Shown one piece after another: positions 1 through 64,000 of a DNA stretch of 64,000 bases (position 1 is its first letter; each line of letters begins with the position of its first letter). The DNA lies in the NCBI GenBank assembly GCA_021817825.1, contig JAKAFS010000002.1, forward strand, positions 6,812 to 70,811, in the 5' to 3' direction. The notes under the pieces were generated by a model that ran no database searches, was not told where the DNA came from, and worked only from the letters and a program-made list of their open reading frames with translations. The position numbers were made by a program, and so were the translations under genes. This stretch comes from Deltaproteobacteria bacterium (GTDB lineage Bacteria > Desulfobacterota > Syntrophia > Syntrophales > UBA5619).

Positions 1-314
1 AGCCTTGGGGGATCAAGGTTTCCCATGTGGAGGTCAAACAGATCGATCTGCCCGAAGAGATGAAGCGGGCCATTGCCAAGCAGGCAGAGGCCGAGCGGGA
101 GCGGCGGGCCAAGGTGATCAGTGCCGAAGGCGAGTTCCAGGCCGCCCAGAAGCTGATCGAGGCGGCGGGCCTGATGGAGACGCAGCCCATGTCTCTGCAG
201 CTGCGCTATCTTCAGACCTTGAACCAGATTGCGGCGGAAAACAACTCCACCACGGTATTTCCGATCCCGATCGATCTTTTCAAACCCTTTCTGAAGCTGG
301 CCGAGAAGGCCTAA
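1..314 (+). CDS. SPFH/band-7 (stomatin/QmcA-like) protein, C-terminal part; the 5' end lies outside the window
   Basis: Frame 3 is open from nt 3. The translation [50 protein letters not shown]...LRYLQTL matches the conserved end of the SPFH core plus the coiled-coil tail of prokaryotic stomatins. The 'M' at nt 27 in the ORF track is an internal GTG. Confidence 0.85.
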
Positions 315-401
315 GGCCGGAGACAAAGGATTCGGCTGCCGGGGCCGCTGCGGGAGGCCTTGAACAGGCCCGCAGGACCCCGGTCCCAAAGGAGGCGATC
401 C

Positions 402-752
402 ATGGAACCCACGGAGAAGAGAAAAAAACGCAGCGTCCTGACCGGCGGAATGATCCTGATCGCCCTCGGGGTGCTGATCATCCTGCACAAGATGGCTGTC
501 TGGCCTTTCTCCCAGAGCTGGCCTCTGCTGCTGATCGTGATAGCTTTCGGCACCCTGATCCAGCGGTTCAAAGACTTCGGAGGATGGGTGATCGGCTGCG
601 TCGGTTTGATCTTTCTGGCGGCGGAGAACCTCGATGTGCGGATCTACGCGATTGCCCAGTTTCTCCTTCCCCTGCTGCTGATCCTGGTCGGGATCAATCT
701 TCTTCTGAAATACCGCAGGAAGAAACAGGCCGGCGACGAAACAGAAGAGTAA
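402..752 (+). CDS. small integral membrane protein, function unknown
   Basis: ATG at 402 is preceded by AAAGGAGG (388-395). There are four hydrophobic segments (GGMILIALGVLIIL, WPLLLIVIAFGTLI, WVIGCVGLIFLAA, IAQFLLPLLLILVGINLLL) and basic termini. No catalytic motif was recognised. Confidence 0.6.
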   Translation: MEPTEKRKKRSVLTGGMILIALGVLIILHKMAVWPFSQSWPLLLIVIAFGTLIQRFKDFGGWVIGCVGLIFLAAENLDVRIYAIAQFLLPLLLILVGINLLLKYRRKKQAGDETEE

Positions 753-796
753 CCGGCTCCAGGAATGATACGGGCCCTGCCCAGCACGAGGACGGA

Positions 797-1123
797 ATGA
801 ACAACACCCACTACTGGATTTGGCTTTTCCTTGCCGGGCTGTTCGAAGTGGCATGGGCCTCGGGACTTAAGTCCACGCAGGGCTTTACCCGTTTTTGGCC
901 CAGCCTCTGGGTGCTGTTCACAATGGGCATCAGCATTTACGGCCTCTCTGCGGCGGTAAAAGGGCTGCCGGTGGGTACGGCTTACGCCGTCTGGACCGGC
1001 ATCGGCGCCGTCGGAACGGCCCTGGTAGGGATTTTCATGCTAGGAGAACCGGCCGGCTTCGCCCGCCTGGTCTGCATTTTTCTGATAGTGGTCGGCGTGG
1101 TTGGATTGCGCTTCTACCACTGA
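797..1123 (+). CDS. sugE: SMR-family small multidrug-resistance protein, SugE/Gdx subtype (guanidinium/quaternary cation exporter)
   Basis: 108 aa with ATG at 797. It shows close similarity to E. coli SugE: AGLFEVAWASGLK (membrane Glu) and LPVGTAYAVWTGIGAVGTALVGI. It occupies only the last 108 codons of the 372-aa ORF-track entry 5..1123. Confidence 0.87.
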   Translation: MNNTHYWIWLFLAGLFEVAWASGLKSTQGFTRFWPSLWVLFTMGISIYGLSAAVKGLPVGTAYAVWTGIGAVGTALVGIFMLGEPAGFARLVCIFLIVVGVVGLRFYH

Positions 1124-1219
1124 CGGCCCTTTCCGCGCACTTCCCGATTCTTTTAATGAAGTGCATTTCGCCGGACGACACCCGTCGGCAGCCTTTCGTG
1201 GTTTGGAAAACCGTATTTC

Positions 1220-2431
1220 TCAGATCAGGGCGAGGCTGTCGGCGACGGCCATCCCGGCGCGCGTCGGTTGCAGAAACCCATTTTGGACTTCAACCAAACC
1301 CTCCTGGGCAAGCTTCGTGAGCATCGTTCCTTTTTCTTTCCGCAAATCCAACCCGTAACGTTTCCGGAAGGTCTCCAGGTGGATGCCCCGGCTGGTTCTC
1401 AGACCGAGAAAAAAAGCCTCCAGGCAACGCTCTGCATCGGTCAGCAGTTCGGATTCGGCGACCGGTCGTTTCCCGGCGGCCAGATCGCTCAGGTAATGGG
1501 CGACCGACCGGTGGTTCCAGCGGCGCAGCCTCCCGTCAAAGGTGTGGGCGGCGGGGCCGAGGCCGAGATAGGGGGTGTGGTCCCAGTATTTGCCGTTGTG
1601 GCGCGAACGGAAGCGGTCCTCGCGGGCAAAATTGGAGATTTCGTAGTGTCCATAGCCGGCCTCGGTCAGGATCTCGGAGGTCCGGAAGAAATAGCGCGCC
1701 TGCGCTTCTTCGCCAGGCAGGCAAAGACCTTCGCCCGCGATCCTGTCGGCCAGCGGCGTTTGCGGTTCGATCGTGAGCTGATAGCAGGAAAGATGTTCCG
1801 GCCGCAGGACAATGGCCTTCTGAAGAGCGGCCAGCCAGTCGGCAAAAGCGCTGCCGGAAGGGGTGGGAATGCCGTAGATGAGATCGATGCCGATGTTGTC
1901 GAAACCCGTCTCCCGGGCCAGGGAGACCGCTTCCACCGCCTGCTCCGCCGTATGACGCCGCCCCAGGAACTGAAGGATTTCGTCGGAAAAGGACTGACAG
2001 CCGATCGTGAGGCGATTGACGCCGGCGCGCCGAAGCGCCGCGAGAAGCTCCCGGGTGACGTCGCCGGGGTTGGTCTCGATGGTGATCTCCGCGTCGGAGG
2101 TGATCGGAAAGGCCCCGCGGAGGTCGCCCAGCAGCCGTTCCAATTCGGCGGCGCCCAGGATGGAGGGCGTCCCGCCGCCGATGTAGAGCGAATCGAACGG
2201 TCCGGCGCCCTCTGCGTAAATCGCGATTTCGCGGCGCAAGGCGGTGAGAAAGGCGGGGATCTGCGCCAGATCGGTCTGGGAGTAGAAGCCGCAGTAGGCG
2301 CATTTCCGGAGGCAGAAGGGGATGTGGAGGTAGAGACCGGGCAGGGCGGTCGGCCCCGTGCCGGAAATTCCTTCCGGCGCGCCTTGGGGCCGGGCAGGGC
2401 GCCGGGCGGGAAGCGCCGCGGCCATCCTCAT
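1220..2431 (-). CDS. hemW: radical SAM heme chaperone HemW (HemN-like, oxygen-independent coproporphyrinogen oxidase family)
   Basis: Carries the radical-SAM CxxxCxxC motif (HIPFCLRKCAYCGF), YIGGGTPS and the HemN C-terminal domain. The start ATG at 2431 overlaps the lepA stop as ATGA (plus-strand tcat at 2428-2431). The lepA-hemW synteny is widespread. Confidence 0.9.
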   Translation of the reverse strand: MRMAAALPARRPARPQGAPEGISGTGPTALPGLYLHIPFCLRKCAYCGFYSQTDLAQIPAFLTALRREIAIYAEGAGPFDSLYIGGGTPSILGAAELERLLGDLRGAFPITSDAEITIETNPGDVTRELLAALRRAGVNRLTIGCQSFSDEILQFLGRRHTAEQAVEAVSLARETGFDNIGIDLIYGIPTPSGSAFADWLAALQKAIVLRPEHLSCYQLTIEPQTPLADRIAGEGLCLPGEEAQARYFFRTSEILTEAGYGHYEISNFAREDRFRSRHNGKYWDHTPYLGLGPAAHTFDGRLRRWNHRSVAHYLSDLAAGKRPVAESELLTDAERCLEAFFLGLRTSRGIHLETFRKRYGLDLRKEKGTMLTKLAQEGLVEVQNGFLQPTRAGMAVADSLALI

Positions 2432-4224
2432 TCCGTGTCCGATTTCAGGACCGCCAAAAAGGCGCTTTGCGGGATTTCGACGTTGCCGATCATCTTCATC
2501 CTTTTTTTGCCCTTCTTCTGCTTTTCCAGGAGTTTCCGCTTCCGGGAGATGTCGCCGCCGTAGCACTTGGCAATAACGTCCTTCCGGAAAGGGGAGATGG
2601 TGGTCCGGGAGACGATCTCGCCGCCGATGGCCCCCTGGATCGCTATCTTGAACATCTGACGGGGGATCTCCTCTTTCAGCCGTTCGCAGGCTTGCAAGCC
2701 CCGGGCGCGGGCCCGCTCGCGATGGACGATCTGGGACAGGGCGTCCACCTTTTCGCCGTTGACCAGGATATCCAGAAGGGCCAGACTGCTTTCCCGGTAG
2801 TCGATCATGTCATAGTCGAAGGAACCGTAGCCCTGGGTGACGGACTTGAAGCGGTCGTAGAAATCGAAGATCACCTCGGCCAGAGGCATCTCGTAGGTCA
2901 GCTCCACCCGCCCGGGGTTCGGGTAGTTCATCGTGGAGTTTACCCCCCGTTTTTCCATGCAGAGCTTCATCACCGATCCCAGATAGCGCTCGGGCAGCAT
3001 CATGGCGGCGCGGATGTAGGGTTCCTCTCCTTTGGCGATCGACATGGGATCGGGATAGTGGGCGGGGTTGTCCACGAAAAGCTCCGTGCCGTCCTTGAGG
3101 ATGAAGCGGTAGCGGACAGAGGGGACCGACAGGATGATGGAAAGATCGTACTCCCGCTCCAGCCGCTCCTGAACGATGTCCAGATGGAGAAGGCCGAGAA
3201 AACCGCAACGGAAGCCCTGGCCCAGGGCAGCCGAGGAATCCTTTTCGTAGATGAAGGAGGCGTCGTTCAGCTTGTATTTATCCAGCGAAACCGCCAGATC
3301 CTCGTAATCGTCCGAGGCAATGGGATAGATAGAGGCGAAGACGACGGGCTTGACCTCCTTGAAGCCGGGCAAAGGCTTTTCGCAGGGGCGGTTCTCCAGG
3401 GTGATCGTATCGCCGGTCCGAACGTCCGAAACGGTCTTCACCCCGGCAATGATATAGCCCACCTCACCGGCGGAGAGGCTTTCCCGTTTGGCCCGCTGGA
3501 GGAGAAAATGGCCGACTTCTTCGACGCGATAGGTCGCGTTGTTGTACATGAAGCGGATGGTGTCCCCCGCCTTGACGGTGCCGTTCATGACCCGGCAATG
3601 GATCACAGTTCCCCGGAAGGCATCGTACTTGGCATCGAAAATGAGTGCGGCCAAAGGGGCTGCGGGATCGCCCTTGGGAGGCGGCACCCGCGTGACCACG
3701 GCCTCCAGGATCTCCTCGACACCGGTTCCCTCTTTGGCGGAACACTTCAGATGGGTGTCCGGGTCCAGCCCCAATTCCGAATCGATCTGCTCGATCACCC
3801 GCTCCACATCGGCCGAGGGGAGATCGATCTTGTTGATCACCGGGATAATGGCCAGGTCATGCTCCATGGCCAGATAGAGGTTGGCGAGCGTCTGCGCCTG
3901 GACCCCCTGGGCTGCATCGATGAGCAGCAGAACCCCCTCGCAGGAGGCCAGCGACCGGGACACCTCGTAGGTGAAATCGACGTGGCCCGGGGTGTCGATC
4001 AGATTCAAGATATAGGTATGGCCGTCCTTGGCCCGGTAGGGGAGGGAGATGGCCTGACTCTTGATCGTGATCCCCCGTTCCCGCTCGATGTCCATGTTGT
4101 CCAGGATCTGGTCCTGGAAATTCCGGTCGTTCGAGACGCCGGTATACTGGATCAGACGGTCGGCAAGGGTGGACTTGCCGTGGTCGATATGGGCGATGAT
4201 GCTGAAATTTCTGATATACTCCAT
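2428..4224 (-). CDS. lepA: translation elongation factor 4 (LepA)
   Basis: MEYIRNFSIIAHIDHGKSTLADRL (G1), DTPGHVDF (G3), NKID (G4) and the LepA-specific C-terminal domain ...GGDISRKRKLLEKQKKGKKRMK. ATG confirmed at 4224. Confidence 0.97.
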   Translation of the reverse strand: MEYIRNFSIIAHIDHGKSTLADRLIQYTGVSNDRNFQDQILDNMDIERERGITIKSQAISLPYRAKDGHTYILNLIDTPGHVDFTYEVSRSLASCEGVLLLIDAAQGVQAQTLANLYLAMEHDLAIIPVINKIDLPSADVERVIEQIDSELGLDPDTHLKCSAKEGTGVEEILEAVVTRVPPPKGDPAAPLAALIFDAKYDAFRGTVIHCRVMNGTVKAGDTIRFMYNNATYRVEEVGHFLLQRAKRESLSAGEVGYIIAGVKTVSDVRTGDTITLENRPCEKPLPGFKEVKPVVFASIYPIASDDYEDLAVSLDKYKLNDASFIYEKDSSAALGQGFRCGFLGLLHLDIVQERLEREYDLSIILSVPSVRYRFILKDGTELFVDNPAHYPDPMSIAKGEEPYIRAAMMLPERYLGSVMKLCMEKRGVNSTMNYPNPGRVELTYEMPLAEVIFDFYDRFKSVTQGYGSFDYDMIDYRESSLALLDILVNGEKVDALSQIVHRERARARGLQACERLKEEIPRQMFKIAIQGAIGGEIVSRTTISPFRKDVIAKCYGGDISRKRKLLEKQKKGKKRMKMIGNVEIPQSAFLAVLKSDTE

Positions 4225-4293
4225 AGTCCCCGACTTTCTTGGCTTTCTTTGCGTACTTCTAGCATGAATGGTGAACTTAGTAAACTCCGAAAA

Positions 4294-4331
4294 CGGGAAG
4301 AGCCCTCCCCGCAAGGGAAGGGCTCTTTTTC
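4294..4331. terminator. 12-bp GC-rich hairpin between the adk stop and the lepA start (possible adk terminator, bidirectional in shape)
   Basis: Plus strand reads agagccctcccc-gcaa-gggaagggctct followed by tttt. On the minus strand the same stem is followed by TCCCGTTTT. Pairing was checked by hand: 12 bp including one G-U. Confidence 0.4.
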
Positions 4332-4358
4332 TAAATAACGGTGCAAGAGGGCTGATCC

Positions 4359-5033
4359 TCAGGAAAGCATCTTCAGCAGGCTTTCAGAAACTTCCTTCAC
4401 GCCGGGCGTCCCATCGACTTCCAGCACCTTGACGCGCTGCTTGAAATAATTGACGGCCGCCAACGTCCCCGTTTGCGTGTCATAATAAATGCCATGGCGT
4501 TTGTCGATGGCCGCCTCGTCCTGGTCGTCGGCGCGGGCGGTCAGCTTGTCCGAGCCGCAAACCCGGCAGACCATCTTTCCCTCCTTCAGCACAGGCTTGA
4601 TGGCGTCGATGTAAATGTTGTTCGGGTGGTTGTTGTCCACGGCGCAGAGCCGGCGGCCCATGATCCTTTTTTTGGCGATTTCACGATCGAGCAGGATTAC
4701 GATGACGTAATCCAGTGTTATGCCCGCTTCGGCAAGGGCGGTTCCCAGCGCTTCGGCCTGGGCCAGGTTGCGCGGGAAGCCATCGAGAAGCCAGCCGTTT
4801 TTGCAGTCCGCTTCCCGGAGCCGGTTCAGGATCATCGGGACGGTGATCCCATCGGGGACCAGCTCGCCGCGGTCGATGAACTCTTTGGCCTGCTTGCCGA
4901 GTTCGGTTCCTCTTTTGATGTTTTCCCGAAAGATGACGCCCGTTTCAATGTGGGGCACGCCGTACTTCTTCTGCACGACGGCACCCTGCGTCCCCTTGCC
5001 GCTTCCGTTTGGACCGAAGATCAAGATATTCAT
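4359..5033 (-). CDS. adk: adenylate kinase, long-lid type with a Cys-X5-His-X19-Cys-X2-Cys metal motif
   Basis: MNILIFGPNGSGKGTQ (P-loop), LLDGFPR and RADD. Lid residues are C130, H136, C156 and C159. ATG confirmed at 5033. Confidence 0.95.
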   Translation of the reverse strand: MNILIFGPNGSGKGTQGAVVQKKYGVPHIETGVIFRENIKRGTELGKQAKEFIDRGELVPDGITVPMILNRLREADCKNGWLLDGFPRNLAQAEALGTALAEAGITLDYVIVILLDREIAKKRIMGRRLCAVDNNHPNNIYIDAIKPVLKEGKMVCRVCGSDKLTARADDQDEAAIDKRHGIYYDTQTGTLAAVNYFKQRVKVLEVDGTPGVKEVSESLLKMLS

Positions 5034-5186
5034 GACACGAGTTCCTTTCTCTGGGCGAGTTGAGCGGTGGCGGGGCCGCCGCTTTGTGAAACCGGGCCGG
5101 GTACTGTTGCTTGGGGGATGCTGCTGCGGCGAGCGAAGGGCCGCTGGAAAAAGTTCACGGCGCACGGCCGTGATCGGTCAGTGCCC

Positions 5187-5396
5187 TCAGGAAGGGCCGC
5201 AACTGGTCGCGGAACAGCTTCCGCAACCACCGCCGCTGGCGGTGTTGCCGACCTTTCCGGAAAAGGCGGACAGCAGGCGCTGCGTCCGCGTCGACCGGCA
5301 CGCCGGGCAGGCGACCGTTGACTTGGCGTCGCTGCTTCGGATGAGGAGTTCGAAGGTCTCTCCGCATTTGCGGCACTTGAATTCGTAAATCGGCAT
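5187..5396 (-). CDS. FmdB-family zinc-ribbon protein
   Basis: MPIYEFKCRKCGETFE...CPACRS is the hallmark FmdB N-terminus. It has a Gly/Cys-rich tail (GGGCGSCSATSCG). ATG at 5396 rather than the ORF-track start at 5471. Confidence 0.8.
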   Translation of the reverse strand: MPIYEFKCRKCGETFELLIRSSDAKSTVACPACRSTRTQRLLSAFSGKVGNTASGGGCGSCSATSCGPS

Positions 5397-5471
5397 GAAC
5401 TTTATTCTCCCTGGGGTTGCCATCGGTCTTGGGGCACGACCGCCTTGCGGGCGTCGTCGATTTCGGGGCAA

Positions 5472-5500
5472 AAAATACGGGAAACTGTCCCAAATGTCAA
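5472..5500 (-). promoter_or_regulatory. sigma70-like promoter for the FmdB-family gene
   Basis: Minus strand reads TTGACA (5500-5495), a 17-nt spacer, then TATTTT (5477-5472), about 75 nt upstream of the ATG. Confidence 0.4.
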
Positions 5501-5529
5501 GGGATATGAGGGGACTATGGGGTGCGGCG

Positions 5530-6516
5530 TTATTGGGGCAAAAAGGCGTCCCGGAGCGGGAGAAGCGTCGTCTCGCCCCGCGCGAAAGAGGCCTGCCGGC
5601 TCTCGTAGAAGGCGAGCAGCAGCCGGATTCCCTCCGGTTCGTTGCCGTTGCCGTGGACCAGGATGACGCTGCCGGGCCGCGGGGCTTCTCCCTTGGCCAG
5701 CCAGGCGTCGGCGCCGAGGGGGATGAGGCACAGCTCCCGGAGTTGTTCGATCAGCCCCTGGTCCGACACCAAACCGGGAAAGCGGAAGAAAGGGGAGGGC
5801 AGCAGCCCCTTTTCGAGCAGGAGACGCTCCAGGCGGAGTGCCTCATCGCGAAAATCCGTGTGGGGACGGAGAAGAAAATTCTTCTCCAGAGGGAGGTCGG
5901 GATCGTAAAAATGGGTATAGGAGTGGTTGACCCAGGTGATCGTCAGCCTTTGGGCGGCCACCTGGGCCTCAATCCAAGCCAAATCCTCGGGATGCTTTTC
6001 GATCCAGAGTCCGGTGACCGGCAGAGCGACCGGGATGGGCGCGGTGAGGGGAAGGGCCGCCGTCGCTTCCAAAAAACCTCGGTCCAGGGGCTTTTTTGCC
6101 GGGCAGAGGTCGGCGGTCAGGAAAAATCCTGCGACGGGTAGTTCCGAACGGCGCAAACCGTCGTTCTGAAGGGGATAGGGGGGGGCCGTCTGCCGGGCAA
6201 GGGCGGCGGAAAAGGGGGTTTGCCGCCAGGCCGCTTCATCGGCCCGGCGCAGAGCGGAAAGACGAGTCGCGCTCATTTCCCGAAAGGCGAATCGCTTGGG
6301 GTCCAGGATGAGCAGGCGCTCCTCCCCATCGCGCTGGAAGCGGCGGACGGCGGCCGCCAGCGTGCCGTCTTCTTCATAAAAGGGGATCCGAACCGCCTCA
6401 TAGCGGGAGATCGCGCTGTCCATCCCTTCCGCGGCCTGCGGCGGAAGGGACAGGAAAAGAAAAACGGGCAGCAGGAGGGCGAAAAAGAACCCTGTGCGTC
6501 GGCTACAGACTGCCAT
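5530..6516 (-). CDS. secreted polysaccharide deacetylase-like protein (divergent CE4/NodB fold)
   Basis: Signal peptide MAVCSRRTGFFFALLLPVFLFLSLPPQAAEG. CE4-like motifs are WVNHSYTH (H-S/T-x-x-H), RFPGL and VILVHGN. Motif 1 is degenerate (LTADL instead of TFDD). SD GGAGGTGA lies upstream of the ATG at 6516. Confidence 0.65.
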   Translation of the reverse strand: MAVCSRRTGFFFALLLPVFLFLSLPPQAAEGMDSAISRYEAVRIPFYEEDGTLAAAVRRFQRDGEERLLILDPKRFAFREMSATRLSALRRADEAAWRQTPFSAALARQTAPPYPLQNDGLRRSELPVAGFFLTADLCPAKKPLDRGFLEATAALPLTAPIPVALPVTGLWIEKHPEDLAWIEAQVAAQRLTITWVNHSYTHFYDPDLPLEKNFLLRPHTDFRDEALRLERLLLEKGLLPSPFFRFPGLVSDQGLIEQLRELCLIPLGADAWLAKGEAPRPGSVILVHGNGNEPEGIRLLLAFYESRQASFARGETTLLPLRDAFLPQ

Positions 6517-7480
6517 TCACCTCCATGAGACGGACGGCGCGGACGAAGCGCTGGTCGTAGTAGGGCGTGTCCAGATTGTCGACCCGGACACCCCTTTTCC
6601 GCGACGAGGCGTGGACAAACTCGTTGTTGCCGACGTAGATCCCGACGTGGCCGACCTCCTTTTGCGTCTTGAAGAATAAAAGGTCGCCAACCGTCAGCTC
6701 GCTTCTGGAGACGCGCATCCCCACGCGGGACTGCTCGAAGGCGGTCCGCGGCAGGTCGATGTTGAAAATGTGGTAGATCTTTTTCACAAAGGCCGAGCAA
6801 TCGATCCCCGTCACCGAGGAACCGCCCAGTCGATAAGGGGCGCCGAGAAATCCCATCGCTACCTTGACGAGCAGCTTCGGCTCCTCGGGCGTCGTCCAGT
6901 TGCCGAGGAGGGCGGCGCTGTCTTGCTTGCGTTTTTCGATCTCCTGCCAGGCCTCCAGGGAGGTGACCCCGCCGTCCACTTCTTCTTCGTCATCCAGATC
7001 GGCGATCAGGGCGTTTTGAACATGGCGGGCCGGGTCAGAGGAGCCTTTCTCCTGCCCGGGCAGCTCTTTTTTGTCCCGCAGCGTCAGTCGCTGTCCGATC
7101 GCCAATTTGTTGCCCCGGAGGTTGTTCAGCTTGCGCAGATCGGCCAGGGAAACCCCTGTCTTTTTGGCGATGGCGGCCGGGGTGTCGCCTTTGCGGACCC
7201 TGTAGAATTCCTCGCCTGCCGGTGCGCTCTTGCCTGTCCTGGCGACGGGTTGCGACTTTTTACCGGGGATGATGAGGATCTGATTCGCCTTCAGCTTGCT
7301 GCTCTTCAGGCGGTTGGCCCTTTGCAGGGCGGAGAGTTCGACGTCCACCTTCTCGGCAATCGAGATAAGGGTGTCGCCACGCTTCACTTTGTAGGTTTCC
7401 GCTGCCAGACCGTCCCGGCAGAGAAAAAACGATGCGAACAGGACACTAAGTCCCATCCATAGGAAAATCCGCCGTCTCAT
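6503..7480 (-). CDS. peptidoglycan endopeptidase with two LysM domains and a C-terminal NlpC/P60 domain
   Basis: Signal peptide present. LysM repeats are YKVKRGDTLISIAEK... and YRVRKGDTPAAIAKK.... The NlpC/P60 domain has catalytic GIDCSAFV and GHVGIY. SD AAGGAGG precedes the ATG at 7480. The 3' end overlaps the deacetylase start by 14 nt. Confidence 0.9.
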   Translation of the reverse strand: MRRRIFLWMGLSVLFASFFLCRDGLAAETYKVKRGDTLISIAEKVDVELSALQRANRLKSSKLKANQILIIPGKKSQPVARTGKSAPAGEEFYRVRKGDTPAAIAKKTGVSLADLRKLNNLRGNKLAIGQRLTLRDKKELPGQEKGSSDPARHVQNALIADLDDEEEVDGGVTSLEAWQEIEKRKQDSAALLGNWTTPEEPKLLVKVAMGFLGAPYRLGGSSVTGIDCSAFVKKIYHIFNIDLPRTAFEQSRVGMRVSRSELTVGDLLFFKTQKEVGHVGIYVGNNEFVHASSRKRGVRVDNLDTPYYDQRFVRAVRLMEVNGSL

Positions 7481-7555
7481 GATGAAGTACCTCCTTAGTT
7501 TAATCGGGGGCCCCCCCACTTCTGCTACGGTGCACAGATTTATGCCAATGGATGA

Positions 7556-7577
7556 CAAACTGCACACACAAACTGCA
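7556..7577. repeat. direct repeat CAAACTGCA x2 (13-nt register) in the divergent nlpC/P60-mtgA control region
   Basis: caaactgca occurs at 7556-7564 and again at 7569-7577. A related tgcaca lies at 7531-7536. Confidence 0.5.
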
Positions 7578-7742
7578 TGACTTTCTACAGGAATAGTTTC
7601 AGGAAGTCAAAATAAAAATTAAAAAAAGCCGTTGATTGTCCCCTTTTCTTCCCAAAGACCGGTAAATAAGCTATGGTACGGCCTGCCGCCCATGCCGGAC
7701 AGGCCGCCGCGGGTCGGGAACGCTTACCTGAAGGATGAGAAG

Positions 7743-8618
7743 ATGAAAAAATGGGGGAAACGGGTCGGAGCCAGCGTGTTTCTGATCCTGGTCGTGCTGG
7801 TATTGAATATCGCCTTTTACCTTGTCTGGCCCGATGTCGCCCGGTTGCAGAAGGAAAGGCCCGGAAAAACCGCCTTCATGGATTATCGCGAGCGGCAATG
7901 GGAGAGCAAAGGACTGAAGCGGCGGATCGATCAGCAGTGGGTCTCCCTGGCCCGGATTTCTCCCTACGCCGTCAAGGCGGTCATCATTGCCGAAGACGAC
8001 AAGTTCTGGGCCCATGAAGGTTTCGATTTCGAGGCGATCCAAAAGGCCGTCGAGAAAGACCTCAAGAAGAAGCAGTTCAAGGCCGGCGGGAGTACGATCA
8101 GTCAGCAGCTGGCCAAAAACCTCTATCTGACGCCGGCGAAGAATCCGATCCGCAAGCTCAAGGAGGCGGTTCTGACCTGGCGCCTGGAGCGGAACCTTCC
8201 CAAACGGCGGATCATCGAACTGTACCTGAACGTCGCCGAGTGGGGAGACGGCATTTTCGGAATCGAGGCCGCCGCCCGCCATTACTTCGGCAAGCATGCC
8301 CTGGACCTTTCGGCCCGCGAGGCGGCGCAGCTGGCCGTGGCCCTTCCCAGCCCGCTCCGTTACCGTCCCGGCGGCGGGGGGCGTTATGTGGAGAACCGGG
8401 CCGAAGCGATCTATCGGATCATGGTGCGCCGCGGGATCGCCATCCCCGATTACGAGGACCTGATGAGCGAGCCTGTCGCCACCGGGGAAGGACAGGAAGA
8501 CGCGCCGATCGCACCGCCCTGGAGCGCCGAACCGGCCGGGACTACGGAAGGAACGGAAAACGCCGAAGGGGCGCCGGGCGGCGCGGCCCTCCGGAAGGAC
8601 CCGCCGGCGGTCCCCTAG
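7743..8618 (+). CDS. mtgA: monofunctional biosynthetic peptidoglycan transglycosylase
   Basis: N-terminal TM segment followed by GT51 motifs AEDDKFWAHEGFD, GGSTISQQLAKN and RKLKEAVLTWRLE. The Pro/Gly/Glu-rich tail has no transpeptidase domain. ATG at 7743. Confidence 0.9.
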   Translation: MKKWGKRVGASVFLILVVLVLNIAFYLVWPDVARLQKERPGKTAFMDYRERQWESKGLKRRIDQQWVSLARISPYAVKAVIIAEDDKFWAHEGFDFEAIQKAVEKDLKKKQFKAGGSTISQQLAKNLYLTPAKNPIRKLKEAVLTWRLERNLPKRRIIELYLNVAEWGDGIFGIEAAARHYFGKHALDLSAREAAQLAVALPSPLRYRPGGGGRYVENRAEAIYRIMVRRGIAIPDYEDLMSEPVATGEGQEDAPIAPPWSAEPAGTTEGTENAEGAPGGAALRKDPPAVP

Positions 8619-8646
8619 CGGCGGCGTTGTTTGTGCAAAAAGGGCC

Positions 8647-9897
8647 TTACAGGATCTCCAGCACGGTGGCCAGCGATACGCCGCCGCCGCCGCAGAGGGT
8701 GGCCATCCCCAGGGTCTTGCCCCTTTTTTGCAGCGCGTAGAGCAGCGTGACCATGATCCGGCAGCCGGTGGAACCCACGGGATGGCCGAGGCCCACTCCG
8801 GAGCCGTTCACGTTGACGATCTCGCGATTGAGTCCCAGTTCCCGTTCGCACCCCAGGTATTGGGCGGCAAAAGCTTCGTTGAGTTCGATGAGTTCGAAAT
8901 CGGCCAGGGTCAACCCCGAGCGGGCCAGGAGGTTCCGGACCGCGGGGACCGGACTTAGGCCCATCACCGAAGGGTGGCAGCCGCCGCGGCCCACGGCCTT
9001 GATCCGGGCGAGCGGCTTCAACCCCAGCTCTTTGGCCTTTTCGGCGGCCATGATCAGCATCGCGCTTGCCCCGTCGTTGACCCCCGAGGCGTTGCCCGCC
9101 GTGACCTTGCCGAGCTTCGGAAAAAAGGCGGGGGGCAGCGCGGCGAGATCGGCCGCGGTCAGACCGGGGCGGAAGTGCTCGTCCTTGGCAAAGACGATCG
9201 GCGGCTTGCCGCGCTTCTGGGGAACCTCCACCGGGACGATCTCCGCCGTGAAATCCCCGTCCCGGGTGGCCCGCTCGGCGTTGTTGTGGCTCCTTAAGGC
9301 CACGGCGTCGATCTCCTCCCGGGAAAGGTCGTGCAGCTGCGCGACCAGTTCGGCGGTCACCCCCATGATATAGGGCTTGCCGCGGAAGAGTTCCACGACC
9401 CCCCCTGTCTTGACGGGTCCTTTTTCCAGGCCGGGCAGGAGGTGGGAGCCTGCATGGAGGCCGCGGGTGATGTTGTCCACAAAGACCTGATCCTGAAAGC
9501 GGCAGCCCCAGCGGGCCGAAGGAACGGAATAGGCGACCCCCGACATGTGCTCCATGCCGCCGGCAAGGATGATATCCGCCATGCCGGCCTGGATCATGGC
9601 CATCCCCGAGACGACCGCCTCCATGCCCGAGATGCAGACCCGGTTCACCGTGGCGGCCGTGACGGTATCGGGGATCCCGGCCAAAAGGGCGGCGATGCGG
9701 GTGACGTTCAGGGCATCCTCGGGCTCCAGGCAGCAGCCGAAACGGACGTCGTCGATGAGGGCCGCATCGATTCCGGCCCGGCGCACCGCCTCTTTCATGA
9801 CGATGCTGCCCAGGGCGGCGCAGTTCGATTCGCGCAGGGAACCGCCGAAGGAGCCGATGGCGGTCCGGCAGGCCGATAGGATCACGCAATCTCTCAT
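8647..9897 (-). CDS. thiolase (acetyl-CoA C-acetyl/acyltransferase)
   Basis: NRVCISGMEA (nucleophilic Cys), GNASGVNDGA, NEAFAAQ, GLGHPVGSTGCRI and CGGGG. SD AAGGAGGA precedes the ATG at 9897. Confidence 0.93.
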   Translation of the reverse strand: MRDCVILSACRTAIGSFGGSLRESNCAALGSIVMKEAVRRAGIDAALIDDVRFGCCLEPEDALNVTRIAALLAGIPDTVTAATVNRVCISGMEAVVSGMAMIQAGMADIILAGGMEHMSGVAYSVPSARWGCRFQDQVFVDNITRGLHAGSHLLPGLEKGPVKTGGVVELFRGKPYIMGVTAELVAQLHDLSREEIDAVALRSHNNAERATRDGDFTAEIVPVEVPQKRGKPPIVFAKDEHFRPGLTAADLAALPPAFFPKLGKVTAGNASGVNDGASAMLIMAAEKAKELGLKPLARIKAVGRGGCHPSVMGLSPVPAVRNLLARSGLTLADFELIELNEAFAAQYLGCERELGLNREIVNVNGSGVGLGHPVGSTGCRIMVTLLYALQKRGKTLGMATLCGGGGVSLATVLEIL

Positions 9898-9955
9898 GAG
9901 TTCCTCCTTGGGTGAAGGGTTGGAGCGTCTATCGTCTAGGGGGCGATGCCCGTCG

Positions 9956-11242
9956 TCACCACTTCCGCCGGTCATCGACTTTTTTGGCCCCTTCCGGGAT
10001 CTCTGCGACGAAGACCGCATTTCCCCGCAGCTTGGTGCATTCCCGCAGCCGCTCCTCGAATGCGGACTTGAGGGCCTCGGTCGGGGCGCTGCCGACTTTG
10101 AGCTGGACCTCCAGGGTCATCACATCCTGCAACCCTTCCCGGGTGACGACGACCCGGGCTCTGTCCACCGTTTCGGGGAACCGGGCCATGGCCTCATCGA
10201 CCTGGCGGGGATGGACGAACATCCCCCGGATTTTCGTCACCTCGTCGGTGCGGCCCAGGATCCCTTTGAGGCGGAGCGAGGTCCGGCCGCAGGGGCATTC
10301 GCCCTCCTCGACGGCCGAAAGATCGCCCGTGCCGTAGCGCACCAGCGGATAGCACTCGTTGCTGAAATTAGTGACCACCACCTCGCCGACGCTGCCCGCG
10401 GGCAGGGGCTCCCCGGTCAGCGGATCGCAGATCTCGACGTAGAGGTCGTCGGCGATGTGCATGCCGTTCTGTTCCGGGCACTCGTAGGCCAGGGCGCCCA
10501 ATTCCGCCGTGATGTAGCCCTGGCGGACGAGGATCCCGTGATCGTTGAGCCCCTGTCTTAGGGCCGGCGTCAGGATCTCGCCGCCGACGAAGGCGATCTC
10601 GACGGCGAGGTCGGAGGCAGGATCGCAGCCGAGCTCCTGGAGTTTGGCGATGAGGGTCATGAGGAAAGAGGCGGTACCCAGGTAGCCGTTGATCTTCAAT
10701 TCGACCATGGTCCGGACCTGGATTTCGGTATTTCCCACGCCGGTGGGGATCATGACGCAGCCGATGCCGCTGCACGCCTCGTCTAGGAAGATGCCGGCCG
10801 GCGTCAGATGGTAGGAAAAGGTGTTCATGACCCGGTCCCCGGGCCGGAATCCCGCGTTGTACAGACACTTGCGGAGCCCCCAGTAATCCTCCTTGCGGCC
10901 TTCTGGGTCGTAGAGGGGGCCGGGAGAGACGTAGATCCTTTTTAGCTGCTCCACCGGGACGGCCAAAAAACCGCCGAAGGGCGGGTCCTGTCGGTGACGC
11001 TCGGGCATGGTGTTCTTCTTCAGGACCGGGATCCGGGCGAAATCGGCGATCGTCCGGACGGCGTCGGGCGGGATCCCTTGGGAATCGAGAAAGGCGCGGT
11101 AGCCGGGAGCCCTGGCATAGGCGTACCGAAGCGCCCGGAGCGCCTCTTGGGCCTGGAAAGCGCCCCGCTCGTCCCTGGTCATCCGTTCCGCTTTTTCGTC
11201 GTAATACCCTAGGTTCCGTTCTTCCGCCGTCCGCCTGGCCAT
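9956..11242 (-). CDS. phenylacetate-CoA ligase family (PaaK / coenzyme F390 synthetase-like adenylate-forming enzyme)
   Basis: Length and layout are typical of PaaK-like ligases: ...IPVLKKN...YVSPGPLYDP..., FVGGE, GYITAELG, YGTGDL and KIRGMFVHP. SD AAGGAG precedes the ATG at 11242. Confidence 0.8.
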   Translation of the reverse strand: MARRTAEERNLGYYDEKAERMTRDERGAFQAQEALRALRYAYARAPGYRAFLDSQGIPPDAVRTIADFARIPVLKKNTMPERHRQDPPFGGFLAVPVEQLKRIYVSPGPLYDPEGRKEDYWGLRKCLYNAGFRPGDRVMNTFSYHLTPAGIFLDEACSGIGCVMIPTGVGNTEIQVRTMVELKINGYLGTASFLMTLIAKLQELGCDPASDLAVEIAFVGGEILTPALRQGLNDHGILVRQGYITAELGALAYECPEQNGMHIADDLYVEICDPLTGEPLPAGSVGEVVVTNFSNECYPLVRYGTGDLSAVEEGECPCGRTSLRLKGILGRTDEVTKIRGMFVHPRQVDEAMARFPETVDRARVVVTREGLQDVMTLEVQLKVGSAPTEALKSAFEERLRECTKLRGNAVFVAEIPEGAKKVDDRRKW

Positions 11243-11498
11243 CGGTCATCTCCTTAGGTGTCGCTTGATCTGGGAAAAGAACTTTCCGTGACATGCCTTA
11301 GCACGAAATCCGGTGGTTGGCAATTCCGGGAAGTCCCGTTTCCATAGCCGAAGAAGCATCCCCCGAAATGAGCGTCTTGCCTGGGACAGTGAAGCGCCAT
11401 GGCGGGAACCGGAAAGGGGCGGGCGAGGAAAAGATCTTGACAGAGTAAAATCAAGCTGCAATGCTAATACGCAACAATCCATCGTGAAGGAGAAAACC

Positions 11499-13148
11499 AT
11501 GCCCAATCATCCATCCCGCAAGGCCAAGCTTCCCAAGGGAGCTGCATTGCTGCACGACCCCAATCTGAACAAAGGCAACGCGTTTACAGCCGCCGAACGC
11601 GAAGCGCTGGGACTGCACGGGTTGCTCGCCCCCCGCATCTTCACCCAGGCGCAGCGGGCCGAACACGTCATGCGTAATTTCCGGCGTCAGTCCACGAACC
11701 TGGAAAAGTATCTCTATCTGATCGGCCTGCAGGACCGCAACGAGCAGCTCTTCTATCGCATCCTGATCGACCATATCGAGGAAATCGCCCCGATCGTCTA
11801 CACCCCGACCGTGGGATTGGCATGCCAGGAATACAGCCGCATCTTCACCCGTCCCCGCGGCATGTTCCTCACGAAACACGACCGGGGCCGCATCAAGGAG
11901 GTCCTCAAAAACTGGCCTCACCGGGATGTCCGGGTGATCGTGGTGACCGACGGCGAGCGCATCCTGGGACTGGGGGACCTGGGGGCGAACGGGATGGGCA
12001 TCCCGGTGGGCAAATTGGCCCTCTATACGGCCTGCGCGGGCATCGATCCTGCGGCCTGTCTGCCGATCACCATCGATGTGGGAACGAACAACAAGGAGCT
12101 GTTGGACGATCCCGGCTATATCGGCCTGCCGGAGCCGCGCCTGCGCGGCGAGGAGTACGATGCCCTGATCGACGAGTTCATGGCGGCGGTCAAGAAGCGT
12201 TTTCCCCGCGCCCTGATCCAGCTTGAAGATTTCGGCAACAGCAACGCATTCCGGCTTTTGGAGCGCTATTACGATCGCTACTGCACCTTCGACGATGACA
12301 TCCAGGGAACGGCCGGCGTGGCGCTGGCCGGGCTCTACTCCGCCCTGCGGATGATCGGCGGCGGGATTGGGGAACAGAAGATCGTTTTTCTGGGCGCCGG
12401 AGAAGCGGCGCTGGGGATCGGCGGTCTGGTGGTTTCCGCAATGGGGGAAGAGGGGCTATCAAAGGAAGAAGCCGCCCTGCGTTGCTGGTTCGTGGATTCC
12501 AAAGGGCTGGTGGTCCGCAGCCGGACCGACCTGTCGGAACATAAACGCCGTTTTGCCCATGATTTCCCGCAAAACCGGGATCTTCTGTCGGTGATCGAGA
12601 CGCTCAAGCCGACGGTCCTCATCGGGGCCGCGAGCCAGCCCGGCGCCTTCACTCCCGAGGTCTTAAAGGCGATGGCCCGGCTCAACCGGCGCCCGATCGT
12701 CTTTGCCCTCTCCAATCCGACTTCCCAGGCGGAATGCACTGCCGAAGAGGCCTACCGCTTCACGGACGGTCGGGCCGTCTTCGCCAGCGGCAGTCCCTTT
12801 GCGGCGGTGTCGCTGAACGGCCAAACCTTCGTGCCCGGACAGGCGAACAACAGTTACATCTTCCCCGGCGTCGGCTTGGGCATCGTGGCCGCAGGGGCGA
12901 CCCGGGTGACCGATGAGATGTTCACGGCAGCGGCCAAGGCCCTGGATGCCCAGGTGACGGCCGAAGATTTCGCCCTGGGGCGGATTTTCCCGCCCCTTTC
13001 GCAGATCCGCGAGGTGTCGGCCCGCATCGCCGTGGCGGTCGCCGAGATCGCCTTTGCGCAGGGGCTGACGGCCATGGCCAAACCGGACGATCTGCTCGCC
13101 CATATCCGGGCGACCATGTACGACCCAATTTATGCTTCCTATGTCTGA
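11499..13148 (+). CDS. NAD(P)-dependent malic enzyme (large, eukaryote-like/SfcA type)
   Basis: LHDPNLNKGNAFT, IVYTPTVG, VVTDGERILGLGDLG, FDDDIQGTAGVALAG, GAGEAALGIG and ALSNPT. SD GAAGGAG precedes the ATG at 11499. Confidence 0.95.
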   Translation: MPNHPSRKAKLPKGAALLHDPNLNKGNAFTAAEREALGLHGLLAPRIFTQAQRAEHVMRNFRRQSTNLEKYLYLIGLQDRNEQLFYRILIDHIEEIAPIVYTPTVGLACQEYSRIFTRPRGMFLTKHDRGRIKEVLKNWPHRDVRVIVVTDGERILGLGDLGANGMGIPVGKLALYTACAGIDPAACLPITIDVGTNNKELLDDPGYIGLPEPRLRGEEYDALIDEFMAAVKKRFPRALIQLEDFGNSNAFRLLERYYDRYCTFDDDIQGTAGVALAGLYSALRMIGGGIGEQKIVFLGAGEAALGIGGLVVSAMGEEGLSKEEAALRCWFVDSKGLVVRSRTDLSEHKRRFAHDFPQNRDLLSVIETLKPTVLIGAASQPGAFTPEVLKAMARLNRRPIVFALSNPTSQAECTAEEAYRFTDGRAVFASGSPFAAVSLNGQTFVPGQANNSYIFPGVGLGIVAAGATRVTDEMFTAAAKALDAQVTAEDFALGRIFPPLSQIREVSARIAVAVAEIAFAQGLTAMAKPDDLLAHIRATMYDPIYASYV

Positions 13149-13189
13149 TAAGACGGTTCGCCTGCCGTCCTGACGATTGCCGACGGTTT

Positions 13190-13230
13190 AAAAAGGGGCA
13201 TCCCCGGTTCCCGGAGATGCCCCTTTTTTT
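13190..13230. terminator. bidirectional rho-independent terminator between the convergent malic enzyme and tamB genes
   Basis: AAAAA-GGGGCATC-C-CCGG-TTC-CCGG-A-GATGCCCC-TTTTTTT. The A-run and T-run flank a long GC hairpin. Confidence 0.75.
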
Positions 13231-13255
13231 AGAAGCGATCGAGCGCCGGTGGAAA

Positions 13256-16200
13256 TCAATTGAAGTCGATCCGGTAGTAGAGGTCCACGCCGCTTTCGGT
13301 GCCGGTTTGCGTTTCAATCTGCCATTGCTTGAAGAGGTCGTAGCGGAGGCGGAAGAGGTTGCCGCCGGTGAAAAGCGACCGGCCGTAGCTGAAATAGAGC
13401 CTGGGCGTCAGGTACTTTCCCACGGTGAGCATGGTCTGGGAGACGCTGGCGGCTTGACCAGCCGCCGCAGCCCCCGTCGGGGCGGAAGGAATCTCCTTGT
13501 ATCCCATGCGCCCGGCGGCGCCGGCGCTTCCGGACTGAAATTCCAGAGTGCTGAGCCCCAGCCGGTTCTTGATCTGCTCCTGCAGGAGAGCCGATTTTCC
13601 CTTCGAAAGCAGGACGCCGGCCGCCTGGGCCATCATTCCCGCCTGCTCCTGGCTGCTGCTGTTGCTCATCGGATGGCCGAAAACGATATAGGACAGGATA
13701 TCCACCTCCGGCATGGCGGGCTCGGAGTAGAGCTTGATGATCGGCGACCGCAAAATCCCCCCGGCGGTAATGCCCGCCTTCACGTCGTCGATCGTTCGCA
13801 ACGCCAGGATATCGAGGGTCGGTTGGTTGAGGGGCCCTCCGGAGTAGAAGAGTCGTCCGCGGACGATCTCCAGATCCACGCCGTAGGCCCGGTAGCGCCC
13901 CTTGACCACCTTGATCTCCCCGCGGCTGGCGATCTTGTCGAGGCTTGGGAACTGCAAGTCGATGCCCCCGCCCAACTGGGCGTCAATTCCTTCCAACTTG
14001 GCCTGGACCTTCTCGCCGAGGTTCAGGCGCACCTGGACATCCAGGGCCAGGGGAAAGGTCGGCTCGACCGGTTTCGCTGCCCCCTCGATGACGACGTCGC
14101 TGCTGGGTTGAAGCGCCGCCCGGTTCGGAGGCCCGAAGATGAACATTTCCGGCAGTTGCACCTCGCCGCGGACGGTCAGCTTCTCCGGGGTGCCTGAGAA
14201 GCGGAGGCGCGGCGTCGCCATGATCTGCACTTCCGGGAGGTAAAGGACCTGAAACCGGTCGCCGCCGATGTTTCCCTGGAAGTCCGACACTTGCCAGCCT
14301 TTGAGGCGGACCTGGGCTGTTCCGTCGATGCGGCCGGCGCCCGACGAGGCGCGGAAGGAATCGATAAGGAGCCGGTCCTTTTCCAGGCGCATGGCCCATT
14401 GGATATCCCGAACCTGGATTCCCGCCGTGGGGAGATAGGCGCCCGCCTGGGACAGCTGGGAATTCCCCTCGAAGGTCGGCGCATCCCAGGTCCCCCCGAT
14501 CCGAAATTCGGCAGCCAGCTCTCCGCGGCTTTCCCGGATCAAGCCCGGGAAAAGGGAAGCAAGAAGCCCTTTTTCATGGACCTGGCCGGTCAGTGAGGCC
14601 TGGAGCGGTCCTCGGCGATCGAAGGCGGCAGGAAAACGGGCCGGGAGGGGGAGTTGGAAGGTTCCCCGGCCTTCCCCTTGCTCGGCGAGGGCCAGGGTGA
14701 AAGCGCCGTTGAGCGCCTCTTCCTGCCAATTCCAGGAAAGGGAAGCGGAACGGAGGTTGGCACTGATTTCTCCTGCGGGGCTGAGGCGGCGGATCTTTCC
14801 CCCCGCGAGCGACGCATCGCCTTTCAGCGAGAGGCGCTGTTCCGGAAGCAGATTTCCCTGCATCTGCCCCGCAAGGGTTCCCTCCAGACGAAGGGCGGCG
14901 GGAAGCCAGGGACCGAGGAGGACCATGTCCACTCCCTGCCAGCCGACAGCGAACCTGCCTGCGGCGGGAAGGGCGAGGGAGGCAGGACGGGGTGAGGAAA
15001 AATCGCCCTTCAGGGCGCCCCCGCCGGCAAGGCCCAGGTCGATCCGGGCGGCCATCCCGCTTTGGTTTCCATCGAGGCGAAGCGATCCGGCTTCGACAAC
15101 GATCCGTTGTCCCTCTACGGTCAGCGCCCCTGACCCGGCGATCTGTCCCGTGACGGTGAGCCGTTCGGCGGCAGGAAGCCCTGCATCGGCATCCGCCCCG
15201 CCGGACACCGAATGAGGCCAAGGTCCCTGCCAGTTCAAGGCAAACTCCGTCGTGTGAAGGGCGGCATCGACGGTCACGCCTTCGCGGCGCCAGTGCAGCT
15301 TGCCCTGGGCGAGGGAAAACCGGCCCTCGACGGCGAGCCGCTCCTCGGGAAGGAATTGGCAGGTCAGATGTCCCGAAGAAGTTCCGTTCAACTGAAGGGC
15401 CGCGGGCAGCCACGGTTTTGACCGGGCGGGGTTCAGACCGTTCCAGGCCGTCTGGACGAAACCGGCGAGGGGGTTCAGGGTCAGAGCGCCCGACAGTTCG
15501 AACCGTTCCTGCGACCCGCCGGAAAGAACGAGCGGCGCCAGGGTGACTTTTCGGGAGTCAAAGGAAAGCGCCGCCGGCGCGGCGAGGGTCCAGGGGCCGA
15601 CCGTGTCGCGGCCGGAAAAACGGACGACCTTGCCCTGCCAGCTTCCCCGGCCGTAGCTTCCGGTGAGGGAAAGACGGGCCTCCCTTTGCCGAGCCTTGAG
15701 TTCCATATTGAGGCTGTGTGCGGCGGCGGTCCCGTCCGCGTTCAGGGTGACCGAATCTGCCTGGATGCCGCCATAGGTCGTCTGGCGGAGGGTGGCGCTG
15801 AGGTTCAGCGGGCTATCGGGACCTTCCCCGAAGCGGGCGGTCCATTGGGCGGAGGCGCATTTCCATCCCGCGGCGGCAAGGCGGGTTCCCTGTCCGGTCA
15901 GGACGGCCTCTGTTTGTCCGTTGCGCCGACGCACCCATCCTGCGGCCCCTATTTCCCCGGCCGCTTGGGGAATGAGCCGCCCCAGATCACGGATATCGGC
16001 GGTCAAGGCCAGCCGCTCGCGGAGATTCCCCGTTGCCTTGAGGGAGAATCCCCTTCCTTGCAGGGCGAGGGCGCCGATCCGGACATCGTCGCCCGAAAAG
16101 GCCGCGTCGATGCTGCCCGTCAGGGGCTGACCGTGCAGGACGCTTTCCAGCAGTCGCCCCTTCAACTCGCCCCGGGGCGCTGCCCCTTCGGGCCAGGCCA

Positions 16201-17434
16201 CGGTACCCGCAAGCGCGAAGTTGACTTTGCCGGCCCAGCCGGGAGCGAGTCCGGCCGGATCGAGGCGTTCACCGCGGATCGCCCCGCGGAGGGTGAATTC
16301 CTTTTCCCAGGCCAGCGCCAGGTCGCCCCGGACGGTCCCGGAAAGGAGGGAAAGCTGGAGCGGCGAAAGCCGGAGTCCTTTCCGGCCTCCCCGATAGGTG
16401 CCGGAAAGTCTTGCCTCCTGCCACCCCTTGCCTTTGCTGCTCAACTGAAATTCGCCCTGATACGCGTCGGGCGTTCCCGCCACGGTAAGGGTCCCCGAGA
16501 GGTCGGTGGGGATCTTCAGTTCCGGGGCCAGGTCGATGCCTGCGGCCGTCAGGTGCAGCGCCAGGAGGGGCGCCGCGGCGGTCGGCGTGACCGTTCCCTC
16601 GCCGGCGACCGATCCTCGCCGCCCCAGTTCGGTGAGGCGCAGCTTCCGCAGGCGAAGGGTTTGTTTCGTCAGCGCCGCCTCGCCGGCCAGCTCGAGACGC
16701 CGCAGCGTTCCCTGCGTTCCTAAGAGAGTGAAGTCGCCCGTCAGCTGTTCGCCGCCGATCCCGGGGTGGAAGCGTCCGGTCAGCAAAAGGGTTTCCGGCC
16801 CTCCGATGGTCTTGCCCGGTGCGGCACGCAGTTCGACTTGCAGGGAGGGGAGGGCGAACCCGGCGGCAAGGGTTCCGGTCAGGCGGCCTTCGGGCGCTGC
16901 GGCGTCGAGCGTGGCGACGGACAGAAGGCCCCGGCGCCAAGTGACGGCAGCGGAAAGGGTATTCAGCTGGAAGGGAGGCTCGTTACGCTGTCGGTAGCTG
17001 AGACCCAGAACGTGCAGACGCTCGATCCGGATGCCGAAGAGCGCTGCCATCCCGGAGACGCGGGGCCAGGAGAGGTCGGGCGGACGGTCCCCCGGGGTAT
17101 TGTCCCGGATCCGGACGTTCACCAGCGTCAGTTCCCGGGCCGCCAGGGCGCCGGACAGGAGAGACCAGGGCTGCCAGCGCAAGTTAAGGCGCTCGATCTC
17201 CACCTCGAAGGGGGAAAAGGCCAGGCGGACCTGCTCCAGCTGTAGACGGTCGCGGAGGCTCCCTTCCACCTTCTGCGCCGAAATGGCCACCGGGGTGTAA
17301 CGGGAAATCGTCTTCAGCAAACGGCGGGTCCCTTCGGTGGTGCCGAAGGACCAGGCCAGGACGATGACGGCCGCGGCGAGCAGCGCCGTTGCCAAAAAGG
17401 TGGCGATCAGGCCGTATGTCCTTTTGCGCGTCAC
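13256..17434 (-). CDS. tamB: translocation and assembly module protein TamB (DUF490 family)
   Basis: 1392 aa with an N-terminal signal-anchor and a long beta-rich repetitive body. It has the DUF490 C-terminus (...LTVGKYLTPRLYFSYGRSLFTGGNLFRLRYDLFKQWQIETQTG...). The GTG start at 17434 overlaps the tamA stop (GTGA). Confidence 0.9.
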   Translation of the reverse strand: MTRKRTYGLIATFLATALLAAAVIVLAWSFGTTEGTRRLLKTISRYTPVAISAQKVEGSLRDRLQLEQVRLAFSPFEVEIERLNLRWQPWSLLSGALAARELTLVNVRIRDNTPGDRPPDLSWPRVSGMAALFGIRIERLHVLGLSYRQRNEPPFQLNTLSAAVTWRRGLLSVATLDAAAPEGRLTGTLAAGFALPSLQVELRAAPGKTIGGPETLLLTGRFHPGIGGEQLTGDFTLLGTQGTLRRLELAGEAALTKQTLRLRKLRLTELGRRGSVAGEGTVTPTAAAPLLALHLTAAGIDLAPELKIPTDLSGTLTVAGTPDAYQGEFQLSSKGKGWQEARLSGTYRGGRKGLRLSPLQLSLLSGTVRGDLALAWEKEFTLRGAIRGERLDPAGLAPGWAGKVNFALAGTVAWPEGAAPRGELKGRLLESVLHGQPLTGSIDAAFSGDDVRIGALALQGRGFSLKATGNLRERLALTADIRDLGRLIPQAAGEIGAAGWVRRRNGQTEAVLTGQGTRLAAAGWKCASAQWTARFGEGPDSPLNLSATLRQTTYGGIQADSVTLNADGTAAAHSLNMELKARQREARLSLTGSYGRGSWQGKVVRFSGRDTVGPWTLAAPAALSFDSRKVTLAPLVLSGGSQERFELSGALTLNPLAGFVQTAWNGLNPARSKPWLPAALQLNGTSSGHLTCQFLPEERLAVEGRFSLAQGKLHWRREGVTVDAALHTTEFALNWQGPWPHSVSGGADADAGLPAAERLTVTGQIAGSGALTVEGQRIVVEAGSLRLDGNQSGMAARIDLGLAGGGALKGDFSSPRPASLALPAAGRFAVGWQGVDMVLLGPWLPAALRLEGTLAGQMQGNLLPEQRLSLKGDASLAGGKIRRLSPAGEISANLRSASLSWNWQEEALNGAFTLALAEQGEGRGTFQLPLPARFPAAFDRRGPLQASLTGQVHEKGLLASLFPGLIRESRGELAAEFRIGGTWDAPTFEGNSQLSQAGAYLPTAGIQVRDIQWAMRLEKDRLLIDSFRASSGAGRIDGTAQVRLKGWQVSDFQGNIGGDRFQVLYLPEVQIMATPRLRFSGTPEKLTVRGEVQLPEMFIFGPPNRAALQPSSDVVIEGAAKPVEPTFPLALDVQVRLNLGEKVQAKLEGIDAQLGGGIDLQFPSLDKIASRGEIKVVKGRYRAYGVDLEIVRGRLFYSGGPLNQPTLDILALRTIDDVKAGITAGGILRSPIIKLYSEPAMPEVDILSYIVFGHPMSNSSSQEQAGMMAQAAGVLLSKGKSALLQEQIKNRLGLSTLEFQSGSAGAAGRMGYKEIPSAPTGAAAAGQAASVSQTMLTVGKYLTPRLYFSYGRSLFTGGNLFRLRYDLFKQWQIETQTGTESGVDLYYRIDFN

Positions 17435-19194
17435 AGTTCGAACCCCACCGTGAAGTGGATGCGCAGTCCCGGGTCTTCCTGACCGATCTGCCGGGCCAGG
17501 TAGAGCGACAGGGCCCCCACGGGGGTGTAATAACGCAGCCCCACCCCGGCCCCCTGGGCGGCGCGGAGTTCGGCGAAGGAATCAAAGGCGTTGCCTGCGT
17601 CATAGAAGGCGCAGACGCCCCAACTCTCCAAGAAGGCCCGTTCCAATTCGACGGCGCCGACGAGAAGATGCTTTCCTCCCACCACCTGGCCGGAGGCGTC
17701 CCTCGGGCCGAGAGACTGATAGGCGTAGCCGCGCACGCTCTGATCGCCGCCGGCAAAAAAGCGGAGCGACGGGGGCAGCTCATTTAAAGGATCGCCCAAA
17801 AAGGTCAGCCCCACTTTCCCCCGGGCGGCGAAGGAAAAACGTCCCGGCAAAGGCAGGAGGAAGCTGCCTTCGGCGCTTCCCTGGATAAGCCCCATATCGG
17901 AACCGAGCCACCGATGAGTCCCGCGCAGATCGAGGGCGAAACGAAAGCCCCGGACGGGCCGGCTCGGGTTGTCGTAACGGTTTTCCGAATAGCGCACACC
18001 GGGCAGGACCAGAAAGGCCCCCGAATCCTGGGTGCCGATGGTATATTGCTCCCTTTGCAGCTTGAGGTAGGCGGTTCCCAGCTTGCCGGCGCCGAAGCTG
18101 TTGTTGCGGTCGATTTCCAGGGCCACGATATTGCTGGTGTACGTGGTGACGTCGGTGCGCTGCATGTTGAATTGCAGCGTGGTCGAATTTCTGACGTCCG
18201 TCGCGTCCGGCAGGGTGTAACCGGCTGCCAGCCCCTGGAGCCGTTCGGAAAGGTAGAGATTCGAATAAAACTCATGACCGCGGTCCAGGACGTTGAGATC
18301 CCGGTAACGAAGGTTGAATCTTGCTCCCGTGTCCGTTCCGTATCCGATGCCCTGCCGCAGTGTCTTGCTGGGCGAAGGGTTCAGCGTGACCAGCACCGGC
18401 ACATGGAAGTCCAGAGCCTTTTCTTTTTCCGGCGTGACGGTGACCTCGGAAAAACGTTCGGAGTTGACGAAGTTGAGTTGGGTTTCCCCGAGCTGCGCCT
18501 GCGAGAAGGGGGCTCCGGGGTGGTAGGTCAGGTGGCGGCGCAAGAACGCTTCGGGATAGCCGGGAGCCCCCTCGATCCGCGTTCCGTTGAAAAAATAGCG
18601 GCGGCCCGTTTCCATCTCCAGGCGGAGCGTCGCGGTGTCCCGCGCTTGGGCGATGCGGATTTCATGGATCGTGAAGTCGGCATCCAGATACCCCAACTCC
18701 TGGGCCAGGAAAAAGAGGGCGTCCTTGGCCTCCTCGTATCTCGGCTGGACGAGGATGTCGCCCTTGTCCAGCGGGAAGGCGGCAACCAGCGTCCTGAGCC
18801 GGATTTCCTGCGCGCCTTGCCCATGGAGCAAAACGGAGACTTCCGTCAGGCGCACCGGATCGCCGGGGGCCACGACGACCCGCAGGCGCACTTCCTCGGG
18901 CGCCCCGTCCTCGATCGTGGCGGTAACGCCGGCGCGGTAATAGCCGAAAGGCTCCAATGCCGTCCTGGTCAGCGATTCCGCCTGCTCGCGGAACCGTTCC
19001 AGCCACTGGCGGTCCACGGTCCCTTCCCGAACGAGGCCGGCGGGAAGGGTGAGGGACTCCCGGACGTTTTTGAGGGCATCCCCTTCGATTCCCGACACGG
19101 CGATTTCCACCCGTTCGGCGGCCGACAGCGGCGAGGCGACGACGCCGGTGAGCAGTAGCAGCAGTACGGCAAGAAGCGGTTTCCCCCGGATCAT
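17431..19194 (-). CDS. tamA: outer-membrane Omp85-family protein TamA (POTRA domains plus beta-barrel)
   Basis: Signal peptide MIRGKPLLAVLLLLLTGVVASPLSAAE, POTRA repeats, and an Omp85 barrel ending ...RFFAGGDQSVRGY...GLRYYTPVGALSLYLA...HFTVGFEL. The ATG at 19194 overlaps the upstream cupin stop (ATGA). The ORF-track 813-aa form is an artefactual N-terminal extension. Confidence 0.9.
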   Translation of the reverse strand: MIRGKPLLAVLLLLLTGVVASPLSAAERVEIAVSGIEGDALKNVRESLTLPAGLVREGTVDRQWLERFREQAESLTRTALEPFGYYRAGVTATIEDGAPEEVRLRVVVAPGDPVRLTEVSVLLHGQGAQEIRLRTLVAAFPLDKGDILVQPRYEEAKDALFFLAQELGYLDADFTIHEIRIAQARDTATLRLEMETGRRYFFNGTRIEGAPGYPEAFLRRHLTYHPGAPFSQAQLGETQLNFVNSERFSEVTVTPEKEKALDFHVPVLVTLNPSPSKTLRQGIGYGTDTGARFNLRYRDLNVLDRGHEFYSNLYLSERLQGLAAGYTLPDATDVRNSTTLQFNMQRTDVTTYTSNIVALEIDRNNSFGAGKLGTAYLKLQREQYTIGTQDSGAFLVLPGVRYSENRYDNPSRPVRGFRFALDLRGTHRWLGSDMGLIQGSAEGSFLLPLPGRFSFAARGKVGLTFLGDPLNELPPSLRFFAGGDQSVRGYAYQSLGPRDASGQVVGGKHLLVGAVELERAFLESWGVCAFYDAGNAFDSFAELRAAQGAGVGLRYYTPVGALSLYLARQIGQEDPGLRIHFTVGFEL

Positions 19195-19718
19195 GGGAGC
19201 GCCTTGCGACCTTCTGGATCCCCTGGGGGGAAGAGCTTCAGCAGGGAGGCCAGATATTCCGGAACTGCGGGATCCCCTTCCGCCGGCGCCCAGGGCGCCT
19301 TTTCTTCCTTCGTCAACGGTCGATAGGGGCCCGCCTTGGCTTCGAAAAAAACGCTGCCCCTTTGCAGCGAAAGCCAGGTGTGAAAGGTTCCCCGGGGGAT
19401 GTGGACCAGCAACGGATCGCCGGCGGGTTCGAAAAGCGCTTTTCCTTCGACCTGCCCGTCTTCGTCGAAGAGGACCAGTCCCATCCGTCCCCGGACGACG
19501 AGCAGGGTCTCCTCCTTGCCTTCGTCGCGATGACAGTGCGGCTGGATATAGGACCCGGGCTCCATGGCGTTGAGGAGCCGGTGGCAGGCCTCCTGGTCGG
19601 CGCGGTGGAAGTTGTAGTTTTGTCGCAACCTGGGCGACAGGGCCGCCTGCTGCGACAATGCATCGAGACGGCGGCGGTCGATGAATTGGACCTGCTCTTT
19701 GTTCAGTACATCGGACAT
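19191..19718 (-). CDS. WbuC-family cupin-fold protein
   Basis: Cupin core: PGSYIQPHCH...EETLLVVRGRMGLVLFDEDG...VHIPRGTFHT. SD GAGGAA precedes the ATG at 19718. Confidence 0.7.
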   Translation of the reverse strand: MSDVLNKEQVQFIDRRRLDALSQQAALSPRLRQNYNFHRADQEACHRLLNAMEPGSYIQPHCHRDEGKEETLLVVRGRMGLVLFDEDGQVEGKALFEPAGDPLLVHIPRGTFHTWLSLQRGSVFFEAKAGPYRPLTKEEKAPWAPAEGDPAVPEYLASLLKLFPPGDPEGRKALP

Positions 19719-19870
19719 CGGTTCCTCGATCGTCAGTGCGTTTGTGAGTACCGGGGCGTGACCATGAAGTGTAACAAATATATCTTAAATGGAGGAGAAA
19801 AAATATGGAAAAAAAGCGGTCCCGGCTGCCTTCCTGCCTTGATCCGTCGGAAGGGACGAGTCGTCTGAGC

Positions 19871-19909
19871 AAAAAAAAGAGGGGTTAACCTTTCTTCGGT
19901 TAACCCCTC
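19871..19909 (-). terminator. rho-independent terminator downstream of tRNA-Asn
   Basis: Minus strand reads GAGGGGTTAACC-GAAGAAA-GGTTAACCCCTC followed by TTTTTTTT (12-bp perfect stem). A second, weaker hairpin plus T7 run follows at about 19809-19857. Confidence 0.8.
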
Positions 19910-19917
19910 GCTGATTT

Positions 19918-19993
19918 TGGCTCCCCAGCGCGGACTCGAACCACGGACCCGATGGTTAACAGCCATCTGCTCTACCGACTGAGCTACTGGGGA
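19918..19993 (-). tRNA. tRNA-Asn (anticodon GTT), CCA encoded
   Basis: Folded by hand: acceptor TCCCCAG/CTGGGGA, D-arm GCTC/GAGC, anticodon arm GATGG-CTGTTAA-CCATC, T-arm CGTGG-TTCGAGT-CCGCG, discriminator G, then CCA. Total length 76 nt. Confidence 0.95.
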
Positions 19994-20012
19994 AGATCGG
20001 TAACGAGGGGTC

Positions 20013-20041
20013 TTCATAGTATATGACGAGCCGCTTGTCAA
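20013..20041 (-). promoter_or_regulatory. sigma70-like promoter of tRNA-Asn
   Basis: Minus strand reads TTGACA (20041-20036), a 17-nt spacer, then TATGAA (20018-20013), about 20 nt upstream of the mature tRNA 5' end. Confidence 0.5.
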
Positions 20042-20100
20042 TAACAGTCTTTAGGAGGAATGAAAAAAAATGAATTTCTCTTTCAGGAGCGATTTATGGG

Positions 20101-20131
20101 TTGACAGGGAAACGTCCGCTCGTGTTAGAAT
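20101..20131 (+). promoter_or_regulatory. sigma70-like promoter (extended -10) of the FrhB-like/iorAB operon
   Basis: TTGACA (20101-20106), a 19-nt spacer, then TGtTAGAAT (-10 at 20126-20131). It lies about 65 nt upstream of the ATG at 20198. Confidence 0.45.
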
Positions 20132-20197
20132 GCGCCCGCAAAGGATGAAAAAACCGGCAATTCCCGGGGATCGGCAATCTGGAAGTGGAGCGGACTC

Positions 20198-21343
20198 ATG
20201 CACTCAAGCGGGCAGGCGAACGGGAAGGAGAGCGAGCCGGAGGGGAACAAAAGCGCCCCGGGGGGGCAGAAGGAACTCGAGGCGGAAGTCATCGGGCCGG
20301 GTCTCTGCACGGGGTGCGGCGGTTGCGTCAACCTCTGTCCCTATCAGGCCATCTACCGGGACAAGACGGTCACCCTCCATCCCTGCGATCTGCCCCGGGG
20401 ACGCTGTTACGCCTTCTGCCCCAGGACGCCGGCGGATCTCGGTGCCCTGCGCGAAAAGATCGCCCCGGGAACCGAGTGGACCTCGGAATTGGGTCCCGTG
20501 CGGGGGTTTTTTATTGCCCGGGCGGCGGATGAGCGGTTAAGGCGCCATGGCCAGCACGGCGGGACCGTCAGCGCGCTCATGACCCTGGCCTTGCGCGAAG
20601 GGTTGATCGATGCGGCCGTTCTGGCCGAAGAGGGGGAAGGACTTTTACCCCGAGCCGTCACCATCGAAGATCCGGAAGCGGTCGGGCGATCGGGGAAAAG
20701 CCGTTTCGTCGTTTCTCCGACCCTGGCGGAGTTCAATCGGATCGCCCGTACCGAACGCCGACGGATCGGCGTCGTGGCAACCCCCTGCCAAGCGCTGGCC
20801 CTGGCCAAGAGACGCGCTCAACCGCTGCCGGCGATCGAGGACGGCGGCGAAAAGCTGCAACTCGTGGTGGGGCTCTTCTGCGGCTGGGCCCTCGCCTGGC
20901 GGGCGCTTTCCGACCTTCTGGCGAAAAAGACGGATCCGACGACTATTACCGGGATGGATATCCCGCCCAGCCGTTACCATACCCTGGAGGTATACACCCC
21001 GACGGGGACCGTTCAGGTCTCACTCGATGCTGTAACCCCCTGCGTCCGCGAATCCTGCCGTTCCTGCGACGATATGACCGCCGAATACAGCGATCTGTCG
21101 GTCGGCTCGGCCCGCCTGCCCGAGGGATGGGCGGAGGCCAGGGGGTGGAACCAGATTATCGTCCGGACCAGGCGCGGCCAGGATCTTCTGGAGTTGGCCC
21201 GCCGCACGGGCGCGCTCGAATGGCGGGAAGTGCCGGCCGGAAACCTGGAAAAACTCCAAACCGCCTCGGCGGGCAAAAAAAAGGCCGCTGCCGCCTCGCG
21301 GGCCGAAACCGGCGCTGCCGACGGCCCGAAAAGGGCCTGCTGA
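20198..21343 (+). CDS. coenzyme F420 hydrogenase/dehydrogenase beta-subunit family (FrhB/FdhB/FpoF-like) flavo-iron-sulfur protein
   Basis: N-terminal ferredoxin-like Cys cluster (CTGCGGCVNLCP...CYAFCP) followed by the FrhB_FdhB N and C domains (GQHGGTVSALM..., VATPCQALAL, GLFCGW, CRSCDDMTAEYSDLSVG). The exact start is uncertain because the N-terminus is disordered. Confidence 0.8.
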   Translation: MHSSGQANGKESEPEGNKSAPGGQKELEAEVIGPGLCTGCGGCVNLCPYQAIYRDKTVTLHPCDLPRGRCYAFCPRTPADLGALREKIAPGTEWTSELGPVRGFFIARAADERLRRHGQHGGTVSALMTLALREGLIDAAVLAEEGEGLLPRAVTIEDPEAVGRSGKSRFVVSPTLAEFNRIARTERRRIGVVATPCQALALAKRRAQPLPAIEDGGEKLQLVVGLFCGWALAWRALSDLLAKKTDPTTITGMDIPPSRYHTLEVYTPTGTVQVSLDAVTPCVRESCRSCDDMTAEYSDLSVGSARLPEGWAEARGWNQIIVRTRRGQDLLELARRTGALEWREVPAGNLEKLQTASAGKKKAAAASRAETGAADGPKRAC

Positions 21344-21357
21344 AAAGAGGAGAAGGC

Positions 21358-23304
21358 ATGTCCAAGGAATCACAAGCGAAGGAGGGGGACGACGTTTTGC
21401 TCATGGGGAACGAGGCCATCGCCCGGGGCGCCCTGGAGGCAGGGGTTCAGGTGGCGGCCGCCTATCCGGGCACCCCTTCTTCGGAGATCATCGAAACCCT
21501 GGCCCGCTTAGCCGAGCCGGGGAAGCTCTACGTCGAATGGTCCACGAACGAAAAGGTGGCCCTGGAAGTCGCCGCGGCGGCCTCCTTTGCCTGGCTCCGG
21601 GCGCTCTGCGTCATGAAGCAGAACGGCGTCAACGTCGCCTCCGATTTTCTTCTCCACCTGGCCGGGTCGGGGAGCCGGGGGGGGATGGTCCTGGTTTCCT
21701 GCGACGATCCCGGGGCGCTTTCCAGCGTCAATGAAGGGGAATCCCGCCATTTCGCGCGGCTCATGGAGATTCCGCTCCTGGAACCGGGGGATTTTCAGGA
21801 GGCCAAGGAGATGACCCGCTGGGCCTTCAGCCTGTCGGAAGAGATCGGAAACCTGGTCATGGTCCGGAGCGTGACGCGGATGTCGCATGCCAGCGGCAAT
21901 GTCGTCCTGGGGGCGCTGCCGCCGCCCGGGGAAAAAGCGCGGTTTCTCTGCGATGGTCCGCTCTCCGATCCCGGTCGGGGGCCGGTGGTCAGCACGCCCG
22001 TCGTCCCCAAGCACCTCCTCCAGCAGGAGAAAGTCAAAAAGGCCGTGCAACGGTTCGAGACGAGCCCCTTCAATCGCTATGCAGGGCCCGAAAAGCCGGA
22101 ACTCCTGATCGTGACGAGCAGCGCTTGCCGCCTTTACAGCCGCGAGGCCGTTTCCCTCCTCGGCGTCGGCGATCGGGTGGGTATCCTTGGCCTCGGCACG
22201 ACCTGGCCCCTGCCGCCGGCGCTGCTCATGCGCCGCCTGGCCTCGACGGAAAAAATTCTGATCGTCGAAGAGGTCCTGCCCTTTCTCGAAGAGCAGGTCA
22301 AGATTCTGGCGGCCGAAAGGGCGCGGGAGATCGGGATCAAGCGCTTTTACGGGAAAAACGACGGGACCCTGCCCATGGTGGGCGAACTGAATCCCGATCT
22401 GGTCATGGCGGCCCTGGGGCGAATCCTGGGAGTTGCACCTCCGGCGCTGCCTGCGGACTATGAAGAAAAACGCCTTTTTTTCGCGGCGCTGGCGCCGAAG
22501 CGGGAGCAGACCTTCTGCCCCGGCTGCCCGCATCGCGCCTCCTTCTGGAGCATCCGCGAGGCGCTCCAACGCGACGGCCGCGGCGGCTTTGTCTGCGGCG
22601 ACATCGGCTGTTATGCGATGGCCTCCCTCTTTCCGGCCGCCGGGTTCCATACCGCCAAGACGCTCCATTCCATGGGATCCGGGACGGGCATTGCCTCGGG
22701 GTTCGGGAAGCTCGGCGCTTTCGGGATGGACCAGCCGGTCCTTGCCGTCTGCGGGGATTCGACCTTCTACCATGCGGCCGTTCCCGCCCTGATCAACGCC
22801 GTTCACCAGGCATCGGACATCGTTTTTATCGTTCTGGACAACAGCGGGACCGCCATGACGGGATTCCAGTCCCATCCCGGGAGCCCGGTCAACGCCATGG
22901 GCGATGCGGCGCCCCTGGTCGATATCGCCTCCCTCTGCCGGGCCATGGGCGCCCAGGTGGTGGTCGCCGATCCTTTCGACCAGGCGGCCACCCGGGAGAC
23001 GCTCAATCTGCTCATGGAGTCGGCAGGCGGCGTGAAAGTCCTGATCCTCAAGCAGTCCTGCGCCCTTTCGCCTGAGAAAAAAGGCAAAAAACGCTACCGG
23101 ATGGAAGTGGCGGAGGAGCTCTGCCGCGGCGAGGACTGCGGCTGCAACCGTCTCTGCACGCGAATCTTCCGCTGTCCCGGTCTTTTGTGGGACCGGGAAA
23201 AGAAAAAGGCGCGGATCGACGAGGTGATCTGCGCCGGATGCGGTTTCTGCGCCGGGATCTGCCCGGCCGGGGCCATCGGCAGCGAGGAGGCGGCAAGCGC
23301 ATGA
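21358..23304 (+). CDS. iorA: indolepyruvate:ferredoxin oxidoreductase alpha subunit
   Basis: LLMGNEAIARGALEAGVQVAAAYPGTPSSEI, TPP-binding GDIGCY...GDSTFYH, and a C-terminal 2x[4Fe-4S] region (CAGCGFCAGICPAGAI). SD GAGGAGAAGG precedes the ATG at 21358. Confidence 0.92.
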   Translation: MSKESQAKEGDDVLLMGNEAIARGALEAGVQVAAAYPGTPSSEIIETLARLAEPGKLYVEWSTNEKVALEVAAAASFAWLRALCVMKQNGVNVASDFLLHLAGSGSRGGMVLVSCDDPGALSSVNEGESRHFARLMEIPLLEPGDFQEAKEMTRWAFSLSEEIGNLVMVRSVTRMSHASGNVVLGALPPPGEKARFLCDGPLSDPGRGPVVSTPVVPKHLLQQEKVKKAVQRFETSPFNRYAGPEKPELLIVTSSACRLYSREAVSLLGVGDRVGILGLGTTWPLPPALLMRRLASTEKILIVEEVLPFLEEQVKILAAERAREIGIKRFYGKNDGTLPMVGELNPDLVMAALGRILGVAPPALPADYEEKRLFFAALAPKREQTFCPGCPHRASFWSIREALQRDGRGGFVCGDIGCYAMASLFPAAGFHTAKTLHSMGSGTGIASGFGKLGAFGMDQPVLAVCGDSTFYHAAVPALINAVHQASDIVFIVLDNSGTAMTGFQSHPGSPVNAMGDAAPLVDIASLCRAMGAQVVVADPFDQAATRETLNLLMESAGGVKVLILKQSCALSPEKKGKKRYRMEVAEELCRGEDCGCNRLCTRIFRCPGLLWDREKKKARIDEVICAGCGFCAGICPAGAIGSEEAASA

Positions 23305-23918
23305 CCCATCGGCCATTGAAGGATCCGTTCAATATCGTGATTACCGGGGTCGGGGGACAGGGAAACGTCATGGCCTCCCGGGTCCTGGCCAGTATGCTGG
23401 TCCGCAAGGGGTTTAAGGTCACCATCGGGGAAACCTTCGGCATGTCCCAACGCGGCGGTTCGGTAATGAGCCATCTGCGCGTCTCCCGGACGGCCGTCTG
23501 GAGCCCCCAGATTCCGAAGGGCAGGGCGGACCTGATCGTGGCCATCGAACCTCTGGAGGCCCTGCGGGTCCTGGCCGATTACGGCAATCCCGACGTCGGG
23601 GTCCTCGTGAACATGCGGCCCATCTATCCCGTGGGCGTGATCACGGGGGAAGCGGAATATCCGTCGAACGAGGCCATCCGCGAGGCGGTAAAGGCGCTTT
23701 CGGCCCGCTCCGGGTTCCTCGCGGCGACGGATGAGGCGATCGGTCTGGGCAATCCGATCCTGGGAAACATTGTCATGATCGGCGCCGTTGCGGGTCTCGG
23801 AGTCCTGCCCATCGACCGGGAAGTTTTCGAGGCGGTCATCCAGGAAGGGATGCCGGCGGCCCGGATCGAAGCCAATCTGCGCGCCTTTGCCATCGGCGAA
23901 GCGGCGCTGAAAAAATGA
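23301..23918 (+). CDS. iorB: indolepyruvate:ferredoxin oxidoreductase beta subunit
   Basis: FNIVITGVGGQGNVMASRVL...GMSQRGGSV is typical of the IorB/POR-gamma domain. The ATG at 23301 overlaps the iorA stop (ATGA). Confidence 0.9.
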   Translation: MTHRPLKDPFNIVITGVGGQGNVMASRVLASMLVRKGFKVTIGETFGMSQRGGSVMSHLRVSRTAVWSPQIPKGRADLIVAIEPLEALRVLADYGNPDVGVLVNMRPIYPVGVITGEAEYPSNEAIREAVKALSARSGFLAATDEAIGLGNPILGNIVMIGAVAGLGVLPIDREVFEAVIQEGMPAARIEANLRAFAIGEAALKK

Positions 23919-23934
23919 GATAAAGGAAGGTGTC

Positions 23935-25137
23935 ATGAACAGTTCATTCAAGGCCGTCCCGGTGACGGAAGATGTCTGGTGGGTCGGGGCGATCGACTGG
24001 AACATCCGGGAATTCCACGGCTACCAAACGCAACGGGGGACCACCTACAACGCCTATCTGATCATGGCCGACAAGGTCACCCTGATCGATACGGTGAAGG
24101 CCCCCTTCAAGGAGGAGATGCTGGCCCGGATCGCCTCGGTGGTGGATCCCGCGCGGATCGACTATATCGTTTCCAACCATGCGGAGCTGGACCACTCGGG
24201 GTGCCTGCCCGAGGTCATCGCGGCGGTCAAGCCCGAGAAGGTCTACGCCTCGGCCGTGGGGGTCAAGACCCTCGAAGAACTCCTCCACTTCGGGGGAATA
24301 TTGACGGCCGTCAAGGACGGCGAATCGCTCAGCCTCGGCAACCGCACCCTCACTTTTTTGGAGACCCGGATGCTTCACTGGCCGGACAGCATGTTCACCT
24401 ATCTTCAGGAGGAGCAGCTCCTCTTTTCCCAGGACGCCTTCGGGATGCACTACGCCTCCCTGGAGCGGTTCGACGACGAGAGCGATCCTGCGATCCTCGA
24501 CTACGAGGCGGCGACTTACTATGCCAACATCCTCTTGCCCTATTCGCCCCTGGTTCTGAAACTCCTGGAACGGGTGACCGGCTTGGGATTGGCTTTCCGG
24601 TGTATTGCCCCGGACCACGGCCCGATCTGGCGGAAGGACATCGCGGGGATCATCGGGCGCTACGGGAAGTGGGCCGCCCAGAAGCCGGAGGCCAAAGCCG
24701 TGGTCGTCTACGGGACCATGTGGCACAGTACCGAAAAAATGGCCCTGGCGATCGGCGAGGGACTGGCGGCGGGCGGCCTGCGGGTAAAGCTCATGTCGAT
24801 GGATGCGGTGCACCGGAGCGATGTTCTCTATGAAATCCTCTGCGCCGGGGCGCTCGCGGTCGGTTCGTCGACGCTCAACAACCAGATGCTGCCCGTCATG
24901 GCCGATGTGATGACCTACCTGCGGGGGCTGAAGCCGAGGAACCTCCTGGGGGCCGCCTTCGGCTCCTACGGCTGGAGCGGTGAAGCGGTCAAACAGCTGG
25001 AGGAGATCCTGACGGAGATGAAGGTGGAATCGGCGGGGGAGGGAATCCGAGAGAAGAACGCCCCCGACGACGAGGTCCTGTCCCGCTGCTATGCCCTGGG
25101 GCTGAAGATGGCGGCGCAGGTGAAAGACCGTCTGTAA
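23935..25137 (+). CDS. fprA: flavodiiron protein (FprA / rubredoxin:oxygen oxidoreductase type, metallo-beta-lactamase plus flavodoxin domains)
   Basis: Diiron motif [10 protein letters not shown] (HxExDH), WPDSMFTY, and a flavodoxin-like domain [14 protein letters not shown]...GSSTLNN. Confidence 0.92.
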
Positions 25138-25186
25138 GCCCGGTGCGACGGCTGGAAATCCTAACGAGCGAAAGGAGAATGACGAG

Positions 25187-25345
25187 ATGGGAAAATATGT
25201 ATGCAGTATCTGCGGTTATATCTACGATCCGGCGGAGGGGGATCCCGAGAACGGCATCGCCAAAGGAACGGCCTTTGCGGACCTTCCGGAGAATTGGGCT
25301 TGCCCCGTTTGCGGCGCGCCCAAGAGTGAATTCAATCCCGAATGA
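25187..25345 (+). CDS. rubredoxin (52 aa; too short for the ORF track)
   Basis: Translated by hand: [52 protein letters not shown]. It has both CxxCG knuckles and the conserved YIYDP and DLP..W.CP. SD AAAGGAGA lies upstream. Confidence 0.93.
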
Positions 25346-25385
25346 CCGCATTTGATGCCTCGGCAAAGGACGGAAGGGAGCCGGC

Positions 25386-25880
25386 ATGGGGAGCGTGAAC
25401 GATGCGTTGCGTGAGGCCTACGTAGGAGAGGCCAAGGCGGCCCTGCGCCTGAAGCTGTACGCCGAACAAGCCGCCGAGGAGGGGCTCCCGCAAATCGCCA
25501 AACTTTTCCGGGTGATCGCCCGTTCCGAGGAGATCCATGGCGCACGGGCCCTCAAGGCGCTTCGGGAGGTCAAATCGACGGAGGAGAATCTGGCCGAGAG
25601 CTTCGAGTCCGAGGCGCAGGTGGCCGAGGTCGCCTATGGCGATTTCGTGAGGCTTGCCGAAGCCGAGGGAAACCGGGCCGCGGCGCTCCATTTCAGCCAG
25701 AGCCGGGACGTGGAGGAGACGCACGCCAAACTCTACAAGGAGGCCATGAACCACCTCCTGGAAGAGCGGGAAACCACCTATTACCTTTGTCGGGTCTGCG
25801 GTTACGTGGCCGACGGCGCGCTTCCGGAGGCCTGTCCGGTCTGCGGCGCGAAACCCGACCGGTTCGAACCCTTTTCCTGA
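25386..25880 (+). CDS. rbr: rubrerythrin
   Basis: Ferritin-like diiron domain (E..A...Y...A, SEEIHG, EETHAKLY) plus a C-terminal rubredoxin-like CRVCGY...CPVCG. Confidence 0.93.
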   Translation: MGSVNDALREAYVGEAKAALRLKLYAEQAAEEGLPQIAKLFRVIARSEEIHGARALKALREVKSTEENLAESFESEAQVAEVAYGDFVRLAEAEGNRAAALHFSQSRDVEETHAKLYKEAMNHLLEERETTYYLCRVCGYVADGALPEACPVCGAKPDRFEPFS

Positions 25881-25902
25881 ATCGAGAGCGAGAAAGGCGA
25901 CC

Positions 25903-26304
25903 ATGAGAGGAGTTTTGATACGTTGGCTGATCCTGACGGCGGCAGTGCTGATCGCCTCCTGGGCGCTGGACGGGATCCAGGTGGACGGTCTGCTGCCGGC
26001 CATCCTTGCGGCGGCGACGCTGGGCATTCTGAACGCCTTTTTGCGCCCCCTCCTGATTCTCCTGACCCTGCCGGTCAACATCCTGACGCTCGGCCTGTTT
26101 ACTTTTATCATCAACGCCTTGCTTCTCCAGATCGTCTCTTCCCTGATTCCCGGCTTTGCGGTGCACGGTTTCTGGACGGCGGTGCTCGGCGCCCTGATCG
26201 TCAGCGTGGTGAGCGGGCTGCTCAACAGCTTCATCGGCGGGCGCGGGAAAGTGGAGAGAACCTCCTATGTGGATCTGCAAAAACGGGGTGATCGATGGGA
26301 GTGA
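25903..26304 (+). CDS. YvlD-like membrane protein (PF04020, 'phage holin family 4_2' fold; conserved chromosomal protein)
   Basis: Strong resemblance to B. subtilis YvlD: ...[46 protein letters not shown].... The 3' end overlaps the mutS start by 10 nt. Confidence 0.8.
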
Positions 26305-28913
26305 GTGAGCTGACCCCCGCCATGCGCCAGTATGCGGAGATGAAGGAGCGTTATCCCGACTGCATTCTTTTTTTTCGGATGGGCGATTTCTACGAGATGT
26401 TTTTCGACGATGCCCTGACGGCCTCGAAGGTCCTCGAGATCACCCTCACGTCGCGCAACAAGAACAGCAAGGACGCGATCCCGCTCTGCGGCGTGCCCTA
26501 CCACGCGGGCTCCGGCTATATCGCCAAACTGATCGAAAAGGGGTTCAAGGTCGCCGTCTGTGAACAGATGGAGGACCCCAAGCTTGCCAAGGGGGTCGTG
26601 AAGCGGGAGGTGGTCCGGGTCGTCACCCCGGGGCTGGTCCTCGATCAGGAGAATCTCCGGGAGAAGGAAAACAATTATCTGGCCGCCCTGGTGGTTGCAG
26701 AAGGGCGTTTCGGCCTGGCCTGGGTCGATATCTCCACCGGCGAATTCCGGGTGACGGAAACCGAGGACCGCGAGTCCTTTCTCGCCGAGTCGGCTGCGAT
26801 CGAGATCCGGGAACTGCTCGTGGCCGAGGAGTTGCAAGATCCCGAACTGATCGCGGCCCTGGCCGGCGATGGGGAACGGTGCCGGATCAATCGCTTTCCG
26901 AAGGAGCGCTTCGCATTTCCTGCGGCGCTTTTGGGACTACAGGAGAAATTTACCGCCGGGCCGCTGGCGGAGCTGAGGCTGGAAAGCCGGCCGGCGGCGA
27001 CGGCCGCCGCCGGGGCGGTCTTGGCCTACATGACCGAGACGCAGAAAGATCAACTGGGCCATATCAACCGTCTCCTTTGGCAGGAAAGCGGCGTCGATCT
27101 GATCCTCGACGAGATCGCCAAGCGCAACCTCGAACTGTTCGCGACCATCGTCGAGGGAAAGAAGGCCGGGTCGCTGTTCCACGTTCTCGATCAGACGGTC
27201 ACCTCTTTGGGGGGAAGGCGGCTGCGGACCTGGCTCGGCCATCCCCTGCGCGATCCCCTCCGGATCCGGGAACGGCTCGCCGCCGTCGCGGAACTGCGGG
27301 AGGAACATCTGCTCCGTGCGGCGCTGCGCGACTCCCTCCGGTCGGTCTATGATCTGGAGCGGCTGGGGAGCCGGATCGCCGTCGGGCTCGCCAACGGCCG
27401 CGATCTGGCGGCGCTCGGGGCCTCTCTGCGCGCTCTGCCGGCGCTGCGCGCCCACCTTGCGGCCTGCGAAGCGCCGCTGTTGCGGACGATTCACGCCGGC
27501 ATCGACGAGATGCCGGAACTTCTGGCCCTCATCGAGCGGGCGATCGTGGACGATCCGCCGCTCACGATCCGCGAAGGGGGGATCATCCGCGAAGGATACG
27601 ATGCGGAACTGGATCGCCTGATCGCGGTGATGCGGGACGGAAGGCAGTTTATTGCGGCCCTGGAGGAAAAGGAGCGCCGGCGGACCGGCATCCACTCTCT
27701 CAAGGTCGGGTTCAACGGCGTCTTCGGCTACTACATCGAGATCACGAAGGCCAATGCCGCCCTCGCACCGCCCGAATACGTCCGCAAGCAGACCCTGGTC
27801 AACGCGGAGCGGTACATCAACGAGGAACTCAAGGGGTACGAAGAAACGGTCCTCCATGCCGAGGAGAAGCGCCAGGCCCGGGAGTACGATCTCTTTTGCG
27901 CCCTTCGTCAGCAGATCGCCGGTGCGATCGAGCGGATCCAGGCGACGGCGGCCCGGGTCGCCGATCTCGACGTGCTGGCGTCGCTCGCCGAAGTGGCCGA
28001 ACGCAACGGCTATTGCTGCCCCCAGGTCGATGCCGGAGAGACGATCGCGATCGCCGACGGCCGCCATCCGGTGGTGGAACGGATGACCGGCGCGGGAGGG
28101 TTCGTTCCGAACGATCTGCTCCTCGATCTGGAGACGAACCGCTTTTTGATCATCACCGGCCCCAACATGGCGGGAAAGTCGACCTTTATCCGGCAGGTCG
28201 CCTTGATCGTCCTTTTGGCCCAGATGGGGAGCTTCGTCCCGGCCGCCAAAGCCCGGATCGGCGTCTGCGACCGGATCTTCACCCGCATCGGCGCCGCCGA
28301 CAGCCTGTCCCGCGGCCAGAGCACCTTCATGGTGGAGATGACCGAGGTGGCGAACATCTTGAGTCATGCCACCAAAAGGAGTCTGATCATCCTCGACGAA
28401 GTCGGACGCGGGACCAGCACCTTCGACGGCCTGAGCATCGCCTGGGCGGTCGCGGAATATATCCATGACGCGGTCCCCCTCGGCGCAAGGACGCTCTTTG
28501 CGACCCATTACCACGAACTGACGGAACTGACGGTGACCAAGGAGGGGGTCCGGAATTACAATATCGCCGTCCGCGAGTGGGGAGACCGGATCATCTTTCT
28601 GCGCAAGATCATGGAGGGGGGGACCAACCGGAGCTACGGGATCCAGGTCGCCAGGATCGCCGGCGTGCCGGACGAGGTGATCGTCCGGGCCCGGGAGATT
28701 CTCCGGAACCTGGAGAAGGGGGAACTCGACGAGGTCGGGATGCCCAAGATCGCCCGGGGCCGGAAGTCGGATCGCAAGGACGACCCGCAGCTCAGTCTCT
28801 TTACGGATCAAAAAGATGCGGTTCTTGCGGAACTGCTGGGGCTCGATCTCATGAACCTGACGCCCCTGGAGGCGATGCAGCGCCTGGGCGATTGGCAGAA
28901 ACGGCTGGGATGA
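26295..28913 (+). CDS. mutS: DNA mismatch repair protein MutS
   Basis: [34 protein letters not shown] (mismatch-binding domain), Walker [22 protein letters not shown] and [11 protein letters not shown]. Confidence 0.98.
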
Positions 28914-28927
28914 ATCGAGGAGCGGCT

Positions 28928-30073
28928 ATGACAGTGGCGGCGGCGCAACCGGGCTTTACGGTTCGTACGACGGAGGAGGAAGGAAACAGGCTCCTGGTCG
29001 CCCTGGCGGGGCGGATCGCCCTGGACGACGCCGATCGCCTCTTGGCCGCCCTGGAAAGCCTGCCGGAGGATCGGCGGCCCGCTTCGGTCGGGATCGATTT
29101 GGCGGGAATCTCCTATCTGGACAGCGCCGGCGTCCTGGCCCTCTGGCGCTGGGAGCAAAGGCTCAAGGAAAAGGGAGTCCCTTGGTCCTATCTCCGGGTG
29201 CCCGACGAGGTGCAGCGGATCATGGGACTCATCGACCGGGAGGGGATCGGGCGGCCGCCGCTTCATGCCGAAAGCCGTTCCGGGGGGATCCTGGAGCGGG
29301 TAGGCGGGGTCAGTCTAGGGGTTTACAGGGATTTCGACTGCCTGATGACCTTTCTGGGCGACCTTTTGGCGGCGCTGGTCCACCTGGCCGTTCACCCCCG
29401 TGAGGTTCGCTGGGACGACGTATTTTTCTACATGCGTCGGGCCGGGGCCGACGGCCTGCCGATCGTGGCCCTGATCAGCCTGCTCATCGGGCTCATCATC
29501 GCCTTCATGTCCTCGCTGCAACTCAAGCAATTCGGGGCCAACCTCTACGTGGCGGCGCTCGTGGCGGTCGCCATCGTCCGCGAACTGGGACCGATCATGA
29601 CCGCGATCCTGGTCGCCGGACGCTCCGCGTCGGCCTTTGCCGCCGAAATCGGGACGATGCGGGTGAACGACGAGGTGGACGCCCTGGCCACGATGGGTTT
29701 CGACCCGATCCGCTTTCTGGCCGTGCCGAAACTGATCGCCACGCTCCTGGTCCTGCCGCTGCTGACGCTCTACGCCGATCTGTTCGGGATTCTGGGCGGG
29801 ATGATCGTGGGGATCATGGGGCTGGATCTGACGGCCCATACCTTTCTCAACACCAGCCGGCAGAGCATCACCCTCTTTTTTCTCCTTTCCAGCCTGGTGA
29901 AATCGTTGGTTTTCGCCTTCGTGATCGCCTGGATCGGCTGTCAACGAGGTTTTCAGGTCCAGGGAGGAGTGGAAGCGGTGGGCGAGGCGACGACCTCGGC
30001 GGTCGTGACCTCCATTTTGCTGATCGTCGTCGTGGATTCGGCCTTTGCCGTGGTTCTGCATTATGTCAACTGA
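28928..30073 (+). CDS. mlaE: MlaE-family ABC permease with an N-terminal STAS (MlaB/SpoIIAA-like) domain fused
   Basis: Residues about 1-110 form a STAS domain (LALAGRIALDDADRLL...VGIDLAGISYLDSAGVLAL...). The remainder is an MlaE/YrbE permease (RELGPIMTAILVAGRSASAFAAEIGTMRVNDEVDAL). The ATG at 28928 follows GAGGAG. An alternative ATG at 28910 overlaps the mutS stop. Confidence 0.85.
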   Translation: MTVAAAQPGFTVRTTEEEGNRLLVALAGRIALDDADRLLAALESLPEDRRPASVGIDLAGISYLDSAGVLALWRWEQRLKEKGVPWSYLRVPDEVQRIMGLIDREGIGRPPLHAESRSGGILERVGGVSLGVYRDFDCLMTFLGDLLAALVHLAVHPREVRWDDVFFYMRRAGADGLPIVALISLLIGLIIAFMSSLQLKQFGANLYVAALVAVAIVRELGPIMTAILVAGRSASAFAAEIGTMRVNDEVDALATMGFDPIRFLAVPKLIATLLVLPLLTLYADLFGILGGMIVGIMGLDLTAHTFLNTSRQSITLFFLLSSLVKSLVFAFVIAWIGCQRGFQVQGGVEAVGEATTSAVVTSILLIVVVDSAFAVVLHYVN

Positions 30074-30884
30074 GGGGGCATGGGCGGGGATGGGCGAAGC
30101 AGCGGAAAAGAGGAACGATGCGCCGGTCATCGTGGTGGAGGCGCTGACCGCCCGTTTCGGACGGACCACGATCTTGGACAAGGTAAGCTTCACGGTGGCG
30201 CGAGGGGAAATCCTCTGCATCGTCGGGGGAAGCGGCTGCGGAAAATCGACGCTCCTCAAACACATGATCGGTCTGCTCAGGCCTGCGGCGGGCAAGGTGG
30301 TCGTCGATGGAACCGATATCGCCGCTGCCGAGGACGAGGAGCTCAACCGGGTCCGGAGAGGGATCGGGGTGCTCTTCCAGTCCGATGCCCTGCTGGGATC
30401 GTTGACCCTGGGAGAGAATATCGCCCTGCCGCTCAGCGTCATCACCTCCCTTTCCCCCGAGACGGTGCAGTGGATCGTCCGGATGAAACTGGGGATGGTG
30501 GGGTTGGGAGGCTACGAAAACCACACGCCGGCGGAACTCTCGGGGGGCATGCGCAAGCGGGGGGGCTTGGCCCGCGCCATGGCCCTCGATCCCAAGGTGC
30601 TGTTTTTCGACGAGCCGTCGGCGGGACTCGATCCCATCAACGCGGCGGAACTGGCGACATTGATCCGGGCGCTCAATAGAGGTCTCGGAACGACGATGGT
30701 CGTCGTGAGCCACCAGGTGGATCTGGTTTTGGACATCGCCCACCGGGTGATCATGCTGGATAGAGAAGAAAAAGGGATTATCGCTGCGGGAACGCCGGAG
30801 GAATTGCGCCGGTCGGCCCAAGACCCGCGGGTCCGGAATTTTCTCTTTCGGACCCCCTGCGCCAAGGAGAAGGAGACGGGATAG
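30063..30884 (+). CDS. mlaF: MlaF-type ABC transporter ATP-binding protein
   Basis: Walker A GGSGCGKST, signature LSGGMRKRGGLARA, Walker B VLFFDEPSAGLDP. The start is ambiguous between the ATG at 30063 (overlapping the mlaE end) and the ATG at 30090. Confidence 0.9.
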   Translation: MSTEGAWAGMGEAAEKRNDAPVIVVEALTARFGRTTILDKVSFTVARGEILCIVGGSGCGKSTLLKHMIGLLRPAAGKVVVDGTDIAAAEDEELNRVRRGIGVLFQSDALLGSLTLGENIALPLSVITSLSPETVQWIVRMKLGMVGLGGYENHTPAELSGGMRKRGGLARAMALDPKVLFFDEPSAGLDPINAAELATLIRALNRGLGTTMVVVSHQVDLVLDIAHRVIMLDREEKGIIAAGTPEELRRSAQDPRVRNFLFRTPCAKEKETG

Positions 30885-30886
30885 AG

Positions 30887-31846
30887 ATGGCGAAACGAAA
30901 ATCGCGGTTCATGGTCGGTCTTTTCGTGACTGCCGGGGTTCTGCTCGGCGTGACCGCCGTCGTGTGGCTGGGGGCGTCGAATTATTTGGAAGCCGGAAAA
31001 CTCTACGTCATCTACTTCGACGAGTCCGTCCAGGGGTTGCAGGTCGATTCCCGGGTCAAGTACCGGGGCGTCGACGTCGGCAAGGTCCAGCAGATCGGCG
31101 TCGCCTCGGATCAAAAGCTGGTGGAGGTGATCGTCAAGATCGATCTCGCCGGCGAGGCGGAAAAAAACATGGTGGCCCAACTCCGGGCCGCCGGGATCAC
31201 GGGGATCGTCTTTGTCGAATTGGACCGGAGGAATCCCAAGGATCTCGTTCTGCTGCCGCCGCCGGACGTGCAGAGTCCCTATCCCGCCATCCCCTCCCAG
31301 ACCTCGCAGACCAAACAGATGCTTTCCAGCGTCGATAGGATCATGGAACGGATGGAGCAGGTCGACCTGAAGGGGATTTCCGATCAGGTCAAGCAGACCT
31401 CGCAGGCGATGGAAACCTTCCTCGCCGGTAGGCAGATGAGGAGCATCTTGGCCAACATCGATTCCACCACGCAAAGCCTCGATCGGGCCATCCGCCGGGT
31501 TGATGCGTTGCTGGCGGAGAAAAAGATCGCGGGCATTCTGGATGAAACCCGTTCGGGGCTCGGCGAAACCAGGGAGGGCATTGCCGAGACGCGCCGTCTC
31601 GTGGCCGATCTGCGGGCGGAGGTGGCGTCCCTGAAGGCCGGGGAAATTGCGGAAAAGGCGAAGGTGTTGATGGAGTCGCTCGATCGGCGGACGCGGGGGA
31701 TGAGCCTGGAACTGGATGAAACCACCGAAGGGATCCGGGAAGCCGTGGAAAGTCTGCGACAGCTCATCGACCGGCTCCGGGCGAATCCGTCCGATCTGCT
31801 CTTCAGCAGCCCCGATCGGGATGACTCAGACAGAGGGGGAAGGTGA
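30887..31846 (+). CDS. mlaD: MlaD/MCE-domain protein with a long C-terminal coiled-coil
   Basis: N-terminal TM segment, then an MCE domain (GLQVDSRVKYRGVDVGKVQQI...) and about 170 aa of heptad-like helical sequence. SD AAGGAGAAGGAG lies upstream. Confidence 0.85.
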   Translation: MAKRKSRFMVGLFVTAGVLLGVTAVVWLGASNYLEAGKLYVIYFDESVQGLQVDSRVKYRGVDVGKVQQIGVASDQKLVEVIVKIDLAGEAEKNMVAQLRAAGITGIVFVELDRRNPKDLVLLPPPDVQSPYPAIPSQTSQTKQMLSSVDRIMERMEQVDLKGISDQVKQTSQAMETFLAGRQMRSILANIDSTTQSLDRAIRRVDALLAEKKIAGILDETRSGLGETREGIAETRRLVADLRAEVASLKAGEIAEKAKVLMESLDRRTRGMSLELDETTEGIREAVESLRQLIDRLRANPSDLLFSSPDRDDSDRGGR

Positions 31847-31847
31847 T

Positions 31848-32468
31848 ATGAAAAGGACAGGACTTTGGTTGCTGTTGCTGATGGGATTGACCGGCTGCCT
31901 GGGCGGGACGCGGCCCGCGCCGCTGGTGAAGCATTATGTGCTGGAATATCCGCCGCCCCGGATGGAAAGCCCGGTCCCGATCCCCGCCCCGCTCCGGGTG
32001 GAGCGTTTTTCCGCGGCCCGTCTTTATGCCGGTCCCGAGATGATCTTCCGCCGGGGTGCCCTCCAGCGGGAAGCCTACCGCGATCGGCGCTGGCGCATCA
32101 GTCCCGCCGATCTGGTGACCGACCTGCTGCGCCGCGATCTGCGGCAGGCCGGCCTTTTTCAGGCGGTGCTCACGACGCGCGATCGGGAAGAGCCCCGCTT
32201 TGCCCTCGAAGGGGGGCTGGAGGAGTTTCTTGAGGTCGAGGGTCCCGGCCGGGATCGGAAGGCGCAGTTGGCGGCGACGCTGACGCTCTTGGACCTCGCC
32301 GGGCGCGGGATTCAGGAACGGGTGGTCTTTCAGAAATCCTATCGCTACGAGGTCGCGTGCACCCAGGAAGGGGCGGCGGGGCTCGCGGAAGCCATGAGCC
32401 GGGCCATGTCCCAATTTTCCGCCCAGGCGATCGGCGATATCGATGCCGCCTTGAAAAAGGGGCGCTGA
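31848..32468 (+). CDS. ABC-transport auxiliary lipoprotein (PF03886 / PqiC-YmbA-like)
   Basis: Lipobox LLMGLTGC. The body is typical of the family (HYVLEYPP..., LRVERFSAARLYAGPEMIFRR...WRISPADLVTDLLRRDLRQAGLF). The ATG at 31848 lies 1 nt after the mlaD stop. Confidence 0.8.
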   Translation: MKRTGLWLLLLMGLTGCLGGTRPAPLVKHYVLEYPPPRMESPVPIPAPLRVERFSAARLYAGPEMIFRRGALQREAYRDRRWRISPADLVTDLLRRDLRQAGLFQAVLTTRDREEPRFALEGGLEEFLEVEGPGRDRKAQLAATLTLLDLAGRGIQERVVFQKSYRYEVACTQEGAAGLAEAMSRAMSQFSAQAIGDIDAALKKGR

Positions 32469-32552
32469 AAAGCGTAGCCGCTTGCCTTGCCGGCGTCGTT
32501 CGCGGTTTTCACGCCGGCTGTCCAGACGGTTCGGCGGTCCCGGAGCGCAGTC

Positions 32553-34847
32553 CTATTTGATGCAGACGCGCCTTACCTGCTTGAAGTCCGTCACCCCCTG
32601 GAGCGACTTGATGATGCCGTCCTGGAGCAGCGTCGTCATTCCTTCTTCCATCGCCAGGTCCCGCATCGCCTCGACCGTTTCGTGCTTCTGGATCATGCGC
32701 TTGAGGCCGTCGGTGGCGACGATGAATTCGTGGATGCCCATTCGGCCTTTGTATCCCGAATTGCCGCAAATCTCGCACCCCTTCGGCCGGTAGAGCGTGA
32801 ATTTGTCGTCGTAGGGGATGTTCAGTTTCCGGAACCACTCCTCGCCGTAACTCTCCACGATCTCGTCATACTCTTTCCGATCCGGATGATAGGCTTCCTT
32901 GCAGTTCTTGCAGAGGGTCCGGACGAGACGCTGGGCCAGAATGCCCAGGAGGGCATCGGCGAAATTGAGCGGGTCGATCCCCATGTCCAAGAGCCGGACG
33001 ATCGTTTCCGGGGCGCTGTTCGTATGGAGGGTGGAGAAGACCAGATGGCCCGTCAGGGAGGCCTCGACGCCGGTCTTGGCCGTTTCGAAGTCGCGCATTT
33101 CGCCGACCATGATCACGTCCGGATCGGCGCGGAGAAAGGCGCGCATGGCGGCGGCGAAGTCGAAGCCGATCTTCGCCTGTACCTGCACCTGCCGAAGACC
33201 GTACTGGGTGATCTCGACGGGGTCCTCGGCCGTCCAGATCTTCCGGTCCGGCCGGTTGATCTCATGCAGGGCGGCGTGCAGGGTGGTGGTCTTGCCGGAA
33301 CCGGTCGGACCCACGACGAGGACCATGCCGTAGGGTTTGTCCAGGACGGCCCGGAGCTCCTTGAAATTGCGCGGCGACATCCCCATGGCGGTCAACGGCA
33401 GGGTATCGCCGGCCTTGGCCAGGATGCGCATGACCACGTCTTCCACCCCGCCTGCCGTCGGAATGGTGGCCACGCGCAGCTCCATCTCTTCGCCGCCCGG
33501 TTTCTTGAATTTGATCTTGCCGTCCTGGGGGAGCCGTCGGACCGTGATGTCGAGGTTCGACATGATCTTGATCCGCGACACGACCGCGGCGCGGTAGCTG
33601 AAGGGGAGCGACTGGTAGATGGCGCAGTCGCCGTCCACCCGGTAGCGGACCTCGACGTTCTTCTTGGCCACGTTGGGCTCGATGTGGATATCGGAGGCCC
33701 GCTTGGCTTGGGCGTCGAGGATGATCTTATTGACCAGCTGCATGATCACGCTGTCCGATTCGGTGATCGCCTCTTCGTCTTCGCCGAATCCCTCCTCTTC
33801 GTCGGCGTCCAGCTTGCCCAGGATCTCATTGATCGACGATTCGTCTTCCGGAGACTGGTAGAAGTAGTTGATGTACTTGATGATGTCTTCGGCCAGAGCA
33901 ACATCGTAGCGGACGGCCTTGGTCTTCAGCAGGTTCTCGATCATATCCCTTTTCAGGATATTGTTCGGATCGTCCACGATGACATGGATGATCCCGTCTT
34001 TTTTCTCCAGCGGGAGCCAGAGTTCACGGCGGAGATACTCCTTTTTGAGGGTGTTGAGCAGGTCGCCCGGGATCGGGATCTTGTCCGAAAAGGGGATGAA
34101 CTTGCAGCGGAAGAATTCCTCGAAGGATTTTCCGATGTCGTCCCGGGAGAGCCCGTATTTTTTCATCAGATACTCTTCGATGGTCTGTTTGGCCTCCCGG
34201 GACTCCTCCCAGGCGCTCTCCAGATCCTCTTCCTTGAGCAGGTCGCGGCTGATCAGGTAATCGAAACGGGTCTTGCGCCGCCGGGCGTATCGCTCCTGGT
34301 TGTAGAAAGCAACCGCCAGGACCTCGGAGATCTCCTGGAGAAATCCCTGCTCGTACTCGGAAAACTTGCCCGATCCCCCTTTTTTGTTGAGGATCTGGAC
34401 GACCCCCATGAGCTTCTTGTCGTGGAAGATCGGCGCGGCCAGAATCTGCCTGGTCCGGAAGCCCGATTTCTTGTCCCAGCTGACGTCGAAGGCCAGTTCC
34501 TTGTCGATCGTTTTCAGTTCGGCGATGTCGTAGGCGTCGGCGATGTTGACGGTCTTGCCGCTGTTGGCCACATAGCCCGCGATGCTGCGATTGTTGATCG
34601 GGACGCGGATCTCCTTCACCTGAGCGCCGGAGACGAACATCGAGTAGATCTCGTTGCGCCCCTGATCGACCACGTAGATGGTGATGGAGTGGGCGGAAAA
34701 GAGATTCAATATCCCGTCTTTGAGATCGACGAGGATCTGCTTGATATTCTGCGCGGCATGGATCCGGTTGGTGATATCCACCAGAGCCTTGCGCAACTGG
34801 AGCATTTCTTCGAGTTCGCTGACAGCGATGTTTTTCATTGGGTCCAT
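32553..34847 (-). CDS. GspE/PilB-family secretion ATPase with an N-terminal GAF domain and a T2SSE_N domain
   Basis: Domain order is a GAF-like region (aa about 20-175, ...IAGYVANSGKTVNIADAYD...ILAAPIF...GVVQILNK), then a T2SSE_N-like region, then the ATPase. ATPase motifs are Walker A GPTGSGKTTT, Asp box, Walker B IMVGEMRD, His box TGHLVFSTLHTN and the tetracysteine CKNC...CEICGNSGYKGR. Confidence 0.9.
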   Translation of the reverse strand: MDPMKNIAVSELEEMLQLRKALVDITNRIHAAQNIKQILVDLKDGILNLFSAHSITIYVVDQGRNEIYSMFVSGAQVKEIRVPINNRSIAGYVANSGKTVNIADAYDIAELKTIDKELAFDVSWDKKSGFRTRQILAAPIFHDKKLMGVVQILNKKGGSGKFSEYEQGFLQEISEVLAVAFYNQERYARRRKTRFDYLISRDLLKEEDLESAWEESREAKQTIEEYLMKKYGLSRDDIGKSFEEFFRCKFIPFSDKIPIPGDLLNTLKKEYLRRELWLPLEKKDGIIHVIVDDPNNILKRDMIENLLKTKAVRYDVALAEDIIKYINYFYQSPEDESSINEILGKLDADEEEGFGEDEEAITESDSVIMQLVNKIILDAQAKRASDIHIEPNVAKKNVEVRYRVDGDCAIYQSLPFSYRAAVVSRIKIMSNLDITVRRLPQDGKIKFKKPGGEEMELRVATIPTAGGVEDVVMRILAKAGDTLPLTAMGMSPRNFKELRAVLDKPYGMVLVVGPTGSGKTTTLHAALHEINRPDRKIWTAEDPVEITQYGLRQVQVQAKIGFDFAAAMRAFLRADPDVIMVGEMRDFETAKTGVEASLTGHLVFSTLHTNSAPETIVRLLDMGIDPLNFADALLGILAQRLVRTLCKNCKEAYHPDRKEYDEIVESYGEEWFRKLNIPYDDKFTLYRPKGCEICGNSGYKGRMGIHEFIVATDGLKRMIQKHETVEAMRDLAMEEGMTTLLQDGIIKSLQGVTDFKQVRRVCIK

Positions 34848-34948
34848 AATAACTCTCTTTGTGCGCCCCGATGCCCTATCGTCCAGCCAAGTGATCCCGA
34901 GCGCAGACTTTACTTAAAGATAGGCAAGCCCGATGAGAGCGGCGCCTT

Positions 34949-37021
34949 TCAGGCCTCCGTCACGATACGGGAAAAGTCGGCCACGCCGTGGAAAAGGGCG
35001 GCGATTGCCCCGAGCAGCGCCAGCCGGTTGAGGCGGACCCGTTCATCCTTGTCCATGACCAGGACCGCTCCGAAGAAGGCATCGACGGGCTTGCGAAGGC
35101 CGGCCAGGGCCGTCAGTGCGGCGGGATAGTCGCCCGCTTCGAGGTGCCCCTCGACGGTCCGGCGGATGCCCTGATAGGCGGCGTAGAGCTCCTTTTCCTC
35201 GGAGGTTGCGAAGCAGGCGGAATCGATGGCGCCGCCGGGGAAATCCTTGGTGATGTTGACGGCCCGTTTGAAGGCGACGGCCAGGGGCTCGAAATCGGGA
35301 TGGGATTTGAAAGCCGCCATGGCCTGGATCTTCTTCAGGGCCAGGACGAGATCGCCGGCGCCCGTGGCCAGCACCGCGTCCACCACGTCGTAGGGATGGC
35401 CCTGGGAGATCAGCTGGTTTTCGAAACGGCCCCGGAAGAACTCGAGAACATCGGCCTTGATCTCAGCGGGGGATCGCTTCGCCAGCGGTCCCAGAATGGC
35501 GAGACTTTCGTCCAAAAGTTCGGGCAGCGGCAGGCGGTAGCCCCGGTTGAGAATGATGGCGATGACGCCGAGGGCTTGGCGGCGCAGGGCGTAGGGATCG
35601 GCGGTTCCGGTGGGAATCAGGCCGACGCCGAAGAACCCGCAGATCGTATCGATCTTGTCGGCAATGCCGACGATGGCCCCCACGTCCGTTTCCGGAAGGT
35701 CGCCGCCCGCCGCCGTGGGGAGATAGTGTTCGTGGATCGCCCGGGCGACGATCGCATCCTCGCCTGCCAGAAGCGCATATTCGCGTCCCATGATTCCCTG
35801 CAATTCGGCGAACTCGCAGACCATCTGGGTGTCGAGATCGGCCTTGGCCAGCCAGGCCGCCCGCTCGACCTGGGCGGTGAGGTCAGGGGCGATGCGTCCC
35901 GCAATCCGGGCGGCCAGGGTCTGGAAACGGACCACCTTCTCGTAGGAAGTTCCCAGGAGGGTGTGGAAGACGACCTTCTGGAGTCCCTCGACGCGTCTCT
36001 CCAGAGGGACCTTCCGGTCCTCTTCGAAAAAGAACCGGGCATCGGCGAGGCGGGCCCGGATGACCCGCTCGTTCCCCCGACGGACGACGGCCGGATCGCG
36101 GGCCAGGGTGTTGTTGACGGTCAAAAAGTGGGGAAGCAGCGCGCCTTTGGCGTCGAGAACCGGAAAGTACTTCTGGTGCGACATCATGGTGGTGATGAGC
36201 ACCTCCCGGGGGAGCCGCAGGTATTCGGGATCGAAGCTCCCGCAAACAACGGTCGGATATTCGGTGAGGAACGTGACCTCGTCGAGAAGGGCCTCGTCGG
36301 TGAAGACCCGGCCGTCGACGGCTGCGGCGGCCTTCGCGATCTCCTCGGCGATGATCCGCTTGCGCTCGGCCGGATCGACGATGACGAACCGCTCCCGGGT
36401 CCGGGCCAGGTAATCATCGAGACCGGAGACGGCAAAGGCGTCGGGGCTCATGAAGCGGTGACCGCGGCTTTGATGGCCGCTTTCGATCCCGGCGATCGTC
36501 AAGGGGATGATCTGCCCTCCAAAGAGGGCCAGAATCCAATGGATCGGCCGGGCAAAACGGAAGTCGAGATCGGACCAGCGCATCGACTTGCGGAAAGGGA
36601 TTTCCGTAATCACCTTCGTCACGATGGCCGGCAGCAGCCCGTCCGTGGGGGCGCCGACGATCTCCTTGCGGGCGCAGAGGTACTCCCCCTTTTCGGTCGT
36701 CACCGTGCAAAGCGCCTCGATGGCGAGCCCCTGTCCCTTGGCGAATCCCAGGGCGGCCTGGGAAGGGCGCCCGGCATCGTCGAAGGCCACCCTTTTGGCG
36801 GGGCCCAGCTTTTCGACCAGCTGATCCTCCTGCCGGTCGGCGATGTCTTTTGCCGCCAGCAAGAGGCGGCGCGGGGCGCCGAGCGTCCGGATTTCTCCGT
36901 GGGGGATGCGGTGGGTCGCCAGTTCCTTGCGAAAAATCGCCTCCATATCTTTGAGCGCCTTCGGCAGAAAGGCGGCCGGGATTTCTTCAGTGCCTATTTC
37001 GAGCAGCAGTTCCTTGCCCAT
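34949..37021 (-). CDS. glyS: glycine-tRNA ligase beta subunit
   Basis: MGKELLLEIGTEEIPAAFLP... is the canonical GlyS N-terminus, and the protein is about 690 aa with full-length similarity. ATG at 37021 (cat at 37019-37021). Confidence 0.96.
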   Translation of the reverse strand: MGKELLLEIGTEEIPAAFLPKALKDMEAIFRKELATHRIPHGEIRTLGAPRRLLLAAKDIADRQEDQLVEKLGPAKRVAFDDAGRPSQAALGFAKGQGLAIEALCTVTTEKGEYLCARKEIVGAPTDGLLPAIVTKVITEIPFRKSMRWSDLDFRFARPIHWILALFGGQIIPLTIAGIESGHQSRGHRFMSPDAFAVSGLDDYLARTRERFVIVDPAERKRIIAEEIAKAAAAVDGRVFTDEALLDEVTFLTEYPTVVCGSFDPEYLRLPREVLITTMMSHQKYFPVLDAKGALLPHFLTVNNTLARDPAVVRRGNERVIRARLADARFFFEEDRKVPLERRVEGLQKVVFHTLLGTSYEKVVRFQTLAARIAGRIAPDLTAQVERAAWLAKADLDTQMVCEFAELQGIMGREYALLAGEDAIVARAIHEHYLPTAAGGDLPETDVGAIVGIADKIDTICGFFGVGLIPTGTADPYALRRQALGVIAIILNRGYRLPLPELLDESLAILGPLAKRSPAEIKADVLEFFRGRFENQLISQGHPYDVVDAVLATGAGDLVLALKKIQAMAAFKSHPDFEPLAVAFKRAVNITKDFPGGAIDSACFATSEEKELYAAYQGIRRTVEGHLEAGDYPAALTALAGLRKPVDAFFGAVLVMDKDERVRLNRLALLGAIAALFHGVADFSRIVTEA

Positions 37022-37080
37022 CGGTATTCTCCCATCCAGTCTCATCTATTTAGCGGGAACCTGTCGGTTCTCCGGTTTGG

Positions 37081-37953
37081 TTACGGTCTGTGGAGCAAAG
37101 GGTAGCCCAGCGTCTCCCGCTGCTTCAGATACCCTTCGGCGCTCAGGCGGGCCAGGTTCCGGACCCGTCCGATATAGCTGGTCCGTTCGGCGACGCTGAT
37201 CGCCCCCCGGGCGTTCAGGAGGTTGAAGGTGTGGGAACACTTGAGACAATGATCGTAAGTGGGCAGGACCAGTCCTTTTTCCGCCATCCGGATCCCCTCG
37301 GCCTCATACATGTCGAACCGCTTGCGCAGTTCCCCGATGTCGGCCATCTCGAAGTTGTAGACCGACCACTCCACCTCGCTCTGGTGGTGCACATCGCCGT
37401 ATTTGATCCCCTTGGTCCACTCCAGGTCGTAGACGTTGTCGATTCCCTGGAGGTACATGGCGATCCGCTCGGTGCCGTAGGTCAGCTCAGCGCTGACGGG
37501 CCGGCAATCCAGGCCGCCGACCTGCTGGAAGTAGGTGAACTGGGAGATCTCCATTCCGTCGAGCCAGACCTCCCAGCCTAAGCCCCAGGCGCCCACGGTG
37601 GGGGATTCCCAGTTGTCTTCGACGAAGCGGATATCGTGGTCCAGAGGATCGATGCCGAAGCTCTTCAGCGAATCGAGGTAGAGTTCCTGGATGTTCGGCG
37701 GCGAGGGCTTCATGATCACCTGGTACTGGTAATAGTGCTGGAGCCGGTTCGGGTTTTCCCCGTAGCGGCCGTCGGTGGGCCGGCGGGAGGGTTCGACGTA
37801 AGCCACCCGCCAGGGCTCGGGGCCCAGGGAGCGCAGAAAAGTGGCGGGGTTGAAGGTGCCGGCCCCTTTTTCCACATCGTAGGGCTGCTGGATGACGCAG
37901 CCCTGGTCAGCCCAGTAGCGTTCGAGGGCAAAGATCAATTCCTGATAGGTCAC
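37081..37953 (-). CDS. glyQ: glycine-tRNA ligase alpha subunit
   Basis: [40 protein letters not shown]...[18 protein letters not shown]. The GTG start at 37953 is preceded by AGGAGGAG. Confidence 0.97.
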
Positions 37954-38014
37954 AACTCCTCCTAGGGGTGAAAACGTGCTATTTCATTAATTTATTGCGA
38001 TTTTTACGATGGCG

Positions 38015-38043
38015 TTCTTAACACGGAAACCCTCGGGCGTCAA
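38015..38043 (-). promoter_or_regulatory. sigma70-like promoter (extended -10) of glyQS
   Basis: Minus strand reads TTGACG (38043-38038), a 17-nt spacer, then TGtTAAGAA (-10 at 38020-38015). The leader is only about 55 nt. Confidence 0.4.
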
Positions 38044-38060
38044 TACGTATTTGAACCGCC

Positions 38061-38834
38061 CTACTTTGCCAGCCGCCGGATTTCATTCAGGACCTGTACC
38101 GATTTGAGCTCTTTTCCGAGGATGTGGCGGATGAAGCGGGCCAGAAGCCGGCGGCTCTCGTCGGCCGATTGCCCCGACCAGACCAGCCGTCCCAGCCGGT
38201 CGGCTTCGAGTTCCCGGCTCATCAGCAGCGTCCGGATCGTTCCCAGGGATACCGGAAGGGCCTCCGGCGTTTCGGGACGGCAGGCGGCACAGTGCAGTCC
38301 TCCGTCGGCGGCGTGGAACCGGTAGGCGTTCCCGTTTTCGATGGGTTCCCGGCAGGCCAGGCAGCGGTCCAGAACCGGGTCGTAGCCGGCGAGCTTCAAG
38401 AGGCGCATCTCGAAGAAGCGCAAGAGGGATTCCGGGGCGGGTCCTGCCTCGATGAGCCCCAGGAAGCTTTCGAGGAGCGTGAACAGCGCCGCGTTCTGCT
38501 TGTCTTCGGGCAGGAACTGATCGGTCAGGTCGATGAGGTAGGAAGCCATCAGGGTCCTTTCCAGATCGGCGCGGATCCGGGGGTAGTGGGAAACCACCTC
38601 GGCCCCCTCGATCAGGGCCAGACTGTCCGGATTCCGGCGGGAAAAGAGGATCTCCAGTCGGCAGAAGGGTTCCAGGGCGTTGGCGAACCGCTTTTTGCTG
38701 CGGCGCGCCCCCTTGGCGATGCCCCGGAGCTTCCCGAATTCGGGCGTCGAGAAGGTGACGATCCGGTCCGATTCCCCGTAATCGAAGAGGCGCAGGACGA
38801 TCGCTTCCGTCCGCTGGGTTGGCCTGGCGTTCAT
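38061..38834 (-). CDS. recO: DNA repair protein RecO
   Basis: N-terminal OB fold (EAIVLRLFDYGESDRIVTFSTPEFGKLRGIAKGARRS) and a Zn-finger (CLAC...CAAC). It starts 10 nt after the pyrC stop. Confidence 0.9.
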   Translation of the reverse strand: MNARPTQRTEAIVLRLFDYGESDRIVTFSTPEFGKLRGIAKGARRSKKRFANALEPFCRLEILFSRRNPDSLALIEGAEVVSHYPRIRADLERTLMASYLIDLTDQFLPEDKQNAALFTLLESFLGLIEAGPAPESLLRFFEMRLLKLAGYDPVLDRCLACREPIENGNAYRFHAADGGLHCAACRPETPEALPVSLGTIRTLLMSRELEADRLGRLVWSGQSADESRRLLARFIRHILGKELKSVQVLNEIRRLAK

Positions 38835-38844
38835 GAGGTCTGCA

Positions 38845-40131
38845 TCAGCAATCGCGGTACCGGATCACCCCTCCGACGATGGTCAGGACGGCCTTGCCCT
38901 TCATCGGCCAGCCCTGAAAAGGGGTGTTCTTCCCGCGGGAGCGCAGGCCGGCGCGATCGACGGTCCATTCTTTTTCGGGATCGATGACGGCGACATCGGC
39001 ATCGGCGCCGTCGGCCAGGGTCCCCTTGGCGATCCGGAGGATCTGGGCGGGGCGGACGGTCAGGGCGGCGATCAAGGCCGAAAGGGTCAGGACGCCGTCG
39101 GCGACGAGGCGCAGCGAAAGGGCGAGTGACGTTTCGAGTCCCGTCAGGCCGCTGGCCGCATAATCGAACTCGACCTCCTTGTCGGTTCGGGCGTGGGGCG
39201 CATGGTCGCTGGCGATCGCATCGAGGGTCCCGTCGCGCAGTCCCTCGCGGATGGCGGCGAGGTCCTCGGCGCCGCGGAGGGGAGGATAGACCTTGGCAAA
39301 GGTGTCGTAGCCGCGGACGGCTTCGTCCGTGAGGGTGAAGTAATGGGGGGCCGTTTCGGCGGTGACGCGGACCCCCCGGGCCTTGGCCTCCCGGATCAGA
39401 CGGACCGCCCCGGCGGTGCTCACGTGGGCGATGTGGATCGGGGCCCCGGTGTATTCGGAAAGCAGCAGGTCGCGGGCGACCATGACATCCTCGGCAAGGG
39501 CGGGGATTCCCGTCAGCCCGAGCTCCGTGGACACGGCGCCTTCGTGCATGACCCCGCCGGCGGAGAGGTGCCGGTCTTCGCAGTGGACGATCACCGGCAG
39601 TTCGAGAGAGGCGGCATATTCCAGCGCCCTGCGCAGCAAAGCGCCGTTCATGACGGACTTGCCGTCGTCGGAGAATCCGCTGGCGCCCGCCTCCTTGAGA
39701 TCCCAGAATTCGCAAAGCGAGGCGCCTTCCGACTTCAGGGTGATCGCCGCGATGGGGTAGACGTTGGCGATGCCGCATTCCGCGGCCTTGCGGCGGATGA
39801 ATTCGGTGACCGACCGGCTGTCGTTCACGGGGTCCGTGTTGGGCATGCAGGCAATGGAGGTGAACCCGCCCGCCACGGCGGCCTCGCAGCCGGACGCGAT
39901 GGTTTCCTTGTACTCGAATCCGGGCTCCCGCAGATGGGTGTGGATGTCGATGAGACCGGGGACGACGAACCTGCCGCGGCAGTCGATGACCTCGGCCGCG
40001 GAGGCGCATTCCTCTTTCGCCAGATCCTTTCCGGTCCGGACGATTCGGCCGTTCTCGATGAGCAGGTCCGCCTTGCCGTCCGTTTTTCCGGCCGGGTCCA
40101 CGACCCGGCCGCCTTTGAGTAAGAGTTTCAT
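38845..40131 (-). CDS. pyrC: dihydroorotase (multifunctional-complex type)
   Basis: [13 protein letters not shown]..., metal ligands [15 protein letters not shown] and ASDHAPH. The ATG at 40131 overlaps the pyrB stop (ATGA). The ORF-track 734-aa form is an artefactual extension through pyrB in another frame. Confidence 0.95.
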
Positions 40132-41054
40132 GACTCGTTGCCTCCTGTCAGCAGATAGAGAAGGGCCATCCGGACGGCGACGCCGTTGGTGACCTGGTCG
40201 AGAATGACCGAGCGCGGTCCGTCGGCCATGTCGGGCGAGATCTCGACGCCCCGGTTCATGGGGCCCGGATGCATGATGATGCAGTCCGGACGGGCAAGCT
40301 CGATGTTCCGCGCGTTGAGCGAGAAGCGTTGGGCATATTCGCGCAGCGAAGGGAAGATGTTGTGCTTTTCCCTTTCGGTCTGAATGCGGAGCATCATGAC
40401 GACGTCGGCATCCCCGATGGCGGCGTCGATGCGGGAGTAGGCCGCGACCCCCAGCCTTTCGATGTCCCGGGGGAGCATGGTGGCCGGCCCCGCCACCGAG
40501 ACGGTCGCCCCCATCTTGGTCAAAGCGAAGATATTCGAGCGGGCGACGCGGCTGTGGGCGATATCGCCGACGATCGCCACCTTGAGTCCCTCGATCCGCC
40601 CTTTCTTGGCGCGGATCGTCATCAGGTCCAGGAGGGCCTGGGTGGGGTGCTCGTGGGCCCCGTCGCCGGCGTTGATGATCGGCTGGCGCAGCCTCCCGGC
40701 CAGGAGGTGCGGCGCGCCGGCGGCGCTGTGCCGGATGACGATGAGGTCGGGATTCATCGCCTCCAGGTTCTTGGCCGTGTCGATCAGCGTCTCTCCCTTG
40801 ACGACGCTGCTCGTCGAGGCGGCAATGTTGATCGTATCGGCGCTCAGCCGTTTCCCGGCGATTTCGAAGGAGGTCCGGGTGCGAGTGCTGGCCTCGTAGA
40901 AGAGATTGATGACCGTCTTGCCGCGGAGGGTGGGGACCTTCTTGATCTCCCGGGTCGACACTTCGATGAAGGATTCGGCCGTATCGAGGATCAGATTGAT
41001 CTCGTCCCCGTCGAGTTCCTGAATCCCGAGGAGGTCTTTTCTGCTCCATTTCAT
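40128..41054 (-). CDS. pyrB: aspartate carbamoyltransferase catalytic subunit
   Basis: [21 protein letters not shown] and HPGPMNRG. The ATG at 41054 overlaps the pyrR stop (ATGA). Confidence 0.96.
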
Positions 41055-41596
41055 GGTTGCACCTCGTTTTCGACGACCACTTCGTCCTTGCCGCACTTCT
41101 CTAAGAGCTGAACGCTGACCGCTTCCCAGAGGGAAGAGGGGAGGTTCTTGCCGACGAAATCGGCGCGGATGGGAAGTTCCCGGTGGCCCCGGTCGATGAG
41201 GACCGCCAGCTGAATCAGTTTCGGCCTCCCGAAATCGATCAGGGCGTCCATGGCGGCCCGGATCGTCCGACCGGTAAACAGGACATCGTCCACCAGGACG
41301 ACCTTTTTTCCGTCCAGGGAAAAGGGGATGTCCGTCTTGCCCGGCCGCGGTTTGCGATGGGAGCCGGAAAGATCGTCGCGGTACAGGGTGATGTCGAGGA
41401 GTCCCACCGGAACGCGCTTCCCTTCGATATCGGAGATCTTCTGTTGCAGACGTTCGGAGAGGAAGACGCCTCCCGTCTGTATCCCGACGAGGACCAGCTC
41501 CTCCACGCCTTTGTTTTTTTCCAGGATCTCATAGGCGATGCGGGTCAGTGACCGGTCCATCCCTTCCGCATCCATCACCACCTTTTTGTGCTCCAT
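41051..41596 (-). CDS. pyrR: bifunctional pyr operon attenuation protein / uracil phosphoribosyltransferase PyrR
   Basis: PRPP-binding [17 protein letters not shown] and the PyrR-typical [12 protein letters not shown] at 41596. Confidence 0.95.
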
Positions 41597-41617
41597 GGCT
41601 AACCTCTTTCGGGGATT

Positions 41618-41650
41618 AAAAAAAAAGCCTTCCCCCGGCAACGGGAAGGC
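41618..41650 (-). terminator. intrinsic terminator (attenuator) inside the pyrR leader
   Basis: Minus strand reads GCCTTCCC-GTTGCCGG-GGGAAGGC followed by TTTTTTTTT, ending about 20 nt before the pyrR ATG. It lies downstream of the PyrR-box hairpin. Confidence 0.7.
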
Positions 41651-41694
41651 CCGACAATAACATGATCTGAAGACGGCTGTTCTTTCACTGGCAT

Positions 41695-41729
41695 GTCCCT
41701 TTTTAATCTCTCGGATTCAATTAAAGGGG
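41695..41729 (-). promoter_or_regulatory. PyrR-binding RNA hairpin (PyrR box)
   Basis: Minus strand reads CCCCUUUAAU-UGAAUCCGAGAG-AUUAAAAAGGGAC. The 9-bp stem has one bulged A. The loop sequence AAUCCGAGAGAUU resembles the conserved ARUCCAGAGAGGYU PyrR recognition motif. Confidence 0.6.
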
Positions 41730-41758
41730 TTCAACGGTCTGTCGCTTACGGTTCACTC

Positions 41759-41785
41759 TCTATAACAAGTGCCGCGCGGTGTCAA
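41759..41785 (-). promoter_or_regulatory. sigma70-like promoter (extended -10) of the pyrR-pyrB-pyrC(-recO) operon
   Basis: Minus strand reads TTGACA (41785-41780), a 15-nt spacer, then TGtTATAGA (-10 at 41764-41759). Confidence 0.4.
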
Positions 41786-41812
41786 GTCGGAAGGCGGGCT
41801 GCAAAAAAACTT

Positions 41813-41840
41813 TTGCAATCTCCCTGATTGGTGTTATAGG
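41813..41840 (+). promoter_or_regulatory. sigma70-like promoter (extended -10) of the MgtE-sensor/NRAMP pair
   Basis: TTGCAA (41813-41818), a 16-nt spacer, then TGtTATAGG (-10 at 41835-41840). The leader is about 20-25 nt with SD GGGAGG. Confidence 0.4.
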
Positions 41841-41866
41841 CACATATCCCCGGGAGGCGTCGAAGC

Positions 41867-43129
41867 ATGGCCGTGAACCAAGAACCTCAAGTTTTCCTGT
41901 TTTTGAGTGAACTGCTGGGGCGGAAAATCGTCGATTCCGAAGGTCGCCCCGTGGGCCGGGTCCTCGATCTGGCCGGCAATCTCGGAGAAACCTATCCGCC
42001 CGTGACGGAGGTGCTGCTGCGCTCCGCCGCGAGCGGGAAGATCGCACTCCTGCCCTGGCGGCATCTTTCCATGGTCGGCGATGCGCTGGTCGCTCAGTCC
42101 CTACAGCCGGAGGATTTGCGGGAACCCGCGCTCCGTCCCGGTGAACTCTTTCTCAAAGAGACCCTGCTGGACAAGCAGGTGGTGGATACCGACGGGGCGA
42201 AGATCCGGCGGGTCAACGATCTACAGTTTCTCAAGACGCTGAAGATCCTCTACCTGGTGCACGTGGATGTGGGATTTCACGGTCTTTTGCGGCGGGTGGG
42301 GCTGGTGCGGCCGACGGGCTTTGTCCTCCGGACGCTGTTCGATTACCAGATGACCGATCAGTTGATTTCCTGGAAGTTCGTCCAGCCCGTGTCCTCGCCC
42401 GATCTGCTCCGCCTGACCGTCGCCCAGAACCGGCTTTCCCATATGCACCCGGCGGATCTGGCGGACATCATCGAGGAGCTGGATATCCACAACCGCTCCG
42501 CCGTCTTCCGCTCCCTCGACGTGGAGACCGCTGCCGAGACGCTGGAAGAGACGGATCCGAAGATCCAGGTGAGTCTGATCGAAGGGCTCGAGCTGGCCAA
42601 TGCCTCCGACATCATCGAGGAGATGTCCCTGCCCGAGGCGGCGGATCTCCTGGGGGATCTGCCCAAGGACAAGGCGGAAGGGATCCTCAAGGAGATGGAG
42701 CGGGACGTGGCCGAGGACGTCAAGGAGCTGCTCGCCCACCCGGAAGAGGTGGCCGGGGGGCTCATGACCACCTCGGTTCTCAGCTTTGCGCCCGCGAAGA
42801 CGGTGCAGGAGGCGATGGCGACGATCCGGCGCGAGGCCGAAGACGCGGATCTGATCTATTACCTCTATGTAGTGGATGCCGAGGAGCGGCTGCTCGGCGT
42901 GCTGAGTCTGCGCGATCTGATCGTGGCCGCGCCGGAAACGACGCTGGCGGAGTTAATGGACACCCGCATCGTGGCGGTGAATATCGAGGAAAAGAAGAAC
43001 CGGATCGCCGAAGATTTTGCCAAGTACGGCATACTGGCGATGCCGGTCGTCGATGACGATAACCGGTTCAAGGGGGTCATTCTGTTCAAGAACCTCCTGG
43101 AACTGGTGGCGCCCCAGTTGGGCAGGTAG
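41867..43129 (+). CDS. soluble PRC-barrel + MgtE_N + CBS-pair protein (MgtE cytosolic sensor module without the membrane pore)
   Basis: Two PRC-barrel-like segments (LLGRKIVDSEGRPVGRVLDL..., LLDKQVVDTDGAKIRRVNDL...). The MgtE_N acidic helical domain follows (HPADLADIIEELD...LPEAADLLGDLPKDKAEGILKEM), then a CBS pair (...LYVVDAEERLLGVLSLRDL..., ...AMPVVDDDNRFKGVI). The ORF ends without any TM segment. Confidence 0.85.
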   Translation: MAVNQEPQVFLFLSELLGRKIVDSEGRPVGRVLDLAGNLGETYPPVTEVLLRSAASGKIALLPWRHLSMVGDALVAQSLQPEDLREPALRPGELFLKETLLDKQVVDTDGAKIRRVNDLQFLKTLKILYLVHVDVGFHGLLRRVGLVRPTGFVLRTLFDYQMTDQLISWKFVQPVSSPDLLRLTVAQNRLSHMHPADLADIIEELDIHNRSAVFRSLDVETAAETLEETDPKIQVSLIEGLELANASDIIEEMSLPEAADLLGDLPKDKAEGILKEMERDVAEDVKELLAHPEEVAGGLMTTSVLSFAPAKTVQEAMATIRREAEDADLIYYLYVVDAEERLLGVLSLRDLIVAAPETTLAELMDTRIVAVNIEEKKNRIAEDFAKYGILAMPVVDDDNRFKGVILFKNLLELVAPQLGR

Positions 43130-43160
43130 AAGGAAGCGTTGAGGGAGGGGGCGCCGATCC

Positions 43161-44441
43161 ATGGCTGAGAATCTGACTGACGGCTTCCGCGGGCTCTGGG
43201 GAGCGCTTGCCGGCAAGCGCTACTGGCGATCGCTGGCGATCTTCTTTGCCCTCATCGGACCGGGAATCATCACCTCCAACGTGGACAACGACGCCGGCGG
43301 CATCACCACCTATTCGCTCGCCGGCTCGGAATACGGCCTTTCCCTGCTCTGGACGCTCATTCCGATTACCGGGGCGCTCATCATCATCCAGGAGATGTGC
43401 GCCCGAATGGGGGTCGTTTCCGGCAAGGGGCTCTCCGATTTGATCCGCGAGCGGTTCGGGGCAAAGATCACCTTCTACCTGATGATCCTGCTGTTTCTGA
43501 CCAATCTGGGCAACACGATCTCCGAATTTGCCGGCGTCGCCGCCAGCATGGAGCTCTTCGGCGTCAGCAAGTACCTCTCCGTTCCGGTCAGCGCCGTGAT
43601 CGTCTGGTGGCTCGTGGTCAAGGGCACCTACAAATCGGTGGAGAAGGTCTTTCTCTTCGCCTGCGTCTTTTATCTCTCGTACATCGTCTCGGGGTTTATG
43701 GGAAAACCGGACTGGCAGGCCATCGGCACGGCGGTCATGACGCCGACGATCCGGATGGATGCAGGGTGGCTGGCCATGTCGGTGGGCATCATCGGGACGA
43801 CGATCGCCCCCTGGATGCAGTTCTATCTCCAGTCGTCGGTGGTGGACAAGGGGCTCAAGGCGGAAGATTACCCCTACACCCGGATGGATGTGATCATCGG
43901 TTCGGTGACGGTCAACGTGGTCGCCTTTTTCATCATCCTGCTCTGCGCCGTGACCCTCTTCCAAAACGGCATCCGGGTCGAGAGCGCCAAGGACGCCGCC
44001 CAGGCCCTGGCCCCGCTGGCGGGAGAATACGCCTCCTGGCTGTTCGCCTTCGGGCTCCTGAACGCCTCGCTCTTTGCCGCCTCGATCCTGCCGATCTCCA
44101 CGGCCTATACGATCTGCGAGGCCTTCGGCTGGGAGTCGAGCCTGAACCGAAAGTTTCTGGAGGCCCCCCAGTTCTACGGCCTCTACTCGCTGATGGTTTT
44201 TTTGGGAGCCGGGATCATCCTGCTGCCCGGGACGCCGCTGATCACCATCATGTACTATTCCCAGGTCATCAACGGAGCGGTTTTGCCCGTCGTCCTGATC
44301 TTCATGCTGCTGCTCATCAACGACAAGCGCATCATGGGCGCCTACACGAACGGTCCGGCGCTGAACATCGCCGCCTGGGCGACGGTGGCGATCCTGATCG
44401 TCCTGTCGGTCACCATGCTCGGTTTTGCCCTCTTTGGGTAA
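43161..44441 (+). CDS. NRAMP/SLC11-family transporter with non-canonical metal-site motifs (NRMT-like, candidate Mg2+ transporter)
   Basis: Full-length NRAMP-like multi-pass protein. TM1 reads GPGIITSNVDNDAGGITT (DAGG instead of DPGN). TM6 reads GTTIAPWMQFYLQSS (APW instead of MPH). SD GGAGGGGG lies upstream and the gene starts 31 nt after the preceding gene. Confidence 0.88.
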   Translation: MAENLTDGFRGLWGALAGKRYWRSLAIFFALIGPGIITSNVDNDAGGITTYSLAGSEYGLSLLWTLIPITGALIIIQEMCARMGVVSGKGLSDLIRERFGAKITFYLMILLFLTNLGNTISEFAGVAASMELFGVSKYLSVPVSAVIVWWLVVKGTYKSVEKVFLFACVFYLSYIVSGFMGKPDWQAIGTAVMTPTIRMDAGWLAMSVGIIGTTIAPWMQFYLQSSVVDKGLKAEDYPYTRMDVIIGSVTVNVVAFFIILLCAVTLFQNGIRVESAKDAAQALAPLAGEYASWLFAFGLLNASLFAASILPISTAYTICEAFGWESSLNRKFLEAPQFYGLYSLMVFLGAGIILLPGTPLITIMYYSQVINGAVLPVVLIFMLLLINDKRIMGAYTNGPALNIAAWATVAILIVLSVTMLGFALFG

Positions 44442-45056
44442 TCAATGCAGGATCGTTCCGATCCGATTCCAGCGCACCCAGTGGTCCTCGCTGTTCCAGG
44501 ACCAATAGATGACCAGGGCCTTTCCCAGGATGTCCTCTTGTTTGACGAATCCCCAGAAGCGGCTGTCGTAGCTTTCATCCCGGTTGTCCCCCATGACGAA
44601 AATCGATCCTGTCGGGACCGTCACGGGGCCGAAATTGTCCCGGGGCTGCACGGCCCCGGGGATGACGAGGCGGTCCGAATGGACGCCGTGGGTGTCGTCC
44701 TTCCAGGGCTGGCCGTTCAGGAAGATCTGCTTGTCCCGGACTTCGACGGTGTCGCCGGGCAGCCCGACCAGCCGCTTGATGAAATCCTTGGAACGGTCTT
44801 CGGGATAGATGAACACCAGGATGTCTCCCCGTTTCGGCGTCCCGATGGGGATCAGGGTCGTCCGGAGGAAGGGGAGCTTGACCCCGTAATTGAACTTGCT
44901 CACCAGGATGTGGTCGCCGATCTGGAGCGTCGGTTTCATCGATCCCGAAGGGATTTTGTAGGCCTGGATGACGAAGGTGCGAATGAAAAAAGCGATCACG
45001 ACGGCGATGACGATCGCTTCGATGTATTCCTGCACTTTGGATTTTGGTTTGCTCAT
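44442..45056 (-). CDS. lepB: signal peptidase I
   Basis: IPSGSMKPTL (catalytic Ser), RGDILVF, KRLVGLPGD (catalytic Lys) and FVMGDNRDESYDSR. Confidence 0.93.
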   Translation of the reverse strand: MSKPKSKVQEYIEAIVIAVVIAFFIRTFVIQAYKIPSGSMKPTLQIGDHILVSKFNYGVKLPFLRTTLIPIGTPKRGDILVFIYPEDRSKDFIKRLVGLPGDTVEVRDKQIFLNGQPWKDDTHGVHSDRLVIPGAVQPRDNFGPVTVPTGSIFVMGDNRDESYDSRFWGFVKQEDILGKALVIYWSWNSEDHWVRWNRIGTILH

Positions 45057-45066
45057 AGAACTTTCC

Positions 45067-45579
45067 TTAAGAATAGGCGCTGGTTAACGTGATGATGACC
45101 ATGATCAGGGAAAAAAATCCCTTGACGCAGATCCCCGCCGTGCGGCCCAGAATGACTCCCCAGGCCTCGCGGAGGTTCGGTTTGAGAGCGTTGCGCTGGA
45201 GCAGCTCCGCCACGAGCATGCCCGCCAGACCCCCTAAAAAGGCGCCGACGATCAGTCCCAGGCCCAGGAGGAAGGGGGTCAAGACAAAGGCGCCCACGCT
45301 CCCTCCCAGGAGGAAGGAAAGAAAGGCGCTGCGGGAAAGCCCGAACTTCAGGGCCACCGACATGCCGACGGCGAAATCGACGATCTCCGCAAGCACCGTC
45401 AGGACCAGCAGGGTGAGGAGCACCTTGAAGCCGATCCGCTCGAACCCCGTCAGCGCTGCGTAGAGGAACGCATCGCTGAGGATGATGATCGTCCCCGGCA
45501 GGCCGAAGAGGATGGAGAAGGCGCCGAACAGGAGCGTCAGGATGAAAAGGGTCAGTCCGCCGATCTCCAATGGGGTCAA
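45067..45579 (-). CDS. DUF456-like integral membrane protein
   Basis: Hydrophobic 170-aa product with a GLPGTIIIL motif. There is no in-frame ATG downstream of the secF stop, so the likely start is the TTG at 45579, 1 nt after that stop. The start is uncertain. Confidence 0.55.
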   Translation of the reverse strand: MTPLEIGGLTLFILTLLFGAFSILFGLPGTIIILSDAFLYAALTGFERIGFKVLLTLLVLTVLAEIVDFAVGMSVALKFGLSRSAFLSFLLGGSVGAFVLTPFLLGLGLIVGAFLGGLAGMLVAELLQRNALKPNLREAWGVILGRTAGICVKGFFSLIMVIITLTSAYS

Positions 45580-45580
45580 A

Positions 45581-46492
45581 TTAGGCCTTCCTCTTGAGCC
45601 CCGTGGGCTTGATCTTTTCGAAGAGCAGCACGATCGGACTGGCGATAAAAACCGTCGAGTAGACGCCGGCGACGGTGCCCACCAAGAGCGCAAAGGTGAA
45701 GTCATGGATGACGGCGCCGCCGAAGAAGAACAGGATGAGCAGCACCATAAAAACCGTCAGGGAGGTCAGAATGGTCCGGCTGAGCGTCTGGTTCACGCTC
45801 ATGTTGATGACGTCCATGAGCGGCATCTTGATGTTCTTCTTCGAATTTTCCCGGATCCGGTCGAAGATGACGATCGTGTCGTTGATCGAAAATCCGATGA
45901 TGGTCAACAGGGCCGCCACGATGTTGAGGTCGAACTCCTTGTTGAAGAGGGACAGGAAGGTGATCGTGACCAGGACGTCATGGATCAGCGAAACGATGCC
46001 GCCCAGGGCGTAGCGGAATTCGAACCGCACCCCCACATAGATCAGGATGCCGAGCCAGGAAAAGACGATGGCCAGGAGGGCCTTCCGGGTCAGGTCCTTG
46101 CCGACCTTGGGACCCACGATTTCAATCCGCCGGATCTCGTAGACCCCTTTGCCGAAGGCGGTGGTAAGGGCCTCGTCGATCCGTGCCGTTAAATTTTTGG
46201 GATCGGCGCCCGATTCCGCCGTCCGGACGATCACCTCGTTGGGGCCGAACTGCTGGATGATGCTCCCCTCGAAGCCTGCCGTCTTGAAGGCGGCGCGGAT
46301 CTTGTCGGCGTTGGGTTCGGCCTGGAACTTGACCTGGATCAGGGAGCCTCCCGCAAAATCGATGCCGTAGTTGGGTCCCCCATGCCAGATCAACGAGCCG
46401 ATGCCGATGAGGATCACGGCGATCGACAGGATCGTGGCGGACTTCATCAGTCTGACGAAATTGAAATGCGTTTCCGCTTTAATGATTTCCAT
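45581..46492 (-). CDS. secF: protein translocase subunit SecF
   Basis: HFNFVRLMK..., GIDFAGG and SINDTIVIFDRIREN. SD AGGAGAA precedes the ATG at 46492. Confidence 0.95.
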   Translation of the reverse strand: MEIIKAETHFNFVRLMKSATILSIAVILIGIGSLIWHGGPNYGIDFAGGSLIQVKFQAEPNADKIRAAFKTAGFEGSIIQQFGPNEVIVRTAESGADPKNLTARIDEALTTAFGKGVYEIRRIEIVGPKVGKDLTRKALLAIVFSWLGILIYVGVRFEFRYALGGIVSLIHDVLVTITFLSLFNKEFDLNIVAALLTIIGFSINDTIVIFDRIRENSKKNIKMPLMDVINMSVNQTLSRTILTSLTVFMVLLILFFFGGAVIHDFTFALLVGTVAGVYSTVFIASPIVLLFEKIKPTGLKRKA

Positions 46493-46563
46493 TACATTCT
46501 CCTAAAAACAAAAAGCGCCCGATGGCTCGTCCGGGGACGAGCCGCCGGCCCGCATCCGTCCCC

Positions 46564-48165
46564 TTAGATGCCGATCTTCTGGACCTTCCGGTTCCAAATC
46601 AGGTAGTCAAAGATGATCCGCGTGACGAAGACGGCGGTGAACATGCTGACCACGATACCGATGGTCAATGTCACGGCAAACCCTTTCACCGGGCCGGTCC
46701 CGAAACCGAAGAGGAACAGGGCCGCCACGAGGGTCGTCACGTTGGAGTCGAAGATCGTCAGGAAGGCCTTCGCGTAGCCGGCCTCGACGGCGGCGCGCAG
46801 CGTTTTCCCCAGGCGCATCTCCTCGCGGATCCGCTCGTTGATCAGGACGTTGGCATCGACGGCCATGCCGATGGTGAGCACGATGCCCGCGATGCCGGGA
46901 AGGGTCAGGGTCGCCTTGAAGGCGGCCATGATGCCCAAAAGCAGCAGCATGTTCATCGCCAACGCCACATCGGCAATCATGCCCGTCGTCCGGTAGTAGA
47001 AGACCATGAACAGGAGGATCAGGAGGCCCGCGATAATGCTGGCCCAGGTTCCCTTGTCGATGGAATCCTGACCGAGGGAGGGACCGACGGTCCGCTCCTC
47101 AAGGATATTGACCGGGGCGGGCAGGGCGCCGGCCCTAAGAACGATGGCCAGGTCGGTCGCCTCCTCCATGGTGAAGGAGCCGGTGATCTGGGCCTGGCCT
47201 CCGGAGATCCGTTCCTGAATGACCGGGGCCGAATGGACGACGCCGTCCAGGATGATCGCGAGACGCTTCTTGACGTTTTCACCGGTGATCCGGTCGAAAT
47301 CCTTGGCCCCCTGGGCGTTGAACTTGATGGAGACGTTCGGTTCGCCGAAGCGATCCGAGATCTGGACCTTGGCACTCTCCAGCCCTTCGCCGGTCAGGAG
47401 GGACTTGTTTTTCAGGAGGATCGGAATCTGGGACCGGCGACCCGAATCCCGGTCGATGCGCGATTCATAGGCGACCACATCGCCGTCGGGGATGTTCCCC
47501 TTGAGGGCGTCATCGAGGCTGTGCTCGTCGTCGACGAGCTTGAATTCCAGCATCGCGGTCCGGCCGATCAGGCTTTTGGCCCGCGTCGTATCCTTGACGC
47601 CCGGCAACTGGACGATGATCCGGTCGATGCCCTGGGGGATGATCTCCGGCTCCGAGATGCCGAACTGATCGACGCGGTTGCGGATGGTCTCCAGGCTCTG
47701 CTCGACGGCCATCTTCTTGATGTCGGCGGCCCGCTTGTCCTTGATCTTCAGGGAGACCAGCGCCTTGCTGTCCGCTGTTTCGGACGTGGCGATCTCCAGA
47801 TCGGGATATTCGTTTTTCAGCAGTTTGTCGAAGGCGTCGCGCGCGGCGGCGTCGGGGAACTGGAACGCCGCGCTCCGGTCCTTGGTCGGCTCCTGAAGGC
47901 GGAAGCGAATCCGCTTGTCCATGAGGTTTTCCTTCAGATCGTTGATGGACCTCTCCAGGGTGCTCTCCACCGCCTTGGCGGTTTCCACCTCCAGAACGAG
48001 GTGCATGCCTCCCTGGAGGTCCAGTCCCAGGTGGATCTTGTCCGTCGGGAGGTATTTCTTCCACGCGTCGGGAAGATCGGGGGTCAGGGTGGGCGCCAGA
48101 TAGACGAACGCAGCCAGGCAAAGAACGATCGTGACGGCGGTCCTGATGCGGATGCTATTGAACAT
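46564..48165 (-). CDS. secD: protein translocase subunit SecD
   Basis: LGLDLQGG, a periplasmic P1 domain, SLGQDSI and AVDANVLINERIREE. Confidence 0.95.
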   Translation of the reverse strand: MFNSIRIRTAVTIVLCLAAFVYLAPTLTPDLPDAWKKYLPTDKIHLGLDLQGGMHLVLEVETAKAVESTLERSINDLKENLMDKRIRFRLQEPTKDRSAAFQFPDAAARDAFDKLLKNEYPDLEIATSETADSKALVSLKIKDKRAADIKKMAVEQSLETIRNRVDQFGISEPEIIPQGIDRIIVQLPGVKDTTRAKSLIGRTAMLEFKLVDDEHSLDDALKGNIPDGDVVAYESRIDRDSGRRSQIPILLKNKSLLTGEGLESAKVQISDRFGEPNVSIKFNAQGAKDFDRITGENVKKRLAIILDGVVHSAPVIQERISGGQAQITGSFTMEEATDLAIVLRAGALPAPVNILEERTVGPSLGQDSIDKGTWASIIAGLLILLFMVFYYRTTGMIADVALAMNMLLLLGIMAAFKATLTLPGIAGIVLTIGMAVDANVLINERIREEMRLGKTLRAAVEAGYAKAFLTIFDSNVTTLVAALFLFGFGTGPVKGFAVTLTIGIVVSMFTAVFVTRIIFDYLIWNRKVQKIGI

Positions 48166-48183
48166 GGTTTACCCCTTTCAGGA

Positions 48184-48528
48184 TTATTCCTTGGGCGCCT
48201 TTTGCAGGACGGTAGCGATAAAATTACGTCCGACCTTGATCTTGATCTTGTCGGCGATCTCGATGGTCACGACCGTGTCCGTGAGCCCGGCAACCTTGCC
48301 CTGGATGCCGCCTGCGGTCATCACCAAATCCCCATGGGCCAGATTGGCGATCATGTCTTTTACTTCCTTTTGTTTTTTCTGCTGCGGCCGGATCATGAGG
48401 AAATAGAAGATGGCAAAAAGCACGGCCATCATGATGATAAAGCTGAAATCACCGCCGCCGGCGGCGCCTCCTCCCCCTCCCTGGGTCCCCATTGCATAAG
48501 CCAGATTCGTCACGGTCAATCCCTCCAT
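48184..48528 (-). CDS. yajC: preprotein translocase subunit YajC
   Basis: FLMIRPQQKKQKE...GD.V.T.GG..G.V core. The true start is possibly the GTG at 48513, preceded by GGAGGG, rather than the ATG at 48528. Confidence 0.85.
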   Translation of the reverse strand: MEGLTVTNLAYAMGTQGGGGGAAGGGDFSFIIMMAVLFAIFYFLMIRPQQKKQKEVKDMIANLAHGDLVMTAGGIQGKVAGLTDTVVTIEIADKIKIKVGRNFIATVLQKAPKE

Positions 48529-48568
48529 TTATAGTGATGTCATTTATATCTGTGATAGAGCGCCCCGA

Positions 48569-49699
<1,131 letters not shown>

Positions 49700-50737
49700 C
49701 TATAGGATCAACATGCAGTCTCCGTAGCTGTAGAAGCGGAGACGGTTTTCGATTGCAACCCGGTAGGCCTCGTGCACCAAGTTCCGGCCCGCGAAGGCGC
49801 AAACGAGCAGAAAAAGCGAAGATTGGGGGAGGTGGAAGTTGGTCACCAGGGCATCGACACGGCGAAAGCGATACCCGGGGTAGACGAACAGGCGGGTGGC
49901 TCCGGTCGCGGGCCGCATCCGTCCGGCTTCGTCGGAGACCGATTCGAGGACCCGGGTCGCCGTGGTTCCGACGGCGATCACCCGTTGGGCTGCATTGATC
50001 TGCTCCGCCGCCTCGGCGCCGACGGAATAGCGCTCCTCTTCCATGACGTGGTCTTCGACGCGCGTCGCCTCAATGGGCAGAAAGGTCCCGTAACCGACAT
50101 GGAGCGTCACGGGGGCCACGGCCGCGCCCCGCTGTTTCAATTCGGCGAGGACCTCTTCCGAAAAATGGAGCCCCGCCGTCGGAGCGGCCACCGAGCCGCT
50201 CACCTGGGCGTAGACCGTTTGATACCGTTCCAGATCCTGTTCCGAGCGGGACTTGTCCCTGCGGCGCTTGATGTAAGGCGGCAAGGGCGCCCTGCCTTGT
50301 TGGGCCAGGAAGTCCTGGAAGGGCATCGGGGTTGCGAAGGTCAGCAGCCATTGCTTTTCCGAGCGCCGGCGGACGATCCGGGCCTGGCATCCTGCGTCGA
50401 AGCGGATGACCATCCCTTCGGCGACCCGTTTTGCGGGACGCAGGAGGACCTCCCAGGTTTCATCGGCCGATTCGAGGGGCTGCCGGGAAAGGAGCAGGAT
50501 TTCGATCAGGCCGCCGGTCTCCTTCCGGCCGATGAGGCGGGCGGGAAAGACCCGGGAGTCGTTGACGACGACCACGTCGCCCCGGCCCAGAAAGTTGGGC
50601 AGGTCGCGGAAGGAAAGGATCTCGATGGCGCCGGTTTTGCGGGAAACCACCATCATCCGGGATCGGTCCCGGACCGCGACCGGTTCCTGGGCGATCAGCT
50701 CCTCGGGAAGATCGTATGAGAACTCTTCTAATTGCAT
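49700..50737 (-). CDS. queA: S-adenosylmethionine:tRNA ribosyltransferase-isomerase
   Basis: FSYDLPEELIAQEP, PLPPYI, GSVAAPTAGLHF, VGTTATR and FLLVCAF. Confidence 0.96.
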   Translation of the reverse strand: MQLEEFSYDLPEELIAQEPVAVRDRSRMMVVSRKTGAIEILSFRDLPNFLGRGDVVVVNDSRVFPARLIGRKETGGLIEILLLSRQPLESADETWEVLLRPAKRVAEGMVIRFDAGCQARIVRRRSEKQWLLTFATPMPFQDFLAQQGRAPLPPYIKRRRDKSRSEQDLERYQTVYAQVSGSVAAPTAGLHFSEEVLAELKQRGAAVAPVTLHVGYGTFLPIEATRVEDHVMEEERYSVGAEAAEQINAAQRVIAVGTTATRVLESVSDEAGRMRPATGATRLFVYPGYRFRRVDALVTNFHLPQSSLFLLVCAFAGRNLVHEAYRVAIENRLRFYSYGDCMLIL

Positions 50738-50814
50738 GGTTTCCTACGCCGCCTGTCGAACAAAAGTGGGGCACATAAGCACAAAGAAAGACACAAAGTC
50801 AATGAGATTTGAGG

Positions 50815-51000
50815 TTATTGCGTCCCGAAGTAGACCAGCGCCAGACCGATGACGACGGCCAGGGCGCCCATGATCCGGAGATGCGCGTCGGAAACGGCCG
50901 CCAATTTCAGAAGGTACTGCTTGATCCGTTCCGGGAAGGTCATGTAGGGGAGTCCTTCGACGACGAAGACCATGCCGATGACGCAGAGAAAGTATTTCAT
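50815..51000 (-). CDS. DUF2065 (YjeT-like) small membrane protein
   Basis: 61 aa. VVEGLPYMTFPERIKQYL...DAHLRIMGALAVVIGLALVY parallels E. coli YjeT. The ATG at 51000 overlaps the mazG stop (ATGA). Confidence 0.75.
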   Translation of the reverse strand: MKYFLCVIGMVFVVEGLPYMTFPERIKQYLLKLAAVSDAHLRIMGALAVVIGLALVYFGTQ

Positions 51001-51812
51001 TTTGCCGCAGGCGTTCCTTTCTTTTTGGCTTCCTTCCAGAGGGCGTCCATCTCGGCGAGATCGGATTCTGCCGGTGTTTTTCCCCGGGCCGCCAACGCCT
51101 GCTCGATATAGGCAAAGCGGGTGACGAACTTATCCAGCGAGCCCCGCAGCGCCGCTTCCGCGTCGGCATGGGCGAACCGGCAGAGGTTGACCGCCGTAAA
51201 GAGAAGATCGCCCGCCTCTTCCCGTATCCGTCCGGGATCGCCTGCCGCCAGGGCCGCCTTGAATTCGGCGAGTTCCTCTTCCATCTTTTCCAGCGCTCCG
51301 GAAGGAGAAGGCCAGTCGAATCCGAGGGCCGACGCCCGGGTCGTGATCCGCTGCGCCTTCATCAGGGTGGAAAGGGACCGGGAGAGGCCGGCGCTGAGGG
51401 CGGTTTCCTGTTTCCCCTTGTGCTCGACTTCCCGCTTGATCCGTTCCCAGTTGCGGTTCACGTCGTCGCAACCGTTCACCTTGACGTCGCCAAAGACGTG
51501 GGGATGGCGGCGGATCATCTTGGTCGTGATCCCCTCCAGCACCGCCGCGAAGTCGAACTGACCCGCTTCTTCGGCCATCCGGGCGAGAAAGAGGATCTGA
51601 AAGAGGAGATCCCCGAGTTCTTCCTGAAGCGCTTCCGGGGAGGCGGACTCCAGGGCGTCGAGGACCTCGTAGCATTCCTCGATCAGGTAGCGGCCGATAT
51701 CCTCGGGTTTGCGGGAGCGGTCCCAGGGACAGCCTTCCGGGGATCTCAGCCGGGCGACCAGGGCCAACAGCGACCGGAGCTTTTCTTCCGCCGGCATTGT
51801 AAGTGTTTCCAT
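50997..51812 (-). CDS. mazG: nucleoside triphosphate pyrophosphohydrolase MazG (two-domain)
   Basis: GCPWDR, EECYEV..A, ELGDLLFQ, and a second MazG repeat EEAGDLLF. Confidence 0.9.
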   Translation of the reverse strand: METLTMPAEEKLRSLLALVARLRSPEGCPWDRSRKPEDIGRYLIEECYEVLDALESASPEALQEELGDLLFQILFLARMAEEAGQFDFAAVLEGITTKMIRRHPHVFGDVKVNGCDDVNRNWERIKREVEHKGKQETALSAGLSRSLSTLMKAQRITTRASALGFDWPSPSGALEKMEEELAEFKAALAAGDPGRIREEAGDLLFTAVNLCRFAHADAEAALRGSLDKFVTRFAYIEQALAARGKTPAESDLAEMDALWKEAKKKGTPAAK

Positions 51813-52104
51813 AGGGTTAGCAACCGTCCATTCATTTCCGGGCGCCCTTTGCGCCGGTCCCTAGGGGCGGTATATATGGGCCCGCACCGGGGTGTCAAGA
51901 TGAAAAAAGTCCGGGCGGATTTCCCGCAGCCCTGCTGCATTCGAGCCCGCGGAGCCGAGAGCCGCAATTCCTGCTTGCGCGGGAGGGACAAAAAAGGTAA
52001 ACCTGCAACGCTCTTCAGAGGCCGGCAAAAAGCGTGACCGCCGGCCGCGGACGATCAGGCCGCGACATTGGGGATATTCGAACGCCATAGGAAGGAAAAA
52101 AACG

Positions 52105-52731
52105 ATGGACAAGGACAATTTTCTGGAACCCCTGTTGACGGGGGACACGGAGACGCTGGTCAGGGAAACCCAAAAAGCCCTGGAGGAGGGGAATGGGCCG
52201 GAAGGGGTTCTCCAGGAGGGGTTGATTCCCGCCATGGGAGTGGTCGGGGAGCAGTTCCGCAACGGCGAGATCTATATCCCCGAAGTCCTGCTCGCCGCCC
52301 GTTCCATGCACGGGGCGATGGCGGTTCTGAAGCCTTTTCTCGTGCGGACTGCCGGGGGCGGCGCGGGGAAGGTCGTCATCGGCACCGTGAAGGGCGACCT
52401 CCATGACATCGGCAAGAACCTCGTCGTCATGATGATGGAGGGCGGGGGGTATGAGGTGGTGGACCTCGGCGCCGATGTGGCCGCCGAACGGTTCGTCGAG
52501 GCGGTCCGGACCCACAAGCCCGCCTTTGTCGGCCTCTCCGCCCTGCTGACGACGACGATGAAAGAGATGCGCCAGACCCTTCTGGCCCTCGAAAAGGCGG
52601 AACTGCGCAAGTCCGTGCGGGTCATCGTCGGCGGGGCGCCGGTGACGGCGAAATTCGCCGCCGAGATCGGCGCCGACGGCTTCGCTCCCGACGCCACGTC
52701 GGTCGTGGCGCTGATGAAATCGCTCGGCTGA
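52105..52731 (+). CDS. cobalamin-binding corrinoid protein (methyltransferase cognate corrinoid protein type, MtbC/MtaC-like)
   Basis: N-terminal B12-binding_2 helical cap. The Rossmann domain has the base-off/His-on motif GDLHDIGKN (DxHxxG), SALLTTT and VGGA. Confidence 0.85.
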   Translation: MDKDNFLEPLLTGDTETLVRETQKALEEGNGPEGVLQEGLIPAMGVVGEQFRNGEIYIPEVLLAARSMHGAMAVLKPFLVRTAGGGAGKVVIGTVKGDLHDIGKNLVVMMMEGGGYEVVDLGADVAAERFVEAVRTHKPAFVGLSALLTTTMKEMRQTLLALEKAELRKSVRVIVGGAPVTAKFAAEIGADGFAPDATSVVALMKSLG

Positions 52732-52782
52732 ACCGGTCCCGCCCGAAGTCGGGAGCGGTTCAGTTCCGAGGCTTGTCCGCGG

Positions 52783-53178
52783 TTATTTCTCCAGAGGCCA
52801 CTCGCCGCGCTCGATGAGGACCTCCCGGTACACCGTCAACGCCTCGTTGACGGCGGGCATCCCCGCATAGGTTGCGGCCTGGAAGAAGACCTCGGTCAGC
52901 TTCTTGGGGTCGCAGCCGACGTTCAGGGCGGCGTTGACGTGGAGCTTCAACTCGTCGGTGGCCCGCAGCGCCGTCAGAACGGCGCAGGCGACCATCTGCC
53001 GTTCCGGCAAGGTCAGCACGGTCCGGGAGTAGAGGTTGCCGGTGATGAAGCGGGAAAAGTCGTTGGCCAGGTCCCGGTCGAAGGCTTTCCAGAGCAGGTA
53101 GGGCGGATCCATCTTGACCCCTCCTGCAAACAGTTTCTTCGCCGTTTCCTGGGTTTTCTCGGTGATTGCATCTGCCAT
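52783..53178 (-). CDS. carboxymuconolactone decarboxylase (AhpD-like) family protein
   Basis: CMD-domain pattern LPERQMVACAVLTALRATDELKLHVNAAL..G....L.EV..QAATYAGMPA. There is no CxxC. SD AAGGAGAA precedes the ATG at 53178. Confidence 0.78.
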   Translation of the reverse strand: MADAITEKTQETAKKLFAGGVKMDPPYLLWKAFDRDLANDFSRFITGNLYSRTVLTLPERQMVACAVLTALRATDELKLHVNAALNVGCDPKKLTEVFFQAATYAGMPAVNEALTVYREVLIERGEWPLEK

Positions 53179-53190
53179 GGTTCTTCTCCT

Positions 53191-54501
53191 TTACTTGACT
53201 AAAAAGATATTTCGTTCCCGATCCTGCAAATAGACCCGGTCATGCTTTCCCCGGTTGGTCTTGGCGAAGAACATTTCGCCGTTTTTGCGGCACTCCGGGC
53301 AGCAACGGCCGGGCAGAATGACGGCAAAGATCCGCGTTCCCGTATCGGCCGCGGATTCGATCATCACCAGCCCCCCGCAGTCGTCGCAGAGACGCACCGT
53401 CTCTTCCTGATGCTCGCTGATGCCGTCGGTGTCGTAATAGATGAATTTCTTCCGTCGGGCGTAGCCGGCGTTCTCGAACAGCTTTTTCTTCAGGTCATGC
53501 CGATCCTTCCAGAGGGCCAGCACTTCCGTGATCTCCGCTTCGATGGCCTGGGTGGTGGCGGCGGACTGACGGAGCGCGGCGGGGTTGTAGTCCGGTTCCA
53601 GGACCCGGCTGTAATCGAGGCCCGCCATGGCCAGAATGATCCCCACATTCACATAGGGAAGGGCCTTTTCGATCGAGTAGCCGCCCTCCAGAACGGCGAT
53701 GTGGGGGGCGAGCCGTTCGTTGAGGCGGGCATACCCCTGGGCGGAGATGCGCATGTCGGTGAGCGGATCGGTGTAATGGTTGTCCTGGCCGGCGGAATTG
53801 ATGATGAGGTCCGGCTGAAATTCATCGAGGATCGGCAGGATGACCCGGTCGAGCACCATGTGCAGCCCCTCGTCGGAGGTCTGGGGGGGAAGCGGGATGT
53901 TGATCGTGGACCCCAGGGCGTTCGGCCCGCCGAACTCGTCGCGGAAACCGGTGCCCGGGTAGAGGGTCCGTCCGTCCTGATGGAGGGAGATGCAGAGGGT
54001 GTCCGGATCGTTCCAGTAGATGTCCTGGGTTCCGTCGCCATGGTGACAGTCCGTATCCACCACGGCGATCCGTTTGGGACCGTAATGGCTCCGGATGTGC
54101 TCGATCATGATCGCTTCGATGTTGATGTTGCAGAAACCGCGGGCGCCGTGGACGACGAGCATCGCATGGTGGCCCGGCGGCCGGACCAGCGCGAAGGCAT
54201 TGTCCACCAGGCCGGAGAGAACCTTGTCGGCCGCCGTGATGGCGCCGCCCGCCGAAATGAGGTGCGATTCGGTGACGACGTTTTGGACATCAGGGACGCA
54301 GATATGGGCGCGGCGGATGTCCTCGACGGTGGCCAGTCCCGGCTTGTATTCGCAGATGCCGTCGATGTCCAGGAGCCCCTCTTCGAAAACCTGGTCCTGG
54401 GTATAGAGAAGGCGTTCCTCCCGCTCCGGGTGATTGGGAGAGATGGCCCAGTCGAAGGCCGGGAAAAAGACCAGTCCGGTGCGTCGCTTCGCTGTCGGCA
54501 T
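53191..54501 (-). CDS. histone deacetylase-fold amidohydrolase (AcuC/APAH-like) with an extra C-terminal Cys4 domain
   Basis: HDAC catalytic motifs RPPGHHA, DTDCHHGDGTQ and LEGGYS. The C-terminal ~90 aa contain CDDCGG...CCPEC. The ATG at 54501 shares 1 nt with the upstream stop (TGATG). Confidence 0.88.
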   Translation of the reverse strand: MPTAKRRTGLVFFPAFDWAISPNHPEREERLLYTQDQVFEEGLLDIDGICEYKPGLATVEDIRRAHICVPDVQNVVTESHLISAGGAITAADKVLSGLVDNAFALVRPPGHHAMLVVHGARGFCNINIEAIMIEHIRSHYGPKRIAVVDTDCHHGDGTQDIYWNDPDTLCISLHQDGRTLYPGTGFRDEFGGPNALGSTINIPLPPQTSDEGLHMVLDRVILPILDEFQPDLIINSAGQDNHYTDPLTDMRISAQGYARLNERLAPHIAVLEGGYSIEKALPYVNVGIILAMAGLDYSRVLEPDYNPAALRQSAATTQAIEAEITEVLALWKDRHDLKKKLFENAGYARRKKFIYYDTDGISEHQEETVRLCDDCGGLVMIESAADTGTRIFAVILPGRCCPECRKNGEMFFAKTNRGKHDRVYLQDRERNIFLVK

Positions 54502-56171
54502 CAGCGGGCCTCCTGCATGAGGCCGGCAATGGCGCCCGGTTTGATCTGGACTTTGACGCGGATATTTTTCCCCGCCGTGGAGCACTCCCGGACCATGTTG
54601 AACTCCTGAACCTCGACGACCTCGATGGCGAGGGCCTCCTCCCCGCCGCCCATCTGTAGAACCTTGGCCCGGAGCTTCTCCTTGCCGAGCCGGATCGCAT
54701 CGCTGCTGGTGAACCCATGGGGGATAGGGAGTTGGATGCCCTCTTCGGCGATCGAGAGCATCCGGCGCTCGGTGTCGGCCAGGAGGGTCAGTTCCGCCGT
54801 GGTTCGGGCGAGCGCCGCCCCGATGGCGTTGGCAACCTCCGCATGGGCGGGGATGCGCGGCTCGCATTCCAAAAGACGGCCCAGTTCCGCCGCCATGGGT
54901 TGGGCCGGTCCGCCCACGACATAGAGAAGCCGGGGCCGGAGCTGCTTGCCCTCCAGCAACTCATGGATCGTATAGACCGGCTGGTTGTTGATCTCGTCGA
55001 TGAAGGCGCGGACCTGGAGGGCAATCGACGCGCAGGTGTCGCCAAAAATCTGCGCCGCCGTTTCTGCGAGCGATTCCCGTCGGGCGCAGGCCAGAGGGCG
55101 AAGCGAGGCCGCCGCCCGGTCGCCGTCGCCGATGGCGGTGAGGCCCAGAACGACCATGGCGTCCGTCGGCGTCGGCAGGGGGCCGCCGAAGGCGGCGGCC
55201 GGGCCGACGCGGTCGGGGCCGATGGACAGGGTCTTCCCCTGGAGCCGCACGGCGCTGTCGCCGCCGATGCCGATGGATCTGGTCCGCATCCCCCGGATCA
55301 GCGTCTTGCGTCCTTCGATGGTGAGACCGAAGGGTTCGAAGAGGGGAACGCCGTCGGCAAAAAGGGCGATGTCCGTCGTCGTACCGCCGATATCCAGGGC
55401 GATTGCATCCTCGCAAGCGCCGGTCATGGTCATGATGCCCATGACGCTTGCCGCCGGTCCCGAAAGGATCGTCTGCACGGGGAATTCGAGCGATCGTTCG
55501 ATGTCGAAGGTTCCCCCATCGGCCTTGAGGATGTAGATCGGCGCGGTCATCCGCTGTTCCCGGACAAACCGGAGGACGTCGGTGGCGAAGCGCCGGTAGA
55601 GATCCCCGATGGCCTCGTTGAGATAGGTCGTTTCGATGCGGCGCGGGAAATTGAGATGGCCCGACATGCGATGGCCCAAAGAGACGTGCAGCTCTCTGGT
55701 CTCCAAGGCTTTGGCAACGGCGATTTCCTGTCCGGGATTGCGGGCGGAAAATTTTCCGACGACGCCGGCATGGGTGATCCCCTGGGCCTGAAAAACTTCG
55801 GCGATGCGCAATGCCTCGCCGGGATCGCCGGGCGAGATCTCGATGCCGCGATGGTTGACGTAGCCCTTCAGCAGGCAGGTGTTTTCGGGAAGTTCCATGA
55901 GCGCCGGCGCGAGCCCCGGTCCGCTGAGCAGCGCCATGCCTACCCGGTCGATCTTGTTTTGCACGATGGCATTGGTGGACAGGGTGGTGCTCATGACCAC
56001 CCTCTGGACGGCGTCGCCGGACAACCGGTCGAGGAGCGACCGGGTCGCTTCCTGTAGGGAGGCCCGGAGGTTTTCCCCCTCCGTCGGAACCTTGACTTTT
56101 TTGACCACCCGGAAACGATCGATGAGAACCGCATCGGTGTGCGTACCGCCCACATCAATACCCAGAATCAT
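54501..56171 (-). CDS. hydantoinase/oxoprolinase A-type (ASKHA-fold ATPase) family protein, without a B-subunit partner
   Basis: ILGIDVGGTHTDAVL (phosphate-1) and ALDIGGTTTDIAL, with Hydantoinase_A-like layout. The ATG at 56171 follows GGGAGG. The ORF-track start at 56183 is less likely. Confidence 0.83.
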   Translation of the reverse strand: MILGIDVGGTHTDAVLIDRFRVVKKVKVPTEGENLRASLQEATRSLLDRLSGDAVQRVVMSTTLSTNAIVQNKIDRVGMALLSGPGLAPALMELPENTCLLKGYVNHRGIEISPGDPGEALRIAEVFQAQGITHAGVVGKFSARNPGQEIAVAKALETRELHVSLGHRMSGHLNFPRRIETTYLNEAIGDLYRRFATDVLRFVREQRMTAPIYILKADGGTFDIERSLEFPVQTILSGPAASVMGIMTMTGACEDAIALDIGGTTTDIALFADGVPLFEPFGLTIEGRKTLIRGMRTRSIGIGGDSAVRLQGKTLSIGPDRVGPAAAFGGPLPTPTDAMVVLGLTAIGDGDRAAASLRPLACARRESLAETAAQIFGDTCASIALQVRAFIDEINNQPVYTIHELLEGKQLRPRLLYVVGGPAQPMAAELGRLLECEPRIPAHAEVANAIGAALARTTAELTLLADTERRMLSIAEEGIQLPIPHGFTSSDAIRLGKEKLRAKVLQMGGGEEALAIEVVEVQEFNMVRECSTAGKNIRVKVQIKPGAIAGLMQEAR

Positions 56172-56198
56172 GAGGCCTCCCATCCTTGGCGCAGGGGG

Positions 56199-56227
56199 TT
56201 TATATAATGAGAAAATTATCTTGACAA
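56199..56227 (-). promoter_or_regulatory. sigma70-like promoter of the hydantoinase-like/HDAC/CMD operon
   Basis: Minus strand reads TTGTCA (56227-56222), a 17-nt spacer, then TATAAA (56204-56199). The -35 overlaps the -35 of the opposing promoter. Confidence 0.4.
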
Positions 56228-56248
56228 GGTAAAAAAAAAACGTATGAT
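56221..56248 (+). promoter_or_regulatory. near-consensus sigma70 promoter of the small lipoprotein gene
   Basis: TTGACA (56221-56226), a 16-nt spacer containing an A10 run (56231-56240), then TATGAT (56243-56248). Confidence 0.5.
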
Positions 56249-56321
56249 CCGCCCCGGCGTCGGTCGCAGAGTGGCGATTCGACGTTCGGCTGTGAAATCT
56301 GCGAAAGGAGGTGACTTGTTG

Positions 56322-56528
56322 ATGAAAAAGGTATTTGCAATTATTCTTTCGATGCTTTTCTTCGTGACGCTATCGTTCGCAGTGGTCGGTTGCAAGAAGG
56401 CAGAAGAGCAGAAACCGGCTGAGACGGCAGCGCCCGCACCTGAGGCAGCGCCTGCTCCGGCTCCCGCGCCCGAGGCAACGCCCGCTCCTGCAGCTCCGGA
56501 AGCTCCTGCGGCTCCTGCAGCGAAGTAA
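56322..56528 (+). CDS. small lipoprotein with a Pro/Ala/Glu-rich tail
   Basis: MKKVFAIILSMLFFVTLSFAVVGC (lipobox VVGC) followed by low-complexity AEEQKPAETAAPAPEAAPAPAPAPEATPAPAAPEAPAAPAAK. SD AAAGGAGG precedes the ATG at 56322. Confidence 0.6.
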   Translation: MKKVFAIILSMLFFVTLSFAVVGCKKAEEQKPAETAAPAPEAAPAPAPAPEATPAPAAPEAPAAPAAK

Positions 56529-56558
56529 TGGCGAAGAAGCTCGCAAGGTAAATGAAAA

Positions 56559-56591
56559 CGGTTGGGCAGAGATGCCCAACCGTTTTTGTTT
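56559..56591 (+). terminator. rho-independent terminator of the lipoprotein gene
   Basis: CGGTTGGGCA-GAGA-TGCCCAACCG followed by TTTTTGTTT (10-bp perfect stem). Confidence 0.8.
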
Positions 56592-56668
56592 GCCCGCAAC
56601 CCGCCCCTTGTCCTCATTCCCCCCGGCTTGCTGCGGGGTCCGGCAGGACATTATTTGCTAAATTCCCT

Positions 56669-56697
56669 TTGACGGCCGGTTCCGCCTGTTGTATGAT
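56669..56697 (+). promoter_or_regulatory. near-consensus sigma70 promoter of ytxH-DUF948-yajD
   Basis: TTGACG (56669-56674), a 17-nt spacer, then TATGAT (56692-56697). It is followed by an approximately 135-nt GC-rich leader. Confidence 0.5.
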
Positions 56698-56838
56698 TTT
56701 TTTCATCATGTTGGCGGCCCCAAGGCCGGGGTTGCTGCGAACCGCCGTTCCGAACACGCGCGGCGCGACCCCTTTTTCCGGCAAGCGATTGCCGCGGGTC
56801 GGGGTTTCTGATGGCAAAATTCACAGAGGAGGTGTGCC

Positions 56839-57216
56839 ATGAGCAAGAATGGAGATTTTATCGCGGGACTGATCGTTGGCGGCCTGGTCGGCGCCGTTGT
56901 CGGCATCTTGTATGCGCCGAAAAGCGGCAAAGAGACGCGGGAAGAGATCGGGCGCAAGGCCGATGAACTTCTGACCACGGCCCGGGAAGAATACGAGGCC
57001 GCCGTCGCCAAGAGCAAAAAGACCTATGAGACCGCCATTCAGCGGCTCAAGGCATTGGAGGACAAAGCCCGGGAGAAGGTGGACGACGCCGAAGAGAAGA
57101 TCGAAGACCTCGCCGATCAAGGCAAGGAAGCGCTTTCGGAAGGGAAGAACCGCCTGAAGAAGGCGATCGAAGCGGGCGTCGAAGCATTCAAGGAAGAACA
57201 GGGGAAAAAGGCTTGA
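56839..57216 (+). CDS. YtxH-domain protein (general-stress-type, N-terminal TM plus long helices)
   Basis: FIAGLIVGGLVGAVVGILYAPKSGKETREEI is the YtxH signature. The rest is charged helical sequence. SD GAGGAGG lies upstream. Confidence 0.8.
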   Translation: MSKNGDFIAGLIVGGLVGAVVGILYAPKSGKETREEIGRKADELLTTAREEYEAAVAKSKKTYETAIQRLKALEDKAREKVDDAEEKIEDLADQGKEALSEGKNRLKKAIEAGVEAFKEEQGKKA

Positions 57217-57244
57217 CCGGGGTCCGGGGGCCGAGGAAGGAACG

Positions 57245-57685
57245 ATGATGGAGAACGGCACATTCTTGAATGTCATCCTGATCATCCTGAGCGTTGCAGT
57301 TTTGCTCTTTGTGGCCTTTGCCGTCCCCTTTCTGCTACAGATCTGGCAGACGGCGAAGGGACTTTCCCAGGCTCTCCAGGTATTCAACGAAAGTCTCCCT
57401 TCGATCATGAAAAACCTGGAGGAAATCACGACCAAGGTCAACCGGACGACCACCACGGTCAGTCGCCAGGTCGAGGATTTTTCGTTGCTCGCGGAAAAGA
57501 TCCGGGGGACCCTGACCCTCGTCGTCGGCCTGGAAGAGATCGTCCGGCGGGGGCTGATGGGGGTGCGCCTCCCCTACGGATCGGCCTTTCGTACCGGTTT
57601 TGCAGTGGCGAAGGGTGTTCGCGTCTTCATGACCTACTTACTCAGCGACCGTCCGGTTAACGGTTGCAGCGAAAGGAAGAGGTGA
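57245..57685 (+). CDS. DUF948-like membrane-anchored protein
   Basis: N-terminal TM segment followed by a helical region (...TAKGLSQALQVFNESLPSIMKNLEEITTKVNRTT...), as in DUF948 proteins that accompany YtxH. Confidence 0.65.
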   Translation: MMENGTFLNVILIILSVAVLLFVAFAVPFLLQIWQTAKGLSQALQVFNESLPSIMKNLEEITTKVNRTTTTVSRQVEDFSLLAEKIRGTLTLVVGLEEIVRRGLMGVRLPYGSAFRTGFAVAKGVRVFMTYLLSDRPVNGCSERKR

Positions 57686-57691
57686 GGCCAG

Positions 57692-58165
57692 GTGGCGGGT
57701 GTCTCCTATGGCAACCGGGGCGGTCGGGTGCTCGTGACGAAGGCCGCCGGCAAAGCCGCTCCGTCGAGGTCCGCCGAAGAGGTGGTCCGGGAGCTGAAGG
57801 CGGCGCGCCAGCCCGGCGAAGAAACCTACCGGGAACGGTCGCTCGCCCTCCATGGGCTGATCTGCGGGCGCTGCGGCCGTGAGTTTGCTGCCGCGAATCG
57901 CCATCTCTTGACGGTGCACCACAAGGACGGCAACCATCTCAACAATCCGCCCGACGGCAGCAACTGGGAAAACCTCTGCGCCTACTGCCACGAAGACGTC
58001 CACAGCCGGGGACTTCTCGGCGATTACCTGGAGGGGACGGCCGCGCCGCCGCGGGAAGAGACGGTGGTCTACCGCGACGAAGGGGAGGCGGGCGCAAAGG
58101 GGCTGGGCAGTCTCGCCGACCAGTTGAAAAAGGCCCTGGAAGCAAAGCAAAAACCCCGTTCCTGA
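57692..58165 (+). CDS. yajD: YajD-family HNH nuclease
   Basis: CGRCGREF...LTVHHKDGNHLNNPPDGSNWENLCAYCHEDVH aligns closely with E. coli YajD (CGRCSREF...LTVHHIDHDHTNNPEDGSNWELLCLYCHDHEH). GTG start. Confidence 0.8.
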   Translation: MAGVSYGNRGGRVLVTKAAGKAAPSRSAEEVVRELKAARQPGEETYRERSLALHGLICGRCGREFAAANRHLLTVHHKDGNHLNNPPDGSNWENLCAYCHEDVHSRGLLGDYLEGTAAPPREETVVYRDEGEAGAKGLGSLADQLKKALEAKQKPRS

Positions 58166-58244
58166 AAAGCGGCGCCCCCGCACAGCGGCGATGGCTTCAG
58201 CGTGCTGCCTTCTTTATCCGGCAACGATAAAATACCCATACTGC

Positions 58245-58376
58245 GTCATTCCCGGGTCAGCGGGAATCCATTCAAAGAACTTCTGGACCCCCGCTTTCGC
58301 GGGGGTGACAGATACTTTCATGCCGACCTGGCGCCCCCACGGGGCATGGGTGTTTCCCGCGGAAGCGGGAATCCAG
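58245..58376. repeat. cluster of REP-like GC-rich hairpins in a convergent intergenic region
   Basis: Four hairpins: GTCATTCCCGG-GTCA-GCGGGAATCCA (58245-58270), GGACCCCCGC-TTTC-GCGGGGGTGAC (58285-58309), GCCCC-CAC-GGGGC (about 58332-58345) and TTTCCCGC-GGAA-GCGGGAATCCAG (58352-58376). The module GCGGGAATCCA occurs twice. Confidence 0.5.
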
Positions 58377-58395
58377 AGCCGGAATGCTCACTTCC

Positions 58396-58596
58396 CTATT
58401 TCAAGATGATCCGAAGATTGTCCCGCTCGGTGACGAGCTTGTCGCCCACCGAGGTCCCGCAGCAGGCGCAGGTGTAATCGTATTTATCCCCTTCGGCCAA
58501 AATCATGAGCAGCCTTTTGCGCACCGGCACGGCGCGGCGGCATTTCGGGCAGAAAAGTTCGGTGGCGTCGAAATCACGGTACTGTTCCCGGTTCAT
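58396..58596 (-). CDS. small (66 aa) Cys4 zinc-ribbon protein translationally coupled to nadE
   Basis: [66 protein letters not shown]. The ATG at 58596 overlaps the nadE stop (ATGA). It is only the 3' end of ORF-track entry 58396..59172. Confidence 0.6.
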
Positions 58597-60665
58597 ACCC
58601 CATCCTTTTCGGGAATCTCTTTTGCATCTTGGAGCCAGATCGTGGCCACGCTGTCGCTCGGGGCGCGATAATCGCCGCGCGGCGAGAGGGACCCTCCCGA
58701 ACCGACCTTGGGGCCGTTGGGAATGCAGGAGCGCTTGAACTGGCTGGTCTGGAAAAAGCGGTACAGGAAGACCTCCAGCCAGCGGCGGATTTCGGCGATC
58801 GTGTACCCCTTTTGCTTTGCCTCGGGAATGTCCGGCCAGCGGCCCAGGGTCTTGTCGCGCCAGGCGCAGTAGGAAAGAAAGGCGATCTTTGTCGGCAGGT
58901 AACCGAAGCGGGTGGTGTAGAAAATATTGAAATCCTGGAGTTCGTAGGGGCCCACGATCGCTTCCGTGCACTGGGCGGGCTCCGCGTCCGCCGGCCCCGG
59001 GATCAGTTCGGGGCTGATCTCGGTGGCGAGGATGTCGTTGAGAACGGCGGCGGTTTCGCTCGGGATCTCCGGCAGCCGCGCCACATAGCGGATCAGGTGC
59101 TGGATCAGGGTCTTGGGGACGCTGGCGTTCACGTTGTAGTGGGACATGTGGTCCCCGACGCCGTAGGTGCACCAGCCGAGGGCCAGTTCGCTCAAATCGC
59201 CGGTGCCGACGACGAGGGCCTTTTGCAGGTTGGCGATCCGGAAGAGATGAGAGGTCCGCTCGCCCGCCTGGATGTTCTCGAAGGCGATGTCGTAGACCTT
59301 TTCGCCTTCGGCATAGGGGTGGCCGATGTCTTTGAGCATCTGGAGGCAGCTCGGCCGGATGTCGATTTCGCCCGCCTCGACCCCCAGCGCCTTCATGAGT
59401 CGCAGCGCATTGCGATAGGTCTTCTCGGAGGTGGCAAATCCCGGCATGGTGAAGGCCAGGATGTGATTCCGGGGGAGGGACAGCAAATCCATGGTCCGGG
59501 CGGCGACGATCAGGGCGTGGGTGGAATCCAATCCCCCGGAGATGCCGATCACCAGCTTGTCGATGCCCGATGTCTTGAGGCGCTGCGCCAGCCCCTGGAC
59601 CTGAATGTTGTAAGCCTCGTAGCAGCGCTCGTCCCTTTTGGCGGGATCGGCCGGGATATAGGGGAAACGGGCGACTTCGCGTTCCAGCAGAATCCGTCCT
59701 GTAATTGGTATGAGCTCCAGAGCCACCCGGCGAAACTTCTCCAGCTTCTCCCGATGGGTCCGGGCGTTGGCGCCGAAGGTGGTCTGGCGCATCCGGTCCT
59801 GGGCCAGGCGGTCGAGGTCGAGATCGGCGGTGATGATCTGGGAGCGGCCCGCGAACCGTTTTGATACGGCAAGCAGGGTGCCGTTCTCGCAGATCATGGA
59901 ATGGCCGTCCCAGGCAAGATCGGTCGTCGATTCCCCGGGGCCGGCGGCGGCATAGAGATAGGCGCTAAGGCAGCGGGCCGACTGGTTGGCCGTCAGCTCC
60001 TGCCGGTACTCCGATTTGCCGATCGTCACATTGGAGGCCGAGAGGTTGCCGATGACCGTTGCCCCGGCCAGGGCGGCGAAGGAAGAAGGGGGGATCGGGA
60101 CCCAGACGTCCTCGCACATCTCCAGAAAAAAACGAAAATGGCGGAGGTTCGTCGCCTCGAAGATAAGGTTGGCGCCGAAGGGGATATTCTCCTGGCCGCA
60201 GAGGGTGATGGTCTGGGCGACGGCCTCTTCGGCGGGACTGAACTGCCGGGCCTCGTAGAACTCGCGGTAATTGGGCAGATAGGACTTGATTGCCACCCCG
60301 AGAATTTTCCCCTGGTAGAGTACGATTCCGCAGTTGTACAGGCGGTCGTCGATCGCCAGGGGGGCGCCGATGGCGAGGATCAGGTTGAGCGGGGCGGTTT
60401 CGGCGCAGATCCGGGCAATGGCCGCGCGGACCCCTTGAAGAAGGGCCTCCTGATGGAAGAGATCTTCGTTGGAATAGGCCGAGAGCCCCAGTTCGGGAAA
60501 GAGGGCCAGGCAGGCCTGGCGCTTCGCCGCCTGCTTGGCCAGGGCGATGGTCTGCCCGGCGTTGTAATCGGGGTCGGCGATCCGCACCTCGGGGGTGCAG
60601 ACGGCGGCCCGGATGAACCCATGGCGGTACAGATTGAAAAATTCCTTCTCTTCCCGGTCTTTCAT
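58593..60665 (-). CDS. nadE: glutamine-dependent NAD+ synthetase (large form, nitrilase-like plus synthetase domains)
   Basis: N-terminal CN-hydrolase domain (FPELGLSAY..., EDVWVP, catalytic Cys region) followed by the synthetase domain SGGLDST. About 690 aa. Confidence 0.95.
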
Positions 60666-61435
60666 GACGTTTCTTTCTCCACGAAGGCATAGGCGCTGTG
60701 GTTGTGAATGCTCTCGAAATTCTCCGCCTCGACGCTGTACCAGGTGAAGTTCGGATCGCAGGAGAGGCGGTGGGCGACGTTGCGGACGACGTCTTCGACG
60801 AACATCGGGTTTTCATACCCCTTTTCGGTCACGAATTTTTCGTCCACCCTTTTGAGAAGCGAGTAGACCTCGCCGCTGGCCGACCCTTCGATGAGCTGGA
60901 TCATGTCCTCGATCCAGAAGAATTTCTTGAACCTCAGCCGCACGGTGACGATGCTCCGCTGGTTGTGGGCGCCGGCGCGGCTGATCTCCTTGGAGCAGGG
61001 GCAGACGGTGGTCACCGGGACCACCATGCCGACAATGAAGTCCATCCCCTGGTCGCTCAGGGTGCCCAAAAACTGGCAGCGATACTCCATCAGGCTTTTG
61101 GCCCGCGAGCGGGGGGCGGTCTTTTCGATGAAGTAGGGAAACTCGATCTCGATATGGGCGGACTCGGCATGGAGCTTGTGGCGGATCTTGTCCAGGATGC
61201 CCTGGAAGGTCCGGATGTTGACCTGTTCGCGGATCTCGTTGAGGACCTCCACGAAGCGGCTCATGTGCGTGCCCTTGAAGTGGTGCAGGAGGCTCACGTA
61301 CATGTTGATCGTGGCATTGACCGACTGGGTGCCGTGGGCGCGGTCCAGGACGATGATCGGGTATTTGAGCCCCTTGACCCCGACCTTCTGGATGTCGATG
61401 TTCCGTTCGTCCCGGAGATTCTGAATATCGATCAT
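60662..61435 (-). CDS. folE2: GTP cyclohydrolase I type 2 (FolE2/MptA family)
   Basis: [39 protein letters not shown] and HNHSAYA. The ATG at 61435 overlaps the queD stop, and its own stop overlaps the nadE ATG. Confidence 0.93.
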
Positions 61436-61800
61436 AGGCTGTAAGAGACCCGCGAATTTTCGGATTCCCAGACCGTGACCCGCGACAGGGTGACCTTGGC
61501 CTCCTTGGCCCGCGGGGCGATCCGTTCGAAGAGCAGGCGGGCGATCCGTTCCGAAGAAGGATTCTCGCCCTGGAAAAAGTCAAGTTCGTTCAGGAATTTG
61601 TGATCCAGTTCGTCGAGGACCTCCATGGTCCAGCGCTTGACGTCCCGAAAATCGATCAGCAGCCCTTCGGCGTTGAGGGATTCGGCGGCCACCGAGACTT
61701 CCACGAAAAAATTGTGGCCATGGAGCGTTTCGCACTTGCCGCCGATCTCCTTGAGCCTATGGGCGGCGGAAAAAGTTTTGCGGATCGTCACTTCATACAT
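61432..61800 (-). CDS. queD: 6-carboxy-5,6,7,8-tetrahydropterin synthase (QueD / PTPS family)
   Basis: FSAAHRL...GKCETLHGHNF (CxxxHGH) and DHKFLNE. Confidence 0.9.
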   Translation of the reverse strand: MYEVTIRKTFSAAHRLKEIGGKCETLHGHNFFVEVSVAAESLNAEGLLIDFRDVKRWTMEVLDELDHKFLNELDFFQGENPSSERIARLLFERIAPRAKEAKVTLSRVTVWESENSRVSYSL

Positions 61801-61967
61801 CTTTAAGCCTCCGACAATGTTCTGGGAGGACTATATCACAAACGGCCTTCCGGGATAAGCGGTAAAATGGTCAGTCGCCGGAAGGGGATAGCGGCTGCTT
61901 GCGGCGGCCGTAGCCGAAGGGGGCGCACAGCGCTGTGGTGATCTGAGGGTCCAGCCCGCGGCTTTCG

Positions 61968-63848
61968 CTATTTCGGGTCCGGTGCGCCGACCCCGCGCTG
62001 GTTGTCCCAGGCATGGTCGTTGAGCGAGGGGTTGGCCGCCCGGTCGTTGGCCAACAGCTCCTCCTGAATCTGGATCTGTTCGCGGACATTGGAGATAAAG
62101 GCGCTCCTGTCGTGTCGGTGGGGGGCCAGCTTGTGCATGGCCTCTTCGTCGTAGCGGATGAAATTTTGCCCTGCCCTTAAGGCGCTGTAGCGGCGATGGC
62201 CGAGCCGAACCAGGACGTCCACCCCCAGGCGCACCGAGGTGTCCAGGGTTTCCCGGTAAATGTCCCTGATGCCCGACTCCAGAAAGTCAAAGGCGTCAAT
62301 GGGGTTTTCGGCCCGCACCAGGAAGGTCAGATGGGGAAAATGCTTCTGCGCCGTCTCGACGACGTTGTGGTTGATGGGCGGCGAACCGATGGCGGCGATC
62401 AGGAACTTGGCTTTGTCGGCGCCGGCGGCCTGCAGGATGTCGATCCGGGTGGCGTCGCCGTAAAAGGCCTTGAATCCCATCCGCCGCAGGAGATCGACGC
62501 GGTCCGAATCGTTGTCGAGAATCGTCGCTTCCACCCCGTTGGCCCTAAGAAAACGGCCGAGGGTGCTGCCGAAGGGGCCGAACCCGGCGATGATGACCGG
62601 GTGGTGGAAATCGATCTCGTCGGCATCCTTTTCCGCCTTTTCGGGGACGCCGAAGCGGGGCCAGAAGCGGGAAAGGATCAGCCGGTCGTTGAAAAGGAGC
62701 AGCAAGGGGGTCGCGGTCATGCTGAGCGCGGTCAGCCCCATTAGCGCGTCCGTCCATTCGGAAGAGAGAATCTGCAACTGGCTCATGAAGGAAAAAAGGA
62801 CAAAGGCAAATTCACCGACCTGGGAAAGGCCCAGGGAAAAGAGGAGATTCTGGTCCAGGGTGAGCCGGGTCAGCTTTCCGGTGACGAGCAGGGCAAGGCA
62901 CTTGATGCCGATGATGACGCCGACTAGGAGGAGCATCAGCAGAGGGCGATGGAGGATCAACCCAACGTTGATCGATGCGCCTACGGAGATGAAAAAGAGC
63001 CCCAGCAGGATCCCCTTGAAAGGCTCGATATCGCTTTCCAACTCGTGGCGGTACTCGCTGTTGGCAAGGACGATGCCGGCCAGGAAGGTGCCGAGCGCCG
63101 GGCTGAGCCCCACCAGTTCCATGAGGTAGGCCACGGCCAGGACGATGAAGAGGGCCGAAGCGGTAAAAAGCTCGCGCAGGTGGATGCGGGCGATGAACCG
63201 CAGAAAGGGGACGACGAGAAAGCGGCCGCCGAGGATGACCAGGGCCACGGCGCCCAGGAGGGCAAGGGTCTGAATCCAGCCCGGCTGTTGTGCCAGGAAA
63301 GTGCCCGGTTCGCCGGTTGCCTGAAGCGAATCGAGCGCCAGCAGGGGTAAGGCGGCTAGGATCGGAATCACCGCCATGTCCTGAAAAAGAAGGACGGCAA
63401 AGGCGCACCGACCGGACTGGGTCTGGTCGAGTCCCTTCTCCCGGAAGGTCTGTAGGACGATGGCTGTTGAAGACATGGAAAGGGCAAGGCCGATCGCCAG
63501 GGCCGCATGCCAGTGAAAACCGCCGACCATGAAGGCGCCCGTGAAAAGCAGCGTGGTCAGCCCCAGTTGCAGCGCGCCGGACCCCAGGATCAGGCGACGC
63601 ATCCTCCAGAACTGGGCCGGCTCCAATTCCAGGCCGATCAAAAAAAGCATCATCACCACGCCGAATTCGGCAAAGTGGATGACCCCGTTTCCTTCTCCGC
63701 CGACGAACCCCAGGACAAAGGGGCCGATGGTGATCCCGGCCAGGAGATATCCCAGGACCGATCCCATGCCCAGCCGCTTGGCCACTGGGACGAAAAGGAT
63801 CGCGGCGGCAAGATAGATCAGGGCTTCCTGCAAAAAAGAGTGGCTCAT
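61968..63848 (-). CDS. kefC: glutathione-regulated K+-efflux antiporter (CPA2 family, KefB/KefC type, with a C-terminal RCK/TrkA-N domain)
   Basis: MSHSFLQEALIYLAAAILFVPVAKRLGMGSVLGYLLAGI..., FLLFLIGLEL and RCK GFGPFG...D.D. The ATG overlaps the upstream stop (ATGA). Confidence 0.92.
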   Translation of the reverse strand: MSHSFLQEALIYLAAAILFVPVAKRLGMGSVLGYLLAGITIGPFVLGFVGGEGNGVIHFAEFGVVMMLFLIGLELEPAQFWRMRRLILGSGALQLGLTTLLFTGAFMVGGFHWHAALAIGLALSMSSTAIVLQTFREKGLDQTQSGRCAFAVLLFQDMAVIPILAALPLLALDSLQATGEPGTFLAQQPGWIQTLALLGAVALVILGGRFLVVPFLRFIARIHLRELFTASALFIVLAVAYLMELVGLSPALGTFLAGIVLANSEYRHELESDIEPFKGILLGLFFISVGASINVGLILHRPLLMLLLVGVIIGIKCLALLVTGKLTRLTLDQNLLFSLGLSQVGEFAFVLFSFMSQLQILSSEWTDALMGLTALSMTATPLLLLFNDRLILSRFWPRFGVPEKAEKDADEIDFHHPVIIAGFGPFGSTLGRFLRANGVEATILDNDSDRVDLLRRMGFKAFYGDATRIDILQAAGADKAKFLIAAIGSPPINHNVVETAQKHFPHLTFLVRAENPIDAFDFLESGIRDIYRETLDTSVRLGVDVLVRLGHRRYSALRAGQNFIRYDEEAMHKLAPHRHDRSAFISNVREQIQIQEELLANDRAANPSLNDHAWDNQRGVGAPDPK

Positions 63849-64000
63849 GGGGTCTGCCCCTGTAGAGCGAGATCCGGCCAGTCGTTAAGAAAAGAGCGCC
63901 CTTTTAAAGCATCGGCTTGAAAGTCGCCTTTGGCCAGCCTGTCCAGGAGCCGGCGGTATCGCGCCGCATGGTCGTCCAACTCCTGATCGGTCAGCAGGTA
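63845..64000 (-). CDS. C-terminal 51 codons of a probable KefF/KefG-type flavodoxin-like ancillary subunit (5' part outside the window)
   Basis: Hand translation: YLLTDQELDDHAARYRRLLDRLAKGDFQADALKGRSFLNDWPDLALQGQTP*. The segment DQELDDHAARYRRLL parallels the E. coli KefF C-terminus DDETLEGQARHYKQRLL. The stop TGA overlaps the kefC ATG. Confidence 0.55.
   Translation of the reverse strand, partial: YLLTDQELDDHAARYRRLLDRLAKGDFQADALKGRSFLNDWPDLALQGQTP

Follow-up and report, generated by a model that had tools for sequence, protein, structure and literature searches.

A gene pair in a 64,000-nucleotide stretch of contig JAKAFS010000002.1 (hereafter the window) raises the question why the cytoplasmic, regulatory part of an MgtE-type Mg2+ channel should be encoded, without its pore, directly upstream of a transporter of unrelated fold. 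The pairing itself is known. Shin et al. 2014 (PLoS Genet, PMC4072509) described that most NrmT genes adjoin a gene for an MgtE cytoplasmic domain, named the arrangement mgtE-nramp operons, and proposed that the partner exerts cytoplasmic feedback regulation in trans or serves as a chaperone. A preceding sequence-only reading of the window knew of no experimental description of the arrangement; the implied novelty does not hold, as both the pairing and the idea of regulation in trans have been in print since 2014. The window pair is an ordinary member of a widespread mgtE-like / nrmT operon, here in an uncultured Syntrophales-like deltaproteobacterium, and for this window alone the outcome is an ordinary annotation.

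Beyond Shin 2014, the literature searched held nothing later on the partner gene. The Slc11 papers of Cellier and the structure papers on EleNRMT and NRAT either do not name MgtE or do not discuss the neighbouring gene; a 2025 preprint classifying MgtE considered only proteins with a transmembrane (TM) domain; and the partner's tandem PRC module is mentioned neither in Shin 2014 nor in the other literature searched. The present analysis adds this module, which is conserved and holds the most invariant motifs of the family, the finding that a few genomes have the PRC-N-CBS module fused to a genuine MgtE pore, the presence of the partner gene also in the EleNRMT lineage, the absence from the window protein of Mg4-site aspartates that most relatives retain, and an adjacency of about 90% in both directions.

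A pore-less MgtE homologue and an NRMT-type transporter

The upstream gene (41867..43129, plus strand, ATG to TAG) encodes a soluble protein of 420 aa with the architecture PRC-PRC / MgtE_N / CBS-CBS, as seen from the ORF together with Pfam, PDB and Foldseek matches. It corresponds to the 'MgtE-like fragment' partner of NRMT and is referred to as the sensor in the following. The acidic helical MgtE_N domain (PF03448; residues 193-294, 42443..42748, plus strand) is matched over the full model (1-102) with an E-value of 4.7e-26. Two CBS domains follow at residues 297-414 (42755..43108, plus strand; Pfam, E 1.5e-15) and align with residues 133-252 of Thermus thermophilus MgtE (TtMgtE); the homology as a whole covers TtMgtE residues 24-252 (PDB 2yvy, E 1.6e-34). 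The sensor stops at residue 420, only 6 residues past the second CBS domain, and therefore lacks the TM domain of MgtE, and likewise the plug helix. Since Pfam gives no match in the sensor to the C-terminal five-helix pore domain PF01769, and the sensor reaches only 159.7 bits with the NCBIfam mgtE equivalog, whose cut-off is 232.75, the protein is not an MgtE channel and is homologous to the cytosolic part of MgtE only. An AF2 model of the full-length sensor (mean pLDDT 79) has a pTM of 0.43, at which the inter-domain packing is not interpretable; its best Foldseek matches are the MgtE cytosolic domains 8gps, 2yvy and 2oux (E about 1e-17), and others include OpuCA with c-di-AMP and AcuB with AMP/ADP/ATP.

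The N-terminal residues 1-185 (41867..42421, plus strand) are predicted to form a tandem PRC barrel. At the level of sequence, PRC was the sole weak domain call (Pfam residues 11-76 at 29.6 bits with a cut-off of 21.2, in another run residues 11-77 at 21.2 bits, with a second, weaker partial match at residues 98-131, 14.2 bits), which structure prediction and Foldseek then confirmed. The AF2 model of this region (pLDDT 75, pTM 0.69) best matches the PRC-barrel proteins CdpB1/CdpB2 of A. fulgidus (8qzo; E 6e-6 to 4e-5, 133-181 aligned columns), followed by MTH1859 and then by reaction-centre H subunits. The remaining domain matches of both proteins of the pair are far above chance.

By its sequence, the downstream gene (43161..44441, plus strand; 426 aa, ATG to TAA) clearly encodes an NRMT-type Mg2+/Mn2+ transporter, closer to NRMT than to MntH. 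The Pfam Nramp match has an E-value of 1.4e-101. Against the PDB, EleNRMT (7qia) is found with E 5e-117 and 394 bits, while no MntH exceeds 109 bits (best E 3e-30), and the NCBIfam MntH model yields 135 bits, far under its cut-off of 430. NRMTs carry the signature DxxG / TxxA/T in place of the DxxN / A/CxxM of classical NRAMPs (PMC8806188). In the translated window gene, TM1 reads D44-A-G-G47 (43290..43301, plus strand; the NRMT DxxG) and TM6 reads T213-T-I-A216-P-W218 (43797..43814, plus strand; the NRMT TxxA), so that the Met and His of classical TM6 are missing and P-W stands where classical proteins have P-H. The best 150 transporter matches include 57 full-length cluster representatives, all of which have NRMT-type sites, and GTTIAPWM is present in 74 of the 85 surveyed loci. 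The placement in the NRMT clade rests on these score gaps and site signatures.

The two genes are separated by a spacer of 31 nt (43130..43160, plus strand), which contains the purine-rich, SD-like GAGGGAGGGGG about 10 nt 5' of the ATG of the NRMT gene. A terminator-like hairpin was sought between the genes and none was found, so both are probably co-transcribed; translational coupling is probable as well. The promoter of the operon presumably lies in the intergenic region (41642..41866) between the divergent pyrR on the minus strand and the sensor gene, where a search for a sigma-70 consensus upstream of the latter gave no match. The M-box (RF00380) has no match in the whole window at the gathering threshold and none in 41500-42000 at E<=10. 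Upstream of the operon, the lone RNA-family signal, itself below threshold, comes from the PyrR-binding leader of pyrR on the minus strand. Neither at the gathering threshold nor at relaxed ones did an M-box or other riboswitch for the operon appear.

The sequence-only reading is partly supported. Its anatomy of the two products is right: a pore-less PRC, MgtE_N and CBS protein, encoded 31 nt upstream of an NRAMP of the NRMT type that has no TM6 methionine and whose gene has its own SD. It had placed both ORFs correctly, and its proposed comparison of the transporter with MntH and NRMT comes out on the side of NRMT.

Conservation of the gene pair and of the sensor family

A genome scan for NRMT loci with a 14-sequence NRMT alignment found the sensor gene adjacent in 64 of the 73 informative reference-genome loci, namely immediately upstream on the same strand in 61 and adjacent in another arrangement in 3 more. 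Anchored on the sensor, an NRMT gene is adjacent in 69 of 74 informative metagenome loci (67 immediately downstream, 2 more adjacent). Conservation of the pairing had been named in the sequence-only reading as a check on its proposal, and the pair is indeed kept across phyla: it occurs in Thermodesulfobacteriota, Acidobacteriota, Nitrospirota, Chloroflexota, Firmicutes, Actinomycetota, Planctomycetota and Bacteroidota as well as in two methanogen (archaeal) MAGs, and persists despite complete turnover of the flanking genes. About 12% of the NRMT loci (9) have no partner within 4 kb, with an identical ion site, and one sensor locus (L165) is unpaired. The spacing in relatives has a median of 20 nt, with occasional overlaps, and is 3-4 nt in Eggerthellaceae. 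Of 32 related loci examined, two, both from Firmicutes, have an M-box directly upstream of the sensor gene (132.7 and 103.2 bits).

Three apparent natural fusions among the cluster representatives, in which the CBS C-terminus of the sensor runs into NRMT (P0206, P0222, P0240), probably arose in assembly or gene calling. Garbled, frameshift-like ends are seen in at least P0222 and P0240, and none of the three was used as Rosetta-stone evidence for a link between the proteins.

A shortened MgtE might also be a pseudogene left by the decay of a full-length mgtE, as the sequence-only reading had itself considered; only the cytosolic half of MgtE is present in the sensor, and full-length PRC-MgtE genes do exist. 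However, the pore-less form persists at similar length in 3315 database relatives, of which the best 120 share the architecture of the sensor, are 64-83% identical to it, and are nearly all about 420 aa long with the same end. The genome survey yielded 60 complete partners, every one of them intact, pore-less, of similar length and equipped with the PRC module, frameshifts being confined to one surveyed locus (L027), and strongly conserved columns span the whole length of the protein. No TM remnant of MgtE can follow the sensor ORF, because the NRMT gene begins 31 nt past its stop. By the intact pore-less copies and this short gap a truncated pseudogene is effectively refuted. On all three of these checks from the sequence-only reading (NRMT affinity, kept pairing, no pseudogene) the outcome speaks for a genuine functional pair.

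The most conserved stretches of the family, LDKQVVDTDGAKIRRVND (residues 101-118) and VDVGFHGLLRR (residues 133-143), belong to the second PRC-like unit (42167..42295, plus strand; sensor alignment). Residues D102, Q104, D107, R115, N117, D118, D134, G139, R142 and R143 are either invariant or conserved to 90% or more in alignments of 26-61 sensors with 29-77% identity, and the family motifs can be written as LDKQ-VD..G.K..RVND and VD.G..G..RR. These motifs lie outside the MgtE homology; their invariance would fit purifying selection on a conserved protein-protein interface, and we regard them as a candidate docking surface.

The ligand sites known from MgtE show a mixed pattern. The N region of the sensor (residues 186-296) consists to 26% of Asp+Glu, and E224 and D260 are the equivalents of TtMgtE E59 and D95. 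The Mg4-site aspartates are replaced (D91 by P256, D247 by N409), and at the Mg5 site D226 corresponds to G388 and D250, conservatively, to E412. Syntrophales relatives likewise have replaced Mg4 aspartates (P/S256, N409). Across 61 sensors, D91 is found in 50, D247 in 49 and D95 in 60, and the position of E59 is acidic in 48. The label 'Mg2+ sensor' is thus less secure for the window protein than for most of its relatives. From the ATP site, Y170, R187 and D188 are kept as Y332, R349 and D350, and the ATP-stacking F227 is I389, with Ile or Leu in 42 of the 61 sensors. It is known that the exchange F227A abolishes ATP binding in TtMgtE. Given the replacements at Mg4 and D226 and the mostly aliphatic residue (Ile/Leu) at the stacking Phe, the sensor may have a ligand other than the Mg2+ or ATP that MgtE binds at these sites. 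Owing to the mixed pattern, strict conservation of the Mg2+/ATP sites was dropped as a proof of Mg2+ sensing.

Proposed regulation in trans and rival explanations

NRMT is the fourth class of bacterial Mg2+ importer. In CorA and MgtE the brake is a built-in cytosolic domain; NRMT has none. It is an SLC11/LeuT-fold carrier whose enlarged DxxG/TxxA site lets in largely hydrated Mg2+ and also Mn2+. Because uptake by NRMT is not proton-coupled, it is electrogenic and not self-limiting, and some brake on influx is to be expected. In the proposed mechanism, the sensor would dimerise via its CBS pairs, as MgtE does, and would read cytosolic Mg2+, possibly also an adenine nucleotide, as its N domain closes onto the CBS pair. 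Docked via its PRC module on the cytoplasmic face of NRMT, it would throttle influx when Mg2+ is replete. A negative feedback that is built in cis into CorA and MgtE would thereby be provided in trans. The identities of both proteins, their architecture, the operon structure and the conserved pairing are shown here, while complex formation, ligand and direction of regulation are what we infer; regulation of NRMT by the sensor in trans is plausible. To the reading as a whole, an NRMT with a soluble MgtE-type partner that serves as a Mg2+-reading brake in trans and is dispensable for transport, we assign roughly even chances.

Several observations favour this brake. The linkage is kept in both directions with tight spacing, and the invariant PRC motifs would fit an interface. 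For the PRC-N-CBS module fused to an MgtE pore (L144, L149, L154), the one plausible role is that of the cytosolic gate of the channel, the M-box at the two Firmicutes loci ties the operon to Mg2+, most sensors retain the acidic residues of the N-CBS Mg sites, and the same model was proposed by Shin et al. Other observations speak against it. In the single published test, co-expression of Acp2976 and Acp2977 of A. capsulatum in B. subtilis did not further improve Mg2+ rescue (PMC4072509). NRMTs are functional alone: they work without the partner in vivo (Shin 2014, PMC4072509) and in proteoliposomes (PMC8806188). The term 'two-polypeptide transport module' in the sequence-only reading was therefore an overstatement. 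The unpaired NRMT loci have the same ion site as the paired ones, the sensor has no plug helix, through which MgtE passes the gating signal on to its pore, and the Mg4 aspartates are replaced in the window sensor and its Syntrophales relatives.

Part of this evidence would suit a sensor that makes NRMT respond to something else than Mg2+. Candidates include Mn2+, an adenine nucleotide or the energy charge, and c-di-AMP, to which the CBS domains of OpuCA respond. The Mg4 and Mg5 residues are not conserved in the subgroup of the window, a part of the ATP site of MgtE is retained, CBS pairs are generic nucleotide sensors with OpuCA and AcuB among the Foldseek matches, the M-box is rare among the examined loci, and the A. 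capsulatum pair is oriented towards Mn2+, Acp2977 having behaved mainly as a Mn2+ importer (PMC4072509). Such a signal nevertheless appears unlikely to us, as the Phe227 equivalent needed for ATP binding in TtMgtE is mostly replaced, the aspartates at the N-CBS interface are retained in most family members, and the M-box link in Firmicutes indicates Mg2+. Shin et al. (PMC4072509) offered as an alternative that the partner is a cytoplasmic metal acceptor or chaperone, whose acidic N domain would collect the hydrated ion on its exit from NRMT, hand it on or buffer it, and so promote uptake instead of inhibiting it. Free Mg2+ is millimolar in cells, which makes a chaperone needless, and co-expression brought no gain in rescue for the A. 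capsulatum pair. Moreover, the domain to which the module is homologous serves for gating, as does the module itself where it is part of an MgtE channel, and the most conserved residues are found in the PRC unit rather than at acidic sites. We hence consider a chaperone very unlikely, even though the N region is rich in Asp and Glu, tight operon coupling suits any stoichiometric partner, and the pair persists in A. capsulatum, whose transporter favours Mn2+.

It is also conceivable that the genes are merely co-transcribed and that the sensor acts on another target (a transporter, the ribosome or, via PRC, a cell-envelope process) and never on NRMT. PRC barrels elsewhere bind partners as diverse as ribosomal proteins (RimM) and the archaeal division machinery (CdpB), one sensor locus and nine NRMT loci are unpaired, and the null co-expression result for A. 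capsulatum would be expected. An adjacency of about 90% in both directions, over many phyla and two archaeal MAGs and with changing flanks, makes this quite improbable, as does the fact that the sole other partner seen for the module is the MgtE pore, another Mg2+ pathway.

The brake in trans can be extended to a wider reading, more tentative and in our view somewhat short of even chances, in which the tandem PRC barrel plus N-CBS is a portable, self-contained cytosolic Mg2+ gate that evolution joined to two unrelated transport folds; it would act in cis on the MgtE pore and, as a separate subunit docked via its invariant PRC motifs, in trans on NRMT. NRMTs including EleNRMT would then have been studied so far without their physiological regulatory subunit. 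If regulation in trans is true, a carrier of the SLC11/LeuT fold would for the first time be described with a soluble gating subunit that acts in trans, and the sensor would be a clean case of a regulatory module common to unrelated transporter folds. The question dates from 2014 and is sharpened here by the adjacency, the PRC motifs and the cis-fused MgtE version. As the NRMT lineage with solved structures has a partner, a structural test is practical.

Comparison with known systems

The closest systems are the mgtE-like / nrmT operons of C. acetobutylicum (Ca_c0685, Ca_c3329) and A. capsulatum (Acp2976-Acp2977), which have the same gene order with the MgtE-cytoplasmic homologue upstream. An M-box before the sensor gene, a mark of the Mg2+-specific subset of these operons, has been described for clostridial loci, and some members are without a riboswitch (PMC4072509); the window operon resembles A. 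capsulatum in this respect, unlike the clostridial loci. Shin 2014 calls the partner just MgtE-like, and the host differs from the Syntrophales-like deltaproteobacterium considered here.

T. thermophilus MgtE (2yvx, 2zy9, 2yvy) is homologous to the sensor in its N domain and CBS pair, a unit by which the channel detects cytosolic Mg2+ and ATP and shuts its pore (PMC5882242, PMC5529423). Compared to MgtE, the sensor lacks the plug helix and the TM pore and has an additional N-terminal tandem PRC barrel of 185 aa. The PRC part and the TM pore occur together in the metagenome channels L144, L149 and L154 (PRC-MgtE_N-CBS-MgtE(TM), 623-656 aa), whose module is 34-35% identical to sensor residues 10-414 and forms one chain with the MgtE pore, in cis; no NRMT was found within about 2.3 kb downstream of these genes.

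Classical MntH/DMT1 proteins (D. radiodurans MntH, ScaDMT, EcoDMT) share the SLC11/LeuT fold and the Pfam family with the window transporter. Their matches are weaker (3e-30 to 1e-9), and their DxxN/AxxM is replaced in the window protein. NRMTs, unlike classical NRAMPs, are not H+-coupled. EleNRMT of E. lenta (7qia, 7qic, 7qji, 7qjj), which transports Mg2+ and Mn2+ but not Ca2+, and without H+ coupling (PMC8806188), has TM1 NDAGGI and TM6 IGTTIAPWM in common with the window transporter; over aligned residues 22-424 roughly half of the positions are identical, and the phylum differs. EleNRMT was studied without its partner, of which PMC8806188 makes no mention. In its closest relatives (92-93% identity), a gene for a PRC-MgtE_N-CBS protein of 450 aa ends 3-4 nt upstream of the transporter gene.

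Two co-oriented genes encoding an NRMT-type transporter and a soluble partner

The gene for the soluble partner (41867-43129, 420 aa), denoted here as the sensor, and the transporter gene (43161-44441, 426 aa) are co-oriented on the forward strand. They are separated by a spacer of 31 nt that includes a purine-rich Shine-Dalgarno-like run and in which no terminator-like hairpin was found. Both ORFs are located exactly where the sequence-only reading had placed them, and its observations were confirmed in every particular.

The transporter is a full-length member of the Nramp family (Pfam, E = 1.4e-101). Among solved structures, the NRMT of Eggerthella lenta (EleNRMT, 7qia, E = 5e-117) is by far the closest to it, and no classical MntH does better than 3e-30, so the protein is NRMT-like and not a canonical MntH, as had been proposed. 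The sites in TM1 (D44-A-G-G47) and TM6 (T213-T-I-A216-P-W218), already recognised as the NRMT-type motifs DAGG and TIAPW, are identical in EleNRMT and fit the published NRMT signature, DxxG and TxxA/T as opposed to DxxN and A/CxxM (PMC8806188).

In Pfam, residues 193-294 of the sensor match MgtE_N (E = 4.7e-26), 297-414 match a pair of CBS domains and 11-76 match a PRC barrel, the last above the family cut-off; another, partial PRC match begins at about residue 98. The chain ends six residues past the second CBS domain and has neither the MgtE pore domain nor any other transmembrane part, as had been read from the sequence. The NCBIfam mgtE equivalog is covered only at model positions 23-251 of 450, with a score below cut-off, and in a search of solved structures the sensor aligns to residues 24-252 of Thermus thermophilus MgtE (TtMgtE, E = 1.6e-34). 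The identities of both proteins are virtually certain.

The AlphaFold2 model of the full-length sensor (mean pLDDT 79, pTM 0.43) consists of beta structure (9-135), a helical bundle (178-290) and two alpha/beta CBS units. Its C-terminal half resembles crystal structures of MgtE cytosolic domains (Foldseek, E about 1e-17). Residues 1-185, modelled separately (pLDDT 75, pTM 0.69), match CdpB1/CdpB2, PRC-barrel proteins of archaea, over 133-181 columns, followed by MTH1859 and the H subunit of the photosynthetic reaction centre. Because of these matches of the whole and the partial model, the complete protein is assigned the architecture tandem PRC barrel, MgtE_N and CBS pair. The most conserved columns of the family are found in the second PRC unit, LDKQVVDTDGAKIRRVND (residues 101-118) and VDVGFHGLLRR (133-143), and not in the MgtE-like half; we infer that these motifs form a protein-protein surface kept across the family, with D102, R115, N117, D118, R142 and R143 as candidate docking residues. 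Many sensors of other phyla have a short basic tail at the C-terminus (e.g. P-T-A-W-K-K-R-L-P-R; alignment A5, columns about 470-493) at the position where MgtE would run on into the plug helix. The sensor of the window is devoid of this tail and ends with ...APQLGR.

The operon is flanked by recO-pyrC-pyrB-pyrR (38061-41641, reverse strand) and by lepB, a DUF456 gene and secF-secD (44442-48165, reverse strand). Synteny on the pyrR side is preserved in relatives at 66-82% identity, and the downstream side is variable, with LptF/G genes in one relative and an inserted GGDEF response regulator in another. Upstream of the divergent pyrR-pyrB-pyrC, a match to the PyrR-binding-site RNA RF00515 (41618-41731, reverse strand, 39.3 bits against a gathering threshold of 54, E = 5.7e-4) overlaps a strong terminator-like hairpin (41625-41652, reverse strand, 10 pairs followed by TTTTTTT). 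Both probably constitute a PyrR attenuator of the pyr operon, divergent from the sensor gene. Across the 64 kb of the window, Rfam yields a single match at its gathering threshold, a tRNA gene (19921-19993, reverse strand).

Conservation of the gene pair

The sensor has 3315 relatives in a search of 5.8 billion proteins. Identity is 64-83% for the best 120 of these, nearly all of which are about 420 aa long and share its three Pfam families. Where the identity is 66% and 82%, an Nramp gene directly follows the sensor gene, while genes further downstream differ. For the transporter, cluster representatives (E <= 1e-30) comprise 968 clusters at 50% identity; all 57 full-length representatives among the best 150 matches have NRMT-type sites. 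Three representatives (P0206, P0222 and P0240) are single ORFs in which a CBS C-terminus runs into NRMT. Errors of assembly or gene calling are a likelier explanation of these than rare natural fusion, since at least P0222 and P0240 have garbled, frameshift-like C-terminal ends.

A genome survey with a 14-sequence transporter alignment, using one genome per species, resulted in 80 loci, whose ORFs were searched with HMMs of sensor residues 1-185 and 186-420. The hosts are Syntrophales, Desulfomonilaceae, Acidobacteriota, Nitrospirota, Chloroflexota, Firmicutes, Planctomycetota, Spirochaetota, Bacteroidota, several candidate phyla and two methanogen MAGs. Flanks were sufficient in 73 loci: the sensor gene is immediately upstream on the same strand in 61 (58 of them complete, with both halves), adjacent in another arrangement in 3, and was not found within 4 kb in 9. 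Conversely, scanning metagenomes for the sensor yielded 74 informative loci, with NRMT immediately downstream in 67, upstream in one and convergent in one, at a median spacing of 20 nt. Reciprocal adjacency is therefore roughly 90%, with hosts in many bacterial phyla and in two archaeal MAGs; the pairing is conserved across genomes, and by the measure of the sequence-only reading the genes qualify as a real functional pair. Loci L006-L165 together supply more than 120 natural pairs. That the sensor ORF is a truncated mgtE pseudogene can be rejected, because the pairing is conserved in both survey directions. Individual loci deviate from the common arrangement: the sensor is split across three frames in a Spirochaetota MAG (L027:2423-3974), located downstream of NRMT in another locus (L033:5212-6447), and convergent with NRMT in three (L029, L040 and L129).

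The claim that such an arrangement was undescribed does not hold. An MgtE-fragment gene adjoining nrmT, and the same hypothesis, were already published in 2014 by Shin et al. (PLoS Genet 10:e1004429, PMC4072509); they describe the fragment gene as split in two in C. acetobutylicum, and many 'mgtE-nramp operons' as M-box controlled. Two small genes located upstream of Ca_c0685 in C. acetobutylicum may represent the PRC part and the N-CBS part. The pair in the window is a further member of this published gene pair, from an uncultured Syntrophales-like genome. The remaining interest is in the function of the partner.

Magnesium link and putative function of the partner

No M-box riboswitch was found in the window. 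In two of 32 related loci examined, both from Firmicutes, a strong M-box directly precedes the sensor gene (L030:2459-2629, 132.7 bits; L080:2300-2458, Desulfosporosinus acididurans, 103.2 bits); none was found in the other 30, Eggerthellaceae among them.

Ligand sites were compared in an alignment of TtMgtE with 61 sensors (60 of diverse origin plus that of the window), read at the positions mutated in an NMR study of MgtE gating (PMC5882242). The Mg4 residues D91 and D247 are Asp in 50 and 49 of the 61 sensors, respectively, but P256 and N409 in the window. D95 is Asp in 60 of 61 (D260 in the window), E59 of Mg7 is acidic in 48 (E224), and D226 of Mg5 is Asp in 5 (G388). Residues 256, 388 and 409 are encoded at about 42632-42634, 43028-43030 and 43091-43093. 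S256 and N409 are common to close Syntrophales-type relatives, such that this subgroup has P/S256, G388 and N409 in place of D91, D226 and D247, whereas in most sensors from other phyla D91 and D247 are still matched by Asp. That the Mg4 aspartates have been lost, newly described here, possibly reflects a subgroup-specific change of ligand or affinity. The ATP site of TtMgtE includes Y170, R187, D188 and the stacking F227 (PMC5529423); the first three are conserved in the window as Y332, R349 and D350, and the F227 position is Ile, with Leu or Ile in 42 of 61 sensors. Owing to this residue pattern, the case for MgtE-style Mg2+ sensing is fair in the family as a whole and less strong in the window sensor, for which Mg2+ as the ligand has slightly less than an even chance. 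A response to a different ligand is unlikely, the altered sites of the subgroup notwithstanding.

The sensor may act as a brake on NRMT, since CorA and MgtE, the two Mg2+ channels, are each equipped with a cytosolic Mg2+-sensing gate, while NRMT is without a cytosolic domain. The soluble protein would dimerise via its CBS pairs; at high cytosolic Mg2+, perhaps together with nucleotide, its N domain would close onto the CBS pairs, and the PRC module would dock the sensor on NRMT and curb an otherwise unregulated electrogenic influx. We consider it somewhat probable that NRMT is physically regulated by its partner, and the chances of the model as a whole to be about even. Action on an unrelated target would have to be reconciled with the reciprocal adjacency and is quite improbable. 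A chaperone is the least likely role. The MgtE fragment was not required for the transporters of clostridia to complement the Mg2+ defect (PMC4072509). EleNRMT, purified and on its own, was shown to carry Mg2+ and Mn2+ but not Ca2+, and its transport is not coupled to H+ (Ramanadane et al. 2022). The 2014 study also reports that co-expression of the A. capsulatum pair in Mg2+-transport-deficient B. subtilis gave no added improvement, and that the A. capsulatum transporter fully rescued the Mn2+ defect. The null result does not contradict a restraining sensor, because the experiment scored only a gain in rescue at low Mg2+, which an inhibitor should not produce. In MgtE, lost gating shows instead in growth at high Mg2+ and in Co2+/Ni2+ hypersensitivity.

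The module in MgtE channels and in the EleNRMT lineage

Five sensor-anchored loci are without NRMT, and three of these encode proteins of 623-656 aa in which the MgtE pore domain PF01769 comes after the PRC, MgtE_N and CBS module (L144:1365-3233, L149:2484-4451 and L154:3001-4941). The module therefore exists both as part of an MgtE channel and as a free protein beside NRMT. This PRC-bearing architecture is not among the types of a 2025 preprint classifying MgtE, which is restricted to proteins with a TM domain, and was not found in the literature searched. The same search returned no paper combining a PRC barrel with MgtE or Nramp, and the term MgtE is absent from later Slc11 evolution papers. 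What is added here to the published pair, besides the altered Mg4 site, is the conserved tandem PRC module with its motifs, its pore-fused homologues, and the partner beside the structurally characterised NRMT lineage. The neighbouring partner gene is not mentioned by Ramanadane et al. (2022). The transport and structural work on crystallised and cryo-EM EleNRMT was done without its native neighbour, as the nearest relatives carry a partner gene that ends 3-4 nt before the transporter gene (metagenome contigs L166:2645-5416 and L168:2644-5347). For EleNRMT itself, nanobodies and working conditions are already established. These closest relatives, 92-93% identical and from Eggerthellaceae, encode a PRC-MgtE_N-CBS protein of 450 aa.
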